64,000 nt of DNA, from NCBI GenBank assembly GCA_965219955.1, contig OZ244799.1, forward strand, positions 3,936,001 to 4,000,000, read 5' to 3'. This document shows positions 1 to 64,000 of the stretch, in pieces. Every line of letters starts with the position of its first letter. Within the stretch, counting starts at the first letter, position 1. The position numbers and the translations under genes are program-made. The notes beneath the pieces are model-generated. The model searched no databases. It saw nothing but the letters and a program-made list of their open reading frames with translations, and was not told the DNA's origin. Source of the DNA: a bacterium. Lineage in GTDB: Bacteria > UBA8248.

Positions 1-65
1 TGTATGGGGGCATTGCAGTCTCCTTTTCCTTCTCGGGTGTAGACAAAAATGTCTTAAGTGTCAGT

Positions 66-1244
66 TTACCATTCATCCACGCCGGCGGGAGCGAGCAGCG
101 GCGCGGCCTTGAGCTTGACCGCCTCGTTCGTGCCGAAGCCGTGCAGATAGCTCAGCACGTCGCGCCAGCACTTCTCGGGCGTCGGCCTGTCGTCGTGATA
201 TGTTGCGCCCGTCCTCCCCCAGACCTCCATCGCGGTGCGGCAGACCTTGATGCCGGCTTCGGAGGCGAACACCTTGGACATCAGGCGGCGCTTCGAATCG
301 TCCGTCGGTTTTTCCGCATGCCACGCCGCAGAATACAGGTAGGTTCGCGACGCTTCAATCAGCATATACATTTCCGTGAGCGCCATCTGCGCCCACTGCT
401 CGTCCGCCGCACCGCTCTCCTGCGCCGCCGTCCGCGCGAGGTCGTAGGCCAGGCGCGAGGGGCCCATGACCGGAATGAGCGCGCCGCTCACCATGCGTTT
501 CAGGATAGAGAGGCCCCCGTTCCACTCACCGAAGAGATTGTGCGCGGGCACCCGGCAGTTCCTGAGCACGAGTTCGCCGTTTTGGAGGAGCCGCCTGCCG
601 AGTTTCGAGTGCGCCTCACCGATCTCGAAGCCCTCGGTGTCGCGCGGCACGAGGAAGCAGGTGAGTCCCTCGCTCATCTTCTTGTCCGGCGCGGTCCGCG
701 CAAAGATGAAGTAATACTTGGCAAGGCCCCCGTTCGAGATATAGTGCTTCGTTCCGTTCAGGATATAGAAATCACCCTCCCGCTTCGCCGTCATGCGGGG
801 GCCGGCGCCCGGTTCGTCGTGCATCAGGAAGGTGTCGGTCCCGCTCTGGGGCTCCGTGGTGGCGAGGGCGAGTAAGGCTCTCGGGTCGTTCATGAAGTCT
901 TCGAGGTACAAGTCGCGCTGGGTCTGCGTGGTCTCGACTGTGAGCAGTTGGGTGAATTTGTAGGTCTGATCCATCGAGACGGCGACGCCCAGGTCGCCGT
1001 ATGCGATCTCCTCGGCCACCATGGCCTGCACCAGATGGCGCGCGCCGAAGCCGCCGAACTTCCCGGGCACGGTGAGCGTTCTGAGTCCTGCGGCGTCCAG
1101 TTTATCCGCGATGTGCCAGGGGTAGGCCTCGCCGGGCGCGTAGTTCCTGTCCCGCGCCGCGGCGATGGGGAGGATGTCCTCACGCGCAATCGTGCGCGCG
1201 CGGGCCACCATCTCTGATTCTTCGGGGCTTAAGTCCGGCATCAT
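66..1244 (-). CDS. acyl-CoA dehydrogenase family protein
   Basis: ACAD motifs ALATTEPQSGTD, LNGTKHYISNGG, SKLGRR, SKVFASE and C-terminal GTNEAVK. Confidence 0.9.
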   Translation of the reverse strand: MMPDLSPEESEMVARARTIAREDILPIAAARDRNYAPGEAYPWHIADKLDAAGLRTLTVPGKFGGFGARHLVQAMVAEEIAYGDLGVAVSMDQTYKFTQLLTVETTQTQRDLYLEDFMNDPRALLALATTEPQSGTDTFLMHDEPGAGPRMTAKREGDFYILNGTKHYISNGGLAKYYFIFARTAPDKKMSEGLTCFLVPRDTEGFEIGEAHSKLGRRLLQNGELVLRNCRVPAHNLFGEWNGGLSILKRMVSGALIPVMGPSRLAYDLARTAAQESGAADEQWAQMALTEMYMLIEASRTYLYSAAWHAEKPTDDSKRRLMSKVFASEAGIKVCRTAMEVWGRTGATYHDDRPTPEKCWRDVLSYLHGFGTNEAVKLKAAPLLAPAGVDEW

Positions 1245-1408
1245 GGCGGAGAAGGCATCCTTCTGGAAGCGGGAAACGTCGACAGTGATTTGCCCGATCC
1301 CATAGGACTACTTGAGACGATATGTTCTGTCAATCATATTGGGGTATACAAGAGGGGCAAACCCGGATACCACAACGCTTTGCTGACCTGGGCGATTGGA
1401 ACGTGCGC

Positions 1409-2371
1409 ATGAGAATCGTGATACCGGATGACTACGAGGGCAACTTCACGGACTCGGCCCACCTCGCGCGCCTCGAGAAGCTGGGCGATGTGGCCCGTTT
1501 CACCGAGCGGCCAAGGGATGAAGAGGAGATGGCGGAACGCATCCGGGACGCGGACGTTATCCTCACCGTGCGCTACCAGACGGACTTCAAGAACACTACA
1601 TTGCTGAACGTAGCGCGAAACTTGAGTTTTATCTCCATCTGGGGTACTCGCCCCCGGGCGGTGGACATGAAGCGCGCGCGTGGGCGGGGCGTTTCCGTAT
1701 CCGTGACGCCGGGCGCGGGGAGCCCCTCGGTGGCCGAGCACACGATGATGATGGTCCTCGCTCTGGCGAAGCGGCTCCCCTGTCAGGGGCCCGCCATGCG
1801 GACGGGGGCATGGGAGCGCGTCCGGGGCGTGGAGCTTCTCGGCAAGACGCTCTCCGTCATCGGCTTCGGGCACATCGGGAGCAAGGTCGTCCCCATGGCG
1901 CGGGGGTTCGGGATGGAGGTGCTCGCCTGGTCGAAGCACATGACGCCGGAACGCGCAGCCAAAGAAGGAGCGCGCGCGGCATCGCTCGAAGCGTGTATGC
2001 AAGCCGATTTCGTGACGATCCAGCTTCACGTAACGCCGGAGACCAAGGGAATCATCTCGCGTGAGCGAATCGCGGGGATGAAGCCCACGGCGTTCTTGAT
2101 CAACACCTCGCGCGCGGCGCTTGTGGATATGGACGCCCTGCTCGAAGCGCTGCGGGAAAAGAGGATCGCTGGCGCGGGTCTCGACGTGTTCGAGCCCGAA
2201 GAACCCTTGCCGGAGGATTCGCCATTCCGCTTGATCGACAACGTCATCCTCACCCCCCACGTCGCCGCGCATACCGAGGGAGCGGTAGAGCGTGAGGCGC
2301 GCATCGCGGTGGACAACGTGGAGGCCTTTGTCCGGGGGGAACCGCAGAACCTGGTGTTCGAGGACGCTTGA
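1409..2371 (+). CDS. D-isomer-specific 2-hydroxyacid dehydrogenase (SerA/GhrB-like)
   Basis: GFGHIG NAD-binding motif, LINTSRA, AGLDVF..EP and LTPHVA; start placed at ATG 1409 (MRIVIPDDY). Confidence 0.88.
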   Translation: MRIVIPDDYEGNFTDSAHLARLEKLGDVARFTERPRDEEEMAERIRDADVILTVRYQTDFKNTTLLNVARNLSFISIWGTRPRAVDMKRARGRGVSVSVTPGAGSPSVAEHTMMMVLALAKRLPCQGPAMRTGAWERVRGVELLGKTLSVIGFGHIGSKVVPMARGFGMEVLAWSKHMTPERAAKEGARAASLEACMQADFVTIQLHVTPETKGIISRERIAGMKPTAFLINTSRAALVDMDALLEALREKRIAGAGLDVFEPEEPLPEDSPFRLIDNVILTPHVAAHTEGAVEREARIAVDNVEAFVRGEPQNLVFEDA

Positions 2372-2387
2372 GGCGCAGTTTTTCATC

Positions 2388-2476
2388 CGTAGTGGACAAC
2401 CCCTCCTCGGGGTTGTCCTGCCCTCCGTGGTTGTCCTTTTCAGGTGTCGGACAGGCACGGAGGCCTGTCCCTACGG
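2388..2476. repeat. GTAG...CTAC REP-like palindromic element
   Basis: GTAG-hairpin ... GGACAGGCACGGAGGCCTGTCC-CTAC; a close copy lies at 20329-20421. Confidence 0.75.
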
Positions 2477-2495
2477 GCGCATTCCCTCCCTTGTC

Positions 2496-2775
2496 GGGGC
2501 TGTTGAAAAAGCCCGATTAACGAGGATTTGACTCGTCCAATGAAAGAGCAAGATTCACTCCCCCCTTGAGGGTCTGGCTTCCCGAGGGGAAAGCCAGACG
2601 ATGAAGCCGAGCGTTTTGTGCGAAGGCTGAATCGGTGGGGGGTGAATCGCGTTTATTGCCATTCCGAATTATACCCCCCACCGAATCGCTTGCGGGCTTA
2701 CGCCCTTAGCTCTTCGACTCCCCCTCAAGGGGGGAGTGATTTGGCCCGACCCGCAAGGATTTTTTCAACAACCCC
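2496..2775. mobile_element. MITE-like composite: GGGG(C/T)TGTTGAAAAA...TTTTTCAACAACCCC inverted ends around a ~185-bp palindromic element (2555-2739)
   Basis: 15-bp terminal inverted repeats with CTTGTC directly repeated on both flanks; the inner element recurs at 16757-16935 and 22519-22703. Confidence 0.7.
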
Positions 2776-2927
2776 CTTGTCGGTCGGAAAGGACAATCAG
2801 GGGAGGCGTGAGAAAAACCCGGGCAGGGAAAGGAAGTTGCCAACTAAAGTATATAATTCCCATAATTCATCGTATTTCATGAGGGGGCCACGTGGCTTCA
2901 CTCCTTTATCCAAAAAGAGGAAAACAA

Positions 2928-3647
2928 ATGACGTATCGAATCGAGAAGGCGCAGGTCCAGGGAAGCGAGATGGAGATTTTCCTGTATGAGCCCGAGGGCG
3001 CAGGGCCGCATCCGGGCCTCGTGCTCTGCCAGCACATACCGGGCCACGGGGGGATCGAGGGCGACCCCTTCACGCTTAAAGCAGCGGAGCGCTACCGGGA
3101 GAACGGCTACGCGGTGTCGGTTCCGTTTCTCTACCACTGGTGGTCGAAGAGTGACGATATGCAGATAAAGCGCGATGAGTTCAACGACGCGCAGACGGCG
3201 CTCGATCTCAAAGCCGGCTTCGACGCCCTCGCGGCGCTTGCGAGCGTGGACGCGGGCCGGATCGGCATCGTCGGCCACTGCTGGGGCGGGCGCGTGAGCT
3301 GGCTGGGCGCGTGCACGGATTCGCGCTACGCCGCGTGCGCGGTCTTCTACGGCGGCGGCGTGAAGGAGGTGCGTGGCGCGGGAAACCCACCCGCCATCGA
3401 GTTGACCGGCGACATCGCGTGCCCGGTCATCGGCATCTTCGGCAACGAGGATCAGAACCCCTCGCCCGAAGACGTGGACGACTACGAGGCGGCGCTCAAG
3501 GACGCGGGCGCCGAATACGTCTTCCACCGCTACGACGGCGCGGGCCACGCCTTTCAGTGGGAGGACAACCCCGAGCGCTTCCGCGCCGAGCAGAGCGAGG
3601 ATTCATGGGAGAAGACGCTCGCCTTTTTCGGCGAGAAGCTGGGGTAG
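2928..3647 (+). CDS. dienelactone hydrolase family protein
   Basis: GHCWGG nucleophile elbow, GNEDQNP and YDGAGHAF; RBS GAGG before ATG 2928. Confidence 0.9.
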   Translation: MTYRIEKAQVQGSEMEIFLYEPEGAGPHPGLVLCQHIPGHGGIEGDPFTLKAAERYRENGYAVSVPFLYHWWSKSDDMQIKRDEFNDAQTALDLKAGFDALAALASVDAGRIGIVGHCWGGRVSWLGACTDSRYAACAVFYGGGVKEVRGAGNPPAIELTGDIACPVIGIFGNEDQNPSPEDVDDYEAALKDAGAEYVFHRYDGAGHAFQWEDNPERFRAEQSEDSWEKTLAFFGEKLG

Positions 3648-3682
3648 GGGGGATCTCTAAGGTGGTTACGCCGCAACGATTC

Positions 3683-4414
3683 TCAAGCCGCATGAACCTT
3701 TTGCAGGACCGGCTCGATATCGGCCATGACGAATAGCCGTGGATAGACCGAACGACCGCCCAGCCTGAACACGCGTGCGTCTATGTTCCCGTGCTCAATC
3801 CACCCTCGCACCGTTTGGGCTTGCAATCGGTTGACATAGCCGAGTCGGGCGTCATTTTCTCGGGCTATTTCTATTGCATCAGAATCATGCTCGTTTGTCG
3901 GATCGCGCCGGAAGATTACCGGCTCATCTACAGCGAGATCTGGTGCACCATTTCGGTAATGCCGGTAACCCGAGACGTCGAAGACGTAGCGGAATGGCCG
4001 GTCGAATCCCTCGAAAGTCTCGGTGACGCCGAAACTGTCACCGGTCAAGCGCGCGCCCGTATAGGCCAGCAGGCTGAGGTCGGAGAAATCGGCTTGTGGC
4101 GAGAGGCCGAATGTCTCGATGAAATCGTCGAAATCGGGCCGACCCCGGGGCGGCAGTCGTCGGGCCAGCACGTCGATCGCGGTATCCGCCCCGTGCGCCT
4201 CGCCCAGCGCCAGGCCGGGATAGCCGCTGAATCCGGTTTCAAGAGCCGGTGAGAGGCTTTCCTCACCCAGATACGAGAACGCCACGCCTCCCTCGCATTG
4301 CAACAACCCGGCGACGGCGAACCTGTCGCGGGAACCAGGCTGTTCCAGGGGACGCTGCCACGTCAGCAACGCCCGGCGCGTCTGTATGGGGTCGGTGATC
4401 ATGTCCGTCATCAT
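3683..4414 (-). CDS. HIRAN-domain protein with HipA-N/HipS-like N-terminal region
   Basis: C-terminal DVSGYRHY...RDPTNEHDSDAIEI...LGYV (HIRAN pattern); N-terminal FSY...RRLPPRGRPDF...LLAYTGARL; overlaps the kinase stop. Confidence 0.75.
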   Translation of the reverse strand: MMTDMITDPIQTRRALLTWQRPLEQPGSRDRFAVAGLLQCEGGVAFSYLGEESLSPALETGFSGYPGLALGEAHGADTAIDVLARRLPPRGRPDFDDFIETFGLSPQADFSDLSLLAYTGARLTGDSFGVTETFEGFDRPFRYVFDVSGYRHYRNGAPDLAVDEPVIFRRDPTNEHDSDAIEIARENDARLGYVNRLQAQTVRGWIEHGNIDARVFRLGGRSVYPRLFVMADIEPVLQKVHAA

Positions 4415-5358
4415 TTCGTCTCGCGGAGGATGTTCTTGATGCGTTGCATACCAATTTCCAGAATAGCATAAATGTGCTCCGCCCTTCTATCCGTTAGCGC
4501 ATAGGGTTTCCGCAATTCGACGCGTGCGACGATCTCGTGAGCCAGTTTCTTCACGGCCTCCAGGTCGATACTCGCTACCTGTTCAAAGACAGCGCGGCCC
4601 TCAGGGTAGTTTTCCAGCAGTTTTCGGCACAGAGGCTCGAAGTGGGCTCCATGCCTCATTGGCTCTTCGAGTCGAACGTGATGCCTTCCTGATTTCCTGA
4701 ACCGGTTCATCCGGTCTGGTTTAAGGCGTCCGTCTTCCCCGAAGTATCGATCAAGACCTACGGGGTCCAATCCGCATCCCATGCTCGACCCGTGGTCATA
4801 GAGCGCCGCCATTCTGGCCCCATACGGAGATTTAATGATGGCCCAATTCTCGGCATGGCGGTCCGTGTTGGATATCAGCGTATCCAGTGCAAGCGCCCGT
4901 GACCAGAACTCCATGAAATCGGTCCGTTCGATTCCGTAGCGCGGGGCGATCAAGTCGGCGTGGGTCTGGAGGATCAGTGGGAAGGTGTGGTGCTGTCCCT
5001 TGTCCACGTCGAATTCAGGGTCAACCTCTTTACATAGTTGCCAACCTTCGATGAAGTCTTCTGGAACGTCGGGTTGGTAGATGTAGCGGAGCAGATTTCC
5101 CGGTTGGCCGTTTCGGACGCCCAAGGCAACATGCTGGACGTCCCAACCCAAAAGGTCTCCTGCGATGAACGACGCGAAAAGCTCCGACCATATTTGATGC
5201 TCGCGCTGAATTTTGGGCCATTTGAAGATAAAGTATTGGTTATCGCTTTTACGGTTCAGGGTCAGCTTGGCTCGTGAACCGGTCGGACGTTCCTCAGCAA
5301 CACTCCAGTCGTCCAACTCATATTCGACATCCAGGGAAATGTGCGTGAAGTCGCTCAC
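4411..5358 (-). CDS. HipA-like Ser/Thr kinase (HipA C-terminal/CtkA-type)
   Basis: GSRAK loop, IFKWPK, WSELFAS, LISNTDRHAENW catalytic loop and LYDHGSS. Confidence 0.85.
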   Translation of the reverse strand: MSDFTHISLDVEYELDDWSVAEERPTGSRAKLTLNRKSDNQYFIFKWPKIQREHQIWSELFASFIAGDLLGWDVQHVALGVRNGQPGNLLRYIYQPDVPEDFIEGWQLCKEVDPEFDVDKGQHHTFPLILQTHADLIAPRYGIERTDFMEFWSRALALDTLISNTDRHAENWAIIKSPYGARMAALYDHGSSMGCGLDPVGLDRYFGEDGRLKPDRMNRFRKSGRHHVRLEEPMRHGAHFEPLCRKLLENYPEGRAVFEQVASIDLEAVKKLAHEIVARVELRKPYALTDRRAEHIYAILEIGMQRIKNILRETK

Positions 5359-5411
5359 TCAATTATCTCACTCATTATTGCTGCGTACGAATGGTACTTG
5401 AAAGCTCCCCC

Positions 5412-6734
5412 CTAAAAATCGGACTCCAGTATCCACACACCCGCACCCAGGCGTTCGCTGATGTAGGCCCTGCCGTCCGCGGCCATGTAGACGTCGTCCA
5501 CCTGGACCTGCAGGAGTTCGTAGTCTTTCCCCCACAGGGGGCGGATGGGGTCGCGTTTGGGCGTTTCGGGCACGTAGTGGGCGACTTCTCTGGGATTCAG
5601 CGGGTCTTCGATGTCGAAGACGCGAAGCCCACCGTTGAACCACGTCATGTAGACTCGGGTTTTATCGATGAGCGAATCCGGGCGGTTCTCGTGCAGGTTA
5701 TGCGGGCCGGATCGTCCGCCGCGCTCGGCGTAATCGCCCTCGGGGTGCGGGAAGGTGGAGAGCACTTTCGGGTTTTTCTCATCGGATATGTCCATCACGC
5801 GGATTTGTTTTTCGATGTCTTCCATGTCCTCCGCCGTGCATTCATCCGAAACGATGCAGATGTTTCTGTCCAAAAGGGGCAGCACGGAGTGCGTGGCCGA
5901 ACTCTCCTCGGGCGGCCACTGGGTGTGGCTGATGAGGGCGGGGTTCGTGATGTCGGTGATGTCGAGGATGATGAAGCCAGAATCCCACCACGCGCCGTAG
6001 CACCTGTCGCCCACGTTCATGGACATGTGCACGCAGGCGCGTTTTTTCTTCATCCCCTCGGGCACTTCGCCGCCCAGGAGGATGTATTCGCCCTTGCGGT
6101 TTTTCTTGAAGCGGAACTGGCCCATCTGGTACCAGTCGCGCTCCTCGTCGTTCCGCATGCCCGGCATCGCCCAGCGGCCGACCTCTTTGGGGCGGGTGGG
6201 GTCTTTCAGGTCGATGATCTTCAGGAACTGATCGATGTATTCGTCGTCCCCGGCCGTCAGGAAGGCGTAGCGGCCGTCGCCGAACCAGAACCGGTGCACC
6301 CCGCGCCCGCCCGTGTGGAAATACCCCAGCGGGCGGAGTTCGGGCAGGTTCGAGACGTCGTAGATGTCGATGCCCGCCTTGAAGGGCTCGAAATCGGGGC
6401 CGCGTCCGCCGAACTGCTCGTTGTTGACGACCATGATGTCGCCCACGATCTGGAGCTTGTTGTTGTGCGTGTTGCGCGGGGCGGGAATCTGGTTCACGAG
6501 CCTGGGCTTCCGGGGGTTCGAGGCGTCGATGACGCTCGTGCCCACGCCCGACATGCCCACGTGGCCGCAGAGCACGAAGTCGTCCTTCACGAGAAGCTGC
6601 ATGACGTCGCCCTTGTTGCGGCCGCCGAAATCGCAGTGGCCTAATAGTTTGAAGCCGTTCGCTTCCTCGGGGGTGATCTCCTTGCCCGGTTTTCCGCGTC
6701 CCGGCGGAAGGGCCGGGTCCGGCGTGCATTCCAT
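5412..6734 (-). CDS. LVIVD-repeat beta-propeller protein
   Basis: Repeated (I/V)(I/Y)D(V/I)S(N/D)PxxP units; GPHNLHE and WFNGGLRVFDI. Confidence 0.85.
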   Translation of the reverse strand: MECTPDPALPPGRGKPGKEITPEEANGFKLLGHCDFGGRNKGDVMQLLVKDDFVLCGHVGMSGVGTSVIDASNPRKPRLVNQIPAPRNTHNNKLQIVGDIMVVNNEQFGGRGPDFEPFKAGIDIYDVSNLPELRPLGYFHTGGRGVHRFWFGDGRYAFLTAGDDEYIDQFLKIIDLKDPTRPKEVGRWAMPGMRNDEERDWYQMGQFRFKKNRKGEYILLGGEVPEGMKKKRACVHMSMNVGDRCYGAWWDSGFIILDITDITNPALISHTQWPPEESSATHSVLPLLDRNICIVSDECTAEDMEDIEKQIRVMDISDEKNPKVLSTFPHPEGDYAERGGRSGPHNLHENRPDSLIDKTRVYMTWFNGGLRVFDIEDPLNPREVAHYVPETPKRDPIRPLWGKDYELLQVQVDDVYMAADGRAYISERLGAGVWILESDF

Positions 6735-7546
6735 ATCGGACTCCTTGCTTGATGAGATGCCGGATTATAGTCGCACAGGGGGTGAATCGAACAGCGGCGG
6801 ACGATTTCTTTTCACAGGCTCTTCCTGCAGGACGGGTTGAAAAAGCACCGATCAGGGGAGGTTTTGGCCCCGTATTTCCCCGCATTTGCGGTTATCGCCC
6901 CGCATCGGAATGCGGCAGAATCTCCCGCGAGTAGCGCAGAGGAGACGTTCTCATGGACGCGAGGAATGCGAAAAAGGGAAAGCAGCGGCCGGCCCCTCAT
7001 CAGGGAAGACCGGCCGGCTCCGTTCGGCCGATCATCCTTCTCCCGGCGATCGGGACTGCTCTTTCGCGATCGGGGACCAGCCGCGAAGAACGCGCGGCGA
7101 ATTTCGATAAAATACCGGAAAATAAGATAAATATAGATAAATTCACGGGGTTTTTCGATAAAAAACGAAAGCGGGAAAGCATTGCAAATAGTTGTAATAA
7201 AATGACTTATTTTACATATCTGAGCACAGGCGACTCAAATATGAGCACAAATTTTTTTCGCGCCCCGCATTTGCGATGAATTGCGCGGCTCTCCCCGCAT
7301 TTACCCGCAACTGCCCGCAGGAAGGCTCGGTGGGCCGCCGCGGCGAGGCGAAGACCCGGCGCGGGCTTCCTCTCCGCCGTCGCGTGAGTCTCCATGCCGC
7401 CCGCCGCCGAAGCCGGGTTATTCAAAAGCCCCCCAAGGGGAAATGGTTACATCATTCCCTGTCACATCTAGGCCCTTGTTCCCCACGATCGGGACATGTA
7501 TGTAGTTCCCGTTTATTTTCCCTGGTTTCTCTTGTAGGCTTCAGCC

Positions 7547-7825
7547 ATGCCGAAATTATCCCTTAACCGCTTGATCCACGACATTCAGCCCCTCGAGAAG
7601 CGCGAGGCGTTCCTGCGCGACCCGCTCGAATTCGCGCGCGGCTATGACGTCACCGACGCGGAGCTTGCGGCGGTTCGCGATTCCGACGTGCGCGCCCTGT
7701 GGAGCTTCGGCGCGAACCCCTACCTGCTGCGGGTGCTGCAGTTTCGCGCAGGGATATCGGATGAAGATTTCCGGGCGGCGCTTGCAGGCCTCTCCTATCC
7801 GCGTCCCGACGAGGGGGAGATATAG
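7547..7825 (+). CDS. LigA-like small subunit of an extradiol ring-cleavage dioxygenase
   Basis: 92 aa helical pattern (LNRLI...FLRDP...LWSFGANPYLL), 1 nt upstream of a LigB-like gene. Confidence 0.7.
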   Translation: MPKLSLNRLIHDIQPLEKREAFLRDPLEFARGYDVTDAELAAVRDSDVRALWSFGANPYLLRVLQFRAGISDEDFRAALAGLSYPRPDEGEI

Positions 7826-7826
7826 G

Positions 7827-8654
7827 ATGGCTGAGATCGTCGGCGCCTTCGCGGCCAGCCATACGCCTCTTTTTTTGCTGAGGCACGATGCGCCCGCGGA
7901 AGACGTGAGGGAAGAGGTCTTCTCCTCTTACCGCAGGATGGCCCGCGAGGTTGTCGAAAGGGGCGCCGAGGTGATGGTCCTGCTGGGGAACGATCACTTG
8001 CACGCCTTCTCCATGGACAGATACCCCGCCCTGGCCATCGGCGCAGGTCCCCGCTTCGGCCCGGTGGAGACCGAGCCTTTCCTCCCGCCTGACATATACG
8101 AAGGCGCCGAGGGGCTGGCATCCCACCTTACGCGGGGGCTGCTGGCGAGCGGCTTCGACCCCCTGTTGTGCCGGGAACTGGCGCTCGATCATTCCTTCGT
8201 CTCGCCCCTGGCGCTCATGGGCGATACGGGGCTGCCTATCGTGCCGATCCTCCAGAATACAGTGGCGCCGCCCCTGCCGCCCGCCGCGCGCTCATACGAA
8301 CTCGGCGTCTCGCTGAGAAGATTGATTGAGAGCTATGCGGGACACGAGCGCGTGGCCGTGGTGGCGACGGGCGCGCCCTCGCACTGGATCGGAACCCCCG
8401 AGCAGGGCGACATCGACGAGGCGTGGGACCGCGAGGTGATCGACTTGCTTTGCCGCGCCGACGCGAAGGGTCTCTCCGCGTGGCCCCAGGCCAAGATCGA
8501 TGAGGGCGGAAACGGGGGCAACGAGATCAGGACATGGATATCCGCCGCCGCTCTGAGCGGAGACACCGAAGCGAATCTTTGGATCTACCGGATAGAGCCC
8601 CTGTGGTTTCTGGGGGTGACGGTTATCGAGTGGCCCATCGGGCCTGCTCTTTGA
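7827..8654 (+). CDS. LigB-family (class III) extradiol dioxygenase catalytic subunit
   Basis: ASHTP, GNDH, LDHSF, TGAPSHW and NEIRTW motifs. Confidence 0.88.
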   Translation: MAEIVGAFAASHTPLFLLRHDAPAEDVREEVFSSYRRMAREVVERGAEVMVLLGNDHLHAFSMDRYPALAIGAGPRFGPVETEPFLPPDIYEGAEGLASHLTRGLLASGFDPLLCRELALDHSFVSPLALMGDTGLPIVPILQNTVAPPLPPAARSYELGVSLRRLIESYAGHERVAVVATGAPSHWIGTPEQGDIDEAWDREVIDLLCRADAKGLSAWPQAKIDEGGNGGNEIRTWISAAALSGDTEANLWIYRIEPLWFLGVTVIEWPIGPAL

Positions 8655-8678
8655 GCGATTACGAAGGAGGATGAAGGA

Positions 8679-9668
8679 ATGCCGAAAGCGGTTCTTTTTG
8701 ACGAGTTGGGCGGCGCGGACGTGCTCCGCGTGGCGGAAGTTCCTGATCTGGAGCCGGGGGAGGGCGAGGTGCGGGTCGCCGTGGAGACGATGGGGCTCAA
8801 CCGGGCGGAAGTTCTCTTCCGGGAGGGCCGCTACCACGACAAGCCGGTGTTCCCCTCCCGCATCGGCTACGAGGCCTGCGGGGCGATAGACGCTGTGGGT
8901 CCGGGCGTGGAAGGTCTGGCGGTGGGCGACCGAGTGAGTACGATTCCCTGTTTCTCGATGGTGGAGCACGGGGTGTGCGGCGAGCAGGCGGTCGTTCCGG
9001 CGTTCGCCGCCGCCCGCTATCCCGATAACCTCTCGCCCGCCGAGGCCGCGTCCATCTGGATGCCGTATTTCACCGCATACGGCGCGCTCATCGAATTCGG
9101 AGGATTGAAGGAGGGTGACACCGCCCTGCTCACGGCGGCGAGCAGCAGCGTGGGCGTCGCGGCTGTTCAGATAGCGAAATCAGTGGGCGCGCGTGTCATC
9201 GCCACGACGCGCGGCGCGGGAAAGAAGGATTTCATCCTGGGTGTGGGAGCCGATCACGTAGTCGTGACGGATGAGGAGGATTTGGCCGAGCGGGTGATGG
9301 ATATTACGGGAGGCACGGGCGCCGACGTCGTCTTCGACCCCGTCGTCGGGTCCACGCTGCCGAAAGTTGCCGATGCGACCGCGTACCAGGGCTCGATTTT
9401 CCTCTACGGCCGCCTCTCGCCCGAGGATGCGGTGATACCCCTGTTCCCGGCTCTCCGGAAAGGGCTGACCTTCAGGTGCTACACGATCATGGAGATCACG
9501 AAGTTCCCGGAAAAAAGGGAAAAGGGGAAGAAGTTCATCTACGAGGGCCTGGAATCAGGCGCGCTCAGGCCCATCGTCGCGAAGACGTTCCCGCTCGATG
9601 AAGCGGTGGGGGCGTACAAGTACATGGAATCGAACCAGCAGATGGGCAAAATCGTCGTCGAGGCGTAA
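8679..9668 (+). CDS. MDR-family NADPH:quinone oxidoreductase-like protein
   Basis: GLNRAE, IGYEACG, TAASSSVG and terminal QMGKIVV. Confidence 0.9.
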   Translation: MPKAVLFDELGGADVLRVAEVPDLEPGEGEVRVAVETMGLNRAEVLFREGRYHDKPVFPSRIGYEACGAIDAVGPGVEGLAVGDRVSTIPCFSMVEHGVCGEQAVVPAFAAARYPDNLSPAEAASIWMPYFTAYGALIEFGGLKEGDTALLTAASSSVGVAAVQIAKSVGARVIATTRGAGKKDFILGVGADHVVVTDEEDLAERVMDITGGTGADVVFDPVVGSTLPKVADATAYQGSIFLYGRLSPEDAVIPLFPALRKGLTFRCYTIMEITKFPEKREKGKKFIYEGLESGALRPIVAKTFPLDEAVGAYKYMESNQQMGKIVVEA

Positions 9669-9793
9669 GCCGCGGGTCTTTGAAATCCCAAGCCGGGGGC
9701 ATCGTTTTACCCCCTTGTCAGGAGGGCTTTCTTTTGTCTCTCTCGTCGGGGAGGTTTTCCGCGAAGGCGGAACCTGCGTGCAAGCACCCAACC

Positions 9794-9908
9794 CCTCATC
9801 CTGAGTAGGCGTGTCAGCGCCGTATCGAAGGAGGGGGGAACGAACATCTCCCGACCGGTGCGGGGCCTCGCCCTTCGATACGCGGCTTCGCCGCTACTCA
9901 GGGTGAGG
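9794..9908. repeat. palindromic repeat CCTCA(T/C)CCTGAGTAG...TATCGAAGG / CCTTCGATA...CTACTCAGG(G/A)TGAGG
   Basis: Inverted arms; a second copy lies at 16649-16736. Confidence 0.75.
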
Positions 9909-9954
9909 TCAATATGGCAGCTGCGGGTTTCGTCCTTGCCTCGCCGCACCGGAG

Positions 9955-10088
9955 TGTGTAGGGGCCGCATATATGCGGCCCGTCGTTGGAAGGCAAAAAG
10001 GCCGGGTCGCATGTATGCGACCCCTACACACAAACAAATTTTCCCTCGGAGGGGGACTTTTTCAACAACCCCCTCAAGGGGGGAGTGA
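9955..10088. repeat. GTAG...CTAC REP doublet followed by a MITE right end and half of the 185-bp element end
   Basis: GTAGGGGCCGCATATATGCGGCCC ... GGGTCGCATGTATGCGACCCCTAC (similar to 13849-13918), then TTTTTCAACAACCCCCTCAAGGGGGGAGTGA. Confidence 0.75.
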
Positions 10089-10138
10089 AATCCGGCATAC
10101 TTTTTCTGTAGGCTTTTTCAACGCGCTCCGCGCCGGAG

Positions 10139-11788
10139 CTAGCCGAACGGGCGGGCGTGGGAGTAGCCCATCTCCTCGCTCGTGATGAACTCGAGCAGCG
10201 CAGGCGTCCCCTCTTCAGTCACGCGCCTCGCTTCCAGGAAGGCGGGGCCGACCTCGCCCGGCTCCTCCACGCGCTTCGCCCAGCCGCCCAAGGCCCTGGC
10301 GATGTCGGCGTATTCGCCGCCCACGTCGCGCGTGCCGTATTTCTCATGAGAGAGCGCCATGTGGCTGGTCTCCACCGCCATGGTGGAGTTCTTGAGCACC
10401 ACCGTGCAGATGGGCAGGTTCTCGCGCACGGCGGTCTCGAAATCGAGCCCCGTCATGCCGAACGCCGCATCGCCCATGAAGTTCACACAGAATTTATCGG
10501 GCGCGGCGAGTTTCGCGCCCATGGCGAGGCCGAGCCCCGTGCCGAGCTGGTGCGATTTCCCCCAGCCGAGATAAGACCTGGGCGTGTCGCTAAGGTACAT
10601 GGGCAGCATCTCGTACCGCGGGTTCCCCGAATCGTGGGTGGCGATGGCCTCCGCCGCAGGGACGTTCCGCATCAGCTCCCCGATGACGCGGTAGGGGTTG
10701 ATGGGTTTTTCATCCGAAGTGAGCTTGGGTGCCCATTCATCGAGCCAGGCCTTCCGCGCCTCCGCCACCTGCGCCTGCACACTCTTGTCTCTCTCCGCGT
10801 TCTTCACCCGCTCGGCGCAGCAGTCGATGAACTGGCGCAGCACGAGCTTCGCGTCACCGAGCACGGGATGATCGGCGGCGTAATTCTTGTTGATATCTAC
10901 GGAATCGTTCGTCGCGTGGACGATGGTCTTGCCGCCGGGCACGCGCGTGGCGAGGCCGTGGTCGGTGAGGCTCGTGCCGACGGCGAACACGAGGTCCGCG
11001 TCTCTTAGGAAATGATAGGCGGGACCCGCCATGACGCTCGAACCGACGCCGAGGGCGAGGGGGTGGTTCGCTTCCGATATCGCGCTCTTGCCCTCCATGG
11101 TGGTCAACACGGGAACCTGGAGGAGTTCCGCCAGCTCGCGCAACTCATCCGTAGCTTCGGCGTAGAGCACGCCCGCGCCCGCGAGGATCACCGGACGCTT
11201 CGCCTCGACCAGCGCGCCTGCGGCGCTCTCCACGTCTTGGGGATCCGCCTGGGCGCGCGTTCGCTTCACGGGCGTGTAGCTTTCGAGCATATCTTCCGAG
11301 ACTTCCGCCCCCGCCACGTCTTCGGGCAGCTCGACGAGCACGGGGCCGGGGCGCCCGTTCCGCATCGCGTGAAAGGCGCGGCGCATGGCGTCCGCCGCCC
11401 GTTCGGGCACGTTTATCTGCTCGGCCGATTTCGTCACCGAGGCGTAGGAGTCCACGGAACTGAACATGGGGAACACGCGGTCGCGTCCCCTGGCGTGGCC
11501 CAGGGGGAGCAGCAGCATGGGCGTGGAATCCGAATACGCGGTCGAGATGCCCGGAAAGGCGTTTTCCGCCCCCGGCCCGTACTGCATGGTGAAGACGGAA
11601 GGAGAAGCGCCGTTGGTGACGCGGGCGAAGCCGTCCGCGATGCCCACCCCCACGCGCTCCTGACGGCAGACGATGGGCCGGATGCCGATAGCGGCGGCCG
11701 CTTCTATCTGGACGGTGGTGGGGTAGCATTTGAGGTTCCTCACCCCTTCGCGCTTCAGGATTCCGGCGATGACGTCGACGACGCGCAT
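10139..11788 (-). CDS. thiamine pyrophosphate-dependent enzyme (acetolactate synthase-like superfamily)
   Basis: RQERVG, GPGAEN, GRPGPVLVELP and the GDAAFGM...N TPP-binding motif. Confidence 0.9.
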   Translation of the reverse strand: MRVVDVIAGILKREGVRNLKCYPTTVQIEAAAAIGIRPIVCRQERVGVGIADGFARVTNGASPSVFTMQYGPGAENAFPGISTAYSDSTPMLLLPLGHARGRDRVFPMFSSVDSYASVTKSAEQINVPERAADAMRRAFHAMRNGRPGPVLVELPEDVAGAEVSEDMLESYTPVKRTRAQADPQDVESAAGALVEAKRPVILAGAGVLYAEATDELRELAELLQVPVLTTMEGKSAISEANHPLALGVGSSVMAGPAYHFLRDADLVFAVGTSLTDHGLATRVPGGKTIVHATNDSVDINKNYAADHPVLGDAKLVLRQFIDCCAERVKNAERDKSVQAQVAEARKAWLDEWAPKLTSDEKPINPYRVIGELMRNVPAAEAIATHDSGNPRYEMLPMYLSDTPRSYLGWGKSHQLGTGLGLAMGAKLAAPDKFCVNFMGDAAFGMTGLDFETAVRENLPICTVVLKNSTMAVETSHMALSHEKYGTRDVGGEYADIARALGGWAKRVEEPGEVGPAFLEARRVTEEGTPALLEFITSEEMGYSHARPFG

Positions 11789-11979
11789 GTGGCTTCTCCT
11801 ATCGGTTCGGTGGATGCGTTTGTCCGGGGCTTCAGTTTCTCACAAGTTTGGAGTTAAGGAAATTTCCGCGCACGGGGGCGCGCTCGGGCGGTTTTCGCTA
11901 CAATGCGCGACCATCTTGAGAGAATTCATGGGACAGGAGGCGTCGCTCCCGCACCTTTTCAGCAAAAGGAAGCCCGGCC

Positions 11980-12747
11980 ATGGCCAATCGAGAAGCAACC
12001 ACCTACGAAGTCAAGAACCACGTCGCGTATCTCACCCTGAACCGGCCCGAGAAGAAAAACGCCATCAACTACGCCATGCGCAAGGAGGTGCAGGACGCGT
12101 ATGTGGACATCAAGCACAACCCGGACGTCTGGGTGGCCGTCATCACGGCGGCGGGGGACGTATTCTGCTCGGGCAAGGACATCGTGGAGAAGATGCCCGA
12201 GGGCGACGCCCAGGTGATGTCGAACGACGAACTTTATCTGTATCTCCGCTATCTCTACAAGCCCGTCATCTGCGCCATCAACGGCCCCTGTCTGGCCCAG
12301 GGGGCGGGCTTCGCGTTGAACTCGGACATCCTGATTTTTTCAGAGCGCGGGTCCATGGGCTGGCCGCAGGTGCTCCGGGGGATATCCTCGGTGAGCGGCC
12401 CCGCCATGTGCGCGCACGCGATTCCCTGGACGCAGGCGATGAGCTACCTGATGCGCGGCAAGTTCATCCCCGCCGAGGAGTGCCTGCGCTTAGGGATAGC
12501 CACCGAGGTGGTGCCGCACGAGGAACTGCTGCCGACGGCTGTGCGCTACGCGCACGAAATCCTGGAAGCCGCGCCCATGGCGGTCTGCGCCATCAAGGAG
12601 GCGGCGCGCCGGGGCGAGGACCTGGGCTATAAGGACAGGGTCTACATGTCGCGCGACGTGGCGGATCGCATCCTGAACACCGAAGACTCGAAAGAAGGAA
12701 TCCTCGCATTCCGCGAGAAGAGAAAGCCCGAGTGGCGAGGCAGATAG
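11980..12747 (+). CDS. enoyl-CoA hydratase/isomerase family protein
   Basis: LNRPEKKNA, FCSGKD, KPVICAING and EGILAFREKRKP. Confidence 0.9.
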   Translation: MANREATTYEVKNHVAYLTLNRPEKKNAINYAMRKEVQDAYVDIKHNPDVWVAVITAAGDVFCSGKDIVEKMPEGDAQVMSNDELYLYLRYLYKPVICAINGPCLAQGAGFALNSDILIFSERGSMGWPQVLRGISSVSGPAMCAHAIPWTQAMSYLMRGKFIPAEECLRLGIATEVVPHEELLPTAVRYAHEILEAAPMAVCAIKEAARRGEDLGYKDRVYMSRDVADRILNTEDSKEGILAFREKRKPEWRGR

Positions 12748-12809
12748 GCTGCTGTTTCCCTTATTTTTCTCAATACATGCAAGAGCCAATGAAATGGAGA
12801 TGAACCTGG

Positions 12810-13817
12810 ATGAGCGATAAACCCGTGGTCTGGGTGGGAACCCCATTTATCCTGAATTTCGATGACCCGATGGAGATGTTCCAGCCCCTGGTGGACGAGG
12901 GGCTTGAGGTGCGCCTCGACGAGTGCCGGGGCTACATGCCCGAGGAAGACGTCATCGCGGCCCTGCCGGGCGTCACCGCCGTCATCGCGGGGGCGGAGCC
13001 TTATACGGCAGGCGTGATGGATGGCGCCCCCGGGGTGAAAATCATCGTGCGCGCCGGCGTGGGCCTGAACAACGTCGACATACCGGCGGCCACCGAGCGC
13101 GGCATACTCGTGGCGAACTCGGCGGGGCAGAACTCACAGTCCGTGGCGGAGCACCTCTTCGGCATGCTGCTCTGCGCCGTCCGGCGCATCGGCTGGCTGG
13201 ACACAGAAATCAGAAAGGGCCTGTGGCGGGAGATTCAGCCCCCCATGCGCCCGCTCAACGGGATGACGATGGGGATACTGGGGTTCGGGAACATCGGCAA
13301 GCAGGTGGCGAAACGGGCCGTCGCCTTCGACATGAACGTGATCGCCCACGACATCGTGCAAGACGAGGAGACGGCGAATGCGCTGGGCGTGCGCTTCGTG
13401 AGCCTGGAAGAGCTGGCGAGGGAGTCGGACTACCTCACCTGCCACGTGCCCCTGACGCCCGGGACGACGCACATCATCAACCGCGAAATCTTGACCCTCA
13501 TGAAGCCCGACGCCTACGTCTTCAACACCTCGCGGGGGCCCGTTTTCGATCTCGACGCTGTTACGGAAGCTCTTCAAAACGGCGTCATCCGGGGCGCGGG
13601 CATCGACGTGTTCCCCGAGGAGCCGCCCGATTATTCGCATCCCGTCTTCACGCTCGATAACGCCGTGCTCGCCCCCCACTTGGGCGGCCGTGGCGAGGAT
13701 GCGATTCGCAACACCCTCCGCCACACGACCGAGTGCGTCCTCGCCTACTTCCGGGGCGAGCGGCCGTCCACCCTCGTGAATCCCGAAGTCTATGAGGTTC
13801 TGGCAAGGGGGAGGTGA
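12810..13817 (+). CDS. phosphoglycerate dehydrogenase-like 2-hydroxyacid dehydrogenase
   Basis: RAGVGLNNVD, GFGNIG, NTSRGP, GIDVFPEEP and APHLGG. Confidence 0.9.
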   Translation: MSDKPVVWVGTPFILNFDDPMEMFQPLVDEGLEVRLDECRGYMPEEDVIAALPGVTAVIAGAEPYTAGVMDGAPGVKIIVRAGVGLNNVDIPAATERGILVANSAGQNSQSVAEHLFGMLLCAVRRIGWLDTEIRKGLWREIQPPMRPLNGMTMGILGFGNIGKQVAKRAVAFDMNVIAHDIVQDEETANALGVRFVSLEELARESDYLTCHVPLTPGTTHIINREILTLMKPDAYVFNTSRGPVFDLDAVTEALQNGVIRGAGIDVFPEEPPDYSHPVFTLDNAVLAPHLGGRGEDAIRNTLRHTTECVLAYFRGERPSTLVNPEVYEVLARGR

Positions 13818-13848
13818 GGCAGCCTGCGAAACCCCGGTACGTTCCTGT

Positions 13849-14090
13849 GTAGGGGCTGCATACATGCGGCCCATTGTTGGTGGGCGAAAAATCAGGGTCG
13901 CATATATGCGACCCCTACGAAGATTATTTCCCACCGAGGAGAACTCCAAATCAACAGCCCCCGTAGGGGCGGGCCTCTGTGCCCGCCCGTATGGGGGATG
14001 CCTATCCCCGTAGTTTCCTCGGACAGGCACGGATGCCTGTCCCTACGGCGAGCAATCTCGAAGGGTGGACAGGATTTTTTCAACAACCCC
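13849..14090. repeat. cluster of two GTAG...CTAC REP doublets plus a MITE right end
   Basis: Doublets at 13849-13918 and 13963-14046; TTTTTCAACAACCCC ends at 14090. Confidence 0.75.
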
Positions 14091-14101
14091 ATATATGCCC
14101 G

Positions 14102-14560
14102 CTACAACGTCCCGTTGATGGCGTAGTTGAGGATCCGCACCACCTGTTCGGGTTCCTCGGCCACGGCCATGGCGGCGGCGTCGACTTCCTTGAGGGCGTG
14201 GGTGTGGCCCGCGTCGTGCAGGGTGATGAGGGCTTTCCCCAGAGCCGCCGCGTAGCCCGCGTCGAACGCGGCGTTCCACTGCCTGTATTTCTCCCCGAAG
14301 CGCACGACCACCACGTCCGCCTTCTCGATGAGCGTGCGCGTCCTGATGGCGTTCACGCCCGCGCCCTTGCGGTCTTTCCAGAACGGTTTTTCCTCATCGC
14401 CGAGAATCGACACGCCGCAATCGTCGCTCGCGTCGTGGTCCGTGACGGGGGCGAGAAAGGTGATCGGCAGGCCCGCCCTCTCCGCTCCCCCGGTGATGCG
14501 TTCGCGCCAGTCGGTGTGCACTTCCCCGGATAGATAGACCGTCCAACTCGTCTGCGACAT
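14102..14560 (-). CDS. YtoQ family protein (nucleoside 2-deoxyribosyltransferase-like fold)
   Basis: VYLSGEVHTDWRE and KYRQWNAAFDAGYAAALGK. Confidence 0.85.
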   Translation of the reverse strand: MSQTSWTVYLSGEVHTDWRERITGGAERAGLPITFLAPVTDHDASDDCGVSILGDEEKPFWKDRKGAGVNAIRTRTLIEKADVVVVRFGEKYRQWNAAFDAGYAAALGKALITLHDAGHTHALKEVDAAAMAVAEEPEQVVRILNYAINGTL

Positions 14561-14628
14561 GAACCATGCTCCTTATGCATTGAAGATAAATGGTGTGGTT
14601 GATGGAAATTTTTCAGATGGCGCGACGT

Positions 14629-14662
14629 GAAAAACCCCGGCCCTTTCGGACCGGGGTCTTTC
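14629..14662 (-). terminator. intrinsic terminator
   Basis: Minus strand CCCCGGTCC-GAAA-GGGCCGGGG-TTTTTC. Confidence 0.8.
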
Positions 14663-14736
14663 ATCGTTCGGTGACCTGGTGGGGATTCGCCTGGGCGAAG
14701 AATGAACCCATGGGAATCTCCTCAGGGCTCTCTCCC

Positions 14737-14775
14737 CTAGGCGCCGGTCACCTCGTCCCTACAGTGTATTTTCAT
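14737..14775 (-). CDS. putative 12-aa micro-ORF MKIHCRDEVTGA
   Basis: Preceded by AGAAAGGAGGTGATCC and a sigma70-like promoter; followed by a terminator. Confidence 0.45.
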   Translation of the reverse strand: MKIHCRDEVTGA

Positions 14776-14807
14776 ATTAGGATCACCTCCTTTCTGACGT
14801 ACCTGGA

Positions 14808-14836
14808 ATCATCGGGAAAGCGAGGAGAAAAGTCAA
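14808..14836 (-). promoter_or_regulatory. sigma70-like promoter of the small transcript
   Basis: TTGACT-17 nt-GATGAT on the minus strand. Confidence 0.5.
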
Positions 14837-14935
14837 GGCGCAATATGCAGGGCCGACTGACAGCGTGGCGTCCTCCGTGATATACAAAACTCCGCATGGT
14901 CGGCTTGCCGTTTCAGGCGATGGCCCCACTCCCGC

Positions 14936-15028
14936 GGAGAGGTGTCCGAGAGGCCGAAGGAGTACGACTGGAAATCGTATAGGTGCCCACAAGGTGCCTC
15001 GAGGGTTCGAATCCCTCCCTCTCCGCCA
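14936..15028 (+). tRNA. tRNA-Ser(GGA)
   Basis: GGAGAGG/CCTCTCC acceptor stem, anticodon arm TACGA-CTGGAAA-TCGTA, long variable arm, GGTTCGAATCC and encoded CCA. Confidence 0.97.
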
Positions 15029-15173
15029 GTTTTCATACCGGCAGACTTGTCGGGAGAGTTGAGCTGCCCGCATTCTCTTTTCTACGGGCGCGCCGCCCTC
15101 GGAACATACCCCCGGCCGTGCGGATGGAGCAGACGCTTTGCGAAACGCCGCGAAGAACGAGAATAAAACAAGA

Positions 15174-15638
15174 TTGAATTTCTTCCGCCTGGACGCGACC
15201 CAGCAGCTTCCCATAGAACCCGACGCCGCCTGGGCGTTTTTCTCGAATCCCCGGAATCTCGCGGAGATCACGCCGCCCGAACTCCACCTGGTCGTCGAGA
15301 ACGAGTTGCCTTTGAAGATGCACCCCGGCGTCCTCATCTGCTACCGGGTGAAGCCCCTTCTCGGGATTCCGGTGCACTGGGTCACGGAGATCACCCACGT
15401 GGAGGAGGGCAGCTTCTTCGTGGACGAACAGCGCTTCGGCCCCTATCGCTTCTGGCACCACCAGCACCATTTTCAGCCGATCGAAGGAGGCGTCGAGATG
15501 CGCGACATCATCCACTACAAGCTGCCGCTGGGGCCTCTCTCGTTCCTGGTCGACAGCTTCGTGGTGGGGCGGCAACTGCGCCGCATCTTCTCCTACCGCG
15601 AAGAGGCGCTCACGAAGCGCTTCGGGCGGATGAATTGA
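15174..15638 (+). CDS. SRPBCC family protein
   Basis: WAFFSNPRNLAEITPP, WVTEIT and FVDEQRFGPYRFWHHQH; start uncertain (TTG 15174). Confidence 0.85.
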   Translation: MNFFRLDATQQLPIEPDAAWAFFSNPRNLAEITPPELHLVVENELPLKMHPGVLICYRVKPLLGIPVHWVTEITHVEEGSFFVDEQRFGPYRFWHHQHHFQPIEGGVEMRDIIHYKLPLGPLSFLVDSFVVGRQLRRIFSYREEALTKRFGRMN

Positions 15639-15761
15639 ATATGCGCCCCTCTATGGACTTGGAGCGCGACACGCTATAGAACATGAGACACCCGGCGGGA
15701 CGCACATCACCCGGGGCGTCCGGGAACCCTTTCTACTTCATGCACCGTCTGGAGATATCCG

Positions 15762-16592
15762 ATGAAAATCATACTCGCAATCGCTCTCTCGCTATTCATG
15801 GCTTCGGCCTCTTTCGCGCAGGAGATCGCAAAGGAAAAACCCACCAACCCGGTCCTTTTGATGAAGACGAATTTCGGCGACGTCTACATCGAGATGTTCC
15901 CCGAAGAAGCCCCCAAGACGGTGGCGAACTTCATGGACCTTGCCATGGGCAAGCGCGTCTTCGTCGACCACAAGACCAGCGAGAAAGTGAAGCGCCCGTT
16001 CTTTGACGGGCTGAAGTTTCACCGCGTCATCAAGGAGTTCATGATTCAGGGAGGCGACCCCAAGGGAAACGGAACCGGAGGGCCCGGGTACAACTTCGAG
16101 GACGAGATCAACGCCGACGCCCTGGGCCTGCACAAAATGAAGGCCGTGAAGGATGGGCGTCCCCACGCCTTCCTGCCCATCAGGAACCAGAGCGATTTCC
16201 AGCGCACCCTGGTGAATCCCCTGTTCCAGAAGATGGGCATCCGCTCCCAGGCCGACCTCGACAAGCGCAGGGAAGAAGTGAAGAAGCGCATCAACGATCT
16301 CACGCTCAAGGACGCGTACGAGAACATGGGCTACCGCTTCAACGGGAAGCTCAAATCGCGAGCGCCCGTGAAGGGCGTGCTCGCGATGGCGAACTCGGGC
16401 CCCAACACGAACGGCTCGCAGTTTTTCATCAACCTGATCGACACCCCCTGGCTCACCGGCAAGCACACGGTTTTCGGAAAAGTGGTGAAGGGGATGAACG
16501 TGGTGGAGAAAATCGGCGCAACGCCCGTGGGAGCGGGAAGCATGCCGCAACAAGAGGTGCGGATCATCTCGATCCGGCTCCACACGCCCTGA
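15762..16592 (+). CDS. exported cyclophilin-type peptidyl-prolyl isomerase with a large insertion
   Basis: Signal peptide; FHRVIKEFMIQGGDP, AMANSGPNTNGSQFFI and WLTGKHTVFG. Confidence 0.92.
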   Translation: MKIILAIALSLFMASASFAQEIAKEKPTNPVLLMKTNFGDVYIEMFPEEAPKTVANFMDLAMGKRVFVDHKTSEKVKRPFFDGLKFHRVIKEFMIQGGDPKGNGTGGPGYNFEDEINADALGLHKMKAVKDGRPHAFLPIRNQSDFQRTLVNPLFQKMGIRSQADLDKRREEVKKRINDLTLKDAYENMGYRFNGKLKSRAPVKGVLAMANSGPNTNGSQFFINLIDTPWLTGKHTVFGKVVKGMNVVEKIGATPVGAGSMPQQEVRIISIRLHTP

Positions 16593-16595
16593 ATG

Positions 16596-17045
16596 GGGGT
16601 TGTTGGGAAAAGCTGGTCTGCCCCTCCGCAAACCTCCAACGCCTTTTTCCTCACCCTGAGTAGCCGCCGAAGGCGGCGTATCGAAGGGCGAGAGGGCATC
16701 CTTCGATACGCGGCTCCGCCGCTACTCAGGATGAGGCGGAGAGGGTTTTTCAACAGCCCCTTTGAGGGTCTGGCTTCCCGAGGGGAAAGCCAGACGATGA
16801 AGCCGAGCGGTTTGTGCGAAGGCCGATTCGGTGGGGGGTAAAATGCGTTTTCTTGCCATCCGAATTATCCCCCCCACCGATTCGCTTGCGGGCTTACGCC
16901 CTTAGCTCATCAACTCCCCCTCAAGGGGGGAGTGATTCCTTTCTTCTCGGTTGCCGATGACCCTCAAGGAGGGAATGGTTGTTGAGTGCTCTCAAGGGGA
17001 GAGTGAAATTTAGCGCGCTCCTTCTATGGGCTTTTTCAACAACGC
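16596..17045. repeat. nested repeat cluster (MITE ends, CCTGAGTAG element, 185-bp element, decayed ends)
   Basis: Bracketed unit 16596-16760 contains 16649-16736; 185-bp element at 16757-16935; fragments continue to 17045. Confidence 0.75.
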
Positions 17046-17059
17046 CCGCGCGCAAAAGG

Positions 17060-17668
17060 CTACATCTCGCGGCGGCCTTCGAGTGAGCGGGTGAGCGTCA
17101 TCTCGTCCGCGTATTCGAGATGGCTGCCCATGGGGAGGCCGTGCGCCAACTGGGTGACGCGCACGCCGAGCGGCTTGAGCACCTGTGCGAGATAGAGAGA
17201 AGTCCCCTCTCCCGCCATGTTTGGGTTCAGGGCCAGGATCACCTCTTTCACATCACTCGCCTTCACCCGCTCGATGAGCTTGGCGACGGTGAGGTCTTCG
17301 GGGTCCACGCCGTCCAAGGGGGAGATGACGCCCATCAGCACGTGGTAGCGGCCCTTCACGCCGCCCGCGCGCTCAACGGCGAAGACGTCCGCGGGTTCTT
17401 CCACCACGCAGATGACGCTCGGGTCGCGCGCGCCGCAAACCGAGCAGTCAATCCCGCCCGCTTCGCCTTCCACGAGCATCGAGCACGTGCCGCACAGGCC
17501 CACCTTTTCATGAAGCGCCTCGCAAGAGGCGGCGATTTTCCCGGCGGCATCGGGGTCCTTGCCCAAAAGGTGAAAAACGATCCGCTGCGCGCTCTTCGGC
17601 CCCACTCCCGGAAGGCGGCGGAACGCCTCGATGCACTCTTCTATGGCGGGAAAGCGGCTCAGCTGCAT
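17060..17668 (-). CDS. recR: recombination mediator RecR
   Basis: LPGVGPKSAQR, C4 zinc finger, ICVVEEPAD and LEYADEMTL. Confidence 0.96.
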   Translation of the reverse strand: MQLSRFPAIEECIEAFRRLPGVGPKSAQRIVFHLLGKDPDAAGKIAASCEALHEKVGLCGTCSMLVEGEAGGIDCSVCGARDPSVICVVEEPADVFAVERAGGVKGRYHVLMGVISPLDGVDPEDLTVAKLIERVKASDVKEVILALNPNMAGEGTSLYLAQVLKPLGVRVTQLAHGLPMGSHLEYADEMTLTRSLEGRREM

Positions 17669-17759
17669 GGCGTTTTCTCACTCGCGTTTCAGGCGGCGGC
17701 CCGGAGCGACGATAATGGCGATATGAAAACGATGAGCGGCGCAGAGGCCGCGCACCTGT

Positions 17760-18077
17760 TCAGAACATGCCGGGAATGGGCAGGCCGCCGGTGAGTTTCT
17801 TCATCTCCTCGGACATCATGTCCTTGCCTTTTCGGGACGCCTCGTTGCACGCGGCGCGCACCAGGTCTTCGAGCATCTCCACGTCGTCGGGGTCGACCAC
17901 CTGCGGGTCTATCTTCACCGAGATCACGTCGCCCGCCCCGTTGGCGACCACGTTCACCATGCCGCCTCCGGCGGAAGCCTCCACCGTCTTCGCCGCCATC
18001 TCCTCCTGAAGCTTGGCCATCTTGTCCTGGATCTGGCGCGCCTGTTTCATCAGATTGCCGATGCCGCCTTTTAACAT
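17760..18077 (-). CDS. ybaB: YbaB/EbfC nucleoid-associated protein
   Basis: MKQAR..Q, ASAGGGMV and EMLEDLV; lies between dnaX and recR. Confidence 0.95.
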   Translation of the reverse strand: MLKGGIGNLMKQARQIQDKMAKLQEEMAAKTVEASAGGGMVNVVANGAGDVISVKIDPQVVDPDDVEMLEDLVRAACNEASRKGKDMMSEEMKKLTGGLPIPGMF

Positions 18078-18108
18078 GAGAATCTCCCCGAGGTGTTTCC
18101 CTCACCAC

Positions 18109-19836
18109 TCAAGCGTATGAATTTCCACCCGATTTTCGCATCCGCCCCTGGCGAATGTCGACTATCTTTCCGTTGAACAAGTCCATGATTTCCTGAATTA
18201 CCGCCTCTTCATTCTCATCCGGTTTCCGGCCACGCGCATTGCTCGTTTCCCCGGCTCCCTGTCCGGTTTGCGAACCCGCTCCATTTTCCGCGCCCGCTAT
18301 CTCGACCCTGGCGCTCCAGGGGGAATGCTCCCGGAAAAACTCCTCGATTTCGGGCAGCACCTCCTGCGCCAAGTGCAGTCCCTGCGCGTTCCGGTTCTCC
18401 CGGGCGAGAACCACGCGGATGGTTCCTTCGGTTTCGAGGTCGAGCTCGACGCCGTGAAAGAGCGGGCGCCTCATCGGACGCAAGGCCTCCACCGCTCCCG
18501 TCCAGACGCGCCGCGCCTGAACGGTGTTCCACTCCTGTGTTTCTATATGCGCGACGGGAGAATCTCCCGAAGCAGGCTCGGTCGCAGGCGGCGGGGCGGG
18601 CGCCGTGGTTTCCCGGGGAACCGGAGGCGGCGCGGCGGCTGGAGTTTCCGCCCTCGTCGAGGGGGCGCGCGGGGGATTCGGCGCCGCTCCCCCGCTCATG
18701 GATTCGAGCCTCTCCATCAATGCGCCCAAATCCGCAATCGGCTCAATCTGGCACATGCGCAGAATCGCGACTTCGAGCGTCATGCGGGGATGATCCGAAG
18801 TCCTGAGTTCGAACTCCGCTCCCTGCAGAATGGAATACGCCTGATGCGCCTCGGTGAAACTCATCTTCGCGGCCACCTGCTTGCGTTCTTCGATCTCCGA
18901 AGCCGCCACGTCGAAGAGCGCCTCATCGTCGCCTGCCGATAAGAGCACCATGCAGTCGCGCAGATACTCGAGCAGGTTCGCGGAGAAGAGCTTGAGATCG
19001 TGGCCCGCGTCGAAGAGACCCTTGAGCTCGGTGAGCGCCCTGTTCCCGTCGCGCTCGATCACCGCCTCGACCAGGGCTTTATAAATGCTGCCCGAGGGCA
19101 CCCCGAGCACCTTTTCCACTTCTTCACCCGATACCGGATCCTCGGCGGCGAAAGCCAGCACCTGGTCGAGCAGGGATTGCGCATCGCGGATGCTGCCCTC
19201 CCCCATCCGCGCCAGCAGCTTGACGGCCGCCTCGTCCATCTTCCTGCCCTGCGCCTCGACGATCTTAGAAAGATGTTCCGCGATGACGGAAGTCGTGATC
19301 CTCCGGAACTCGAACACCTGGCAGCGGCTTAAAATGGTGTCGGGGACGTTCTTGATCTCCGTGGTGGCCAGGATGAAAACGACGTGGGGCGGGGGTTCTT
19401 CGAGCGTTTTCAAGAGCGCGTTGAAGGAGCTTTTCGAGAGCATGTGCACTTCATCGAAAATCACCGTCTTGTAGCGCCCGCGCGCGGGCTGGTAGCGAAG
19501 GCCCTCGCGCAGTTCGCGCACGTTGTCCACACCCGTATAGGTGGCGGCGTCGATCTCCAGAATATCCGGGTGGCTTCCCCCGGTGATCTCCTCGCACGAT
19601 GAGCACTCGTTGCACGGCTCGGGCAGAGGCCCGTCTCCCGATTCGCAGTTGAGCGCCTTGGCGAGAATGCGCGCGGTGGTCGTTTTGCCGACACCGCGCG
19701 TTCCGCTGAACAGGTAGGCGGACGCGACGCGCCCCGAGGCGAGCGCGTTCGAGAGCGTTCGCCGGATGTGCTCCTGGCCGATGAGTTCTTCGAAACGCTG
19801 CGGACGCCATTTCCTGGCGCTACCGATGAAGGCCAT
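18109..19836 (-). CDS. dnaX: DNA polymerase III subunit gamma/tau
   Basis: ARKWRPQRF, GTRGVGKTT, DEVHML, LLKTLEEPP and SRC; start at ATG 19836. Confidence 0.96.
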   Translation of the reverse strand: MAFIGSARKWRPQRFEELIGQEHIRRTLSNALASGRVASAYLFSGTRGVGKTTTARILAKALNCESGDGPLPEPCNECSSCEEITGGSHPDILEIDAATYTGVDNVRELREGLRYQPARGRYKTVIFDEVHMLSKSSFNALLKTLEEPPPHVVFILATTEIKNVPDTILSRCQVFEFRRITTSVIAEHLSKIVEAQGRKMDEAAVKLLARMGEGSIRDAQSLLDQVLAFAAEDPVSGEEVEKVLGVPSGSIYKALVEAVIERDGNRALTELKGLFDAGHDLKLFSANLLEYLRDCMVLLSAGDDEALFDVAASEIEERKQVAAKMSFTEAHQAYSILQGAEFELRTSDHPRMTLEVAILRMCQIEPIADLGALMERLESMSGGAAPNPPRAPSTRAETPAAAPPPVPRETTAPAPPPATEPASGDSPVAHIETQEWNTVQARRVWTGAVEALRPMRRPLFHGVELDLETEGTIRVVLARENRNAQGLHLAQEVLPEIEEFFREHSPWSARVEIAGAENGAGSQTGQGAGETSNARGRKPDENEEAVIQEIMDLFNGKIVDIRQGRMRKSGGNSYA

Positions 19837-19888
19837 CAAGAATCCATCCCAAGGATTTCCGCCGTTGAGGGGCCCCATACCCCCATGA

Positions 19889-20088
19889 GCGGCGCGCGGA
19901 CCCTGCGATGGAGTCGACCGGCCAGGCGCCCTCGTGGCACCCGGGAGTGTCCACTTACCGCTGCTTCCTTCCGGACCTGACGGGGTTCGCGGGCTCCCGC
20001 CGCACGAGACCCAACCGGCCGAATCCATCGCAGGCTCTTGGGGAAATCCTACCCCGTCCCCCGGCCTTTGGGAAGCGGGCGCGCCGGC
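19889..20088 (-). ncRNA. ffs: signal recognition particle RNA
   Basis: GTCAGGTCCGGAAGGAAGCAGC domain IV; long closing helix; upstream of dnaX; ends approximate. Confidence 0.9.
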
Positions 20089-20255
20089 ATTTCGGCGACG
20101 GCGAACCACGCGGCGGATAACCGGCCATATAACATGGCGTTAGGGGGAGTCCTGCTTGAGCAGACGACGCCCGAGGGGAAATGACGCGCCAAGCCGGGAA
20201 CACCGTCATTCGCCGGAATGACGATCGAAAACCCGGCCGTAACCAGGGGATTCCC

Positions 20256-20556
20256 CGTAAGGGCGGTTCGCGAGCCGCCCCTACGGGATTGTTGAAAAAG
20301 CTCTGATTCAGTCGGGGTTGTGGTTGTAGTAGGGACAACCCTTTGGGGTTGTCCTGCCCTCCGTGGTTGTCCTTTTTGCAAGATGATTACAATCAGGACA
20401 GGCACGGAGGCCTGTCCCTACGGGATCATCACGTCACCGACCGGAAGAATATATAGACTTTTACAGGGGGTAGGGGGCATTCCTTTGAGAAAGACTTTTT
20501 CAACGACCCCTTTCAACAAGGGGTTCCCCGTAGGGGCGGTTCGCGAACCGCCCCTA
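20256..20556. repeat. REP-like hairpins flanking and inside a pair of MITE-like ends
   Basis: GTA(A/G)GGGCGGTTCGCGA(G/A)CCGCCCCTAC at 20256-20284 and 20530-20556; TGTTGAAAAAG at ~20290 and CTTTTTCAAC at ~20495; internal doublet 20329-20421. Confidence 0.75.
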
Positions 20557-20727
20557 CAAAACCCTAAACCCCACCCACATCGCTCGAAATTCCTCTCGCA
20601 CAGGCCGACAGGCATCGCCAATCCACGCGCAATGGGGTTAGAATGCGCCGTTCCAGCATCTGACTACGTGAAGCCCTCTCGGTGCGCGTACTTGATTCGC
20701 ACCGAATAAGGAAAGGCCGCCGGACGC

Positions 20728-21588
20728 ATGTCGTATTCCAAAGTCGTCGAACTCGCGGAGGGAAAGGTTTACGCCCTCCACAACACGTTCCCGCTGGACG
20801 GGCGCATCAGCGCATACCCCATCAGCGCGCGCGGGCACAGCGTCTCGAACTGCTATCTGCTGAAAGAAGACGAGGGCGCGCTCCTGCTCGATACGGGCTA
20901 TGTCGTTCACGAATCCGAAATCCTGTCGCAGATGGAATCCCTCATCGAGCCCGATACGCCCCTGCACCTGCTTCCCCTGCGCATCAACGAGTTCATGTCG
21001 GTGGGCAACGCCATGGCGATCGCCAAACGCTTCAACGTGGTGGAGTGCCTCGCCCCGGTGCCGGAGATCAACGAGTGGCTCGAGTTCGAAGCGCTCGAAC
21101 CCGGCGGAAGCAACGGCAACCCCGTCCTTCCCACCACGATACTGAAGCCGCTTCATCCCATCGAAATCGGCGATAGATACATCGAGGTGATGAACGCGCC
21201 GATCCGCCTCATCAGCACCCGCTGGATTTACGATGCGGCCACGCGCACCCTGTTCACCTCGGACATGTTCAGCCACCTTTGGGCGGAGGGGGCGGAAGGC
21301 CCCTGGCTGCTGGATGAAGACGGGGTGACGACGACTTCCTTCGTTCGCTCGTTCCTGCTGAACACGCGCTACTGGTGGCTCGAGGGCGCGAGGACGGATT
21401 CCATCCGCAAAGGAATCACGGAAGTCTTCGAGCGCTACGAGATCGAGACCATCGCTCCGGGCTATGGCGCGGTGCTGCGCGGACGCCATCTGGTGGAGCG
21501 GCAATTTGCCGTGCTAGATGAGGTTCTGGCGGGTCTCGACCGGGGCGTCGTCAAGCCGAACTACGTCGCGCTCGGTTTAGAGAGATAA
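20728..21588 (+). CDS. metallo-beta-lactamase-fold protein (FprA/ODP-like) with a degenerate metal motif
   Basis: NCYLL...LLDTG, LFTSDMF and IAPGYG; lacks the HxExxH motif. Confidence 0.7.
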   Translation: MSYSKVVELAEGKVYALHNTFPLDGRISAYPISARGHSVSNCYLLKEDEGALLLDTGYVVHESEILSQMESLIEPDTPLHLLPLRINEFMSVGNAMAIAKRFNVVECLAPVPEINEWLEFEALEPGGSNGNPVLPTTILKPLHPIEIGDRYIEVMNAPIRLISTRWIYDAATRTLFTSDMFSHLWAEGAEGPWLLDEDGVTTTSFVRSFLLNTRYWWLEGARTDSIRKGITEVFERYEIETIAPGYGAVLRGRHLVERQFAVLDEVLAGLDRGVVKPNYVALGLER

Positions 21589-21594
21589 CAGCGC

Positions 21595-22356
21595 ATGAGC
21601 CATCCCCTGCCTCGAGAAGTCTCGCCCGGCGTCTTCTGGCTCGGCGACTGCCTCGTGCAGCACTCGCAGGGCAAAATCTATCACTCCTACAACGCGGCCT
21701 TCCTCGTCATCGGCTCAGAAGCCTCCATGCTGATAGAAACGGGACACCCCAAGGATTTCCCCATCATCGAGCGCCAGATGAAGGACATTCTGTCCCGCGG
21801 CGGAGGGCCGCTCAAGCACCTGTTCCTGACCCATCAGGAGACCCCCCACTCGGGAGGTCTGGGCCGCGTGCTCGACAGGTACCCCGACCTCACCATCCAC
21901 GGAGACATGTGCGACTACCATCTCGCGTTTCCCCAGCACGAAGGCCGCTTCAAGGAGATGCGGGTGGGAGACGCCATCGACCTGGGCGATACGAAGTTCA
22001 TGGCCGTGGAGCCGGTGATCCGGGACTTGAGGAGTTCGCTCTGGGGGTTCGAGACCAAAGGGCGCGTGCTGTTTCCCGGAGACGGCTTCGCCTACAGCCA
22101 CTACCATACGGACGGTCATTGCGGGATGTTCGCCGAAGAGGCCACGTCTCTCGATCTGGTCGACGTGCTGGGCGTATTCGCCGAGCGCGCCCTGTACTGG
22201 ACCACCTTCACCGACATGAACGTCTACGCCGACAAGCTCGAAGAGTTGATGGATGAACTAGACGTCGAAATCGTCGCGCCGACGCACGGCCTGCCGATAC
22301 GGGACATCGCGCAAACGATGCCGAAAGTCCGGGAGGGCCTTGTCCGGGGCGACTGA
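21595..22356 (+). CDS. metallo-beta-lactamase-fold protein (FprA/ODP-like di-iron domain)
   Basis: LIETG, THQETPHSG, LFPGDGF and VAPTHG. Confidence 0.8.
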   Translation: MSHPLPREVSPGVFWLGDCLVQHSQGKIYHSYNAAFLVIGSEASMLIETGHPKDFPIIERQMKDILSRGGGPLKHLFLTHQETPHSGGLGRVLDRYPDLTIHGDMCDYHLAFPQHEGRFKEMRVGDAIDLGDTKFMAVEPVIRDLRSSLWGFETKGRVLFPGDGFAYSHYHTDGHCGMFAEEATSLDLVDVLGVFAERALYWTTFTDMNVYADKLEELMDELDVEIVAPTHGLPIRDIAQTMPKVREGLVRGD

Positions 22357-22422
22357 GGCGCTATCCCCGGGAGAGAAGAATTCCAACCGGTGAACGGGGA
22401 ATGGCAGGGACAGGGCCTCCTC

Positions 22423-22769
22423 GGGGTTGTTGAAAAAGCCCTGATTCCGTGATTCAGAGTAAGTAGCCGACCGAAGAGGGAAGAAACGTCACGATCCCCT
22501 TGTAGAGCACCCAACAACCACTCCCCCCTTGAGGGTCTGGCTTCCCGAGGGGAAAGCCAGACGATGAAGCCGAGCGGTTTGTGCGAAGGCTGAATCGGTG
22601 GGGGGTAAAATACGTTTTATCGCCATTCCGAATTATACCCCCCATCGAATCGCTTTCGGGCTTACGCCCTTAGCTCTTCGACTCCCCCTCAAGGGGGGAG
22701 TGATTTTTCTCTCTCGTCGGTCGGTTACATATAACAAATCCAGAGTTCCGGGGCTTTTTCAACAACCCC
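22423..22769. mobile_element. MITE-like composite enclosing the 185-bp palindromic element (22519-22703)
   Basis: GGGGTTGTTGAAAAAGCCC ... GGGCTTTTTCAACAACCCC form perfect 19-bp inverted ends. Confidence 0.75.
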
Positions 22770-22787
22770 GCCCTGGCCAGGCTTGAC

Positions 22788-23186
22788 TTAAACGTCCTCC
22801 ACCAGCTCCCAGAGCGTACCCATCGTGCTCTTGGGCTTGATGAAGGCGATGAGGTGCCCGCCGAAGCCGGGTCTTGATTTCTCATCAATCAACTCGAAGC
22901 CCTGCGCCTTCATCTCGGCCAGCACGCCGTCGATGTTCTTCACGTCGAAGGCGACGTGGTGGAGGCCCTCGCCGCGCTCCTCGATGAACTTGGCGAGAGG
23001 CGAATCCTGTTTGATGGGCGAGATGGGCTCGATGAGGTCGCCGCCCAGGTCCAGCATGGCCAGATCGGTCGCGCCGTCTGCGGAGGTCTCCCGCGCGAGC
23101 AGCTTCGCGCCCATGCCCTCGTACAAAGCGATGGCGGCGTCCATGTCCTTCACCGCGACGCCGATGTGATGAAATTTGTTGAACAT
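22788..23186 (-). CDS. mce: methylmalonyl-CoA epimerase (VOC family)
   Basis: HHIGVAV, GEGLHHVAF and AFIKPKSTMGTLWELVE. Confidence 0.75.
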   Translation of the reverse strand: MFNKFHHIGVAVKDMDAAIALYEGMGAKLLARETSADGATDLAMLDLGGDLIEPISPIKQDSPLAKFIEERGEGLHHVAFDVKNIDGVLAEMKAQGFELIDEKSRPGFGGHLIAFIKPKSTMGTLWELVEDV

Positions 23187-23381
23187 ATCCGTATTTCCTC
23201 CTTGTCAGGCGCGGCGAGGGATAATATCCGCCCCGCCGCATCGTTGTTTCGAAGATGTTTAGCAGGCTTGGGGGGATTCCACAATCGAACCTGCCCGGGA
23301 AACTATACTCGGCGCGGCGTTTGTCGTATCCTGCGCGCATCAACGAAATTATGCGAACCACACATTCATGAGGAGATATCC

Positions 23382-23942
23382 ATGACAGGTCCTGTTGATG
23401 GACACAGCACCTCCACCGTGCCGGGCGAGCGCGTCATCGACAAGCCCGAACTCCCCAAAGGGGGGCTGTATACCGACAACACCGTCCACACCGAGATGCA
23501 CGAGGGCTCCCTGCAGCTCAAGCGCGGCACGGCGGGAGATTTCGAGATTTTCTGCGACGAGGGCGCGCACATCGGCGGCACGGCGCAATACCCCACGCCG
23601 ATGGCCTATCTCGCCATGGCGACGGGGTTCTGACTGCTCACCCAGGTGTCGCGGTACGCGCACATGATGAAAATGGATATCAAGGGGGCGAGCGTTTCGG
23701 TGCGGTTCCGGAAACTGCTGGGCGGCTCGGTGCTCAAGGGCACCGTGTTCAACAAGTGGGAGGCCGTGGACACGCATCTCAAAGTCGAATCGGACGAGCC
23801 CGCGGACAGACTAGCCCACCTCATCAAGAACGCCAAGAACGGCTGCTTCGCCGAAGCCCTGATCACCGAGCCGGTGCCGCTCCACTCCACCGTGGAGGTG
23901 AACGGCGAACCCTTCGAGATAGAGGGCGTGACGGCGGATTAA
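23382..23942 (+). CDS. OsmC-like protein, predicted selenoprotein (Sec84 at TGA 23631-23633)
   Basis: RBS GAGGAG; DEG...GG...PTPMAYLAMATGF-U-LLTQ continues in frame to NGCFAE (second OsmC Cys); SECIS-like hairpin follows the TGA. Confidence 0.85.
23643..23666 (+). promoter_or_regulatory. bacterial SECIS-like stem-loop
   Basis: GUG-(U bulge)-CGCG-GUA-CGCG-CAC, 12 nt after the UGA. Confidence 0.7.
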
Positions 23943-23964
23943 CCCCCATACCTGGAGTTTTTAC

Positions 23965-24414
23965 ATGGAATACTTCCACGCATCTGAAGACATCGCCTTC
24001 GGCTCGCAGCCCGAGCCTGCGGATCTGGAATCCCTCGCCGCAAGAGGCGTCAGGACCATCATCAACACGCGCTTTCCCGAGGAAGACCAGGGCGATCTGC
24101 CGCCCGAGCGCGCAAAGGCGGAGGCCGAGGCACTGGGGATGCGCTACGTGAACGTCCCCGTCTCGCCCGCCGAGTTCAGCCCCGCCTCGCTGGCCGAGGT
24201 GAGCCGCGCTCTCTCTGAAGCCAGGGCCCACGGCCCGACGTTCGTCCACTGAAAAGCCACGGGGCGGGCCGGGATTTGCTCGCTGAACCATCTGGCTGAT
24301 GAGAACGAGTGGACGGCGCGGGAGATGGAGGGAGCCGCCGACGCCACCGGATTCGACTGGCGCGCCGCGCCGCTCGCGCCCAAGTACCGCGAGTTCTTCG
24401 CAAGGAGACCCTGA
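23965..24414 (+). CDS. DUF442/TIGR01244-type (PTP-fold) sulfurtransferase/phosphatase-like protein, predicted selenoprotein (Sec96 at TGA 24250-24252)
   Basis: GSQP, GVRTIINTRFPEE and GMRYVNVPV, then PTFVH-U-KATGRAG, in frame for 53 more codons (..ATGFDW..). Confidence 0.8.
24263..24284 (+). promoter_or_regulatory. bacterial SECIS-like stem-loop
   Basis: GGCGGGC-CGGGAUUU-GCUCGCU, 10 nt after the UGA, with G residues in the apical loop. Confidence 0.55.
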
Positions 24415-24436
24415 GCAGGCGCAACGGGGGCGCCGC

Positions 24437-25495
24437 TCAGGAAACCGTCATTCGCGTCTCGGTATTTTCTTGTTCCTCCAATGGAAAATGGCAGGCGGTT
24501 TCGATTCCGCCGGGATGAGGAGTCAGTCCGGGCATTTCCTGTCGACACATCTCCTCTCTGCGGGGACAGCGGGAATAAAACCGGCAAACATGCGAGGAAG
24601 GATCGATGGGACTCATCGGCTCGCCGGTCAATCGCACCCGCTCGGTGCGCTCGGTCGTGTTGATGGCGGGTATGGCGGAGAGGAGCGCCCGGGTGTAGGG
24701 ATGGCGCGGGCGGCGCAGGATTTCCCGGGTAGGGCCGGACTCCACGATTTTGCCGAGATACATCACCAGCACCCTTTGGCAGAGCAGCCGGACGACGTTC
24801 AGGTCATGGGAGACGAACAGGTAGCTCATCCCGAGGCGGTTTTTCAGATCTTCGAGAAGATGCAGGATGACCGCCTGAACCGAAACGTCCAGGGCCGAGG
24901 TGGGCTCATCCAGAATGAGGAGCGAGGGCTCGAGCGCTATCGCTCGTGCGATACCGACCCTCGCCTTCTGGCCGCCTGAGAGTTGGTGCGGATAACGGGT
25001 CAGAAATTCGGGGGCGAGGCCCACGAGGTTGCACAGTTCCTCCACGCGCTTTCTGAGCTGAGGGCCGCTGCGCATTCCCCCCAGGCGCAAGAGCGGATCG
25101 GCAACCACCCGATAAGTGGTGAATCCGGGATTCAGGCTCTCCGTGGGGTCCTGGAACACCATCTGGATTTTCCGGCGCTTCTCGCCCTGGATGAAGCGGC
25201 TCGCCGGAATCCCCCCGATGTTCCTGCCCTCGAAGGCGATGGCGCCTGACGTCGGGTCCTGCAGACGGGCGATCAAACGGGCCAGCGTGGACTTCCCGCA
25301 GCCGGACTCGCCCACGAGGCCGACGCTCTCTCCCGCTTCGATCGTGAAAGTCACGCCGTCCACGGCGTGAAGATACCCCGCTTCGTCTCGTTCTTCGGCC
25401 CCCATGCCCCGCAGCGAATTCCAGACCCTTCCAAGCGCCCCGCTTCTGCGGATCGGGAACTTCTTCAGGAGGTCGACGGTTTGGAGCAATGCCAT
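24437..25495 (-). CDS. peptide/nickel-type ABC transporter ATP-binding subunit
   Basis: GESGCGKST, LSGGQ, DEPTSALD and Cys-rich C-terminus. Confidence 0.93.
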   Translation of the reverse strand: MALLQTVDLLKKFPIRRSGALGRVWNSLRGMGAEERDEAGYLHAVDGVTFTIEAGESVGLVGESGCGKSTLARLIARLQDPTSGAIAFEGRNIGGIPASRFIQGEKRRKIQMVFQDPTESLNPGFTTYRVVADPLLRLGGMRSGPQLRKRVEELCNLVGLAPEFLTRYPHQLSGGQKARVGIARAIALEPSLLILDEPTSALDVSVQAVILHLLEDLKNRLGMSYLFVSHDLNVVRLLCQRVLVMYLGKIVESGPTREILRRPRHPYTRALLSAIPAINTTERTERVRLTGEPMSPIDPSSHVCRFYSRCPRREEMCRQEMPGLTPHPGGIETACHFPLEEQENTETRMTVS

Positions 25496-26466
25496 CAGAG
25501 AGGGTACCGGCAGGCGACGAGATGGCCCGCTTCGGTCTCCAGACGGGGAAGCGGCGGTTCGAGGCAATCCTCTTTGAGGTGTTCGCACCGCTCACTGTAG
25601 CGGCAAGCCGGGAGTTGCGCGCGCAGATCCGGCAGGTTGCCGGGAATCGAAGAAAGCTCGGCGAGGTCTCTGCTCGCATTCGGCGTGGCGCCGATGAGTT
25701 TCGCCGTGTAGGGATGCCGCGGACGCATGAACAGGTGTTCGGTATCGGCCACTTCGACCACGTGTCCCGAGTGCATGACGATTATCCTGTCGCAGTATTC
25801 CGAGGCGAGGCCGAGGTCGTGGGTGATGAGGATCGTTCCCATGTTTCTCTCACGCGCCGCGTCCTTGATGAGGTCCATGATCACGGCCTGAGTCGTGACG
25901 TCCAGACCCGTTACGGGTTCGTCCGCTATCAGGAGCCAGGGGTTGGAGGAGATGGCGACTGCAATCATTACGCGCTGGCACATGCCGCCGGAGAGTTCGA
26001 ACGGATAGGCGCGATAGCGCTTCTCGGGATCCGGGATATGGACCTGGTTGAGCAGATCGAGTGCTCGCTCGCGAATCTGCCGGCCACGGAAGCTGCTGTG
26101 GCGATAGATGACGTCCTCGAGTTGTCTGCCGATGGTCCGGATGGGGTTCAGCGCCGTTCTCGGGCTCTGGAAGATCATAGCGAGCTCACGTCCCCGCATT
26201 TCCTGCAGTTCTTGCCCGGACTTTTCGAGCAGAGAGATGCCCCCGAAAACAATCCGGCCCGAGGTGATTTTCGCCGCCGGATCGGAAATCCCCATGATGG
26301 CGTAAGACATCACGGATTTTCCCGAGCCACTCTCGCCGACGACGCCGACAGTCTGCCCTTTTTCGATCTCGAAACTTACGTTCTCGAGCGCCTTGACGAC
26401 GCCGGTTCGGGTGCGGAATTCGAGCGAGAGATCATCGACGGCGAGAAGAGGGTTCCGGGATTCCAT
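25495..26466 (-). CDS. peptide/nickel-type ABC transporter ATP-binding subunit
   Basis: GESGSGKS, LSGGM, ADEP and HPYT; start MESRNP. Confidence 0.93.
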   Translation of the reverse strand: MESRNPLLAVDDLSLEFRTRTGVVKALENVSFEIEKGQTVGVVGESGSGKSVMSYAIMGISDPAAKITSGRIVFGGISLLEKSGQELQEMRGRELAMIFQSPRTALNPIRTIGRQLEDVIYRHSSFRGRQIRERALDLLNQVHIPDPEKRYRAYPFELSGGMCQRVMIAVAISSNPWLLIADEPVTGLDVTTQAVIMDLIKDAARERNMGTILITHDLGLASEYCDRIIVMHSGHVVEVADTEHLFMRPRHPYTAKLIGATPNASRDLAELSSIPGNLPDLRAQLPACRYSERCEHLKEDCLEPPLPRLETEAGHLVACRYPL

Positions 26467-27311
26467 CACGTCCTCATTCTCGGGTCGATCAGATCGCGGA
26501 GGCCGTCGCCCAGGAGGTTGAAGCACAGCACGGCGAGCATCAGGGCGGCTCCGGGAAAGATGGCCAGCCACCACTCGCCCGAGACGATGAACTTGGCTCC
26601 CTCGGCCACCATGATCCCCCATTCGGGAGTCGGGGGCCGGACGCCCAGGCCGATGAAGGAGAGTCCCGCCGCGTTCAATATGGCGTAACCCATGTTCAGC
26701 GATATCTGAACCATCATCGGCGGCATGATGTTGGGTCCCAGATGAAAAAGAAGAATCCGCCCGTGTCCATTTCCCGAAAGGCGCGCCGCCTCCACGAACC
26801 CTGCTTCGCGGCGTGAATTCGCCTCGGCCCGCGCCACGCGGGCGTAGAAGGGAAAGTTGATGACGGCCGTGGTGTAGACGATGTTCTCTATCGTATTGCC
26901 CAGGGCCGATACGATGCCCATCGCCAGCACGAAAAGGGGAAACGCCATGATGGTGTCGGTGAGACGACCGATGAGCTTGTCCGTCGCGCCCCCAAAGTAG
27001 CCTGCGCAAACGCCGGCGACGCTCCCCGCGACGAAGGAGAGCGAAACGGCCGCCACGGATATCGCGAGGTCGAGCCGCGTGGCCGTGATCACGCGGCTGA
27101 AAACGTCTCGCCCCAGATTGTCGGTGCCGAACGGGTGCGCCCAAGAAGGCGGCCTGAGAGCGTTGGCCGTGTCGCTGGCGAGGGGGTCGTAGGGCGCGAG
27201 CCAGGGGCCGAACAAACCGAGAGCCATCAACAAGAAGAAAAGAACGAATGAAAAACACGTGACGGGATTCTCCCCCATCACATAGCGCAGGTGCCGGAGA
27301 TGGGCGCTCAC
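26466..27311 (-). CDS. peptide/nickel-type ABC transporter permease (DppC-like)
   Basis: HPFGTDNLGRD, FVEAARLSG and PTPEWG; GTG start assumed. Confidence 0.92.
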   Translation of the reverse strand: MSAHLRHLRYVMGENPVTCFSFVLFFLLMALGLFGPWLAPYDPLASDTANALRPPSWAHPFGTDNLGRDVFSRVITATRLDLAISVAAVSLSFVAGSVAGVCAGYFGGATDKLIGRLTDTIMAFPLFVLAMGIVSALGNTIENIVYTTAVINFPFYARVARAEANSRREAGFVEAARLSGNGHGRILLFHLGPNIMPPMMVQISLNMGYAILNAAGLSFIGLGVRPPTPEWGIMVAEGAKFIVSGEWWLAIFPGAALMLAVLCFNLLGDGLRDLIDPRMRT

Positions 27312-27313
27312 GT

Positions 27314-28342
27314 TCAGCCTTCCAGCCCGATACGCGGGTCGACCACCGTATAGAGGATGTCGATCGCCAGGTTCAGGAGCACGTACATCAACGCCATGGC
27401 CAGCACGAAGCCCTGCACCGCGGCGTAGTCCGAGGCGATGAGGGCCTCGATGGCGAACGAGCCGATGCCCGGCCAGGCGAAGACCTTCTCCACCAGAACG
27501 TTCGCCCCCAGCAGGAAAGAGAACACCATGCCGAGCGTGGTGAGAACGGGGAGAATGGCGTTTTGAAAAGCATAGACCCACAGCACCGTCTTGCGCGATA
27601 AGCCGCTCGCCCGCGCCGTGCGAACGAAGTCGCTCGAGAGAACCCCCAGCATCGCGGCTCTCGTCATCCGCGCGAGCGGGGCCAGGGCGAAAATGCCCAA
27701 TGTCGAGGCGGGGAGAACCATCTGGGAAAATGATGCGCGAAAGACCTCCAAATCACCCGCGACGAGACTGTCGATCAGGTAGAAACCCGTGACGTGATCA
27801 GGAGCGATGTGGATGATGCTCAAGCGTCCGAGGGGAGCGGGCGAGAGCCCCAGCAGAAAATAGAAGATATAGACGAGGAACAACCCGGTGAAGAAGGTAG
27901 GCAGTGAAACTCCGATGGTCACGACGAGACGGCAGAGGTGATCGACGAGTGAGTTGGGCCGCGTGGCCGCCAGTATGCCCAGAGGGATGGCGATGGCGAC
28001 GGCGAGAAACAGGCCCATGAGCGTGAGCTCGAGCGAAGCCGGAAGGCGGGTGGCGAGTTCTTCCATGACGGGCTGGCCCGTACTGATGGATTTGCCCAAG
28101 TCTCCGCGTGAGAGATTCTGAAGGTAGACCCAGAACTGCTCGGGCCAGCTCTTGTCGAGTCCCAGCGAGGCGCGTATCTCGGCGATGGATTTCTCATCCG
28201 CCGCAGGCCCGGCGAAGAATACCGCCGGGTCGCCCGGCAGGGCCCGCGTCAGAATGAACGTCACCACGATAATGCCCATCACGACCGGCGCCGCCTGCAG
28301 GAGGCGCCGGCCGATCAGGAACAGGGAATCGCCTTTCATCAC
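27314..28342 (-). CDS. peptide/nickel-type ABC transporter permease (DppB-like)
   Basis: LPGDPA, FVRTARASGL and VEKVFAWPGIG. Confidence 0.93.
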   Translation of the reverse strand: MMKGDSLFLIGRRLLQAAPVVMGIIVVTFILTRALPGDPAVFFAGPAADEKSIAEIRASLGLDKSWPEQFWVYLQNLSRGDLGKSISTGQPVMEELATRLPASLELTLMGLFLAVAIAIPLGILAATRPNSLVDHLCRLVVTIGVSLPTFFTGLFLVYIFYFLLGLSPAPLGRLSIIHIAPDHVTGFYLIDSLVAGDLEVFRASFSQMVLPASTLGIFALAPLARMTRAAMLGVLSSDFVRTARASGLSRKTVLWVYAFQNAILPVLTTLGMVFSFLLGANVLVEKVFAWPGIGSFAIEALIASDYAAVQGFVLAMALMYVLLNLAIDILYTVVDPRIGLEG

Positions 28343-28388
28343 ATCGTCCCCCCCTTCAAAGGACGCGCTGCATTGCTGCGAACCGGCT

Positions 28389-30056
28389 TCAGGCCTGTTT
28401 CGGTAATTTTTTGAACGGCCTCACGTCGAGTTGACGGTGGAACCAGTATTCGTAACCCTCGATATGCTTTTGCATGGCGACATCGAGATAGGGCTGCCAT
28501 AGCGGGATGAGGGGAACGTCCTCAAAAGCGATTTTGATGAACGCCTTGACGCGCTCCGCGTAGCCGGGGCTGCCTACCGGCATGTGCAGGGTCTCGTCCA
28601 CGAGTTTGTTCAGCTTCGGGTTGTCGTAGTTCATCGAATTGAACAGGCGCTTGGGCTGGTAGGCCCAGAAGAAATAATACTCGGGATAATTCAGCCAGCC
28701 CCCGAAATTCTTGAGGTGCATCGGGAGCTTCTTCTCCACGAGCGCCTTCGTCCGCCAGCCCGAGCCGGGGATCTTGTCGAGCTTCGCTTCAATCCCCACC
28801 TTGCCGAGCCCCTCCTGGATGAGGAGCGCCGTCGGCTCCGTCCAGTAGGCGAGCCCGAGGTTGAACGACAGCGTGACCTTGAAGCCCTCCGCGTAGCCGG
28901 CCTCCTTGAGCAGAGCCTTCGCCTTGTCCTGGTTGGTGTCGTAGGGGAAGGGCTGGGGCCACAGCGTGCCGGCGGGATCGGCGGATTTCGCTCCCCAAAG
29001 CGGCAGGCCGCGCTCATAGGCCGCCGCCTTGAATATCTTCTCATAGGGCATGGCGTAGGCCATCGCCTGGCGGACCCGCACGTCGGCGAAGGGCTTGAAG
29101 TTCAGGTTGAGACCTACGGCGTGGATGCAGTTCTCGATGGGGACTCCCGCGATCTTGAGCTTCTTGTTGCTCGTGAGTTCCTTGGTGTCCTTCGGCGGGA
29201 GATCGAGAGAGACATCGGCGTCTCCCCGAAGCAGGAGAGCGCGGCGCGTGGAGGCGGACGCCACCTCGCGGACGATCACCCGCTTCACGCCGGGCAGGGG
29301 ACCCGACTTCCACTCATCGTTTCGAATGTAGACTGTCTGCTGGCCGGGCTTCCAACGCCCCAGTTTGAAGGCCCCGCCACCTTGCGGGTTTTTGTGCAGA
29401 TACCCGGTCGCCCACGGGTCGTTCTTCGTGGCTTTGGCCTTGGCGGCTACCGAATTGATGATGAGGGGCACGGGAACGCCCAGATCGGGCAGCGTGAGCT
29501 TGCTCTTGCGGATAAAGTTGATCTTGAAGGTTTGCTTATCCACGGCGACGAACTGCTCTGGTTTGACGAGCGAGCCCGCCTTCATCTGCACGGCCGGAAA
29601 ACCACCGAGCGAGACCGCGCGGTCGAAAGACCATTTCACGTCATGGGCGGTGACGGGTTTTCCGTCGTGGAACCTGGCGTCTTTGCGAATCTTGAAGGTG
29701 ACGGACATGCCGTCGGGCGCAAAGTTCCAGGACTCGGCCAGTTCCGGTTCGATCTTCTGATAGTCGTACATGACGTTGCCGTCGGGCAGCTTCTTGCGCC
29801 CGTAAGTCACGAGGCGGTCGTAGATGTTCACGGCGACCTGGTAGCTCGGCCGGTTGGTGCCCTTCCTGTGGATGTCCATGCTGTTGGGGCCGTTTCCGAT
29901 CACGACCACGAGCGTGTCGCGGCCGGCGGCAGCCTCGGCGGGCAGGTATTTCAGGAGCGGCAACAGCCCCGCCCCGGCGGCGGCGCCTGCGCCGATTTTC
30001 AGAAAATCACGGCGTTTGAACTGCTTGTTATCCGGTACGTCCCTGTTCATGCTCAT
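28389..30056 (-). CDS. family-5 ABC substrate-binding protein with Tat signal
   Basis: KRRDFLK; PELAESW and FHDGKPVTAHDVKWS. Confidence 0.93.
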   Translation of the reverse strand: MSMNRDVPDNKQFKRRDFLKIGAGAAAGAGLLPLLKYLPAEAAAGRDTLVVVIGNGPNSMDIHRKGTNRPSYQVAVNIYDRLVTYGRKKLPDGNVMYDYQKIEPELAESWNFAPDGMSVTFKIRKDARFHDGKPVTAHDVKWSFDRAVSLGGFPAVQMKAGSLVKPEQFVAVDKQTFKINFIRKSKLTLPDLGVPVPLIINSVAAKAKATKNDPWATGYLHKNPQGGGAFKLGRWKPGQQTVYIRNDEWKSGPLPGVKRVIVREVASASTRRALLLRGDADVSLDLPPKDTKELTSNKKLKIAGVPIENCIHAVGLNLNFKPFADVRVRQAMAYAMPYEKIFKAAAYERGLPLWGAKSADPAGTLWPQPFPYDTNQDKAKALLKEAGYAEGFKVTLSFNLGLAYWTEPTALLIQEGLGKVGIEAKLDKIPGSGWRTKALVEKKLPMHLKNFGGWLNYPEYYFFWAYQPKRLFNSMNYDNPKLNKLVDETLHMPVGSPGYAERVKAFIKIAFEDVPLIPLWQPYLDVAMQKHIEGYEYWFHRQLDVRPFKKLPKQA

Positions 30057-30602
30057 CTCCTTCGTTGTGCCCGGCGCTGCGGGCTCTGGGGAAAATAGTG
30101 ACCCATGCGGATGAAGATTCGAGCCGAATGAACGCTGCCGCCCCTTTGCTGCATTCAGCAGGATATGAACAACATGTGTCTTGCGAGTTTCGCGATCGTT
30201 AAATAGGGATTTCGGGATTGTTTCCCGGATGTTTCCGGGAGTTCATCGGATTGGAGAAATGCCGAAAGATAAAAAAGCCCGCCAAATGTGGAAATGAGCG
30301 TTCCGACCCGCGCCACGGAAGAGAGTCTGATCCGCGAAGAAGTCAGTACGATAATCCGGCAAGAACCCGCCGGGATTTGCGGGACCTTGAATTGGTACGC
30401 TTGCGTTTTATTTACATATTGCAGAAAGAGAATTTCAATAAACTACAAGAGTTTCATGACCTGCGGAAATAGCCTGGCGCATCTATATGGGCGGTTGGCG
30501 CTCTCACGATATTATTCGTTAAAGCTTCAGCGGAAATAAAACTTGAGCCCGATTGATGCACCCAAGGCCAAATCCCTTACCAAGTATATTTGGACCGGCC
30601 GT

Positions 30603-31844
30603 TTACGCTTTGCCTTCTAATTCGATGCGCCTGAAGTAGAAACTATCCTCGGCCGTCACGACCAGCCCCTCGGTGGAGGCATTGCGGATCGCCGTAACCT
30701 CGATCTGGTACTTCAAGCCGTATTGCGAGATTTTCCCCAAACCAGCTTCGACCGAGTTCCTGGCGGGGAACGGAAAGGCGAAGAAGTTCCTGTAAAGGGC
30801 GTTGTAGGCGTCATAGTCGCGGAAATCGGTCAGCGTCACCTGCGATTGCGCGACGTCCAACACCTCCATGTCGAACTCCTTCAAAAGATGTTCCACATTG
30901 GCAAGGACGTTTCGCGTCTGCTTCTGGATGTCACCGGGATCGCGCACGCCGCCTTCGTCATCCACGCTGAGGATACCGTTTGAGATCATCATCTCACCGG
31001 CCAAGACGCCTCGGGCGTTTCCGGGCCCCGTCCGGTACTCCTTCTCACCAAGGTATGCGGTCGCCTCTATCTTCACGTCGGCTTCGAGAATCGGCAATGA
31101 CGCCGTCACGATCGTCGTGACCGGTCCTGGTTCCGCAAATGCATCGGCGATTGCCGCTTCAACCGCCTCCACGTCTCTCATGTCACGGACGAACCCCCGC
31201 AGGCGGATGACGTCTCCGAGGGATCCGCCGTTTTCGGTCAATATGTCTCCAATACCCCCGACAATTGCCTCGGTCTGGGCCTTGGCATCGCCCGGCGAGA
31301 CGACCTCGCCCCTGGCGTCCAGCGGCAGCCGCGCACTCAGGCACAACAGGTCGCCCATCCTCCTGCCGGCGCAAGACGGCGCATACTCATGCGCCTGCTT
31401 CCCAGCGGGCTGGAGTGGTGTGGTTTCTACGGCGCCGGCAAACCCTTCGATTTCCATGATCATCGACGGCATATAGAGGCCGTAGCCGGTGAGCGTGTCA
31501 GCCGGTTCAGCCGGGATGCGATACTTCTCGTACGCTTTGATGAATGGCCCGATCTCTTTCCAGCCTTCCAGGAACAGATTCAGGCGAAGAACATCACTCC
31601 ACTTGCCACCGGCGATCTCGACGGCGAGTTTCAGGGACTCGATGGCCTCGCGCGTCTGGGCTTCCATATCGGCACGACCGGGCGTTTCTCCGGCCATTCG
31701 GCCATTCGGGATGCCATCGACCATCAACGCTTCGGTCGTGATGCCCGGCATCCCGCCAAGAAAGATGTAATCCCCCGCCCGGAACGCGTAACAGTACGGT
31801 CCTGATGGCGGTGGCAGTCTCGGGTCTTGTATTGTTCTGGGCAT
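30603..31844 (-). CDS. protein with three tandem RidA/YjgF domains
   Basis: Three ~130-aa units, each with GD...QT...DV and (I/K)IE(G/A/V)xA. Confidence 0.8.
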   Translation of the reverse strand: MPRTIQDPRLPPPSGPYCYAFRAGDYIFLGGMPGITTEALMVDGIPNGRMAGETPGRADMEAQTREAIESLKLAVEIAGGKWSDVLRLNLFLEGWKEIGPFIKAYEKYRIPAEPADTLTGYGLYMPSMIMEIEGFAGAVETTPLQPAGKQAHEYAPSCAGRRMGDLLCLSARLPLDARGEVVSPGDAKAQTEAIVGGIGDILTENGGSLGDVIRLRGFVRDMRDVEAVEAAIADAFAEPGPVTTIVTASLPILEADVKIEATAYLGEKEYRTGPGNARGVLAGEMMISNGILSVDDEGGVRDPGDIQKQTRNVLANVEHLLKEFDMEVLDVAQSQVTLTDFRDYDAYNALYRNFFAFPFPARNSVEAGLGKISQYGLKYQIEVTAIRNASTEGLVVTAEDSFYFRRIELEGKA

Positions 31845-31902
31845 ATTAGAATTCTCCTATCTTGAAACTCGTGATGACCGGTTGTCACGCGGTTGCAAAA
31901 AC

Positions 31903-32607
31903 TTAACCCCCCAGATAGTGGCTTATCAGGTCACCGTCCCCGATAAGACTGGCGGTGGGCCCGGCCATGGAGATCTTACCGTCGCGCAATATGTACCCGA
32001 AGTCAGCGACCGAGAGCGCCAGGTGGACATTTTGCTCGACCAGAAGAATCGTCATTCCGGCTTCCTTCAGTTTCTTGATGATTTCCCCCAGGCGCTCGAC
32101 GAGTATCGGCGCAAGACCCGACGAAGGTTCATCGAGCAACAGAAGCTTCGGCCGCGAAATCAGGCCGCGCCCGAACGCGACGAGCTGCTGTTGTCCGACA
32201 CTGAGCGTATTACCCTTACGGTTCAACCATTGTCGAATTTCAGGAAACCGTTCGTAGATTGACTCGAAATCATCTTTCGATTTCTCCTGGCGCCGTCGCG
32301 CGAAGGCGCCAAGCCTCAGGTTCTCCATAACCGTCAGCGGCGCGAAGATGCGGCGACCCTGCGGCACAAGAGAAATGCCCATTGGAACGATTTCACGGGG
32401 TTCCATACCGCAGATTTCCCTATCCTCGAATCGAATGCTGCCGGCGCTCGCCTTCACGGCGCCGACGATCGTTTTCAACGTCGTCGATTTTCCCGAGCCG
32501 TTGCCGCCAAGCAGGGTAATGACCTTGCCGGCGGGAACGTCGAGCGAGACACCGCTCAATACCTGTACGGGGCCATATGCGGCCCAGATATTGTCAAGAG
32601 TCAACAT
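31903..32607 (-). CDS. branched-chain amino acid-type ABC ATPase (LivF-like)
   Basis: GGNGSGKST, VPQGRRIF and LLVEQN. Confidence 0.92.
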   Translation of the reverse strand: MLTLDNIWAAYGPVQVLSGVSLDVPAGKVITLLGGNGSGKSTTLKTIVGAVKASAGSIRFEDREICGMEPREIVPMGISLVPQGRRIFAPLTVMENLRLGAFARRRQEKSKDDFESIYERFPEIRQWLNRKGNTLSVGQQQLVAFGRGLISRPKLLLLDEPSSGLAPILVERLGEIIKKLKEAGMTILLVEQNVHLALSVADFGYILRDGKISMAGPTASLIGDGDLISHYLGG

Positions 32608-33373
32608 ATTTCATCGCCTTGCCCAGGTAGGCCTCGATTACATTCGGGTCCCTGCGTACGACCTCGGGTGTCCCCTCGGCGATCTTCTCGCCGTGGTCGA
32701 GAACCGTGATCCGATCGGAAATGCTCATCACCAGGCGGATGACATGCTCAATCAGCAATATGCTCGTCTTGCCGCGAGATCGCAGGTTGTCCAGGATTTC
32801 GGTGAGCCGCTCGTACATCACCGGACTCAATCCCGCGGCCGGCTCGTCCAACAGGACGAGCAGCGGATCGGAGACCAGTGCGCGCGCGAGTTCCAACATG
32901 CGTTGTTGCCCAAACGACATCCGGTTCGCCGGACGGTTGGCAAGATGAGCGAGCCGCACGGATTCAAGCGCCTCATACGCCCTGTCCCTGATCTCCGAAT
33001 CTTCCCGCACGACCCGAGGCGGGCGAACGACCCCGCCGATAACACCGCTTCGGCTCTTGCCATGATAGCCGACCATGACGTTCTCAAGCCCCGTCATCTC
33101 CGAAAACACCTGCAGGTCTTGAAAGGTGCGCGAAATACCAAGGCCGGCCATGCTGTATGCCCTGGTCGAACTGATGTTCTGACCGTTAAAGACGACCTCT
33201 CCCGTTTTTTGATGCAGAAACCCCGTTATCGCGTTGCAAAGCGTCGTCTTCCCAGATCCGTTCGGACCAATCAGCCCATGGATCTCACCAATGCCGATCT
33301 CGAGCGATACGCTCGAGAGAGCCGTAAGCGCCCCATAATTTACGGTCAGATCATCCACTTTAAGAATCGACAT
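32594..33373 (-). CDS. branched-chain amino acid-type ABC ATPase (LivG-like)
   Basis: GPNGSGKTT, RTFQ, DEPAAGL and VIEAYLG. Confidence 0.92.
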   Translation of the reverse strand: MSILKVDDLTVNYGALTALSSVSLEIGIGEIHGLIGPNGSGKTTLCNAITGFLHQKTGEVVFNGQNISSTRAYSMAGLGISRTFQDLQVFSEMTGLENVMVGYHGKSRSGVIGGVVRPPRVVREDSEIRDRAYEALESVRLAHLANRPANRMSFGQQRMLELARALVSDPLLVLLDEPAAGLSPVMYERLTEILDNLRSRGKTSILLIEHVIRLVMSISDRITVLDHGEKIAEGTPEVVRRDPNVIEAYLGKAMKYVDS

Positions 33374-35318
33374 TGGTTTTCACCGGATTGGCAGCCAGGA
33401 TTTCGTTATGCTCCGAGTTGATGACAGAGACTTCGGAAGTTTCTTCCTTGCGTCTGAATGTGGATAGCAACCGGTGGACGAGGTCAGCCAGTCCCCCCGG
33501 CAAGAACATCATGAACGCGACCAGAAGCAACCCGAAGATCAGGATTCTATACTCCGCAAGCCAGCGCAGCATTTCCGGAACCCCAAGGACGAAGAACGCG
33601 CCGATAACGGCGCCGGCAAAGCTGCCGAGACCACCGAGCACGATCATCGTCAGGAATGCGATCGACTGCAGGATCGTGAAGGAATCCGGACTGATATAGG
33701 AGAAGAAGTGGGCATACAGTGAACCTGCTGTCCCGGCGCAACCGGCGCCGATACAGAAGGAGAGTGTCCGGTACCAGGCGACATTCACTCCCATGGCGAC
33801 CGCAGCCAGCTCGTTCTCGCGTGCTGCGATCAAGCCACGGCCGTAACGTGACCCTATCAGACGCTGTAGCGCCACGAAGACGATTACCAGGACGGCTATC
33901 GTCAAAAAATAAAAGGGTGCGCCTTCCTCGAACACAAAGGAACCGATGGACGGTTTTCGAATGCCGCTGATGCCCGACATCCCGTTTGTAACTTCCTTCC
34001 AGTTGATGAACGTGAGATGCATAATTTCGCCGAAGCCCAGGGTTGCGATGGCGCAGAAATGGGTCGGCAGCCTCAAAATCGGCCCGAACAGCAATCCGAA
34101 TACCCCGGCGACAATCGCCGCCGCAATGATTGCGAGCAGGAATGGAACGCCAAAATATACGGTCAGGATCGCCGAAGTGTAGGCGCCGATTCCCAGAAAC
34201 GCCGCATGACCGACGATGATGGCGCCGGCGTATCCGATTACGAGCTGGAGTCCGAGGGCGCCCGTGGCGTAGATCAGGATGAGCGTGACGAGGTAGAGCT
34301 CATAAGTATCGAGGAGCGACGGCAGCAGCAAGGCCATGACGCCGAGTGCGGCGATCATGCCGTACCTGAGATGGACGGCCTGCTTTTCGTTCAGCTCAAA
34401 CAAGTCCGCTATCGTTTGCCGTCTGTACCTGAACACCAGGCTCCCGCCGCGCGGCATTCGAGGGATCGCTACGAGCATCAGCACGATGATGGTGATCCCG
34501 AAGGCAATCCCGTTCTTGTAGGCGGATGAAATGTAACCCGCGGCGAAAGTTTCCATCAGGCCTAGAATGGGACCTCCAATCATCGTACCGAGTATATGAA
34601 ACTGTCCAAGCGCCGCACCGGCGAATGCCCGGGGTCCCTGCAGCCAAAGATCCTGCGCGACAAAAAACAATGGTGCGATAAGGACGCCGGCGGCGCCCGC
34701 CAGCATGGAACTGATGCCAAAAGTCATGGTGACGACCCGGTCGAAACTTACACCCATAATTTCCGCTGTATAAGAATCGTATGCCGACGCCCGCCATGCG
34801 ATGCCGAGAAGTGTTCGCTGAAAGAAGTAATGCAGGCCGAGCATGGAAAGGATGGCGAGAGCGATAATCCAGATATGCTGAACGCTCATCGGCAGACCGG
34901 CCACGACAAGATGGCCGACTTGACCAACGGATACCGGGTAACGCAGCGGCGCGGCGCCCCAAATCAGCTGAGAGACCAGCCGAAGGCATATCCCGATACC
35001 AACCGTTGCGATGATCAAATTCAAGAGCGGCGATTGCCGAAGTCGAATCGGGCGCAGGGCTACCCGCTCGATCAGCATGCCGAGGATGCCGGTCAAGATA
35101 CTCGCTATAACGAATACGGCCAGATACGGCAGCGGTGTCGCCACCAGGAGGGTATATCCGATGAAAGCGCCCGACATCACCAGTTCGCCCTGTGCGAAGT
35201 TGACGAGCTCGGTGGCCCGCAACATCATCGTGAAGCCAAGAGCGATCAGGGCGTAGACGCAACCGACCGCCAGCCCGCCGACAACCTGCTGCGTGACGAT
35301 ATGTAAATCTATCCCCAT
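33360..35318 (-). CDS. fused LivH-LivM type ABC permease
   Basis: N-half YALIALG..VNFAQGE; C-half GHAAFLGIGAY, ATLGFGEI and VLGGLGS. Confidence 0.88.
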   Translation of the reverse strand: MGIDLHIVTQQVVGGLAVGCVYALIALGFTMMLRATELVNFAQGELVMSGAFIGYTLLVATPLPYLAVFVIASILTGILGMLIERVALRPIRLRQSPLLNLIIATVGIGICLRLVSQLIWGAAPLRYPVSVGQVGHLVVAGLPMSVQHIWIIALAILSMLGLHYFFQRTLLGIAWRASAYDSYTAEIMGVSFDRVVTMTFGISSMLAGAAGVLIAPLFFVAQDLWLQGPRAFAGAALGQFHILGTMIGGPILGLMETFAAGYISSAYKNGIAFGITIIVLMLVAIPRMPRGGSLVFRYRRQTIADLFELNEKQAVHLRYGMIAALGVMALLLPSLLDTYELYLVTLILIYATGALGLQLVIGYAGAIIVGHAAFLGIGAYTSAILTVYFGVPFLLAIIAAAIVAGVFGLLFGPILRLPTHFCAIATLGFGEIMHLTFINWKEVTNGMSGISGIRKPSIGSFVFEEGAPFYFLTIAVLVIVFVALQRLIGSRYGRGLIAARENELAAVAMGVNVAWYRTLSFCIGAGCAGTAGSLYAHFFSYISPDSFTILQSIAFLTMIVLGGLGSFAGAVIGAFFVLGVPEMLRWLAEYRILIFGLLLVAFMMFLPGGLADLVHRLLSTFRRKEETSEVSVINSEHNEILAANPVKTNVDS

Positions 35319-35719
35319 TTCACCGTTCCGCGTCGTTCGTATCGATCCCGCTTTACCCGGGTAAACTTCCATTCCCTGGTGGTCATACCTGAATTTCACT
35401 ACCGCAGGGATGGCGTCTCCGCCGCGGGCATCCGACTGTTTGGTTTCGGTGATCCGGCCGTGTTACGAAGACCATTCGGCCGGTTTTCTCCTCACCCGAA
35501 CATCTCTTGCGTCGTTTTGCCTCGCCGCAGATTTCCTTGCCTACGCCGCGGCGGGTTTTCATCGCAGGTTATCAATCAAGACAGAGATGTTTGGGAACAG
35601 GTTGCCAGGCACGGAACCTCGGCCCTTTGGGACGCAACGCATCACCCCTGATGGACAGCCTCCTCACCCATATCCAGGCGATGAAGCCATCAACCCTCAA
35701 GTCGACGGCCCGAAAACCA

Positions 35720-35759
35720 CTCACGGCAGTCCGGTTGCCTGCAACCGGACTGCCGTGAG
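35720..35759. terminator. perfect 19-bp stem-loop downstream of the binding-protein gene
   Basis: CTCACGGCAGTCCGGTTGC-CT-GCAACCGGACTGCCGTGAG; no U tract. Confidence 0.55.
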
Positions 35760-35772
35760 CTGCAATTAGACG

Positions 35773-36957
35773 CTATCGACCGAGAGATCGCCAAAACTCT
35801 CCGTCGGCATGTTTGCTGTCGACAATTTCCCCGATGATCGGAGCCCAGTCGCCGTCTCCGTTTTTAGCAAAATAGACGTTGCCCAGGATGCCGCTGTAGC
35901 TGTTCTTCGCGCTGGTGAGATTGCGCGTAAACGCGCCTATCTGTTTGCTGTCGGGGACGTAGCCGTTGGCCTTGACAGCCTCGAAAACGATGCCCACCGC
36001 GTCATAGAACTCGCCGGCCCAGGGGTCGGGACGTTCATTGAATTTCGCTATGTATGCCTTCATGAAGGGCGCCAGACGTTTGTCGGCGCTTACGGGAATG
36101 AAGGTCGTGGCGAACACCAATCCCTCTACATGCTTGCCGCCGAGTTCCACGAACTTCGGATTCCCGCCAATCGTATCGCCACCGAGAAGCCGAACCTTCA
36201 TGCCGAGCTCTTTCACCTGGCGGGCAATGATGGCCTGCTCCTGGAATCCCGTCGCCATGATGACTCCATCGGCGCCCGCGGCCTTGATGCGGCCGAGTTG
36301 GCCTGTGAAGTCCTTGTCGCCACGCGCGTATTCCTCTTTCGCCGCGGGCTTGAGCCCAAGCGTTTTCAATACAGCGACGGTGCTGGCGGAGAAGGATTTT
36401 CCGACCTCCTCATTGGACGAGAGGATGGCGATCTTTTTCAGACCAAGATTCTTAACGGCGTAATTGACGGTTGCGATATTCAGGCCCTTGGTCGGAATGG
36501 CAACCCGGAATATCCACTTGGAACCCTGCTGGGTGATAGGCCCCGCAACACTCGTTGTGTATTGCGGAATTTTCGCCGCTGCGGTGATCGGAACGATGGC
36601 GAGCGTACAAGTGCTTTGCCATGCTCCGAGGAGCGCATGAATCTTGTCGCGCGTGATGAGCTTGCGTGCAGCCGATACCGAGACGTCACATTTGGATTCA
36701 TCATCCTCGGCGATGATCTCGATCTTGACCTTGTCCTGCATCTTGTTCAGCTCTTCGGCCTTCAGCTGAGCCCCCTTGAGCTGGAATTGACCACCGAACG
36801 CAAGATCGCCGGTAAGAGGACCGAGCACGCCCAGCCGCAATACTTTCGCCGCCTCGGCATGACCGCCGAAGGGCGCGACGACTATGGTTGCCAGAGTGAA
36901 TGCAAGAACTGTTGCGGAAATTTGAAACCGACGCCTGATAGAGATTGTGTAGCGCAT
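35773..36957 (-). CDS. LivJ/K-type ABC substrate-binding protein
   Basis: Signal peptide; LGVLGPLTG, EDDES and DFTGQLGRIK. Confidence 0.92.
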   Translation of the reverse strand: MRYTISIRRRFQISATVLAFTLATIVVAPFGGHAEAAKVLRLGVLGPLTGDLAFGGQFQLKGAQLKAEELNKMQDKVKIEIIAEDDESKCDVSVSAARKLITRDKIHALLGAWQSTCTLAIVPITAAAKIPQYTTSVAGPITQQGSKWIFRVAIPTKGLNIATVNYAVKNLGLKKIAILSSNEEVGKSFSASTVAVLKTLGLKPAAKEEYARGDKDFTGQLGRIKAAGADGVIMATGFQEQAIIARQVKELGMKVRLLGGDTIGGNPKFVELGGKHVEGLVFATTFIPVSADKRLAPFMKAYIAKFNERPDPWAGEFYDAVGIVFEAVKANGYVPDSKQIGAFTRNLTSAKNSYSGILGNVYFAKNGDGDWAPIIGEIVDSKHADGEFWRSLGR

Positions 36958-37230
36958 CTTGAACCTCCTTTTAAAAAGAGATTGACTAGCGCGTATAAAA
37001 CCTCGGTATTTCTATATGATGGCGTGAATGATTTGATGGCAATTGATATCTTAAATGTATCAGATGAGCATGCAGGTGTCTACGAGTAAAATCCGGACGC
37101 TTTTAATCGTCCGGGGAGGGATTGCAGACGCTAAGCAAAAAAGCAATCCAAAACGCTCATCCCGGCGTTCTTTCCAGGTCGCTGCGCGAACTGGATGCTG
37201 CAGGCTCAAAAGTTCCGCACTCCGGCGCCG

Positions 37231-38175
37231 TCACCCCGAAAGGGACTGGTAGGTCTTCATCACGGCGTAGCTGTGAAGGTCCTGGAAGAAGTCGAACCGC
37301 GGGTGATCCTCGGGCGGGGCGTAGGGCCTGTCGAGGTCGAGCGGGATTCGCTCCATCGCCTCTGCGAGCGTCCATCCGGCGCTGACGGCTCCCCGCACGG
37401 CCTGGGTCACGTCGCTCAGGTATTGCATGTACCCGCCCAGGAGTTCCGGCCCCGACATGGGGTTGTGGGCGGGTATGAGGGTTTCGACCTCGAGCGTCTG
37501 GGCGAGGCGCGCGATCGAGTTCATGTAGGTCGGCGCGTCGCTCTCCAGGGGGATGATGAGGTTTCCGCCCGTCATGTTGCCCGTCCAGGCGACCTTCGCC
37601 TCGGGAACATAGGTAATGGTGTCGCCGGGGGTGTTCGCCGGGCCGAAATAGTGCAGTTCCACCACCTTCCCGCCCAGGTCGATCCGCAGGTAGTCGTCGA
37701 AGACGACGTCGGGGCGGCGCAGTTCCACCTTCTCTAAAATCTTCGGGTCGTTCCCCACGCAGGGCAGCATGAAGCGCCGCTCTTCCTCGTGACAGGGAAC
37801 GAGGGCCGCCGTCCGGCGGTGCTGGATAATCACCGTCTCGGCCGGAAACGCGCAGTTCCCAAAGGTGTGGTCCCCGTGGTAGTTGGAGTTGACGAGGTAG
37901 CGGATGGGCTTGTCGGTCACTTCGCGCACCCGCTCCTGAATCTGCCGCGCCATGGCCGGGTTGATGTGGGCGTCGACCACCAGCACGTCTCTATCGCCCA
38001 CGACGAAACCGGCGTTGTCCACGTTGGGGATGGAGGATAGAAGCGCGTACACCCCCGGAGAGAGTTCCTTCGCGTCCAGCCGCGCCCCCGTCGGGTCGAG
38101 GAAGAAGGGGGTGAACCCCTCCGGAAAATCCGCCCAGTCCAGAGGTTTCCAAGCATCTTTCGCAGAAGCGTTCAT
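37231..38175 (-). CDS. MBL-fold metallo-hydrolase (cyclase-like subgroup)
   Basis: NAGFVVG, NSNYHGDHTFGN and IPAH; several metal ligands are replaced by Asn. Confidence 0.85.
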   Translation of the reverse strand: MNASAKDAWKPLDWADFPEGFTPFFLDPTGARLDAKELSPGVYALLSSIPNVDNAGFVVGDRDVLVVDAHINPAMARQIQERVREVTDKPIRYLVNSNYHGDHTFGNCAFPAETVIIQHRRTAALVPCHEEERRFMLPCVGNDPKILEKVELRRPDVVFDDYLRIDLGGKVVELHYFGPANTPGDTITYVPEAKVAWTGNMTGGNLIIPLESDAPTYMNSIARLAQTLEVETLIPAHNPMSGPELLGGYMQYLSDVTQAVRGAVSAGWTLAEAMERIPLDLDRPYAPPEDHPRFDFFQDLHSYAVMKTYQSLSG

Positions 38176-38389
38176 CCCGGACTCCTTTCGGCTATCGGCT
38201 GGTGTGCGCGCCTCACCACTGTAACCGAACGAAAAATAATTGCAAAAGGCCTGACATCAACTCTTTCCAGGCCGTTCGCAATGATTCTTGTCACTTCAGG
38301 GTGGGTGTTTCCGGGTGAGCAGGAGCGTCCGCGAGATAGTTCCTTCCCGCGAGCCGGTTCTGTTTCACCTTGACAGTATGTTGCATTTT

Positions 38390-38420
38390 TTGCAGGTTGT
38401 ATGCTGTTTTCGTATACAAG
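38390..38420 (+). promoter_or_regulatory. candidate promoter and operator of the hcm operon
   Basis: TTGCAG-17-TATACA overlapped by the inverted repeat TTGTAT-N11-ATACAA. Confidence 0.4.
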
Positions 38421-38444
38421 TGAGAGACCGATGAGGAACCCCTC

Positions 38445-38852
38445 ATGAGTCAACCAATTCGCGTCCTGCTGGCGAAGGTGGGTCTCGACGGTCACGACCG
38501 GGGCGTCAAAATCGTCGCCCGCGCCCTGCGGGACGCCGGCATGGACGTGATCTACACCGGCCTGCACCGCTCGCCGGAAGAGGTGGTGACCGCCGCCGTA
38601 CAGGAAGACGTCGACGTGCTGGGCGTCAGTCTCCTCTCCGGCGTGCAGATGACGGTGTTCCCCAAGATATTCGACCTGCTCCGCACCAGCGGCGCCGACG
38701 ACATGATCGTCGTGGCCGGCGGCGTCATGCCGGACGAAGACGTGGTCCAGCTCAAGAAGATGGGGGTAAGCAAGGTGCTGCTGCAGGATACGCCGCCGCA
38801 AACGATTATCGATACGCTGACCCGTCTCGTGGAGGAGCGCGGCGCGCGCTGA
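38445..38852 (+). CDS. hcmB: 2-hydroxyisobutyryl-CoA mutase small (B12-binding) subunit
   Basis: KVGLDGHDRG, SLLSG and VAGG; LLQDTPPQ C-terminus as I recall for HcmB. Confidence 0.85.
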   Translation: MSQPIRVLLAKVGLDGHDRGVKIVARALRDAGMDVIYTGLHRSPEEVVTAAVQEDVDVLGVSLLSGVQMTVFPKIFDLLRTSGADDMIVVAGGVMPDEDVVQLKKMGVSKVLLQDTPPQTIIDTLTRLVEERGAR

Positions 38853-38862
38853 GCCGACACCC

Positions 38863-40293
38863 ATGGAGTCCTGGTCATTCCCACCCGCTTACGACGAGAA
38901 TTTCCTGCCGGCTCCCGAGGGCCGCTACTGGTTCCCCCGGCGGGAGACGATGCCGGCGGGAGACCGGGAGAAGGCCGTCCTGGAGCGCCTCCGGCAAGTC
39001 TGCGCCTACGCCTACGAGAATGCTGCCCTCTACCGCAATAAATGGGACGAGGCCGGTTTTCACCCGAGCCGGCTCAAGTCGCTCGAGGACTTCGAGGAGA
39101 AAGTCCCGGTCCTCACCAAAAAGGACCTGCGCGAGGCGCAGGAGCGCCGGCCGCCTTTTGGCGATTACCTCTGCGTGGACGAAACGGAAGTCTTTCACAT
39201 CCACGGCACCAGCGGCACGACCGGGCGGCCCACCGCCTTCGCCATCTCGCAGAACGACTGGCGCGCCATCGCCAACGCGCACGCGCGCATCATGTGGGGC
39301 ATGGGCCTGCGCCCCGGGGATACGATTTGCGTCGCCGCCGTGTTTTCTCTCTATATGGGGAGCTGGGGGGCGCTCGCAGGCGCGGAACGCCTCGGCGCGA
39401 AAGCCTTCCCGTTCGGCGCCGGCGCGTCCGGCATGTCGGCGCGCTGCGTGCAGTGGCTCAACATGCTGAAGCCCACCGCCTTCTACGGCACGCCGACCTA
39501 CGCCCTGCACCTCGCCCAGGTCGCGGAAGACGAGGGCCTGGACCCGCGCGATATGCAGCTCAAGATCATGTTCTTCTCCGGCGAGCCCGGCGCCTCGATC
39601 CCGGCCATCCGCGAGCGCATCGAGGGGCTCTACGGGGCCAGGGTCTACGACAGCGGCTCCATGGCCGAGATGAGTCCGTGGATGAACGTGGCGAGTTCGG
39701 CCGAGACGGACGGGATGCTCTGCTGGCAGGACGTCGTCTACACGGAAGTGTGCGACCCCGAAACCATGTGCCGGGTCCCCTACGGGGAACGGGGAACGCC
39801 CGTGTACACCCATCTCGAACGCGCCTCCCAGCCGATGATCCGCCTGGCGTCGGGGGACCTGACCCGCTGGGTGGACGAACCGAACCCGTGCGGGCGCACC
39901 TATCCGCGCCTGCCGCACGGTATTTTCGGGCGCATCGACGATATGTTCACGATCCGCGGCGAGAACGTGTATCCCAGCGAGATAGACGCCGCGCTCAACG
40001 AACTCGCGCACTATGGCGGAGAGCACCGGATCGTGATCAGCCGCGAGGCGGCGATGGACGAGTTGCTGCTGCGCGTCGAGGCCGACGCCGGGACCTTCGC
40101 CGACCCCGAGGGCGCCGCCCGGTTCTGCACGGAGGTCGAGCGCAAATTGCAGAAGGTGCTCGGGCTGCGGACGGGCGTGGAGATCGTCGAGCCGGGCTCG
40201 ATCCCCCGAACGGATTTCAAGGCGCGCCGCGTGATCGACGATCGCGCCGTCTTCCAGCAGATGCAGACGCAACTGGATGACGAAAACCGCTGA
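38863..40293 (+). CDS. PaaK-family CoA ligase, probable 2-hydroxyisobutyrate-CoA ligase
   Basis: HGTSGTTGRP, FSGEPG and GRIDDM..RGENVYPSEI; lies inside the hcm operon. Confidence 0.8.
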   Translation: MESWSFPPAYDENFLPAPEGRYWFPRRETMPAGDREKAVLERLRQVCAYAYENAALYRNKWDEAGFHPSRLKSLEDFEEKVPVLTKKDLREAQERRPPFGDYLCVDETEVFHIHGTSGTTGRPTAFAISQNDWRAIANAHARIMWGMGLRPGDTICVAAVFSLYMGSWGALAGAERLGAKAFPFGAGASGMSARCVQWLNMLKPTAFYGTPTYALHLAQVAEDEGLDPRDMQLKIMFFSGEPGASIPAIRERIEGLYGARVYDSGSMAEMSPWMNVASSAETDGMLCWQDVVYTEVCDPETMCRVPYGERGTPVYTHLERASQPMIRLASGDLTRWVDEPNPCGRTYPRLPHGIFGRIDDMFTIRGENVYPSEIDAALNELAHYGGEHRIVISREAAMDELLLRVEADAGTFADPEGAARFCTEVERKLQKVLGLRTGVEIVEPGSIPRTDFKARRVIDDRAVFQQMQTQLDDENR

Positions 40294-41297
40294 TGGGCGC
40301 CTATGTCCCTTCGGTGGAACTCATCGCCCGCGTCCAAAATGGCGAGCCGGCCGCTATCGGCCGCCTCATATCGCGCGCGGAGTCGGGCCTGGCGGAGGCG
40401 CGCGGCGCACTCGCCCGGGTTCATAAACTCGCCGGAGGAGCGCACCTCGTCGGCATCACCGGGGTGCCCGGCAGCGGGAAATCCACGCTCGTCGGCGGGC
40501 TTGCGCAAAGGCTGCGCGCCGGCGGCGAGAAGGTCGGCATCATCGCGATCGATCCGTCCTCTCCGTATTCGGGCGGCTCCATCCTGGGAGACCGCATCCG
40601 CATGAGCGACTTGAGCGCCGACCCCGGCGTTTATATCCGCAGCATGGCGACGCACGGGGCGACCGGCGGCATGGCGCGCGCGGCGCTCGAGGCGGCCGAT
40701 ATTCTCGATGCCGCCGGCTTCGGGGTCATCATTCTCGAAACCGTCGGCGTGGGCCAGGACGAGGTCGAGATCGTGCGGGCCTCCCACACCACGGTGGTGG
40801 TTTCCGCACCCGGCCTCGGGGACGAAGTCCAGGCGATCAAGGCGGGCCTTCTGGAGATCGCCGACATCCACGTCGTGTCGAAGTGCGACCGGGGCGACGC
40901 CAACCGGACGCTGACCGATTTGAAGCAGATGCTGACGCTCGGAGCGCACGAGAGCGAACCGTCCGCCTGGGCTGCTCCCGTCATCGGCACCAGCGCCGTT
41001 TCCGGGGAAGGGATCGACGAGTTGCGCGAGGCGATCACCCGCCATCGCGACGCGGCGTCAAATACCGATGCGGGCCGGGCGCGGCGCAAGAGCATCGCGG
41101 AATTCCGGCTGCGCAAAACCGCCGAAAATCTGTTGTATGATCGATTCAACGCCGCCACGGCTGCGGCGAGCGCGAAACTCGCCGAACAGCTGATGCGCCG
41201 GGAGGGCGACCCCTATTCGCTGGCGGAGGAATTGCTCTCCACGACGCTCGAAAGGGAGGGAGACCATGAACGAGACGTTCACTCAAAATCCGCTTGA
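40293..41297 (+). CDS. meaH: MeaB-family GTPase chaperone of the B12 mutase
   Basis: GITGVPGSGKST, DPSSPYSGGSILGDRIRM and ETVGVGQ. Confidence 0.88.
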   Translation: MGAYVPSVELIARVQNGEPAAIGRLISRAESGLAEARGALARVHKLAGGAHLVGITGVPGSGKSTLVGGLAQRLRAGGEKVGIIAIDPSSPYSGGSILGDRIRMSDLSADPGVYIRSMATHGATGGMARAALEAADILDAAGFGVIILETVGVGQDEVEIVRASHTTVVVSAPGLGDEVQAIKAGLLEIADIHVVSKCDRGDANRTLTDLKQMLTLGAHESEPSAWAAPVIGTSAVSGEGIDELREAITRHRDAASNTDAGRARRKSIAEFRLRKTAENLLYDRFNAATAAASAKLAEQLMRREGDPYSLAEELLSTTLEREGDHERDVHSKSA

Positions 41298-42957
41298 GAA
41301 GCTCCTGAGCGAGATCGGGGATTGGGAGCGCAACGAGGTCGCCGCCTTCCTGAACAAACAAGCCGAGCGCAAGGAGCAGTTCTTCACCACCGGCGATATT
41401 CCGGTGCAGCGCGTCTATACGGCTGCTGATGTCGCGGAAACGCCGCTCGAGGATATCGGTCTGCCGGGGCGCTATCCCTTCACGCGCGGGCCCTACCCGA
41501 CGATGTACCGCAGCCGGGTGTGGACCATGCGCCAGATCGCCGGTTTCGGCACCGGCGAAGACACCAACAAACGCTTCAAATACCTGATCTCGCAGGGGCA
41601 GACGGGACTCTCGACCGACTTCGACATGCCCACGCTCATGGGCTACGACTCCGACCACCCGATGAGCGATGGCGAGGTGGGCCGCGAAGGCGTGGCCGTG
41701 GATACGCTCGCCGACATGGAGGCGCTCTACGACGGCATCGATCTCGAGAACATCTCCGTGTCGATGACCATCAACCCCAGCGCCTGGATCCTGCTCGCCA
41801 TGTACGTGGCGCTGGCCGAGAAGCGCGGCCTCGACCTGAACAGGCTCTCGGGCACCATCCAGGCGGACATACTCAAGGAGTACATGGCGCAGAAGGAGTT
41901 CATCTATCCCATCGCGCCTTCGGTCCGCATCGTGCGCGACTGCATTTCCTTCTGCGGCCGCAACATGAAGCGCTACAACCCGATCAACATCTCGGGTTAC
42001 CACATCTCCGAAGCCGGCTCCTCGCCCTTGCAGGAGGCCGCCTTCACCATGTGCAACCTGATCGTCTACGTGGAGGAGGTGCTGAAAACCGGCATGAGCG
42101 TCGACGAGTTCGCACCGAGGCTTGGTTTCTTCTACGTCTCGCAGGCGGACCTGTTCGAGGAGATCGCCAAGTTCCGGGCGCTGCGCCGCTGTTACGCCAG
42201 GATCATGAAGGAGCGCTTCGGCGCAAAGAACCCCGAATCGATGCGGCTCCGCTTCCATTGCCAGACCGCGGCCGCGACCCTGACCAAACCCCAATTCCGG
42301 ATCAACATCGTGCGCACCGCGTTCCAGGCCCTCGCCGCGGTCCTCGGCGGCTGCCAGTCGCTGCACACGAACGGCTACGACGAGGCGTTCGCGATTCCGA
42401 CCGAGGACGCCATGCGGCTGGCCCTGCGCACGCAGCAGGTCATCGCGGAGGAAACGAACGTCGCCAACGTCATCGATCCGCTGGGCGGTTCCTACTACCT
42501 CGAGAGCCTGACCAACGAGTACGAGACGCGCATTTTCGAGATTCTCGACTATGTGGACGAAAACGGCGGCGCGATCAAATTGATCGAGGAGGGCTGGTTC
42601 CAGAAGCAGATCGCCGATTTCGCCTACGAGACCGCCCTGCGCAAGCAATCCGGTGAAAAGCCGGTCATCGGGGTCAACACCCTGGTCGAGGAGGACGAAA
42701 ACCAGGAGATCGAGACCCATCCCTATGATTCCTCGACCGCCGACCGGCAGATCGCGCGGACGAAAAGAGTGCGCGCCGAACGCGACGACGCCAGGGTCGG
42801 GACCCTTCTGGAGGAGCTCGTTTCGGTCGCAAAGGACGAGACGCGGAACATCATGCCCGTCACGGTCGAACTCGTGCGCGAGGGCGCGACGATGGGCGAT
42901 ATCGTCGAGAAGCTGAAGTCGGTCTGGGGCACCTACCGGGAAACGCCGGTTTTCTGA
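41266..42957 (+). CDS. hcmA: 2-hydroxyisobutyryl-CoA mutase large subunit
   Basis: WTMRQIAGFG (Ile where MCM has Tyr and ICM has Phe), STDFD, NISGYH and terminal YRETPVF. Confidence 0.9.
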   Translation: MNETFTQNPLEKLLSEIGDWERNEVAAFLNKQAERKEQFFTTGDIPVQRVYTAADVAETPLEDIGLPGRYPFTRGPYPTMYRSRVWTMRQIAGFGTGEDTNKRFKYLISQGQTGLSTDFDMPTLMGYDSDHPMSDGEVGREGVAVDTLADMEALYDGIDLENISVSMTINPSAWILLAMYVALAEKRGLDLNRLSGTIQADILKEYMAQKEFIYPIAPSVRIVRDCISFCGRNMKRYNPINISGYHISEAGSSPLQEAAFTMCNLIVYVEEVLKTGMSVDEFAPRLGFFYVSQADLFEEIAKFRALRRCYARIMKERFGAKNPESMRLRFHCQTAAATLTKPQFRINIVRTAFQALAAVLGGCQSLHTNGYDEAFAIPTEDAMRLALRTQQVIAEETNVANVIDPLGGSYYLESLTNEYETRIFEILDYVDENGGAIKLIEEGWFQKQIADFAYETALRKQSGEKPVIGVNTLVEEDENQEIETHPYDSSTADRQIARTKRVRAERDDARVGTLLEELVSVAKDETRNIMPVTVELVREGATMGDIVEKLKSVWGTYRETPVF

Positions 42958-43049
42958 TTCAAACGACGGCCCGGGAGAGCGTCCGGCGGCGCAGCCGGAC
43001 GCCTCGCGACCGATTCTTCATGCATCCCTTATTCCGAGGAAGATGGAAA

Positions 43050-44243
43050 ATGAAAGTGACTCGAAGCTTCATGGCAATCGCGTTCCTGGGGGCGGCGACC
43101 CTCCTCACCGGTTCGGCCCTGGCGTCAGGTGAAATCACCATCGGCGGGTCCATCTCCCATACGGGCCGTTACGCGGAGCCGGCAGGCCGGTTCGTCAACG
43201 CCTATCGTCTGTTCGTCGATCGGCAAAACGCCAGGGGCGGCCTGCTGGGCAGGAAGGTGAAGTTGGTGCTCCTGGACGATAAATCGGACAAGCAGACCAG
43301 CATCAAGCTCTACGAGAGGCTCATCACGCAGGAGAAGATCGATTTCACGCTCGGCCCCTACTCCAGCGGCATCACCGACGCGGTGGCCAACCTCTTTGAA
43401 AGGCACGAATACCCCACGCTGGCGCCGGGCGCTTCCTCCAGAGGGCTGTGGGAGAAGGGCAGAAAATACCTGTTCAACCAAAACGCCGTAGCCCAGAAAA
43501 ACCACAAGGGCGCGCTGCACCTCGCCAGGGAGGTCGGGGTGAAGCGGATCGCCATCATCGGCGAGGACAGCCTCTTTCCCCGGCAGTCGGCGGAGGGCGC
43601 CGTGGAGTGGGCGAAGAAACTCGGCCTCAAAGTGGTGCTGAACGAGAACTATCCGCGCAGGCAGACCGACTTCACAGCGCTGCTGCAGAAAATCAAGGCG
43701 CGCCGCGCGGAGGCGCTTTTCTCGAACAGCTATTTCGCGGACGCCGCCGCGCAGATTCGCCAGCTCAGGGAACTCAACATCAACCTCAAGATTTTCGCCG
43801 GAACCATCGGCCCCGGTCTCCCTAAATTCGCCGAGCAACTCGGCGCCACGGCGGAGTACGTTCTGGGCTTCAGCCAGTGGGAGCCGCAACCCGACGCCCT
43901 GAAGTTTCCGGGCATGAGAGAACTCATCGACTCCTACGAGAAGCGCCACGGGGTGAAGCCGAGCGATCATGTCGCCATGGCTTACGGAGCGATAGAGGTG
44001 GTGAGTCAGGCGATTCTGAAAGCAGGTTCCCATGATCGCCGAAAAGTCTGGAAGACGCTGCGCGCCTCGGCGTTCCAGACCGTGATGGGAAGATGGAAGG
44101 TGGATGAGAACAACCTCAACGAGCGGGACGGCCTGACGTTCCAGATTCTCGACGGCAGGCGCAGAATCGTCTGGCCGAAAGAACTCGCGGAAGTTCTCTA
44201 CAAGCTGCCGATGCCCGGATGGAAGGAAAGAAACAAACGCTGA
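43050..44243 (+). CDS. orphan LivJ-type ABC substrate-binding protein
   Basis: Signal peptide; IGGSISHTG, GGLLGRKV and LGPYSSG. Confidence 0.9.
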   Translation: MKVTRSFMAIAFLGAATLLTGSALASGEITIGGSISHTGRYAEPAGRFVNAYRLFVDRQNARGGLLGRKVKLVLLDDKSDKQTSIKLYERLITQEKIDFTLGPYSSGITDAVANLFERHEYPTLAPGASSRGLWEKGRKYLFNQNAVAQKNHKGALHLAREVGVKRIAIIGEDSLFPRQSAEGAVEWAKKLGLKVVLNENYPRRQTDFTALLQKIKARRAEALFSNSYFADAAAQIRQLRELNINLKIFAGTIGPGLPKFAEQLGATAEYVLGFSQWEPQPDALKFPGMRELIDSYEKRHGVKPSDHVAMAYGAIEVVSQAILKAGSHDRRKVWKTLRASAFQTVMGRWKVDENNLNERDGLTFQILDGRRRIVWPKELAEVLYKLPMPGWKERNKR

Positions 44244-44327
44244 TGACGGGAGATATGGTCGAGAAACAGAAGTCGGTCCGGAGCGCCTGCCGGGAAACGC
44301 CGGTTTTCTGATTCAAGCGATAGCCCC
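44242..44327 (+). repeat. degenerate direct copy of the hcmA 3' end (42888-42973)
   Basis: Ungapped 86-bp alignment with an identical 27-bp core CCGGGAAACGCCGGTTTTCTGATTCAA. Confidence 0.85.
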
Positions 44328-44572
44328 GCTGTAATGACCGGACGGGGCCGACCCGTGCGCCGTCGCCCAGCCTGATGCGGCGTTGCAGACGCCATTGCAT
44401 CTTCTCCGCTCACGGCGAGACCCGGCCGGAAAAATCATTTCATCCTTAGGGCCCGGCTGCCCGGCTTCGGGCGCTTTGCTACAATACGCCTCTCATTTTT
44501 GAAGTCACCCTCGTTCCGGGCGCCGCCGTTCGCCGGCGCGGCCTGCGGCGGGTCTTCTTGAGGAGACATGTC

Positions 44573-46198
44573 ATGCCCGAGTTGTCCGCCAATTTCGCGC
44601 CCTTGAGCCCGCTCAACTTCATGGAGCGCAACCACTGGGTCTACAAAGACAAGGAAGCCGTCGTCTACGGGAGCCGCCGCTACACCTACGCGCAGTTCGC
44701 CGATCGCGTCCAGCGCTGCGCGGCCGCCTTGAAGGCGGCGGGGGTCGGGGAGGGGGATCGGGTCGCCTACGTCGTCCCCAACGTGCCGGCCATGCTCGAG
44801 GCCCACTTCGCGGTTCCCCTGCTGGGCGCGCTCCTGGTGGCGATCAACATCCGCCTCTCCCCGGAGGAGATCGCCTACATCTGCGAGCACTCGGGCGCCA
44901 AGGCGCTCGTCGCCGACTGCGAATGGGCGAAGCCCCTCGCCGATCAGCGGAGCAAACTCCCGGGGGTCCGGACCTTCGTGAACGTGGTGGATGACGCCGC
45001 GGGCTTCGGTCCTTCCGACGCCGTTTTCGACGGGCCGGAGTACGAGGCGTTCATCGCCTCGGCGCAGAACGAGAACCTTCCCTGGAAGGTCGGCGAGGAG
45101 GGCGCGCCCCTCTCGATCAACTACACCAGCGGGACCACGGGCCGCCCCAAGGGCGTGATGTACACCCACCGGGGCGCCTATCTGAACGCCCTGGGCGAGA
45201 TCACCGAGGTGGGCGGCTCGGTCTACATGAACTACCTCTGGACCCTCCCGATGTTCCACTGCAACGGCTGGTGCTACACCTGGGGCGTGACGGCGGTTGG
45301 CGGACGACACGTCTGCCTGCGCGCCGTCCAGCCGGCCGAGATATTCCGCCTCATCCGCGAGGAGCGGGTCTCCCACTTCTGCGCCGCCCCCACCGTGCTT
45401 ATCGCCCTCGCGAACGACCCCGCCGCCCGGGAGGGCCCCTTCCCCCAGCCCGTCACCATCATGACCGCGGGCGCGCCGCCCTCCCCCACCATCATCGCCA
45501 CCATGGAGGAGGACCTCGGTGCTCGGGTCGTCCACGCCTACGGGCTCACCGAAACCTACGGCCCCCACACCGTCTGCGCATGGCATCCGGAATGGGACGA
45601 TCTCCCCGCCGCGGAGCGCGCGCGTCTCAAGGCGCGCCAGGGGGTCCCCTTCGTCATGACGGGGGAATGCGAGGTCCGGGACCCGGAGATGCGCGCGGTT
45701 CCCTGGGACGGAAAGACCCAGGGCGAGGTCATGATGCGCGGAAACAACGTCATGGCCGGCTATTACGACAACCCCGCCGCCACCGAGGAGGCCTTTCGGG
45801 GCGGCTGGTTCCACAGCGGAGACATCGCCGTCGCGCACGAGGACGGCTATATCGACCTCCAGGACCGCGCCAAGGACATCATCATCTCGGGTGGGGAGAA
45901 CATCTCCACCATCGAGGTCGAGAAAGCCATCGCCTCTCACCCGGCGATTCTCGAGGTCGCCGTCGTCGCTGCGCCCGATGAGAAATGGGGCGAGGTGCCC
46001 AAGGCATTCGCCGTCAAGAAGGAGGGGATGGAGGTGAGCGAGGAGGAGATCATCGAACACGTGAAGGGCCGCCTCGCCCGCTTCAAGGCGCCAAAGCGCG
46101 TGGAGTTCGGCCCGCTCCCCAAGACCGCCACGGGCAAGATCCAGAAGTTCGTCCTCCGCGACAAGGAATGGGCCGGCCGCGAGAAGCGGGTGAACTAG
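44573..46198 (+). CDS. acyl-CoA synthetase (AMP-forming, medium/long-chain or DmdB-like)
   Basis: YTSGTTGRPKG, PMFHCNGW, YGLTETYG and PKTATGKIQK. Confidence 0.92.
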   Translation: MPELSANFAPLSPLNFMERNHWVYKDKEAVVYGSRRYTYAQFADRVQRCAAALKAAGVGEGDRVAYVVPNVPAMLEAHFAVPLLGALLVAINIRLSPEEIAYICEHSGAKALVADCEWAKPLADQRSKLPGVRTFVNVVDDAAGFGPSDAVFDGPEYEAFIASAQNENLPWKVGEEGAPLSINYTSGTTGRPKGVMYTHRGAYLNALGEITEVGGSVYMNYLWTLPMFHCNGWCYTWGVTAVGGRHVCLRAVQPAEIFRLIREERVSHFCAAPTVLIALANDPAAREGPFPQPVTIMTAGAPPSPTIIATMEEDLGARVVHAYGLTETYGPHTVCAWHPEWDDLPAAERARLKARQGVPFVMTGECEVRDPEMRAVPWDGKTQGEVMMRGNNVMAGYYDNPAATEEAFRGGWFHSGDIAVAHEDGYIDLQDRAKDIIISGGENISTIEVEKAIASHPAILEVAVVAAPDEKWGEVPKAFAVKKEGMEVSEEEIIEHVKGRLARFKAPKRVEFGPLPKTATGKIQKFVLRDKEWAGREKRVN

Positions 46199-46240
46199 GG
46201 GCCGCGGCCGCCTTCATCCTGACGGCGAGCCCGGCTGCGT

Positions 46241-47473
46241 TCAGCCCTCCTCCAGCGCGAGACGGGGGAGCGGCTTCTCGTCGATGGCCAGGTGGAGGAT
46301 GGCCGTGGACACCCCTAAGAACACGGCGGCCCACCACATCAGATCGTACGAGCCGGTGCGATCGTAGAGCATCCCGCCCATCCATATGCCGACGAAGCTT
46401 CCGATCTGATGGCCCAGGAACACGATGCCGAAGAGGGTCGCCATGAATTTCAACCCGAAGATCTGCGCGACGATGCCGGTGGTCAGCGGGACCGTCGAGA
46501 GCCACAGCAGCCCCATCGCCGCCGCGAACAGATAGATCGTCAGGGCGCTCGACGGAGCCATCAGGAGCGCGACGATGACCAGCGCCCGGCCCAGGTAGAT
46601 GACGGAAAGACTCATCTTCTTGCTGAACCGCTGGCCGATGGCGCCCGACATGAACGCGCCGAAGATGTTGAGCAGCCCGACGATCGAGAGCGAATAGGCG
46701 CCTACATGCGGCGGGAGGCCGAGATCGGTGACGTAGGCGGGGAAGTGCACGACGATGAACGAGACGTGGAACCCGCACACGAAGAAACCGATGGTGAGGA
46801 GCACGTAGCCGCGGTGGCTCATCGCTTCGTCGAGCGCCTCTCTGAGGGTCTGGCCCGATTCCGGCTCGCCGACTGCCTTGCCTGCGCCCCACAGCGTGAA
46901 CGCGAGCGGAATCATGGCCAGCGTGATGAGAGAGATCAGCAGGAGCGAGTCGTACCAGCCGTATCTCGATATCAGGGTCTGGGTGAGCGGTGAGAAGATC
47001 ACCTGGCCGAGCGAGCCGGCCGCGGTTCCGAAGCCGAGGGCGAGCGAGCGGCGCTCCGGCCCCACGACCCGCGCGATGGCGGCGAGCACGAGCGAGAACG
47101 AGGTGAACGCGACCCCGAGGCCGACGAGGAGGCCGCCGCTCAGATGGAGTGCGAGTCCGCTCTCCGAGGCCGCCATGCCTGCAATGCCCATGGCGTAGGC
47201 GACGGCGCCCGAGGCGAGCACCAGCGCCGGTCCGTACCGGTCCACGATGGCCCCGGCGACCGGGACGCCGACGCCCCACAATAGATTCTGGATCGCCATC
47301 GCGAACGCGAAGGTCTGGCGCGACCACCCGTTCGAAACCGTCATCGGCTCGAGATAGAGCCCGAAGCTCCCGCGGACCCCGAATCCGATGAGCGATATCA
47401 GGCAACCGGCCACGATTATCGCGAGCACGGCGCCGCGACCGGGATGGATTTCGGTGGTGGAAACGCGGCTCAT
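46241..47473 (-). CDS. MFS transporter
   Basis: About 12 hydrophobic segments; GAIVDRYG, FFVCGFH and HQIGSF. Confidence 0.9.
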   Translation of the reverse strand: MSRVSTTEIHPGRGAVLAIIVAGCLISLIGFGVRGSFGLYLEPMTVSNGWSRQTFAFAMAIQNLLWGVGVPVAGAIVDRYGPALVLASGAVAYAMGIAGMAASESGLALHLSGGLLVGLGVAFTSFSLVLAAIARVVGPERRSLALGFGTAAGSLGQVIFSPLTQTLISRYGWYDSLLLISLITLAMIPLAFTLWGAGKAVGEPESGQTLREALDEAMSHRGYVLLTIGFFVCGFHVSFIVVHFPAYVTDLGLPPHVGAYSLSIVGLLNIFGAFMSGAIGQRFSKKMSLSVIYLGRALVIVALLMAPSSALTIYLFAAAMGLLWLSTVPLTTGIVAQIFGLKFMATLFGIVFLGHQIGSFVGIWMGGMLYDRTGSYDLMWWAAVFLGVSTAILHLAIDEKPLPRLALEEG

Positions 47474-47806
47474 GGGGATTCGATCTCCATCTCAAGCAAT
47501 GGTCGAAGCATGGCGCTGCGGCCTGACGGTCTCTCCCGCGCATATACGAAGTGCGCAATGTAACACGCCTGGTGTCGATATCGAATCCGGATCCGGACCA
47601 TCCGTCTCGCGGAGCGACTCCGCCTTCAGGCGGGAAGGTGCGCTTCCCCGTCAATTGCATCACTTTGCGGCCTGCTCCGTTGCACGGGTAATTATCTATT
47701 TGAGGCTGTGAGGGAATTTCCTGCTTCGTACCGGGGGCAGGGTGCTTGTTTCCGTCAATTCATTTGCCGCCGCGCAGCGGGCGGAACCGGATGTTTCAGG
47801 CGGGAT

Positions 47807-48385
47807 TCAGCAGCCGTACACCCGGATGGCGGAGGGCTGCGTCGGGCAGAAATACTCGCATACGCCGCACCCGATACACCCTTTCTCGACCACGGGGCCG
47901 CGGACGCCTCCTGCGCGCTCGAGGCGGATGGCTCCTGAACCGAGCGGGCAGCGGTCCACGCAATAATCGCAGCCCGGATCCGTCCCGCTCCACGCGAGGC
48001 AGCGGTCGGGGCTCACCTGCGCGAGTCCGATCCGTATCTCCTCTCGGGACACCAGGGAGAGAGCGCCGCTCGGGCAGGCCTTCATGCAGGCCAAGTCCTC
48101 ACAGACGATGCAGGCGGCCTCCTGGGGGACGATGACCGGATGGAGGGTTCCAGAATCGTCCGCTCCGGGGACCAGCCGGATGGCATCGGCCGGGCAGACC
48201 TCCGCGCACGCGCCGACGCCGCAGCAAAGCTCCAGGAATTCCTCCTCGGGCGCTGCGCCCGGCGGACGGAGCGGGGGCCGGGTCGGCTCTGCGCTATCGT
48301 CCGAAGACGCGGAGAGGACCGCCTGGATAAAGGCGAAAGGTCCCTTCTGGAGGAAAGCCCTTCGGTCGAATTCAATCGGCTTCAT
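47807..48385 (-). CDS. NapF/MauM-like polyferredoxin
   Basis: LRPPGA and multiple CxxCxxCxxxCP motifs. Confidence 0.85.
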   Translation of the reverse strand: MKPIEFDRRAFLQKGPFAFIQAVLSASSDDSAEPTRPPLRPPGAAPEEEFLELCCGVGACAEVCPADAIRLVPGADDSGTLHPVIVPQEAACIVCEDLACMKACPSGALSLVSREEIRIGLAQVSPDRCLAWSGTDPGCDYCVDRCPLGSGAIRLERAGGVRGPVVEKGCIGCGVCEYFCPTQPSAIRVYGC

Positions 48386-48394
48386 CGCAAATCC

Positions 48395-49075
48395 TCAGAC
48401 CAGCCGGCGGGCCGGGCGTCCCTTCGTCCCGAAGGGGAGCACGTGAATCGCTTTCGTGGGAACGGGGCAGACCTCCTCGCAAAGTCCGCAGCCGACGCAG
48501 TATTTTTCGACGACTTCGGGCTTCAGCATGGCCTTTTGAATGATGGCCTCGCCCTTGAAGGGGCACACCGTGAAGCAGGCTTCGCACCGCCCGCGGTGGA
48601 TGTGCGGCAGGCATGCCCGCTTGTCGAGCACGGCCACCCCCATGCGAACCTGCGCCGCCTCGTCCTCCTCCATGGGACGGATGGCGTCGGTCGGGCACAC
48701 CTGTGTGCAGCGCATACACAGGATGCAGGCCTGTGCGCTGGGCACGACGAGGGGCGTCACCGAGGCGAGTCCTGCGCCCTTGACGAAGCGGATCGCCTTG
48801 ACCGGGCAGACCTCCCCGCAGAGATAACAGCCCGTGCACCGCTTCCGGAACAGGGACTCTTCCACCGCGCCCGGAGGGCGGAGGGGGCCGCTCACGTAGG
48901 TCGAGAAGGGGAAATCCTCCGCCAGCCGCTCGCGCAGGGGGCGGTGTACGAATGGCCGCAGGAGCCAACCCATCCCGGCGGCGGCGAGGGTCATCGCCAG
49001 CCAGCCGCCTGCGCGTCTCAGGAAGGCCCGGCGCCGGATTCGCTCTTTTCCGGGAAGAGTCTCGAGATGCCTCAT
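48395..49075 (-). CDS. NapG/MauM-like polyferredoxin
   Basis: RRRAFL plus a hydrophobic segment, LRPPGA and four Cys clusters. Confidence 0.85.
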   Translation of the reverse strand: MRHLETLPGKERIRRRAFLRRAGGWLAMTLAAAGMGWLLRPFVHRPLRERLAEDFPFSTYVSGPLRPPGAVEESLFRKRCTGCYLCGEVCPVKAIRFVKGAGLASVTPLVVPSAQACILCMRCTQVCPTDAIRPMEEDEAAQVRMGVAVLDKRACLPHIHRGRCEACFTVCPFKGEAIIQKAMLKPEVVEKYCVGCGLCEEVCPVPTKAIHVLPFGTKGRPARRLV

Positions 49076-50022
49076 GCCTCTTCCTCCAGCTTTTCCAGGA
49101 CCAGCGGCGTCCGAACGACGAGGGAGAGCGCATCCGCCGGACAGACCCGCTCACACTCCATGCAGGAGGTGCACTCGATCCCGGTCGTATCGGTCATGGG
49201 CGAAAGGCCGAAGGCGCACGCCTGGTTGCAGTCCCCGCAGCCGTCGCAGAGCGAGGGCTTGCGCTCGATGCGGACGACGCGCAGCGGGCTGAGCGCGGAA
49301 TAGAGCGCACCGCCCGGACACAGGTAGCGGCACCAGATCCGCCGGGAGAGGAAAATCTCCACCAGGACGACCGCCAGAAGGAACAACGCCCCTCCGCCCA
49401 GTCCCCCGAAGAAGATGAGCATGTACATCTGCCTGCCGAGAACGGCGGGCGGATAGATGAGCGGGAATATCTGCGCGCCGAGAGCCGCGGTCGCCACGGT
49501 CCCGAGTCCCAGGACGGCGTATTTCGTCCGGCGGTGCAGCCGGAAGTCGCGAAGGGGAACGCCCAGGCGCTTCAGCCATAGCCGGAGGCTGTCCGCCATT
49601 TCCAGAATAAAGTGAACCGGGCAGAGCCACCCGCAGAACACGCGCCCCATGGCCAGCGTGAGGACAAGGAGCGGCAGCGCCGCGAGCAGCACCATGCCGT
49701 ACGCGCCGCCGCCCGCCGCCAGCGCCCCCAGGGCGTTCAACGGCTCCACGAACTTCCACTCGCCGACGCGAAGGGCCCAGGGCGTCCCGGCGAGGGTTTC
49801 AGACAGCGGCCGGGCGTTTCGGGACCTCTCGCCGATGATAGCCGCCTGGGTCCGGACGAGAAAGGCTTGCAGGGGACTCATCTCCGCTATCCGGCGCGCG
49901 GCCAGGCTGTCGCCGTATCTGGCCTGAACGTGTTCTACGACGTCAAAGAGCGCCATGGACGGCGTCGCCAGCACCAGGAGAAAGACGAGGGTCTGGGTCG
50001 TCTTACGCGCCGGATGCCACAT
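49072..50022 (-). CDS. NapH/MauN-like membrane ferredoxin
   Basis: GRVFCGWLCP, WCRYLCPGG and two C-terminal 4Fe-4S motifs. Confidence 0.87.
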   Translation of the reverse strand: MWHPARKTTQTLVFLLVLATPSMALFDVVEHVQARYGDSLAARRIAEMSPLQAFLVRTQAAIIGERSRNARPLSETLAGTPWALRVGEWKFVEPLNALGALAAGGGAYGMVLLAALPLLVLTLAMGRVFCGWLCPVHFILEMADSLRLWLKRLGVPLRDFRLHRRTKYAVLGLGTVATAALGAQIFPLIYPPAVLGRQMYMLIFFGGLGGGALFLLAVVLVEIFLSRRIWCRYLCPGGALYSALSPLRVVRIERKPSLCDGCGDCNQACAFGLSPMTDTTGIECTSCMECERVCPADALSLVVRTPLVLEKLEEEA

Positions 50023-51526
50023 GGGCCTTCCTCCGGCGGGCCGCGCGGGTCCGCCTCCGGTGGAAAAAGAGGAGCAGGACGAACAGCAGAACGCCGCCCG
50101 TTGCCACATACGGCATCCATGAGACGGTATCGCCCCAGACTTCGACCGAGACGGACCCCTGAAACCCCTCGGCGACGAGCCTCAGGTCATAAAGCCCCGG
50201 TCCCGGCACCGACTGGCGGACCCGGTACACGGCTTCCTCGAAGGGCCGGTCGTGCCGGAAAGCCGCAAGCCGGGTCTTCCCCCGGCGCACCTCGATGGTC
50301 AGGGGGCCCGTGTAGCTTTGTCCGGTCCGGGCGTCCGTGAGGCTGACGTAGAACTGCACGTCGTCCGGCGTGTCCGATGTCTCCCGGCGCAGCCCCTCGA
50401 AGAAATAGCTCACCACGGTGATGTCGTAGCCGCCGACCCGGACGCGCGTTTCGCGCGTGGGGATCTGCGGATAATTCTCGGCGTAGCCGTAATGTGGTTT
50501 CCCCCGCATGTGGTGGCCGGAAGCGGTGAGCGGGATCAGGAGCAGGGCCAGCCCCAAACCCAGGGAGACGCCCTTTTTCAGGCGCGAGAGAAGTCCGGCG
50601 GGAAAGCGTCGGGGGGAGGGGGCGATTCCCAGGGTCAGGAGGTCGTCGGGGCACGCGGTCGTGCAGACCCCGCAGTTGTAGCATTCGGCCAGAGAGAACG
50701 CCTTCGCCGGGTTGACTCCCATCGGGCAGGCTCTCGCGCAGGCCGTGCAGCCCTCGATGCAGGAACGCTCGGCCTTGCGCACCCGGAAGGGGGCCAGCGA
50801 GCCGAAGAAGCCCAGGAGCGCGCCGGTCGGGCAGAGGGAGCGGCACCACGCCCGGCGCGAAAGGAGCAACTCGGCCAGGATGACGCCTGAGAAGATCAGG
50901 ACGCCGCCGTTGGTGGCGCCGAACACCATCAGGGAGAACACGTCCCGCCCGATCTGAACGTGGGGGAGGAGGTTCGCCCACAGGGCGATGTTGAATACGA
51001 CCGCCGCGATCAGCCCTGTGAGGAGCAGCGCCCACTTGGCCCACCGGGGAACTTTGAGGTCCGGCGGACGGACCCCGATCTTCGGCAGCGCGCGCTGCCT
51101 CAGGAGGTCGAACCCCTCGAGAAGGGTGTTCACCGGGCAGACCCACCCGCAGAAGACCCGCCCGAGGACGACGGCCAGGAGAAGCGGGAACGCGGCCCCC
51201 GCCAGGAGGGCCGGCCAGGCACCCGGCGTGCGGAACACGGTTTCCGCCGCGACCACCGGGTCGAGAATCGGGAACCCGAACACGGAGAACGACCCGAAGT
51301 TGCCTACCCAGTCCATCGAGCGGACTGCGGGGTCCGGCAGGCGCCCGATAGTGATCGAGAACAGGTGGTAGAGCCATTGCTCGAAGACGGTTCCCGTGAG
51401 GGAAATCTTGTGGTAGCCGTTCTTGCCGTACTGCTGGTAGAGGATGCCCCCGTAATTGAGGGCGGGCACGGCCAGGAGCAGGCCGAGCGCCCCCAGCTGA
51501 ATCACTCGTCTCAGCCGCCGGACCAC
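50003..51526 (-). CDS. NapH-like membrane ferredoxin fused to a C-terminal extracytoplasmic domain
   Basis: GRVFCGWVCP, WCRSLCP and two Fe-S motifs, then TM + HHMRGKPHYGY domain + TM. Confidence 0.8.
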   Translation of the reverse strand: MVRRLRRVIQLGALGLLLAVPALNYGGILYQQYGKNGYHKISLTGTVFEQWLYHLFSITIGRLPDPAVRSMDWVGNFGSFSVFGFPILDPVVAAETVFRTPGAWPALLAGAAFPLLLAVVLGRVFCGWVCPVNTLLEGFDLLRQRALPKIGVRPPDLKVPRWAKWALLLTGLIAAVVFNIALWANLLPHVQIGRDVFSLMVFGATNGGVLIFSGVILAELLLSRRAWCRSLCPTGALLGFFGSLAPFRVRKAERSCIEGCTACARACPMGVNPAKAFSLAECYNCGVCTTACPDDLLTLGIAPSPRRFPAGLLSRLKKGVSLGLGLALLLIPLTASGHHMRGKPHYGYAENYPQIPTRETRVRVGGYDITVVSYFFEGLRRETSDTPDDVQFYVSLTDARTGQSYTGPLTIEVRRGKTRLAAFRHDRPFEEAVYRVRQSVPGPGLYDLRLVAEGFQGSVSVEVWGDTVSWMPYVATGGVLLFVLLLFFHRRRTRAARRRKAHVASGA

Positions 51527-51530
51527 GGTA

Positions 51531-52121
51531 TCAGGACTCGGCCGGGACGATGCGGATCGCCTGGGGGACGTGGATGCAGGCGCGCTCGCAGAGCCCGCAG
51601 CCCACGCAGGCGTCCGTCACGATGGGCTGCTCGTACATCCCGGTCTTCATGGCCACCCCGGGGAAGGGGCAGGCGCGGATGCACACCCCGCAGGTGCGCC
51701 CCTGGTAGGAGAAGCACATGGAGCGATCCACCACCGCGCGCCCCATCTTGACCTCGGTGAGGACGGCGTCGCCGTCTGCGGCGATTCGGGTCAGCGCCCC
51801 CGTCGGGCAGACTTCGGTGCACTTCATGCAGAGCATGCAGGCCTGTTCGCGGGGGACGATGTAGGGCGTGTTGAGGTTTCGCAGGCCCTGCCCGAACCCG
51901 GTCATCTGGATGGCGGTGTTCGGACAGACGGCGGCGCACCTCGCGCAGCGGATGCACCGTTCGAGGAAGTCCTGTTCGCTCAGCGCGCCGGGCGGGCGGA
52001 GGAATCGGCGAAAGCGCGTAGCGGCTCTCGCGAAACCCCTCCGTCCGGCCGCGAGCAAGGAGGCGACGCCTGTGAGCGCCGCCGCTCCCGCGAGGAGGAA
52101 TTTTCTTCTGTTCAGGCCCAT
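51531..52121 (-). CDS. NapG/MauM-like polyferredoxin with Tat-like N-terminus
   Basis: NRRKFLL, LRPPGA and four Cys clusters. Confidence 0.87.
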   Translation of the reverse strand: MGLNRRKFLLAGAAALTGVASLLAAGRRGFARAATRFRRFLRPPGALSEQDFLERCIRCARCAAVCPNTAIQMTGFGQGLRNLNTPYIVPREQACMLCMKCTEVCPTGALTRIAADGDAVLTEVKMGRAVVDRSMCFSYQGRTCGVCIRACPFPGVAMKTGMYEQPIVTDACVGCGLCERACIHVPQAIRIVPAES

Positions 52122-52202
52122 TCTGCCACCTCCATGTCTCCATACCCGGCGAGACGGGGAAGGCGAGAAACCTCTCCCCGTCCCGCTCGCTGCATCAAGT
52201 AT

Positions 52203-54842
52203 TCAAATCTTCTCGATCCTCGCCTTGACGTGCTTGAAGTCCGCCTGGCCGGATACCGGATCGAAAGCCCGGTGCGTGACCGCGTTGACGAGCCAGCGGT
52301 TCTTCTTCGGGTCGGCGCTGTCCGCGACGGAAAGGTTCCACGGGGAGAACACCTGCCCCGGCATGACCTTGTTGCGCGCGGGCTTGACCTTGCTCTTCGT
52401 GCCGATGCTGGCCCGCGCCTCGTAGCTGCCCCGGGGCGTCACGACCCGGACCCATTCCCCGTCCTCGATTCCGAGCTTCCGGGCGTCGCGGGGATTCATT
52501 TCGAGATACTGCTCCGGCACCAGCCGGCGGGTGGTGGCCGCCCGGATCGTCTTGGTGGTGTGGAAGTGCTCGAAGACGACCCCCAGGTTCAGCCAGAAGG
52601 GGTACTTGTCGGCCTTCTTGATCTCCGCCATGGTCTTTCCGTAGTAGTCGAAATCGGGCAGTTCCGGCGTCAACCCGTTGTCGCGCATCTCGACCAGCAC
52701 GTCGTAATGGTCCATGGCGTAGAAATCCGGGTCCTTGCCCGCTTTCGCGAAGATGTCCGTCAGCTCCTTGGCGCGCGAATAGTCCTGCTCGGTGAGCTTG
52801 AACTTCGCTCTTCCGTCCTTGCGGCGAAAGGCGCTGTAGGGCTTGTCCTTCCAGCCTGTCTCCTGCGCCATGTACTTGCGCGCGATTCCTCCCCCTTTGG
52901 CGATCTCGTACGTCGGGGCGGGATAAAAGACCCCCTTGCGCTTCCGAAGCTGCTCGTAGGGCGAGAGCTTGTCGCGCTTTTCCACCTCCAGCATCCCCGT
53001 CAGGTCCGCATCCGATCCCTTGCTGGCCCGTATGATGTCCCGGTAGACCTCTTCGGGGTCATAGAAGCCGTCCGCTTTCCTCGCGTAGGGGAATATCTTC
53101 TCCGCGTCCAGGCCGAGCTTTTTGGCGATGGACTTGCCCTCGTCGATGATGACGTCCAGATCGGGCCTGCAGTTCCTGGGCGGCTCCATGGCCTTGTCCG
53201 TGACGTACATCTTCCGCTCGCTGTTCTGGTACACCCCCCATTTCTCCCCGTGGGTGGCGGCGGGGAAGATGACATCGCCGTAGAGCAGGTTCGGGGCGTG
53301 CCGGTAGGCCTCCACCATGTAGGTGAACGTCTTGGTGATGGCGGGCCGGATGAGGGTGTCCACCTCCGGCAGATCCACGTGGGTGGCGTAGGCGAACTGC
53401 ATTATCTTGATGTCGCCCTTCAAGGCGCGCTCGAACATGCCGATGGTCATGCCCTTGTTCGGGGCGGCGGCGGTGACGTCGAGCCGTCCCGGCGGCAGGC
53501 CCCAGGCCTCGTTGATCTTCTTGCGGTGCGCGGCGTTCTTGATGCCCTCGTTGAACGGGAGCCGTCCGGTCAGGCCGCCCATGAGGCGTTCGCTCATGGC
53601 GTTGGGCTGCCCCGTCATGGAGAAGGGCCCCGCGCCCGGCCGGCCGATGTTCCCGGTCAGCAGGTGGAGGTTGATGATGTTGATGTTGCGGTGCTGCCCG
53701 TGGAGCGACTGGTTGTACCCGATCCCCCAGAAAGAGAGGACGCCGCCTTTCTTGCGCCGCCTGCCCTTCATGGTGGCGTCCGCCCAGATCGAGGCGATCC
53801 GCCTGACCACGGAGGGGGCGATCCCCGTCCGGTCGATGACCTGCTCCGGGCTGTAGCGGGCCATGATGCCCGCGCGGTAATCGTCGAACCCGTCCGTGTG
53901 CTGCCGGATGAAGGCCTCGTCCACGGTCTGGGGGAACTCCTTCATCAGGACGTGGGCGATGGCGTTCTGGAGGGAGAGGTCGCCGTTGGGGCGGATGGTG
54001 ATCGAGAGGCTGTTGTTGGGGTTGATCTGGGCGTAGCCGTCCATGGTCCCGGTGTAGCGCGGGTCGACCACCATGGTCGGGATGTTGCGCTTCTCCTTGG
54101 TGGCCGCCACGCGCCAGAACAGGACGGGGTGCGACCCGCGCGCGTTGTGGCCCCAGTGGTTGATGAAGTCGGCGTCCTCAATGTCGGAATAGTTCCCCGG
54201 CGGGTGGTCGCTCCCGAGGCTGTGGATGTAGCCCGTCACGGCCGAGGTCATGCACATCCGGGCGTTGGCCTCGATGCTGTTCGACTGGAGGACGCCCTTG
54301 TAGAAGATGTTGTCCAGCCATTGCTCCTCCATGGTCAACTGGCCGGACTGGTAGATCCCCACGGAGTTCCCCCCGTGCTTCTTCACGACCCCGACGACCA
54401 TGTTCGAGACGATGTCCATGCCTTCTTCCCACGTGCCGACGCGGAAGACGTCCTTATCGAAGCGCCCTTTCGTCTTCGAGACGTGCCCGGTCAGCGGGTT
54501 GGACATGTCCTTTCGGATCAGGACCTCCTCCAGCCGGTCGACGTAGAGGGACTCCGCGGCCGTGAGGCCCTTGATGCACTGAAGCCCCAGGTTGACGGGG
54601 GAGTCCTTGTCCGGGATGCACGCCACGATCTTTTCATTCTCGACGACGTAGTAGGTGTGGCACCCCACGCCGCAGTAGGGGCATTGCGTGGGGACGAGCT
54701 TCCGCGTGTCCTGGGCGCCTTCCGCCTCTCCGACGAGCTGGAACAGCTCCTTGTCGCGGGTCAGGGCCCCGCCCATGGCGAGCCCGGTGGCGAGCGCGGT
54801 GGACGACTGCAGAAACGCACGGCGATTGAATTTCGGCATCAC
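52203..54842 (-). CDS. napA: Tat-exported molybdopterin oxidoreductase, periplasmic nitrate reductase-like catalytic subunit
   Basis: NRRAFLQ; CPYCGVGC...CIKG; NARMCMTSAV (Mo-Cys); SMTGQPNA; DPVSGQADFK. Confidence 0.75.
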   Translation of the reverse strand: MMPKFNRRAFLQSSTALATGLAMGGALTRDKELFQLVGEAEGAQDTRKLVPTQCPYCGVGCHTYYVVENEKIVACIPDKDSPVNLGLQCIKGLTAAESLYVDRLEEVLIRKDMSNPLTGHVSKTKGRFDKDVFRVGTWEEGMDIVSNMVVGVVKKHGGNSVGIYQSGQLTMEEQWLDNIFYKGVLQSNSIEANARMCMTSAVTGYIHSLGSDHPPGNYSDIEDADFINHWGHNARGSHPVLFWRVAATKEKRNIPTMVVDPRYTGTMDGYAQINPNNSLSITIRPNGDLSLQNAIAHVLMKEFPQTVDEAFIRQHTDGFDDYRAGIMARYSPEQVIDRTGIAPSVVRRIASIWADATMKGRRRKKGGVLSFWGIGYNQSLHGQHRNINIINLHLLTGNIGRPGAGPFSMTGQPNAMSERLMGGLTGRLPFNEGIKNAAHRKKINEAWGLPPGRLDVTAAAPNKGMTIGMFERALKGDIKIMQFAYATHVDLPEVDTLIRPAITKTFTYMVEAYRHAPNLLYGDVIFPAATHGEKWGVYQNSERKMYVTDKAMEPPRNCRPDLDVIIDEGKSIAKKLGLDAEKIFPYARKADGFYDPEEVYRDIIRASKGSDADLTGMLEVEKRDKLSPYEQLRKRKGVFYPAPTYEIAKGGGIARKYMAQETGWKDKPYSAFRRKDGRAKFKLTEQDYSRAKELTDIFAKAGKDPDFYAMDHYDVLVEMRDNGLTPELPDFDYYGKTMAEIKKADKYPFWLNLGVVFEHFHTTKTIRAATTRRLVPEQYLEMNPRDARKLGIEDGEWVRVVTPRGSYEARASIGTKSKVKPARNKVMPGQVFSPWNLSVADSADPKKNRWLVNAVTHRAFDPVSGQADFKHVKARIEKI

Positions 54843-55579
54843 TTGTCCCTCCAGGGGTCTACGGGTCCCGAATCGCGTTTTTCCCAGGTGCGGATGTAGG
54901 CGACGATGTCGTTAATCTCCTCCTCGGTCAGCTCCACCATGCCCTGCTTCCCCTTGAGGTAGGCGCCCATCGGCGTACCGACCCGGCCCTGCATCATCGT
55001 CGCCTTGATGTAGCCGTCGGTGGCGGATTTGAGAAAACCCTGGTTGTTCAGGGCCGGTCCGGCGTAGCCCGCCATGGCGTTGGTCACGTGGCCTCCGCCC
55101 ACCTGGGGGCCGCCGAGGCCGTCCCGCCCATGGCAGCCGGAGCACATCCCGTCGAAAAACTCCTTTCCGCGGGATACGGAGCCCGCCACCCGTTTTTGAT
55201 CGATCCCGGCGTAGTCGCGGAGCTGCCAGCTCCGCACATAGGTCGCGATGGCTTCGATGTCTTCTTTTTTCAGGAAAGTCCCGTACGGGATCATCTGGCG
55301 CGGCAGCCGCCCGTAGAAGATGGAGCGGCGGATGTACCCTTCGGGGGCGACGGCCAGGAAGCTTTGCAGGTTCAGGGGGAGACCCACGCCTCCTTGGCCG
55401 TTCTTACCGTGGCAGGCCGCGCAGTGTATCAGGTAGAGCCGGCTGCCCTTCGAATAGACGGAATCCCATTTGGAATCGCGATCGAAGGCGTTGGTTCCGG
55501 TGGGAAGAAGAAGCGTGGCTGTCAGCACGAAAGAGAAGAGAAAACCGACGAGAACCGGGAATGAATGCCACTGTTTCAT
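54839..55579 (-). CDS. diheme c-type cytochrome
   Basis: Signal peptide; CAACH and CSGCH, each with a downstream candidate Met ligand. Confidence 0.9.
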   Translation of the reverse strand: MKQWHSFPVLVGFLFSFVLTATLLLPTGTNAFDRDSKWDSVYSKGSRLYLIHCAACHGKNGQGGVGLPLNLQSFLAVAPEGYIRRSIFYGRLPRQMIPYGTFLKKEDIEAIATYVRSWQLRDYAGIDQKRVAGSVSRGKEFFDGMCSGCHGRDGLGGPQVGGGHVTNAMAGYAGPALNNQGFLKSATDGYIKATMMQGRVGTPMGAYLKGKQGMVELTEEEINDIVAYIRTWEKRDSGPVDPWRDK

Positions 55580-56152
55580 GAGTGCTCTCCTCTCGAACAG
55601 TCTCTGTTCCTATGTTGGTGGGACGAGCCTTGCTTGATCTCCTTTCTCTTATCCCCCGGATGGGGGCCGAATCTCATGCGTCGGGCGATGCGCTTGACTC
55701 ACGCCTATATAATTAAAAATAGGTTCGAGGGGCTGAATTGTCAAAGAAAACTTCCGGCCCTCATGGATGCGGCTGGAGGGCGAGTTTCGCCGCAGCATCA
55801 GGCGGCCAGGAGGCGGCGGGCGCGGGCAGGATCATCCGCCGTTCCGGCGGGCTCGAGGCGGAATGCAGCGGCGTCGCTCTCGCTCACGCCGGGGGCCCGG
55901 TGCCTGAGACGCCCCGGCATGGACTGGCGCTGTGCCGGCAGACAAACCGCCTGAAACTTCGCGGCTCGGTGCGAGATAGATCCGTCAACAAATCCCGGGC
56001 GTCCCCGCAGAGCGTATCCGGTCGAGGCGTCATCGCCCCGAAAAAAGTTGTTGAGTCCTCCTGTAGCGCCCTTTATGATGGGCTTGTTCCAGAACGACGT
56101 CATGGCGGCAAGGAGAAGTGTTACGCGAGGAAATCCGAACCTGGAGGAGAAC

Positions 56153-59100
56153 TTGAAGCATTCAGACGGGAATTTCGATCCTTCCGAAAAAACCGAAAAC
56201 GGGGCGCCGGTGACTTCGCGGCCCGCGGAGCCCATCGCGATCGTGGGCATGGCGTGCCGCTTCCCCAATGCCGTCGGCATTCCGGCCTTCTGGCGTCTGC
56301 TCGAAGCCGGCGAGAACGCGGTGACCGAGGGCGTTCCGGGTTCGGGCGTGGGGCGCGTGGGCGTGCTTTTCCCCGACGCCGGGGTCCAGAGCGACGCCTG
56401 CCGTTTCGGCGCCTATCTCGACGAGATCGACCGGTTCGACGCCGCGTTCTTCCGCATATCGCCGGTCGAGGCGCACCTCCTCGACCCCCAGCAGCGCCTC
56501 ATGCTGGAGACGAGCTGGCGCGCGCTCGAAGATGCGGGGATGGACCCGGAAAGGCTCAGGGGCAGCCGCACCGGCGTATACGGGGGAGTCAGCAACAACG
56601 AATACCGCAGCCTGATCATGGACGTGAGCGATACAGCGGAACCCGCCACGAGCCTGTATACGGTGAGCGGCACCTCCTTCAACACGGCGGTGGGACGGGT
56701 TTCCTTCGCACTGGGTCTGGAGGGGCCGGCGATCGCGCTGGACACCGCCTGCTCCTCGTCGCTGGTCGCGGTGCACCAGGCGGTGGCGGGCCTGCAGCGG
56801 CGCGAAGCGGACCTCGCCCTGGCGGGAGGGGTGCACACGATCCTCTCGGGCCGCCTGCTGGAGTTGCGCGGCAACGCCGGGATGCTCTCGCCCGACGGGC
56901 GGTGCGCGACCTTCGACGCCGCCGCGAACGGGTACGTGCGGGGCGAGGGCTGCGGAATCGTGGCGCTCAAGCGTCTCGCCGAGGCGGAAGCGGACGGCGA
57001 CCGCATCTGGGGCGTGATTCGCGGGTCGGCCATCAACCAGGACGGCGCGAGTCCGGGGCTGACGGTGCCGAGCGGCCCGGCGCAGGAGCGGGTGATCGCG
57101 GCGGCGCTGGCGCAAGCCGGAATCCAGCCCCATGAAGTCGATTATCTCGAAGCGCACGGGACGGGAACGGAGGTGGGCGACCCGATCGAGCTGGAAGCGG
57201 CGGCTGCGGCTTACGGCAAGGGTCGCGATGCGGGCCGACCGCTCCTGATCGGCTCGGTGAAAACCAACATCGGACACCTCGAATCGTCGGCCGGAGTCGC
57301 CGGCCTGATCAAGGCGACGCTGGCCCTGAAGCAGGGGGTGGTTCCCAGGCACCTCCACTTCCGGGAGCCTACTCCGGCGGTGGACTGGGAGCGGATGTCC
57401 CTGCAGGTGGCGGCGGAGGCGACGGAGTGGCCGCGCCATCCCGGTCATCCCCCGAGGGCGGGCGTCAGCGGGTTCGGCTGGTCGGGCACGAACGCCCACG
57501 TCATCGTCGAGAGATACGAAGGGCCGGCGGGGGATTCCACCGTCGGCTCCATGGTTGAACCCGCGGGTTCCGCACTGCCGGTCACCGTTTCCCTGCCTGA
57601 AGCGCTGGCGGACCCGCCGCCGGCGGAAGACGGACCCGGAGCCCGCGAAACAAGGCTCCTTCCGCTGTCGGGCAAGTCCGAGGGCGCGCTTCGCGAGTTG
57701 GCGGGGCGGTATCTCTCCTGGCTTGATGAGCGCGGCGAAGAGTTCGCTTCCCAAAGCGCCGCCTCGGAGCCGCTGCTTTCGGACATGGCGTGGACGGCCG
57801 CTGTCGGGCGGAGCCATTTCACGCACCGCGCGGGGCTGCTCTTCGACGACGCGGCGCGGCTTCGCGAGCGGTTGAACGCCCTGGCCGAAGGAGTTGATCC
57901 GCCGGAACCAGGGACGGCGGCCAGGGTGGCGTTCCTCTTCACCGGTCAGGGCAGCCAGTGGGTCGGCATGGGGCGGGACCTGTACGAGAGCGAACCGGTG
58001 GCGCGGGCGGTTCTCGATCGTTGTGAGGAAGTCGCTCGCGCAACACGGGGCGCCTCGCTTCTGGACGTGATGTTCGCTCAAGGCGGGGGAGATCTCTACG
58101 ACACGGTTTGGGCGCAGCCGGCCATCTACGCGCTCGAGTGCGCGGTCACGGCGCTCTGGGCGAGCCTGGGGGTTCGCCCGGACGTGGTGGTGGGGCACAG
58201 CGTCGGTGAGTTCGGGGCGGCGCATACGGCGGGCGTGTTCGGACTCGAAGACGGGATGCGGGCCGTCATGGGGCGGAGCGAAATACTGGCGTCGGTCCCG
58301 GAAGCCGGGACGATGGCGGCCGTCTTCGCTCCCTACTCGATAGTCGAGGAGGCGGTGCGTGCGTACAACGAGTCGGCCGGTAGCGAGAGGCTTGCGATTG
58401 CGGCGAGGAACGGGGCGCACCAGGTGTTGAGCGGTCAGGTCTCCGCGGTCGAGGCGGTCTCGCAGCGCTTCGAGGCCGAAGAAGTCCGGGTGAGGCCGAT
58501 CCACACGAGCCAGGCGTTCCACAGCCCCCTGGTGGAGCCTGTTCTGGATACGCTGGAAAGTCTTTTCGGCGGATTCGAGATATCAGCGGCCTCGCGCACC
58601 ACGCTGGTGAGCAACGTGACGGGCCGGGTCGTGGAGCCGGACGAGATACTCGGCGGAGCGTACTGGCGCCGCCACGCCCGCGAGGCGGTGGCCTTCGACC
58701 TCGGCGTCAGGACGCTGGCGAATCTGGGCGTCGACCTGGTGGTGGAAGTCGGTCCGCACGCGGTGCTGGGCCCGATGCTGTCTTTCGCCTGGCCGGGGCC
58801 GGATGACGGTGCGGATGCCGCAGGTGTGGACGTCGAGGCTCCTCGCGTTTTGGCGAGCCTGCAAAGGCCCTCGCAGGACGAGGGTGCGTCGGCGGACGAG
58901 CTCGAGACGGGTTTCATGGGCGCGGTGGCCGGGGCCTATGAGGCCGGAGTCGACCTCTCCTTCGAGGGATTGTTCGCCGGAGAGAGCAGGCGGCGCATCT
59001 CGCTGCCGGGCTATCCGTTCCAGCGCGAACGGTTCTGGGTCGAGGGGCCGAAACGGCGCCGGCAAAGCGCAGGGCACCCGCTGCTGGGCGAGAGACATGA

Positions 59101-62100
59101 GTCCGCCGGCGGCGAAATCACCTTCGAGACCGAAGTGCTCCCTTCTGATCCGGCGTGGCTGAACGACCACCGGGTGTTCGGCCGGGTCATTGCGCCGGGC
59201 GCGCTCTATGGTGCGATGGCGGTATCGGCGTCCACCGCCGAGGGAAGCGGCTCGATGGTCATCGAGGAGATGCAGTTCCATAACGCGCTGATCTTCGGGG
59301 AAGAAAATTCAGAGAACGGCGGCGAGGGGCGGGAAATGCAGGTTCTGCTCGAGGCGCCGGGGGAGGAGCCCTCGCGTCTCGTCCGGATATTCAGCAAGGG
59401 AGAGGCCGAGGAGGGTTGGACGCTGCATGCGGAGTGCCGAGCGCCCTCGGAAGCGGGCGGACGGCAAGCACCGGAGCAGGTGGATTTGGAAGGCCTGAAG
59501 GCCGCCCTTTCGCCCGAGGACGTGCCGGCGTATTACCGCGCCAAGGCGAATGTGGGGATCGATCTCGGCCCATCGCTCCGCACGCTGGGGTCGGTCTGGT
59601 CCCGGACGGGCGAGGCGCTGGGTGAAATTTGCTTCCCCGAAGCCCTCGGCGCGAACGGCCTCGACGTGCACCCTCTCCTTCTCGACGGCTGCTTTCAGGT
59701 CATGGGGGCGGCGCGCAATCCGGGCGGGGCCGAAGACGGAATCACCTACCTGCCGTTCGGCTGGGAGCGGCTGTGGCTGGCGGAGAGGCTGCCGGACAGG
59801 CTTCTCTGCCACGTGCGCATGCGGGAGACCCCGAGCAGTCAGGAAACCGACGCTGAAACGGGCGGATCGCAGGAGGTCTTCGTGGGCGATTTCCGCCTCT
59901 ACGATGAGAACGGGGCGCTGATCGGCGAGTTGAGCGGGTTCATGGTGAAGCGCGCGACGCGGGCGGCGCTGCTCTCGGCGGTGGAAGGGCTGGACGATCT
60001 TCTCTACGAGGTCGTCTGGCGCGAGAGCGCCCTCCCGCAGGGAATCCAGCCCGCGGATTTCCTCCCGAGTCCGGGGGAGGTCGCAGAGAGTTGGGGACTG
60101 TTTTCCGACTACCTGGCGGCGGAAGGAGTCGATGCCGGGGTGCGGCCCGCCTTGATGGCGGATCTCTCGCGCATGGCGCGGCATTTTGCGCTCGCGGCCC
60201 TGGAGAAGCTCGGATGGGAGCGGAAGGCGGGCGAGGCCGTGGATTCGGAAGATTTGCGGGAGCGCCTGGGGGTCCGGGAGGAACACGGCCAACTGTTCCG
60301 CCGGATGCTGGAGATACTGGCGAAGTCGGGCGTTCTTCAGGCGGAGGGCGAAGGCTTCCTCGTCGCCGTAGGGAATGGTGAGCCCTTGCCGGAGGGAATA
60401 CCGGGGGAACCCGAGCAGTTCGCGGCGCAAGTAATCGAGCGTTACGCTTACGCTTCCAACGAGATCGGGCTGTTCCGCAGGAGCGCGGGCGCGCTGGCGG
60501 AAGTGCTGCGCGGCGAGGAGGATCCGCTCTCGCTCCTGTTCGGCAGCGGAGAACCGAGCGCCGCGGACCTCTACTTCAAGGCGCCGTTGTGGCGGGCGGC
60601 GAACAAGATGCTGGGAGACGCCACAAGGACGCTCGTGGCCGGTTTGCCCGAAGGACGGCGCTTGCGGGTCATCGAGGTCGGGGCGGGCACGGGGTCGGCG
60701 ACCGAATCCGTCCTGCCCGAGCTTCCAGAAGGGCGTTTCGACTACACCTACACGGACATCTCGGCGGGCTTCTTCGCGCAGGCGGAGGGGCTGTTCGGGG
60801 ACGGCGGCGGGTGTATCGAGTACCGTGTGCTGGATATCGAAAAAGACCCGTTGGAGCAGGGCTTCGACTCCCACGGCTATGATCTGGTGATTGCCTCGAA
60901 CGTGCTGCACGCCACGCGCTACCTGGAGGAAACGCTCACGCACTGCCGGAGCCTTCTCGCGCCCTCGGGACATCTCGTGGCGCTCGAGAACCTTTCTGGC
61001 CAGGACTGGCTGGATATGACTTTCGGGCAACTGGACGGCTGGTGGCGGTTCTCGGACGAGTGCCGCCCCACCTACGCCCTGGCGGGGCCGGACGTATGGC
61101 GGGGGTCCCTCGATGCCGCGGGTTTCGAGGGCGTGGAGATTCTGGGAGTTGGCGGGTCCGGCTCCGCAGAGATGCCGGACAGGGGCGTGATTCTGGGGCA
61201 ACAGACCGAGGAGGTGGCCGAGCGTCCCGGTGTCTGGATTCTGGCGGCGGACCGAGGCGGTACGGCAGAGGCGTTGGCCTCGGAGCTGGCCGCGCGCAAC
61301 CAGACGGTCGTGCTGGCTGGCGAAGCGGGTTCGACGGACGGGGGTCCTCCGGACGAAATACCCGGAGTCATCCATACGACTCTTGAGATGGATAGCCGCG
61401 AATCCTGGGGAGCGCTGCTCGAAGGCCTGCCAGGAGATGCGCCGCTCGGCGGCGTCGCGCATTTCGCCGCGCTCGACGGCCACGGACCCGATGCGACGAC
61501 CGGGGAGATGGCGGAGGACGTGAAACGGGCGGGGGCGAGCGCACTGGCGCTGGCGCAGGGGCTCCTGGACGCAGACGCGGCGCCCGGGAAGGGTTTCTGG
61601 TTCCTCACGCGGGGCGCGCAGGTGCTGGAGCGCGAACGCGGCGGAGAGCTCGCGGGCGCGACGCTGTGGGGTTTCGGAAAAGCGATGTCCCGGGAGGCTT
61701 CCCGGATGCAGCCGAAAATGCTTGATCTGGATCCCGAGCCTACGGCGCCGCCCGCAGACCTCGCCAATGAACTGCTCTACCCCGACGCGGAAAACCAAAT
61801 CGTCCACCGTGGCGACAGGCGTCGCGTTGCCCGCCTGGTCCGGGCCGGCGAGGGGGTGGAGCGGCTGGCCTTGCCCGAAGAGCCGGACTGGCTGCTGGGC
61901 GTCGGCGAAGACGGCGCGCTCAGCGGGCTGCAGGCAGAGCCGCCGCCGCTGGAACCGAGAGAAGTTCGCTTGGGCATAGAGGCCGCCGGGCTCAACTTCT
62001 GGGACGTGTTCGCGGCGCTCGGCCTGATTGACGAAAAATTCCTGGGCACGGAGATGTGCGGCCATATCCTCGAGGTGGGCTCCGAGGTATCGAGCGTTTC

Positions 62101-64000
62101 GGTGGGCGACCGCGTGGTCGGCGTGAAGCGCGGCACGCGCGGCATGTTCGGACCGGAATCCGTGACGCATGAGGAATTGGTGGCGCCCGCTCCGGCGGAA
62201 TTGTCGGCCACGGCGCTCGCCACGATGCCGACGGTGTTCCTGTCCGCGGCGCTGTCCTATGAACTCGCGGGGTTGAAAGCCGGTGACCGGGTGCTGATCC
62301 ACGCGGGCGCGGGCGGCGTGGGCCTGGCGGCCATCCAACTGGCGCAGGCGGCGGGAGCGGAAGTGTTCGCGACGGCGAGCGCGCCGAAACAGGCCTATCT
62401 CCGCTCGCTGGGCGTGGAGCACGTGTTCGACAGCCGCCAGACGAAATTCGGTGAGGAGATCCTCGAGGCCACGGGCGGCGAAGGCGTCGACCTGATCCTG
62501 AACAGCCTCACGGCGGAGGGCTATATCGAGGCGAGCCTGTCGTGTCTGGCGCATGGCGGCCGGTTCGTGGAACTGGCGGCGCGGGACATTCTGAGCGAGG
62601 AGGAGATGGCGGCCGTACGGCCGGACGTTGCCTATTACATCGTGAAGCTCGACGCCATGAAGGAGGATGAACCGGAGCGGCCGGGCGCTTTGCTGAAGGA
62701 CGTCATGGCGCGGCTGGCGGCGGGAGAACTGACGCCGCTCGTCCACACCAGGTGGCCGCTGAGTGAGGCGAGGCAGGCTGTCGAGTATATGCGCGACGGC
62801 CGGCACATCGGGAAGATCATCTTTGCGAATTCGCCGCTCGCCAGGGGCCGCTTGCGCGAAGACAGGACCTACCTCGTGACCGGCGGTCTGGGCGGCATCG
62901 GTTGCGCCGTGGCCGACTGGCTCGCGGAGCGCGGCGCCGGGACGATCGTGCTGAACGGGCGGCGGCCCCCGGATCCGGAGGTCGAGGAGGCAATCGAATC
63001 GCTGCGCAGGCGCGGGTTCACGGTGCGGGTGGAACTCGCGGACGTGACGGACCCGGACGCGGTGGACGAGATGCTGGCGCGGATGGATGCGGATTTGCCG
63101 CCTTTGGGCGGCGTGATCCACAGCGTGGGGGTGCTTTCGGACGGCGCGCTCGGGAACCAGAGCTGGGAGCGGTTCGAGGGGGTGCTTTGGCCGAAGGTGC
63201 TGGGCGCGTGGCACCTGCACCGCGCGACGCTTGATCGCGATCTGGACATGTTCGTCCTCTTCTCGAGCGTGGCGGGCGTGCTGGGCAATCCGGGCCAGTC
63301 GAACCACGCGGCGGCCAACGCGTTCCTGGATCAACTCGCCGCCCACCGCCGGGCGCTGGGGCTCCCGGGCCAGTCCATCGCATGGGGCGCGTGGTCGGAG
63401 ATTGGCGAAGCCGAGGAGCAGCGGGAGAGAATCTCCAAAAATATCGCGGTGACGGGAGTCGGCTGGATGACGCCGCAGCAGGGACTCAGGGCATTCGACC
63501 GGCTGGTCCGCGAGGACGCCGCGAATTCCATGGTTCTGGCGAGGGATTGGTCTGTATTCGAAAAGACCCTGGATAACATTCCCCCGTTTTTCGAAGACCT
63601 GCTTATCCACGCTCAAGACGCAGAAGCCGACTCCCCCTCCCTGGCGGACGACCTGATAGCCCGTCTGGCGGAGACGCCCGCGGCGGAGCGCGAGGCCTTG
63701 CTGGTGTCGTTCCTGCAGCAGGAACTGCAGGCGGTGCTTCGGCTGCCGGGCGCGCCCGAACCCACGGTGGGATTTTTCGATCTGGGCATGGACTCGCTCA
63801 TGGCCGTAGAGCTGCGCAACCGGCTGAACCGCGCGTTCACGGACGCCTATACGGCCCCGAACACCGTGGTGTTCGACTATCCCGACATCGCGGTGCTCGC
63901 CCGTCATCTGGCCGGTGAACTCGGCGACCTCGGGGAGGTCGCCCCCGCGTCCGCCCCGCAGGAACAACCCGAGCCGGAGCGGCGGCCTAAGGCGCCGCGC
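56153..64000 (+). CDS. supA: type I PKS, SupA-like (KS-AT-DH-MT-ER-KR-ACP...), runs off the window end
   Basis: RBS GGAGGAG + TTG 56153; EPIAIVGMACRFP, DTACSSS, GHSVGE, DHRVFGRVIAP, IEVGAGTG, IHAGAGGVG, VTGGLGGIG and DLGMDSL; checked points share one frame. Confidence 0.88.
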   Translation, partial: MKHSDGNFDPSEKTENGAPVTSRPAEPIAIVGMACRFPNAVGIPAFWRLLEAGENAVTEGVPGSGVGRVGVLFPDAGVQSDACRFGAYLDEIDRFDAAFFRISPVEAHLLDPQQRLMLETSWRALEDAGMDPERLRGSRTGVYGGVSNNEYRSLIMDVSDTAEPATSLYTVSGTSFNTAVGRVSFALGLEGPAIALDTACSSSLVAVHQAVAGLQRREADLALAGGVHTILSGRLLELRGNAGMLSPDGRCATFDAAANGYVRGEGCGIVALKRLAEAEADGDRIWGVIRGSAINQDGASPGLTVPSGPAQERVIAAALAQAGIQPHEVDYLEAHGTGTEVGDPIELEAAAAAYGKGRDAGRPLLIGSVKTNIGHLESSAGVAGLIKATLALKQGVVPRHLHFREPTPAVDWERMSLQVAAEATEWPRHPGHPPRAGVSGFGWSGTNAHVIVERYEGPAGDSTVGSMVEPAGSALPVTVSLPEALADPPPAEDGPGARETRLLPLSGKSEGALRELAGRYLSWLDERGEEFASQSAASEPLLSDMAWTAAVGRSHFTHRAGLLFDDAARLRERLNALAEGVDPPEPGTAARVAFLFTGQGSQWVGMGRDLYESEPVARAVLDRCEEVARATRGASLLDVMFAQGGGDLYDTVWAQPAIYALECAVTALWASLGVRPDVVVGHSVGEFGAAHTAGVFGLEDGMRAVMGRSEILASVPEAGTMAAVFAPYSIVEEAVRAYNESAGSERLAIAARNGAHQVLSGQVSAVEAVSQRFEAEEVRVRPIHTSQAFHSPLVEPVLDTLESLFGGFEISAASRTTLVSNVTGRVVEPDEILGGAYWRRHAREAVAFDLGVRTLANLGVDLVVEVGPHAVLGPMLSFAWPGPDDGADAAGVDVEAPRVLASLQRPSQDEGASADELETGFMGAVAGAYEAGVDLSFEGLFAGESRRRISLPGYPFQRERFWVEGPKRRRQSAGHPLLGERHESAGGEITFETEVLPSDPAWLNDHRVFGRVIAPGALYGAMAVSASTAEGSGSMVIEEMQFHNALIFGEENSENGGEGREMQVLLEAPGEEPSRLVRIFSKGEAEEGWTLHAECRAPSEAGGRQAPEQVDLEGLKAALSPEDVPAYYRAKANVGIDLGPSLRTLGSVWSRTGEALGEICFPEALGANGLDVHPLLLDGCFQVMGAARNPGGAEDGITYLPFGWERLWLAERLPDRLLCHVRMRETPSSQETDAETGGSQEVFVGDFRLYDENGALIGELSGFMVKRATRAALLSAVEGLDDLLYEVVWRESALPQGIQPADFLPSPGEVAESWGLFSDYLAAEGVDAGVRPALMADLSRMARHFALAALEKLGWERKAGEAVDSEDLRERLGVREEHGQLFRRMLEILAKSGVLQAEGEGFLVAVGNGEPLPEGIPGEPEQFAAQVIERYAYASNEIGLFRRSAGALAEVLRGEEDPLSLLFGSGEPSAADLYFKAPLWRAANKMLGDATRTLVAGLPEGRRLRVIEVGAGTGSATESVLPELPEGRFDYTYTDISAGFFAQAEGLFGDGGGCIEYRVLDIEKDPLEQGFDSHGYDLVIASNVLHATRYLEETLTHCRSLLAPSGHLVALENLSGQDWLDMTFGQLDGWWRFSDECRPTYALAGPDVWRGSLDAAGFEGVEILGVGGSGSAEMPDRGVILGQQTEEVAERPGVWILAADRGGTAEALASELAARNQTVVLAGEAGSTDGGPPDEIPGVIHTTLEMDSRESWGALLEGLPGDAPLGGVAHFAALDGHGPDATTGEMAEDVKRAGASALALAQGLLDADAAPGKGFWFLTRGAQVLERERGGELAGATLWGFGKAMSREASRMQPKMLDLDPEPTAPPADLANELLYPDAENQIVHRGDRRRVARLVRAGEGVERLALPEEPDWLLGVGEDGALSGLQAEPPPLEPREVRLGIEAAGLNFWDVFAALGLIDEKFLGTEMCGHILEVGSEVSSVSVGDRVVGVKRGTRGMFGPESVTHEELVAPAPAELSATALATMPTVFLSAALSYELAGLKAGDRVLIHAGAGGVGLAAIQLAQAAGAEVFATASAPKQAYLRSLGVEHVFDSRQTKFGEEILEATGGEGVDLILNSLTAEGYIEASLSCLAHGGRFVELAARDILSEEEMAAVRPDVAYYIVKLDAMKEDEPERPGALLKDVMARLAAGELTPLVHTRWPLSEARQAVEYMRDGRHIGKIIFANSPLARGRLREDRTYLVTGGLGGIGCAVADWLAERGAGTIVLNGRRPPDPEVEEAIESLRRRGFTVRVELADVTDPDAVDEMLARMDADLPPLGGVIHSVGVLSDGALGNQSWERFEGVLWPKVLGAWHLHRATLDRDLDMFVLFSSVAGVLGNPGQSNHAAANAFLDQLAAHRRALGLPGQSIAWGAWSEIGEAEEQRERISKNIAVTGVGWMTPQQGLRAFDRLVREDAANSMVLARDWSVFEKTLDNIPPFFEDLLIHAQDAEADSPSLADDLIARLAETPAAEREALLVSFLQQELQAVLRLPGAPEPTVGFFDLGMDSLMAVELRNRLNRAFTDAYTAPNTVVFDYPDIAVLARHLAGELGDLGEVAPASAPQEQPEPERRPKAPR

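Follow-up and report, generated by a model that had tools for sequence, protein, structure and literature searches.

The window, i.e. the whole stretch of 64,000 nucleotides that was analysed, carries two adjacent genes on the forward strand, each interrupted by a single in-frame TGA. The initial annotation had described them as co-oriented, separated by 22 nt (23943-23964) and possessing a hairpin 10-12 nt after each TGA, and these coordinates match the sequence: the hairpin of gene 1 begins 12 nt past its TGA, that of gene 2 10 nt. The features of the locus, with coordinates and strand, are:

23370-23375, +, GAGGAG, a Shine-Dalgarno-like motif read from the sequence, 6 nt upstream of the gene 1 ATG
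23382-23942, +, gene 1, predicted OsmC-related selenoprotein; ATG at 23382, translation of 186 codons plus TAA (23940-23942)
23631-23633, +, TGA codon 84 of gene 1, predicted Sec codon (U84, motif U-L-L-T); aligns with the Cys of PDB 3cje and is invariant in 20/20 family members
23646-23663, +, candidate SECIS hairpin of gene 1, GUG(U)CGCG-GUA-CGCGCAC; MFE -9.6 kcal/mol, with a bulged U and a loop beginning G-U
23844-23846, +, C155 of gene 1, second conserved Cys and presumed resolving Cys; invariant in 20/20; in 3cje and 2onf the second Cys aligns with it
23954-23957, +, GGAG, putative ribosome-binding site of gene 2, read from the sequence within the 22-nt spacer
23965-24414, +, gene 2, predicted Sec-containing DUF442 / PTP-fold sulfurtransferase-like protein; ATG at 23965, translation of 149 codons, stop TGA at 24412-24414
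24250-24252, +, TGA codon 96 of gene 2, predicted Sec codon (U96, loop H-U-K-A-T-G-R); TGA in 48/48 distinct family sequences
24263-24284, +, candidate SECIS hairpin of gene 2, 7-bp stem GGCGGGC/GCUCGCU with loop CGGGAUUU; frozen synonymous sites at codons 100 and 102-106
24277-24279, +, C105 of gene 2, nine residues past the Sec; conserved in all 48 Sec members and also in P0034, a Cys form

Gene 1, an OsmC-related protein

Gene 1 matches the NCBIfam model NF041052, 'OsmC-related (seleno)protein', with 165.1 bits (cut-off 95) over profile positions 3-144 of 144, and PF02566 with 47.5 bits. The UxxT motif is present as U84-L-L-T87, and both U84 and C155 are invariant in the 20 aligned members. 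Exactly one TGA occurs in 100 of the 111 matches to the gene 1 family and none in the 11 weakest (E of at least 2e-15), and the homologues 3cje and 2onf carry Cys at the TGA position. An 'OsmC-like protein' (PF02566, motif UxxT) is an entry in Table 1 of PMC13188914, and the accessible text of the Sargasso Sea metagenome paper of 2005 (PMC1088965) contains five mentions of 'OsmC-like'. By profile and motif, gene 1 is a member of the already known OsmC-related selenoprotein family and adds nothing new. The operon had been called hidden and reported as fragments by standard annotation; this holds for gene 2, found as 95-residue pieces in public protein sets, and not for gene 1, whose curated model NF041052 is named as a selenoprotein and which is listed in reviews.

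The OsmC/Ohr family has hydroperoxide reductase activity, which by analogy is most likely also that of gene 1. The protein would be a peroxidase-type redox enzyme in which U84 attacks the oxidant; the invariant C155 would then resolve the selenenic acid into a selenenylsulfide, to be reduced by a dithiol donor.

TGA codons, hairpins and selenocysteine machinery

Across 51 genomes of the phylum, 56 of 59 matches to the gene 2 family contain exactly one TGA and one contains two; of the two matches lacking it, one is weak (37%) and the other is a C-terminal fragment that lies at the end of a contig. TGA stands at aligned codon 96 in 48/48 distinct coding sequences, drawn from orthologues (64-99% identity) and from a paralogue clade (35-52%; phylogeny: quick IQ-TREE with SH-aLRT support). 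The U96 column is occupied by Cys in 19/19 Cys homologues, and also in PDB 2f46, and the positions H95, C96 and R101 are invariant in all 20 sequences of the homologue alignment. One Cys form, P0034 (162 aa, 50% identity), reads HCKAIGRAGVCS; at the C105 column, the 18 more distant Cys homologues in the alignment have no Cys. The proposal that the TGAs fall on catalytic Cys residues is thus borne out: in Cys homologues of either gene, the aligned position is the invariant active-site Cys.

Downstream of the TGAs, variation among 22 genus orthologues is biased towards third codon positions, with variable sites by codon position numbering 28/19/75 in gene 1 (codons 97-186) and 11/12/32 in gene 2 (codons 108-145). 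Coding constraint therefore persists past the TGA in both genes, in line with the earlier claim that the frames resume. The genome possesses the Sec machinery on which a selenoprotein reading depends: adjacent selA and selB genes (578 and 390 bits), both with frames free of in-frame TGA, a Sec-containing selD (333 bits) with a single TGA of its own, and a tRNA-Sec (75.9 bits) with the anticodon TCA.

Single-sequence folding of the hairpin regions is no better than in shuffles (z -0.66 to +0.40, and -0.45 to -1.24 for longer folding windows). The folding energies are unexceptional for G+C-rich DNA, so the hairpins by themselves prove nothing and the case rests on comparison. For gene 1, compensatory changes are found at family level in 5 of 7 pairs, and the covariation score is 0.309 versus 0.107 in shuffles, with 0/500 as high. 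In the family register 4/7 pairs form in the window's own clade, where a shifted register with the bulged U is needed. The gene 2 stem pairs in 266/266 cells versus 33-56% with the partner columns slid, and its helix is independently recovered by RNAalifold. Since this hairpin has three one-sided compatible changes only and 0 compensatory double changes, its support is conservation and not covariation. Zero codon entropy is found at 5/6 conserved degenerate codons within codons 100-106 versus 0/27 elsewhere (Fisher p = 2.5e-5, calculated on related sequences that are not independent).

At gathering thresholds, Rfam models found an SRP RNA and a tRNA in the window and nothing else; since Rfam is not known to include a general bacterial SECIS family, this result says nothing on SECIS elements. 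The bSECIS model in the Fig. 2 legend of PMC13188914 describes a loop of 3-9 nt, a stem of at least 4 bp, a G in the first two loop positions, a UGA-to-loop distance of 16-37 nt and an MFE of -7.5 kcal/mol or lower. Compared by hand, both hairpins fit it, gene 1 with the loop GUA (3 nt), a spacing of 20 nt and -9.6 kcal/mol, gene 2 with the loop CGGGAUUU (8 nt), a spacing of 17 nt and -11.3 kcal/mol, which upholds the earlier description of a SECIS-like hairpin 3' of each TGA.

Judged from these comparisons, both genes are very probably selenoprotein genes, in which SelB and tRNA-Sec would read one UGA per gene as Sec, aided by the hairpin 10-12 nt downstream, to give predicted full-length products. 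Public gene calls end at the TGA, and 51 of 58 gene 2 hits in the protein database are pieces of 95 residues; this speaks for the TGAs being decoded as an ordinary residue (Cys or Trp), or being terminators with functional short N-terminal products. Such decoding or termination is nevertheless highly improbable, because the genome possesses a complete Sec machinery and nucleotide conservation falls precisely where a SECIS is required. Termination is further opposed by the third-position-biased variation that continues past the TGAs, and a 95-aa product of gene 2 would be devoid of the whole active-site loop. Moreover, TGA is an ordinary stop elsewhere, being absent from the selA and selB frames and ending gene 2 itself at a point where other orthologues use TAA or TAG 1-8 codons on. 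Pseudogenes with chance nonsense mutations, or sequencing errors, have the bare presence of the stops in their favour and nothing else. The same TGA recurs, in independent assemblies, in 48/48 distinct gene 2 sequences and 100 strong gene 1 matches, as expected from the initial argument that two chance nonsense mutations are unlikely; the downstream frames are intact and constrained, and in RNA-library contigs from four runs neither TGA is touched among the 40 differences listed (of 89). The comparison with relatives refutes this reading, and its probability is negligible.

Linkage and surroundings of the two genes

In 19 of 22 genus mates the two genes stand together, 24-83 nt apart; a single contig from metatranscriptome run X18 (~96% identity) spans 23352-24429, and gene 2, 22 nt past gene 1, possesses its own putative ribosome-binding site. 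This arrangement would suit a dedicated relay, in which Sec-OsmC would have the Sec-DUF442 protein as its specific reductant or sulfur/selenium donor, but several observations make such a relay decidedly unlikely. The genes lie 6.8 kb apart in one genus mate and 211 and 700 nt apart in two others. Of 51 loci with a gene 2 relative, 20 have an OsmC gene at most 700 nt upstream, all of them orthologues (at least 74% identity) in a single genus, whose uncultured bacteria carry the label Nitrospinota or Tectomicrobia. The remaining 31 loci, among them the 68% orthologues and every member of the paralogue clade, have no OsmC gene nearby. The genome itself contains three Sec-OsmC copies, and the two other copies, as well as a second Sec-DUF442 copy, are unlinked. 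Unlinked copies and loci without OsmC indicate that each family works without the other. With the pairing confined to one genus, the dedicated selenium-dependent module of the initial annotation is not supported, and the check proposed there, for gene order conserved in relatives, finds the pairing within the genus and not beyond it.

The RNA-library contigs are assembled and the libraries may contain DNA, so the two-gene contig is consistent with co-transcription and does not prove a single transcript. Some stretches of the window have no contig cover in runs X17-X19. Scans of 22700-24900 detected no sigma-70-like promoter site and one terminator-like site, located inside the upstream gene; shuffled sequences yield more. 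The lineage is uncultured, and near-identical DNA is present in sequencing runs with the labels sponge, coral and marine metagenome.

The neighbours in the window, a divergent methylmalonyl-CoA epimerase gene and a convergent Opp/Dpp-type ABC transporter operon, give no functional hint. A neighbouring protein with metallo-beta-lactamase fold resembles flavodiiron domains, not persulfide dioxygenase, and no persulfide dioxygenase or SQR gene adjoining gene 2 was found among the window neighbours. Nor do the surroundings of the paralogues point clearly to a function: the second Sec-DUF442 gene follows a transglutaminase-like gene, and one Sec-OsmC gene precedes an AIR-synthase-related gene.

Gene 2, its proposed chemistry and known systems

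Gene 2 matches PF04273 (DUF442 / BLH_phosphatase) with 48.1 bits, versus a gathering threshold of 26.1. It stays under the curated cut-offs of TIGR01244 (47.9 vs 85.85 bits) and NF040641 Blh (53.9 vs 625), and is thus a distant DUF442 relative that is not filed as a member of either model. A profile search with the gene 2 family yields 7532 relatives at E<=1e-3. Against the PDB, the profile finds 2f46 at E 2.6e-9, with the H-U-x4-R loop aligned to YCRTGTR of 2f46, and the best Foldseek matches of the gene 2 model are the DUF442 structures 2f46 and 3gxh (probability 1.00, TM 0.58-0.60). The AlphaFold model is of moderate quality (mean pLDDT 75.8), and since loop residues 98-104 are below pLDDT 50, the modelled U96-C105 geometry carries no weight. 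A 94-aa protein ending ...VFVH (P0102) may represent a further Sec clade; a metagenome search for its contig returned two distant Cys forms only.

From its sequence relationships, gene 2 appears to belong to a Sec-containing clade, uncatalogued until now, within the PTP-fold family DUF442 (PF04273), a family in which the Cys proteins act as rhodanese-like sulfurtransferases. A DUF442 selenoprotein is absent from Table 1 of the 2026 catalogue of 119 prokaryotic selenoprotein families (PMC13188914), whose supplementary tables may hold further candidates, and its accessible text has no occurrence of phosphatase, sulfur transferase, TIGR01244, PTP or tyrosine. The deep-Sep paper (PMC12013277) likewise has no occurrence of phosphatase, sulfurtransferase or DUF442 in its accessible text, and its supplementary tables may list further candidates. 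NCBIfam release 20 contains no selenoprotein-specific model for gene 2. A literature search joining selenoprotein with DUF442 found no paper, and among the matches listed for papers naming PF04273, TIGR01244 or BLH_phosphatase, none is on selenoproteins by title or abstract. With neither catalogue entry nor selenoprotein model, public protein sets hold gene 2 as a 95-residue stump lacking the active site. Its recognition would mend annotation in the lineage, where the family is present in 36 of 51 phylum genomes, many with two copies, and would extend Sec usage to a PTP-like fold. P0034 and gene 2 would form a natural Sec/Cys pair for asking what selenium gives a P-loop nucleophile.

U96 would be the nucleophile of the H-U-x4-R anion-binding loop, and the protein most likely moves sulfane sulfur as an Se-S adduct from a persulfide, polysulfide or thiosulfate donor to an acceptor. 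C105, specific to this clade, stands where it could form a selenenylsulfide with U96, releasing or protecting the selenol. DUF442 domains of Blh and of SQR fusions have thiosulfate:cyanide and GSH sulfurtransferase activity for which the Cys is essential (PMC5823870, PMC9163753). C105 is missing from this biochemically studied type, which argues for a chemistry beyond plain sulfur transfer. Beside sulfur transfer stands a second, possible though improbable reading, in which gene 2 is a selenoprotein and a P-loop oxyanion reductase or redox enzyme: U96 would form a covalent adduct, C105 would resolve it to a selenenylsulfide and a thiol reductant would recycle the enzyme. Such an enzyme would either be arsenate-reductase-like or act on selenite, tellurite, thiosulfate or the disulfide/persulfide of a protein. 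U-x8-C shows the pattern that a catalytic redox couple should have, being invariant in all 48 Sec members and in the Cys form nearest to them and missing in the 18 distant Cys homologues; that gene 2 scores lower than the trusted cut-offs set for the sulfurtransferase models points the same way. Redox enzymes make up the majority of catalogued selenoproteins, and two arsenate-reductase-type families stand in the accessible part of the PMC13188914 catalogue. Against a reductase, the closest fused Cys homologues combine the domain with two rhodanese domains (P0063), with a metallo-beta-lactamase and a rhodanese domain (P0066) or with a metallo-beta-lactamase domain alone (P0122), i.e. a sulfur-oxidation context, and no arsenic, selenium or tellurium gene stands beside gene 2 in the window or beside its paralogue. 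Phosphatase-type reductases have the loop motif C-x5-R; that of gene 2 is C-x4-R, as in DUF442.

At a probability of about 0.8, the locus thus comprises genuine, adjacent and probably co-transcribed selenoprotein genes, a known Sec-OsmC and an uncatalogued Sec-DUF442 that most likely carries sulfane sulfur. A wider proposal, speculative and rather unlikely, is that gene 2 founds the first PTP-fold selenoprotein family, a U96-C105 P-loop enzyme that would reduce or transfer chalcogen species (e.g. persulfides, polysulfides or Se/S oxyanions), recruited in this genus beside the Sec-OsmC peroxidase into a relay of two selenoenzymes that would defend against reactive species of oxygen and sulfur.

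Gene 1 shares with the NF041052 family its Sec-site U-L-L-T, a second invariant Cys and the family-wide SECIS covariation; nothing essential is unlike, the SECIS stem of the window's clade standing in a shifted register with a bulged U. For gene 2, the Cys-based PTP/dual-specificity phosphatases (TpbA 4r0s, VHR 1vhr, PFA-DSPs) share the fold class and the position of the nucleophile after the central strand. The gene 2 loop, however, is one residue shorter (x4 vs x5, seen as an HMMER gap against TpbA), and the H-C-x5-R signature of the classical enzymes is absent, with four residues between U and R. The accessible part of the PMC13188914 catalogue contains no Sec-using classical PTP/DSP. Rhodanese-like selenoproteins, of which Table 1 of PMC13188914 gives five forms, resemble gene 2 in that the nucleophile of their sulfurtransferase-type anion loop is Sec, likely with the same chemistry, which makes gene 2 less surprising; their fold and family are unrelated (PF00581 vs PF04273), and PF00581 has no match in gene 2. 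The DUF442 / TIGR01244 sulfur transferases (Blh N-terminal domain, Cupriavidus SQR DUF442, 2f46, 3gxh) have PF04273, the PTP-like fold and the nucleophile in C-x4-R in common with gene 2, whereas gene 2 is predicted to differ from them by Sec in place of Cys, an extra invariant Cys nine residues on and a stand-alone length of 149 aa.

Anatomy of the gene pair and use of TGA

Genes 1 and 2 are co-oriented on the + strand of the window, connected by a 22-nt spacer and each interrupted by a single in-frame TGA. Both are very probably selenoprotein genes, with Sec at U84 and U96, as their conserved TGAs, the Sec machinery of the genome and the hairpins 3' of the TGAs indicate. To this extent the initial annotation was right to propose two adjacent selenoprotein genes; its coordinates, product lengths and hairpin distances all match the sequence.

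Features of the gene pair (window positions)
23382 (ATG) to 23940-23942 (TAA), +: gene 1 (OsmC-related), 186 codons, translated with TGA as U
6 nt 5' of the gene 1 start, +: GAGGAG, read from the sequence
23631-23633, +: in-frame TGA of gene 1 (codon 84), its only one
23646-23663, +: gene 1 hairpin, GUG(U)CGCG-GUA-CGCGCAC
23965 (ATG) to 24412-24414 (terminal TGA), +: gene 2 (DUF442), 149 codons, translated with TGA as U
within the 22-nt spacer before gene 2, +: GGAG, read from the sequence
24250-24252, +: in-frame TGA of gene 2 (codon 96), the only one before the terminal TGA
24263-24284, +: gene 2 hairpin, GGCGGGC-CGGGAUUU-GCUCGCU
22788-23186, -: methylmalonyl-CoA epimerase gene, divergent upstream neighbour of gene 1

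Downstream of gene 2 lies a convergent Opp/Dpp-type ABC transporter operon, its last gene nearest. With the divergent epimerase gene on the other flank, genes 1 and 2 therefore stand alone as a pair.

Other features of the window
14936-15025, +: tRNA
18109-20109, -: dnaX (DNA polymerase III gamma/tau), longest open frame; this overlaps the SRP RNA, so the true start is probably further in
19917-20016, -: bacterial small SRP RNA (74 bits)
21595-22356, +: stand-alone metallo-beta-lactamase-fold protein of 253 aa, similar to the flavodiiron NO reductase MBL domain, without clear identity as a persulfide dioxygenase

Gene 2 relatives are present in 36 of 51 genomes of the phylum. Exactly one TGA occurs in 56 of their 59 matches and two in another; of the two matches without TGA, one is weak (37%) and the other is a C-terminal fragment lying at the edge of its contig. 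The codon alignment made after extraction has TGA at aligned codon 96 in each of the 48 distinct coding sequences, which are orthologues (64-99% identity) and members of a paralogue clade (35-52%). The gene 1 family has exactly one TGA in 100 of 111 matches (41 genomes) and none in the 11 weakest rows. Variation among the 22 orthologues of the genus remains concentrated at third codon positions 3' of both TGAs, with 11/12/32 variable sites at positions 1/2/3 in codons 108-145 of gene 2 and 28/19/75 in codons 97-186 of gene 1; the parts upstream of the TGA have 30/30/77 and 19/19/61, respectively. The coding frame assumed by the initial annotation thus persists beyond each TGA, and TGA conservation in relatives together with this third-position bias excludes pseudogenes or sequencing errors. 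A paralogue of gene 2 in another genome, G010 (L073:1547-1990, -), contains an additional in-frame TGA in place of the TGG that encodes W132, invariant in the others; this may reflect decay of the copy or an error in assembly.

The 4.28-Mb genome containing the window (G000) encodes the full Sec machinery, for which the initial annotation had suggested a search: selA (578 bits) adjoins selB (390 bits), tRNA-Sec (75.9 bits) has the anticodon TCA, and selD (333 bits; G000:C1:2942487-2943449, -, locus L011) is itself a selenoprotein gene with its own single in-frame TGA. Judged from the sequence, TGA is otherwise a stop codon in this genome: no in-frame TGA interrupts selA or selB, both long frames, and gene 2 ends at TGA, with other orthologues ending at TAA/TAG 1-8 codons beyond.

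SECIS-like hairpins

Single-sequence folding energies of both hairpin regions are ordinary for G+C-rich DNA, so that folding alone is uninformative and comparison with relatives decides. For gene 1, 37 family members were aligned, 20 of them from other families of the class. Of the 7 pairs in its helix (columns 17-23 with 27-33), 5 have compensatory changes; the covariation score is 0.309 versus 0.107 in shuffles (0/500 as high), clearly exceeding every slid register. The stem in the window's clade pairs one position out of the family register and bulges a U; the family register forms only 4/7 pairs there. For gene 2, RNAalifold gives the hairpin as the consensus structure of 38 distinct sequences, in which 266/266 cells pair versus 33-56% when slid; as there are just three compatible changes, each one-sided, and double changes are absent, its support is conservation, not covariation. 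In codons 100-106, 5/6 degenerate codons with a conserved amino acid (shared by 44 or more of the 48 sequences) use one codon throughout, versus 0/27 elsewhere in the gene (Fisher p = 2.5e-5, the related sequences not being independent). According to these alignments, the hairpin is conserved at the nucleotide level.

Both hairpins satisfy the bacterial SECIS constraints given in the Fig. 2 legend of PMC13188914, with 7-bp stems and G in the first two loop positions. Loop, UGA-to-loop distance and MFE are 3 nt, 20 nt and -9.6 kcal/mol in gene 1, and 8 nt, 17 nt and -11.3 kcal/mol in gene 2.

The two protein families

Gene 1, initially presented as part of a hidden operon, belongs to an already known and curated selenoprotein family. 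It matches NCBIfam NF041052 'OsmC-related (seleno)protein' with 165.1 bits along the full profile, where the cut-off is 95, and also Pfam OsmC. U84 opens the motif U-L-L-T, the UxxT motif of catalogued OsmC-like selenoproteins, which Table 1 of a 2026 review (PMC13188914) assigns to 'OsmC-like protein' and a 2022 review (PMC9312934) also gives. U84 and C155 are invariant in 20/20 family members and, in alignment, match the Cys pair of the OsmC-like structures 3cje and 2onf. By analogy with OsmC/Ohr enzymes, U84 would be the peroxidatic and C155 the resolving residue. A 2005 Sargasso Sea paper (PMC1088965) reportedly mentions 'OsmC-like' five times.

Gene 2 matches Pfam PF04273 (BLH_phosphatase, formerly DUF442) with 48 bits and does not reach the curated cut-off of either TIGR01244 or NF040641 (the Blh model); no match to a selenoprotein-specific model in NCBIfam was found. 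A profile of 13 family members retrieves the DUF442 protein 2f46 from PDB (E 2.6e-9). For the AlphaFold2 model (mean pLDDT 75.8; residues 98-104 <50), the best Foldseek matches of the predicted fold are the DUF442 structures 2f46 and 3gxh, followed by many PTP/dual-specificity phosphatases. Among 1.84 billion representatives, a profile search recovered 7532 relatives at E<=1e-3. U96 lies within H-U-K-A-T-G-R, aligned to YCRTGTR of 2f46 and to the invariant H-C-x4-R of 19/19 full-length Cys homologues (~150 aa); the Cys form closest to gene 2, P0034, has 162 aa and 50% identity and reads HCKAIGRAGVCS. In both genes the TGA accordingly falls on the catalytic Cys, as initially proposed. C105, nine residues C-terminal to Sec, is invariant in the Sec clade and P0034, whereas the 18 remaining homologues do not have Cys in that column. 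A quick maximum-likelihood tree (77 rows) places all 48 Sec members and P0034 in one clade inside the Cys homologues (SH-aLRT 100), with P0034 weakly placed (support 85) beside the paralogue clade; Sec may have a single origin here, and P0034 could be a reversion.

Standard annotation holds gene 2 as a fragment, as had been anticipated: 51/58 matches in a collection of 5.8 billion proteins have exactly 95 residues, and those inspected stop at ...FVH, the TGA site. NCBI gives one of these the name 'sulfur transferase domain-containing protein'. P0102, a more distantly related DUF442-like protein of 94 aa encoded on a single 1681-nt contig, ends exactly ...GPVFVH like the truncated Sec forms and may mark a Sec clade outside the window's lineage. 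Table 1 of PMC13188914 catalogues 119 selenoprotein families or subfamilies, none of which is built on PF04273, TIGR01244 or on a phosphatase fold; its supplementary lists might include one. Word searches covering the main texts of this review and the deep-Sep paper, and further literature, found no Sec form of DUF442. Gene 2 thus appears to represent a selenoprotein family missing from the catalogue, with Sec for the catalytic Cys of a sulfur/redox enzyme.

Paralogues elsewhere in the genome
G000:C1:2051740-2052183 = L148:5741-6184, -: second Sec-DUF442 gene with 39% identity, its TGA at the matching codon and its SECIS core identical; a transglutaminase-like gene (PF13369) lies 23 nt upstream; also in most genus mates
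G000:C1:374522-375070 = L149:5523-6071, +: Sec-OsmC gene, 54% identity to gene 1
G000:C1:3127546-3128067 = L150:5547-6068, +: Sec-OsmC gene, 50% identity, followed by an AIR-synthase-related gene (weak selD-model match, 92 bits) and a HAD hydrolase

Gene pairing and likely function of gene 2

The initial annotation further inferred a dedicated two-gene module and suggested looking for conserved gene order in relatives. Within the genus the order holds: the OsmC gene lies directly upstream of the DUF442 gene with a gap of 24-83 nt in 19/22 genus mates, one incomplete genome being left out of judgement. Two others have gaps of 211 and 700 nt, and in one more the genes lie 6.8 kb apart; inserted DNA separates the genes at L055 (G009, 700 nt) and L056 (G015:C31:167000-177800, 6.8 kb). 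Beyond the genus the order fails. A search of 185,579 species genomes recovered 51 gene 2 loci, all in MAGs that bear the label Nitrospinota, Candidatus Tectomicrobia or plain 'bacterium'. An OsmC gene occurs at most 700 nt upstream in 20 of them, all orthologues of at least 74% identity, and in 0/31 remaining loci, among which are the paralogue clade and the sister-genus orthologues of 68% identity. The second Sec-DUF442 copy follows the transglutaminase-like gene, not OsmC. From this distribution, the pairing is best read as a recent genus-level arrangement of families that function apart, and a dedicated operon is unproven and taxonomically narrow. A metatranscriptome contig (one run) spans 23352-24429 unbroken at ~96% identity, exactly both genes with both TGAs. 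A contig assembled from an RNA library is proof neither of transcription nor of one continuous transcript.

DUF442 domains are described as sulfurtransferases: that of Blh transfers thiosulfate sulfur to cyanide or GSH, and the SQR-fused domain requires Cys94 (PMC5823870, PMC9163753). Sulfur-oxidation domains are fused in 3 of the 10 closest long gene 2 homologues scanned (two rhodanese; metallo-beta-lactamase plus rhodanese; metallo-beta-lactamase alone). Both lines favour a selenol-based sulfane-sulfur carrier as the putative gene 2 product. The clade-specific C105 suggests a selenenylsulfide step; this is compatible with reductase-type chemistry and leaves room for an oxyanion reductase or other redox enzyme. 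For the favoured sulfur carrier, the nearest functional precedent is the rhodanese-like selenoproteins, which are already catalogued and make gene 2 less surprising.
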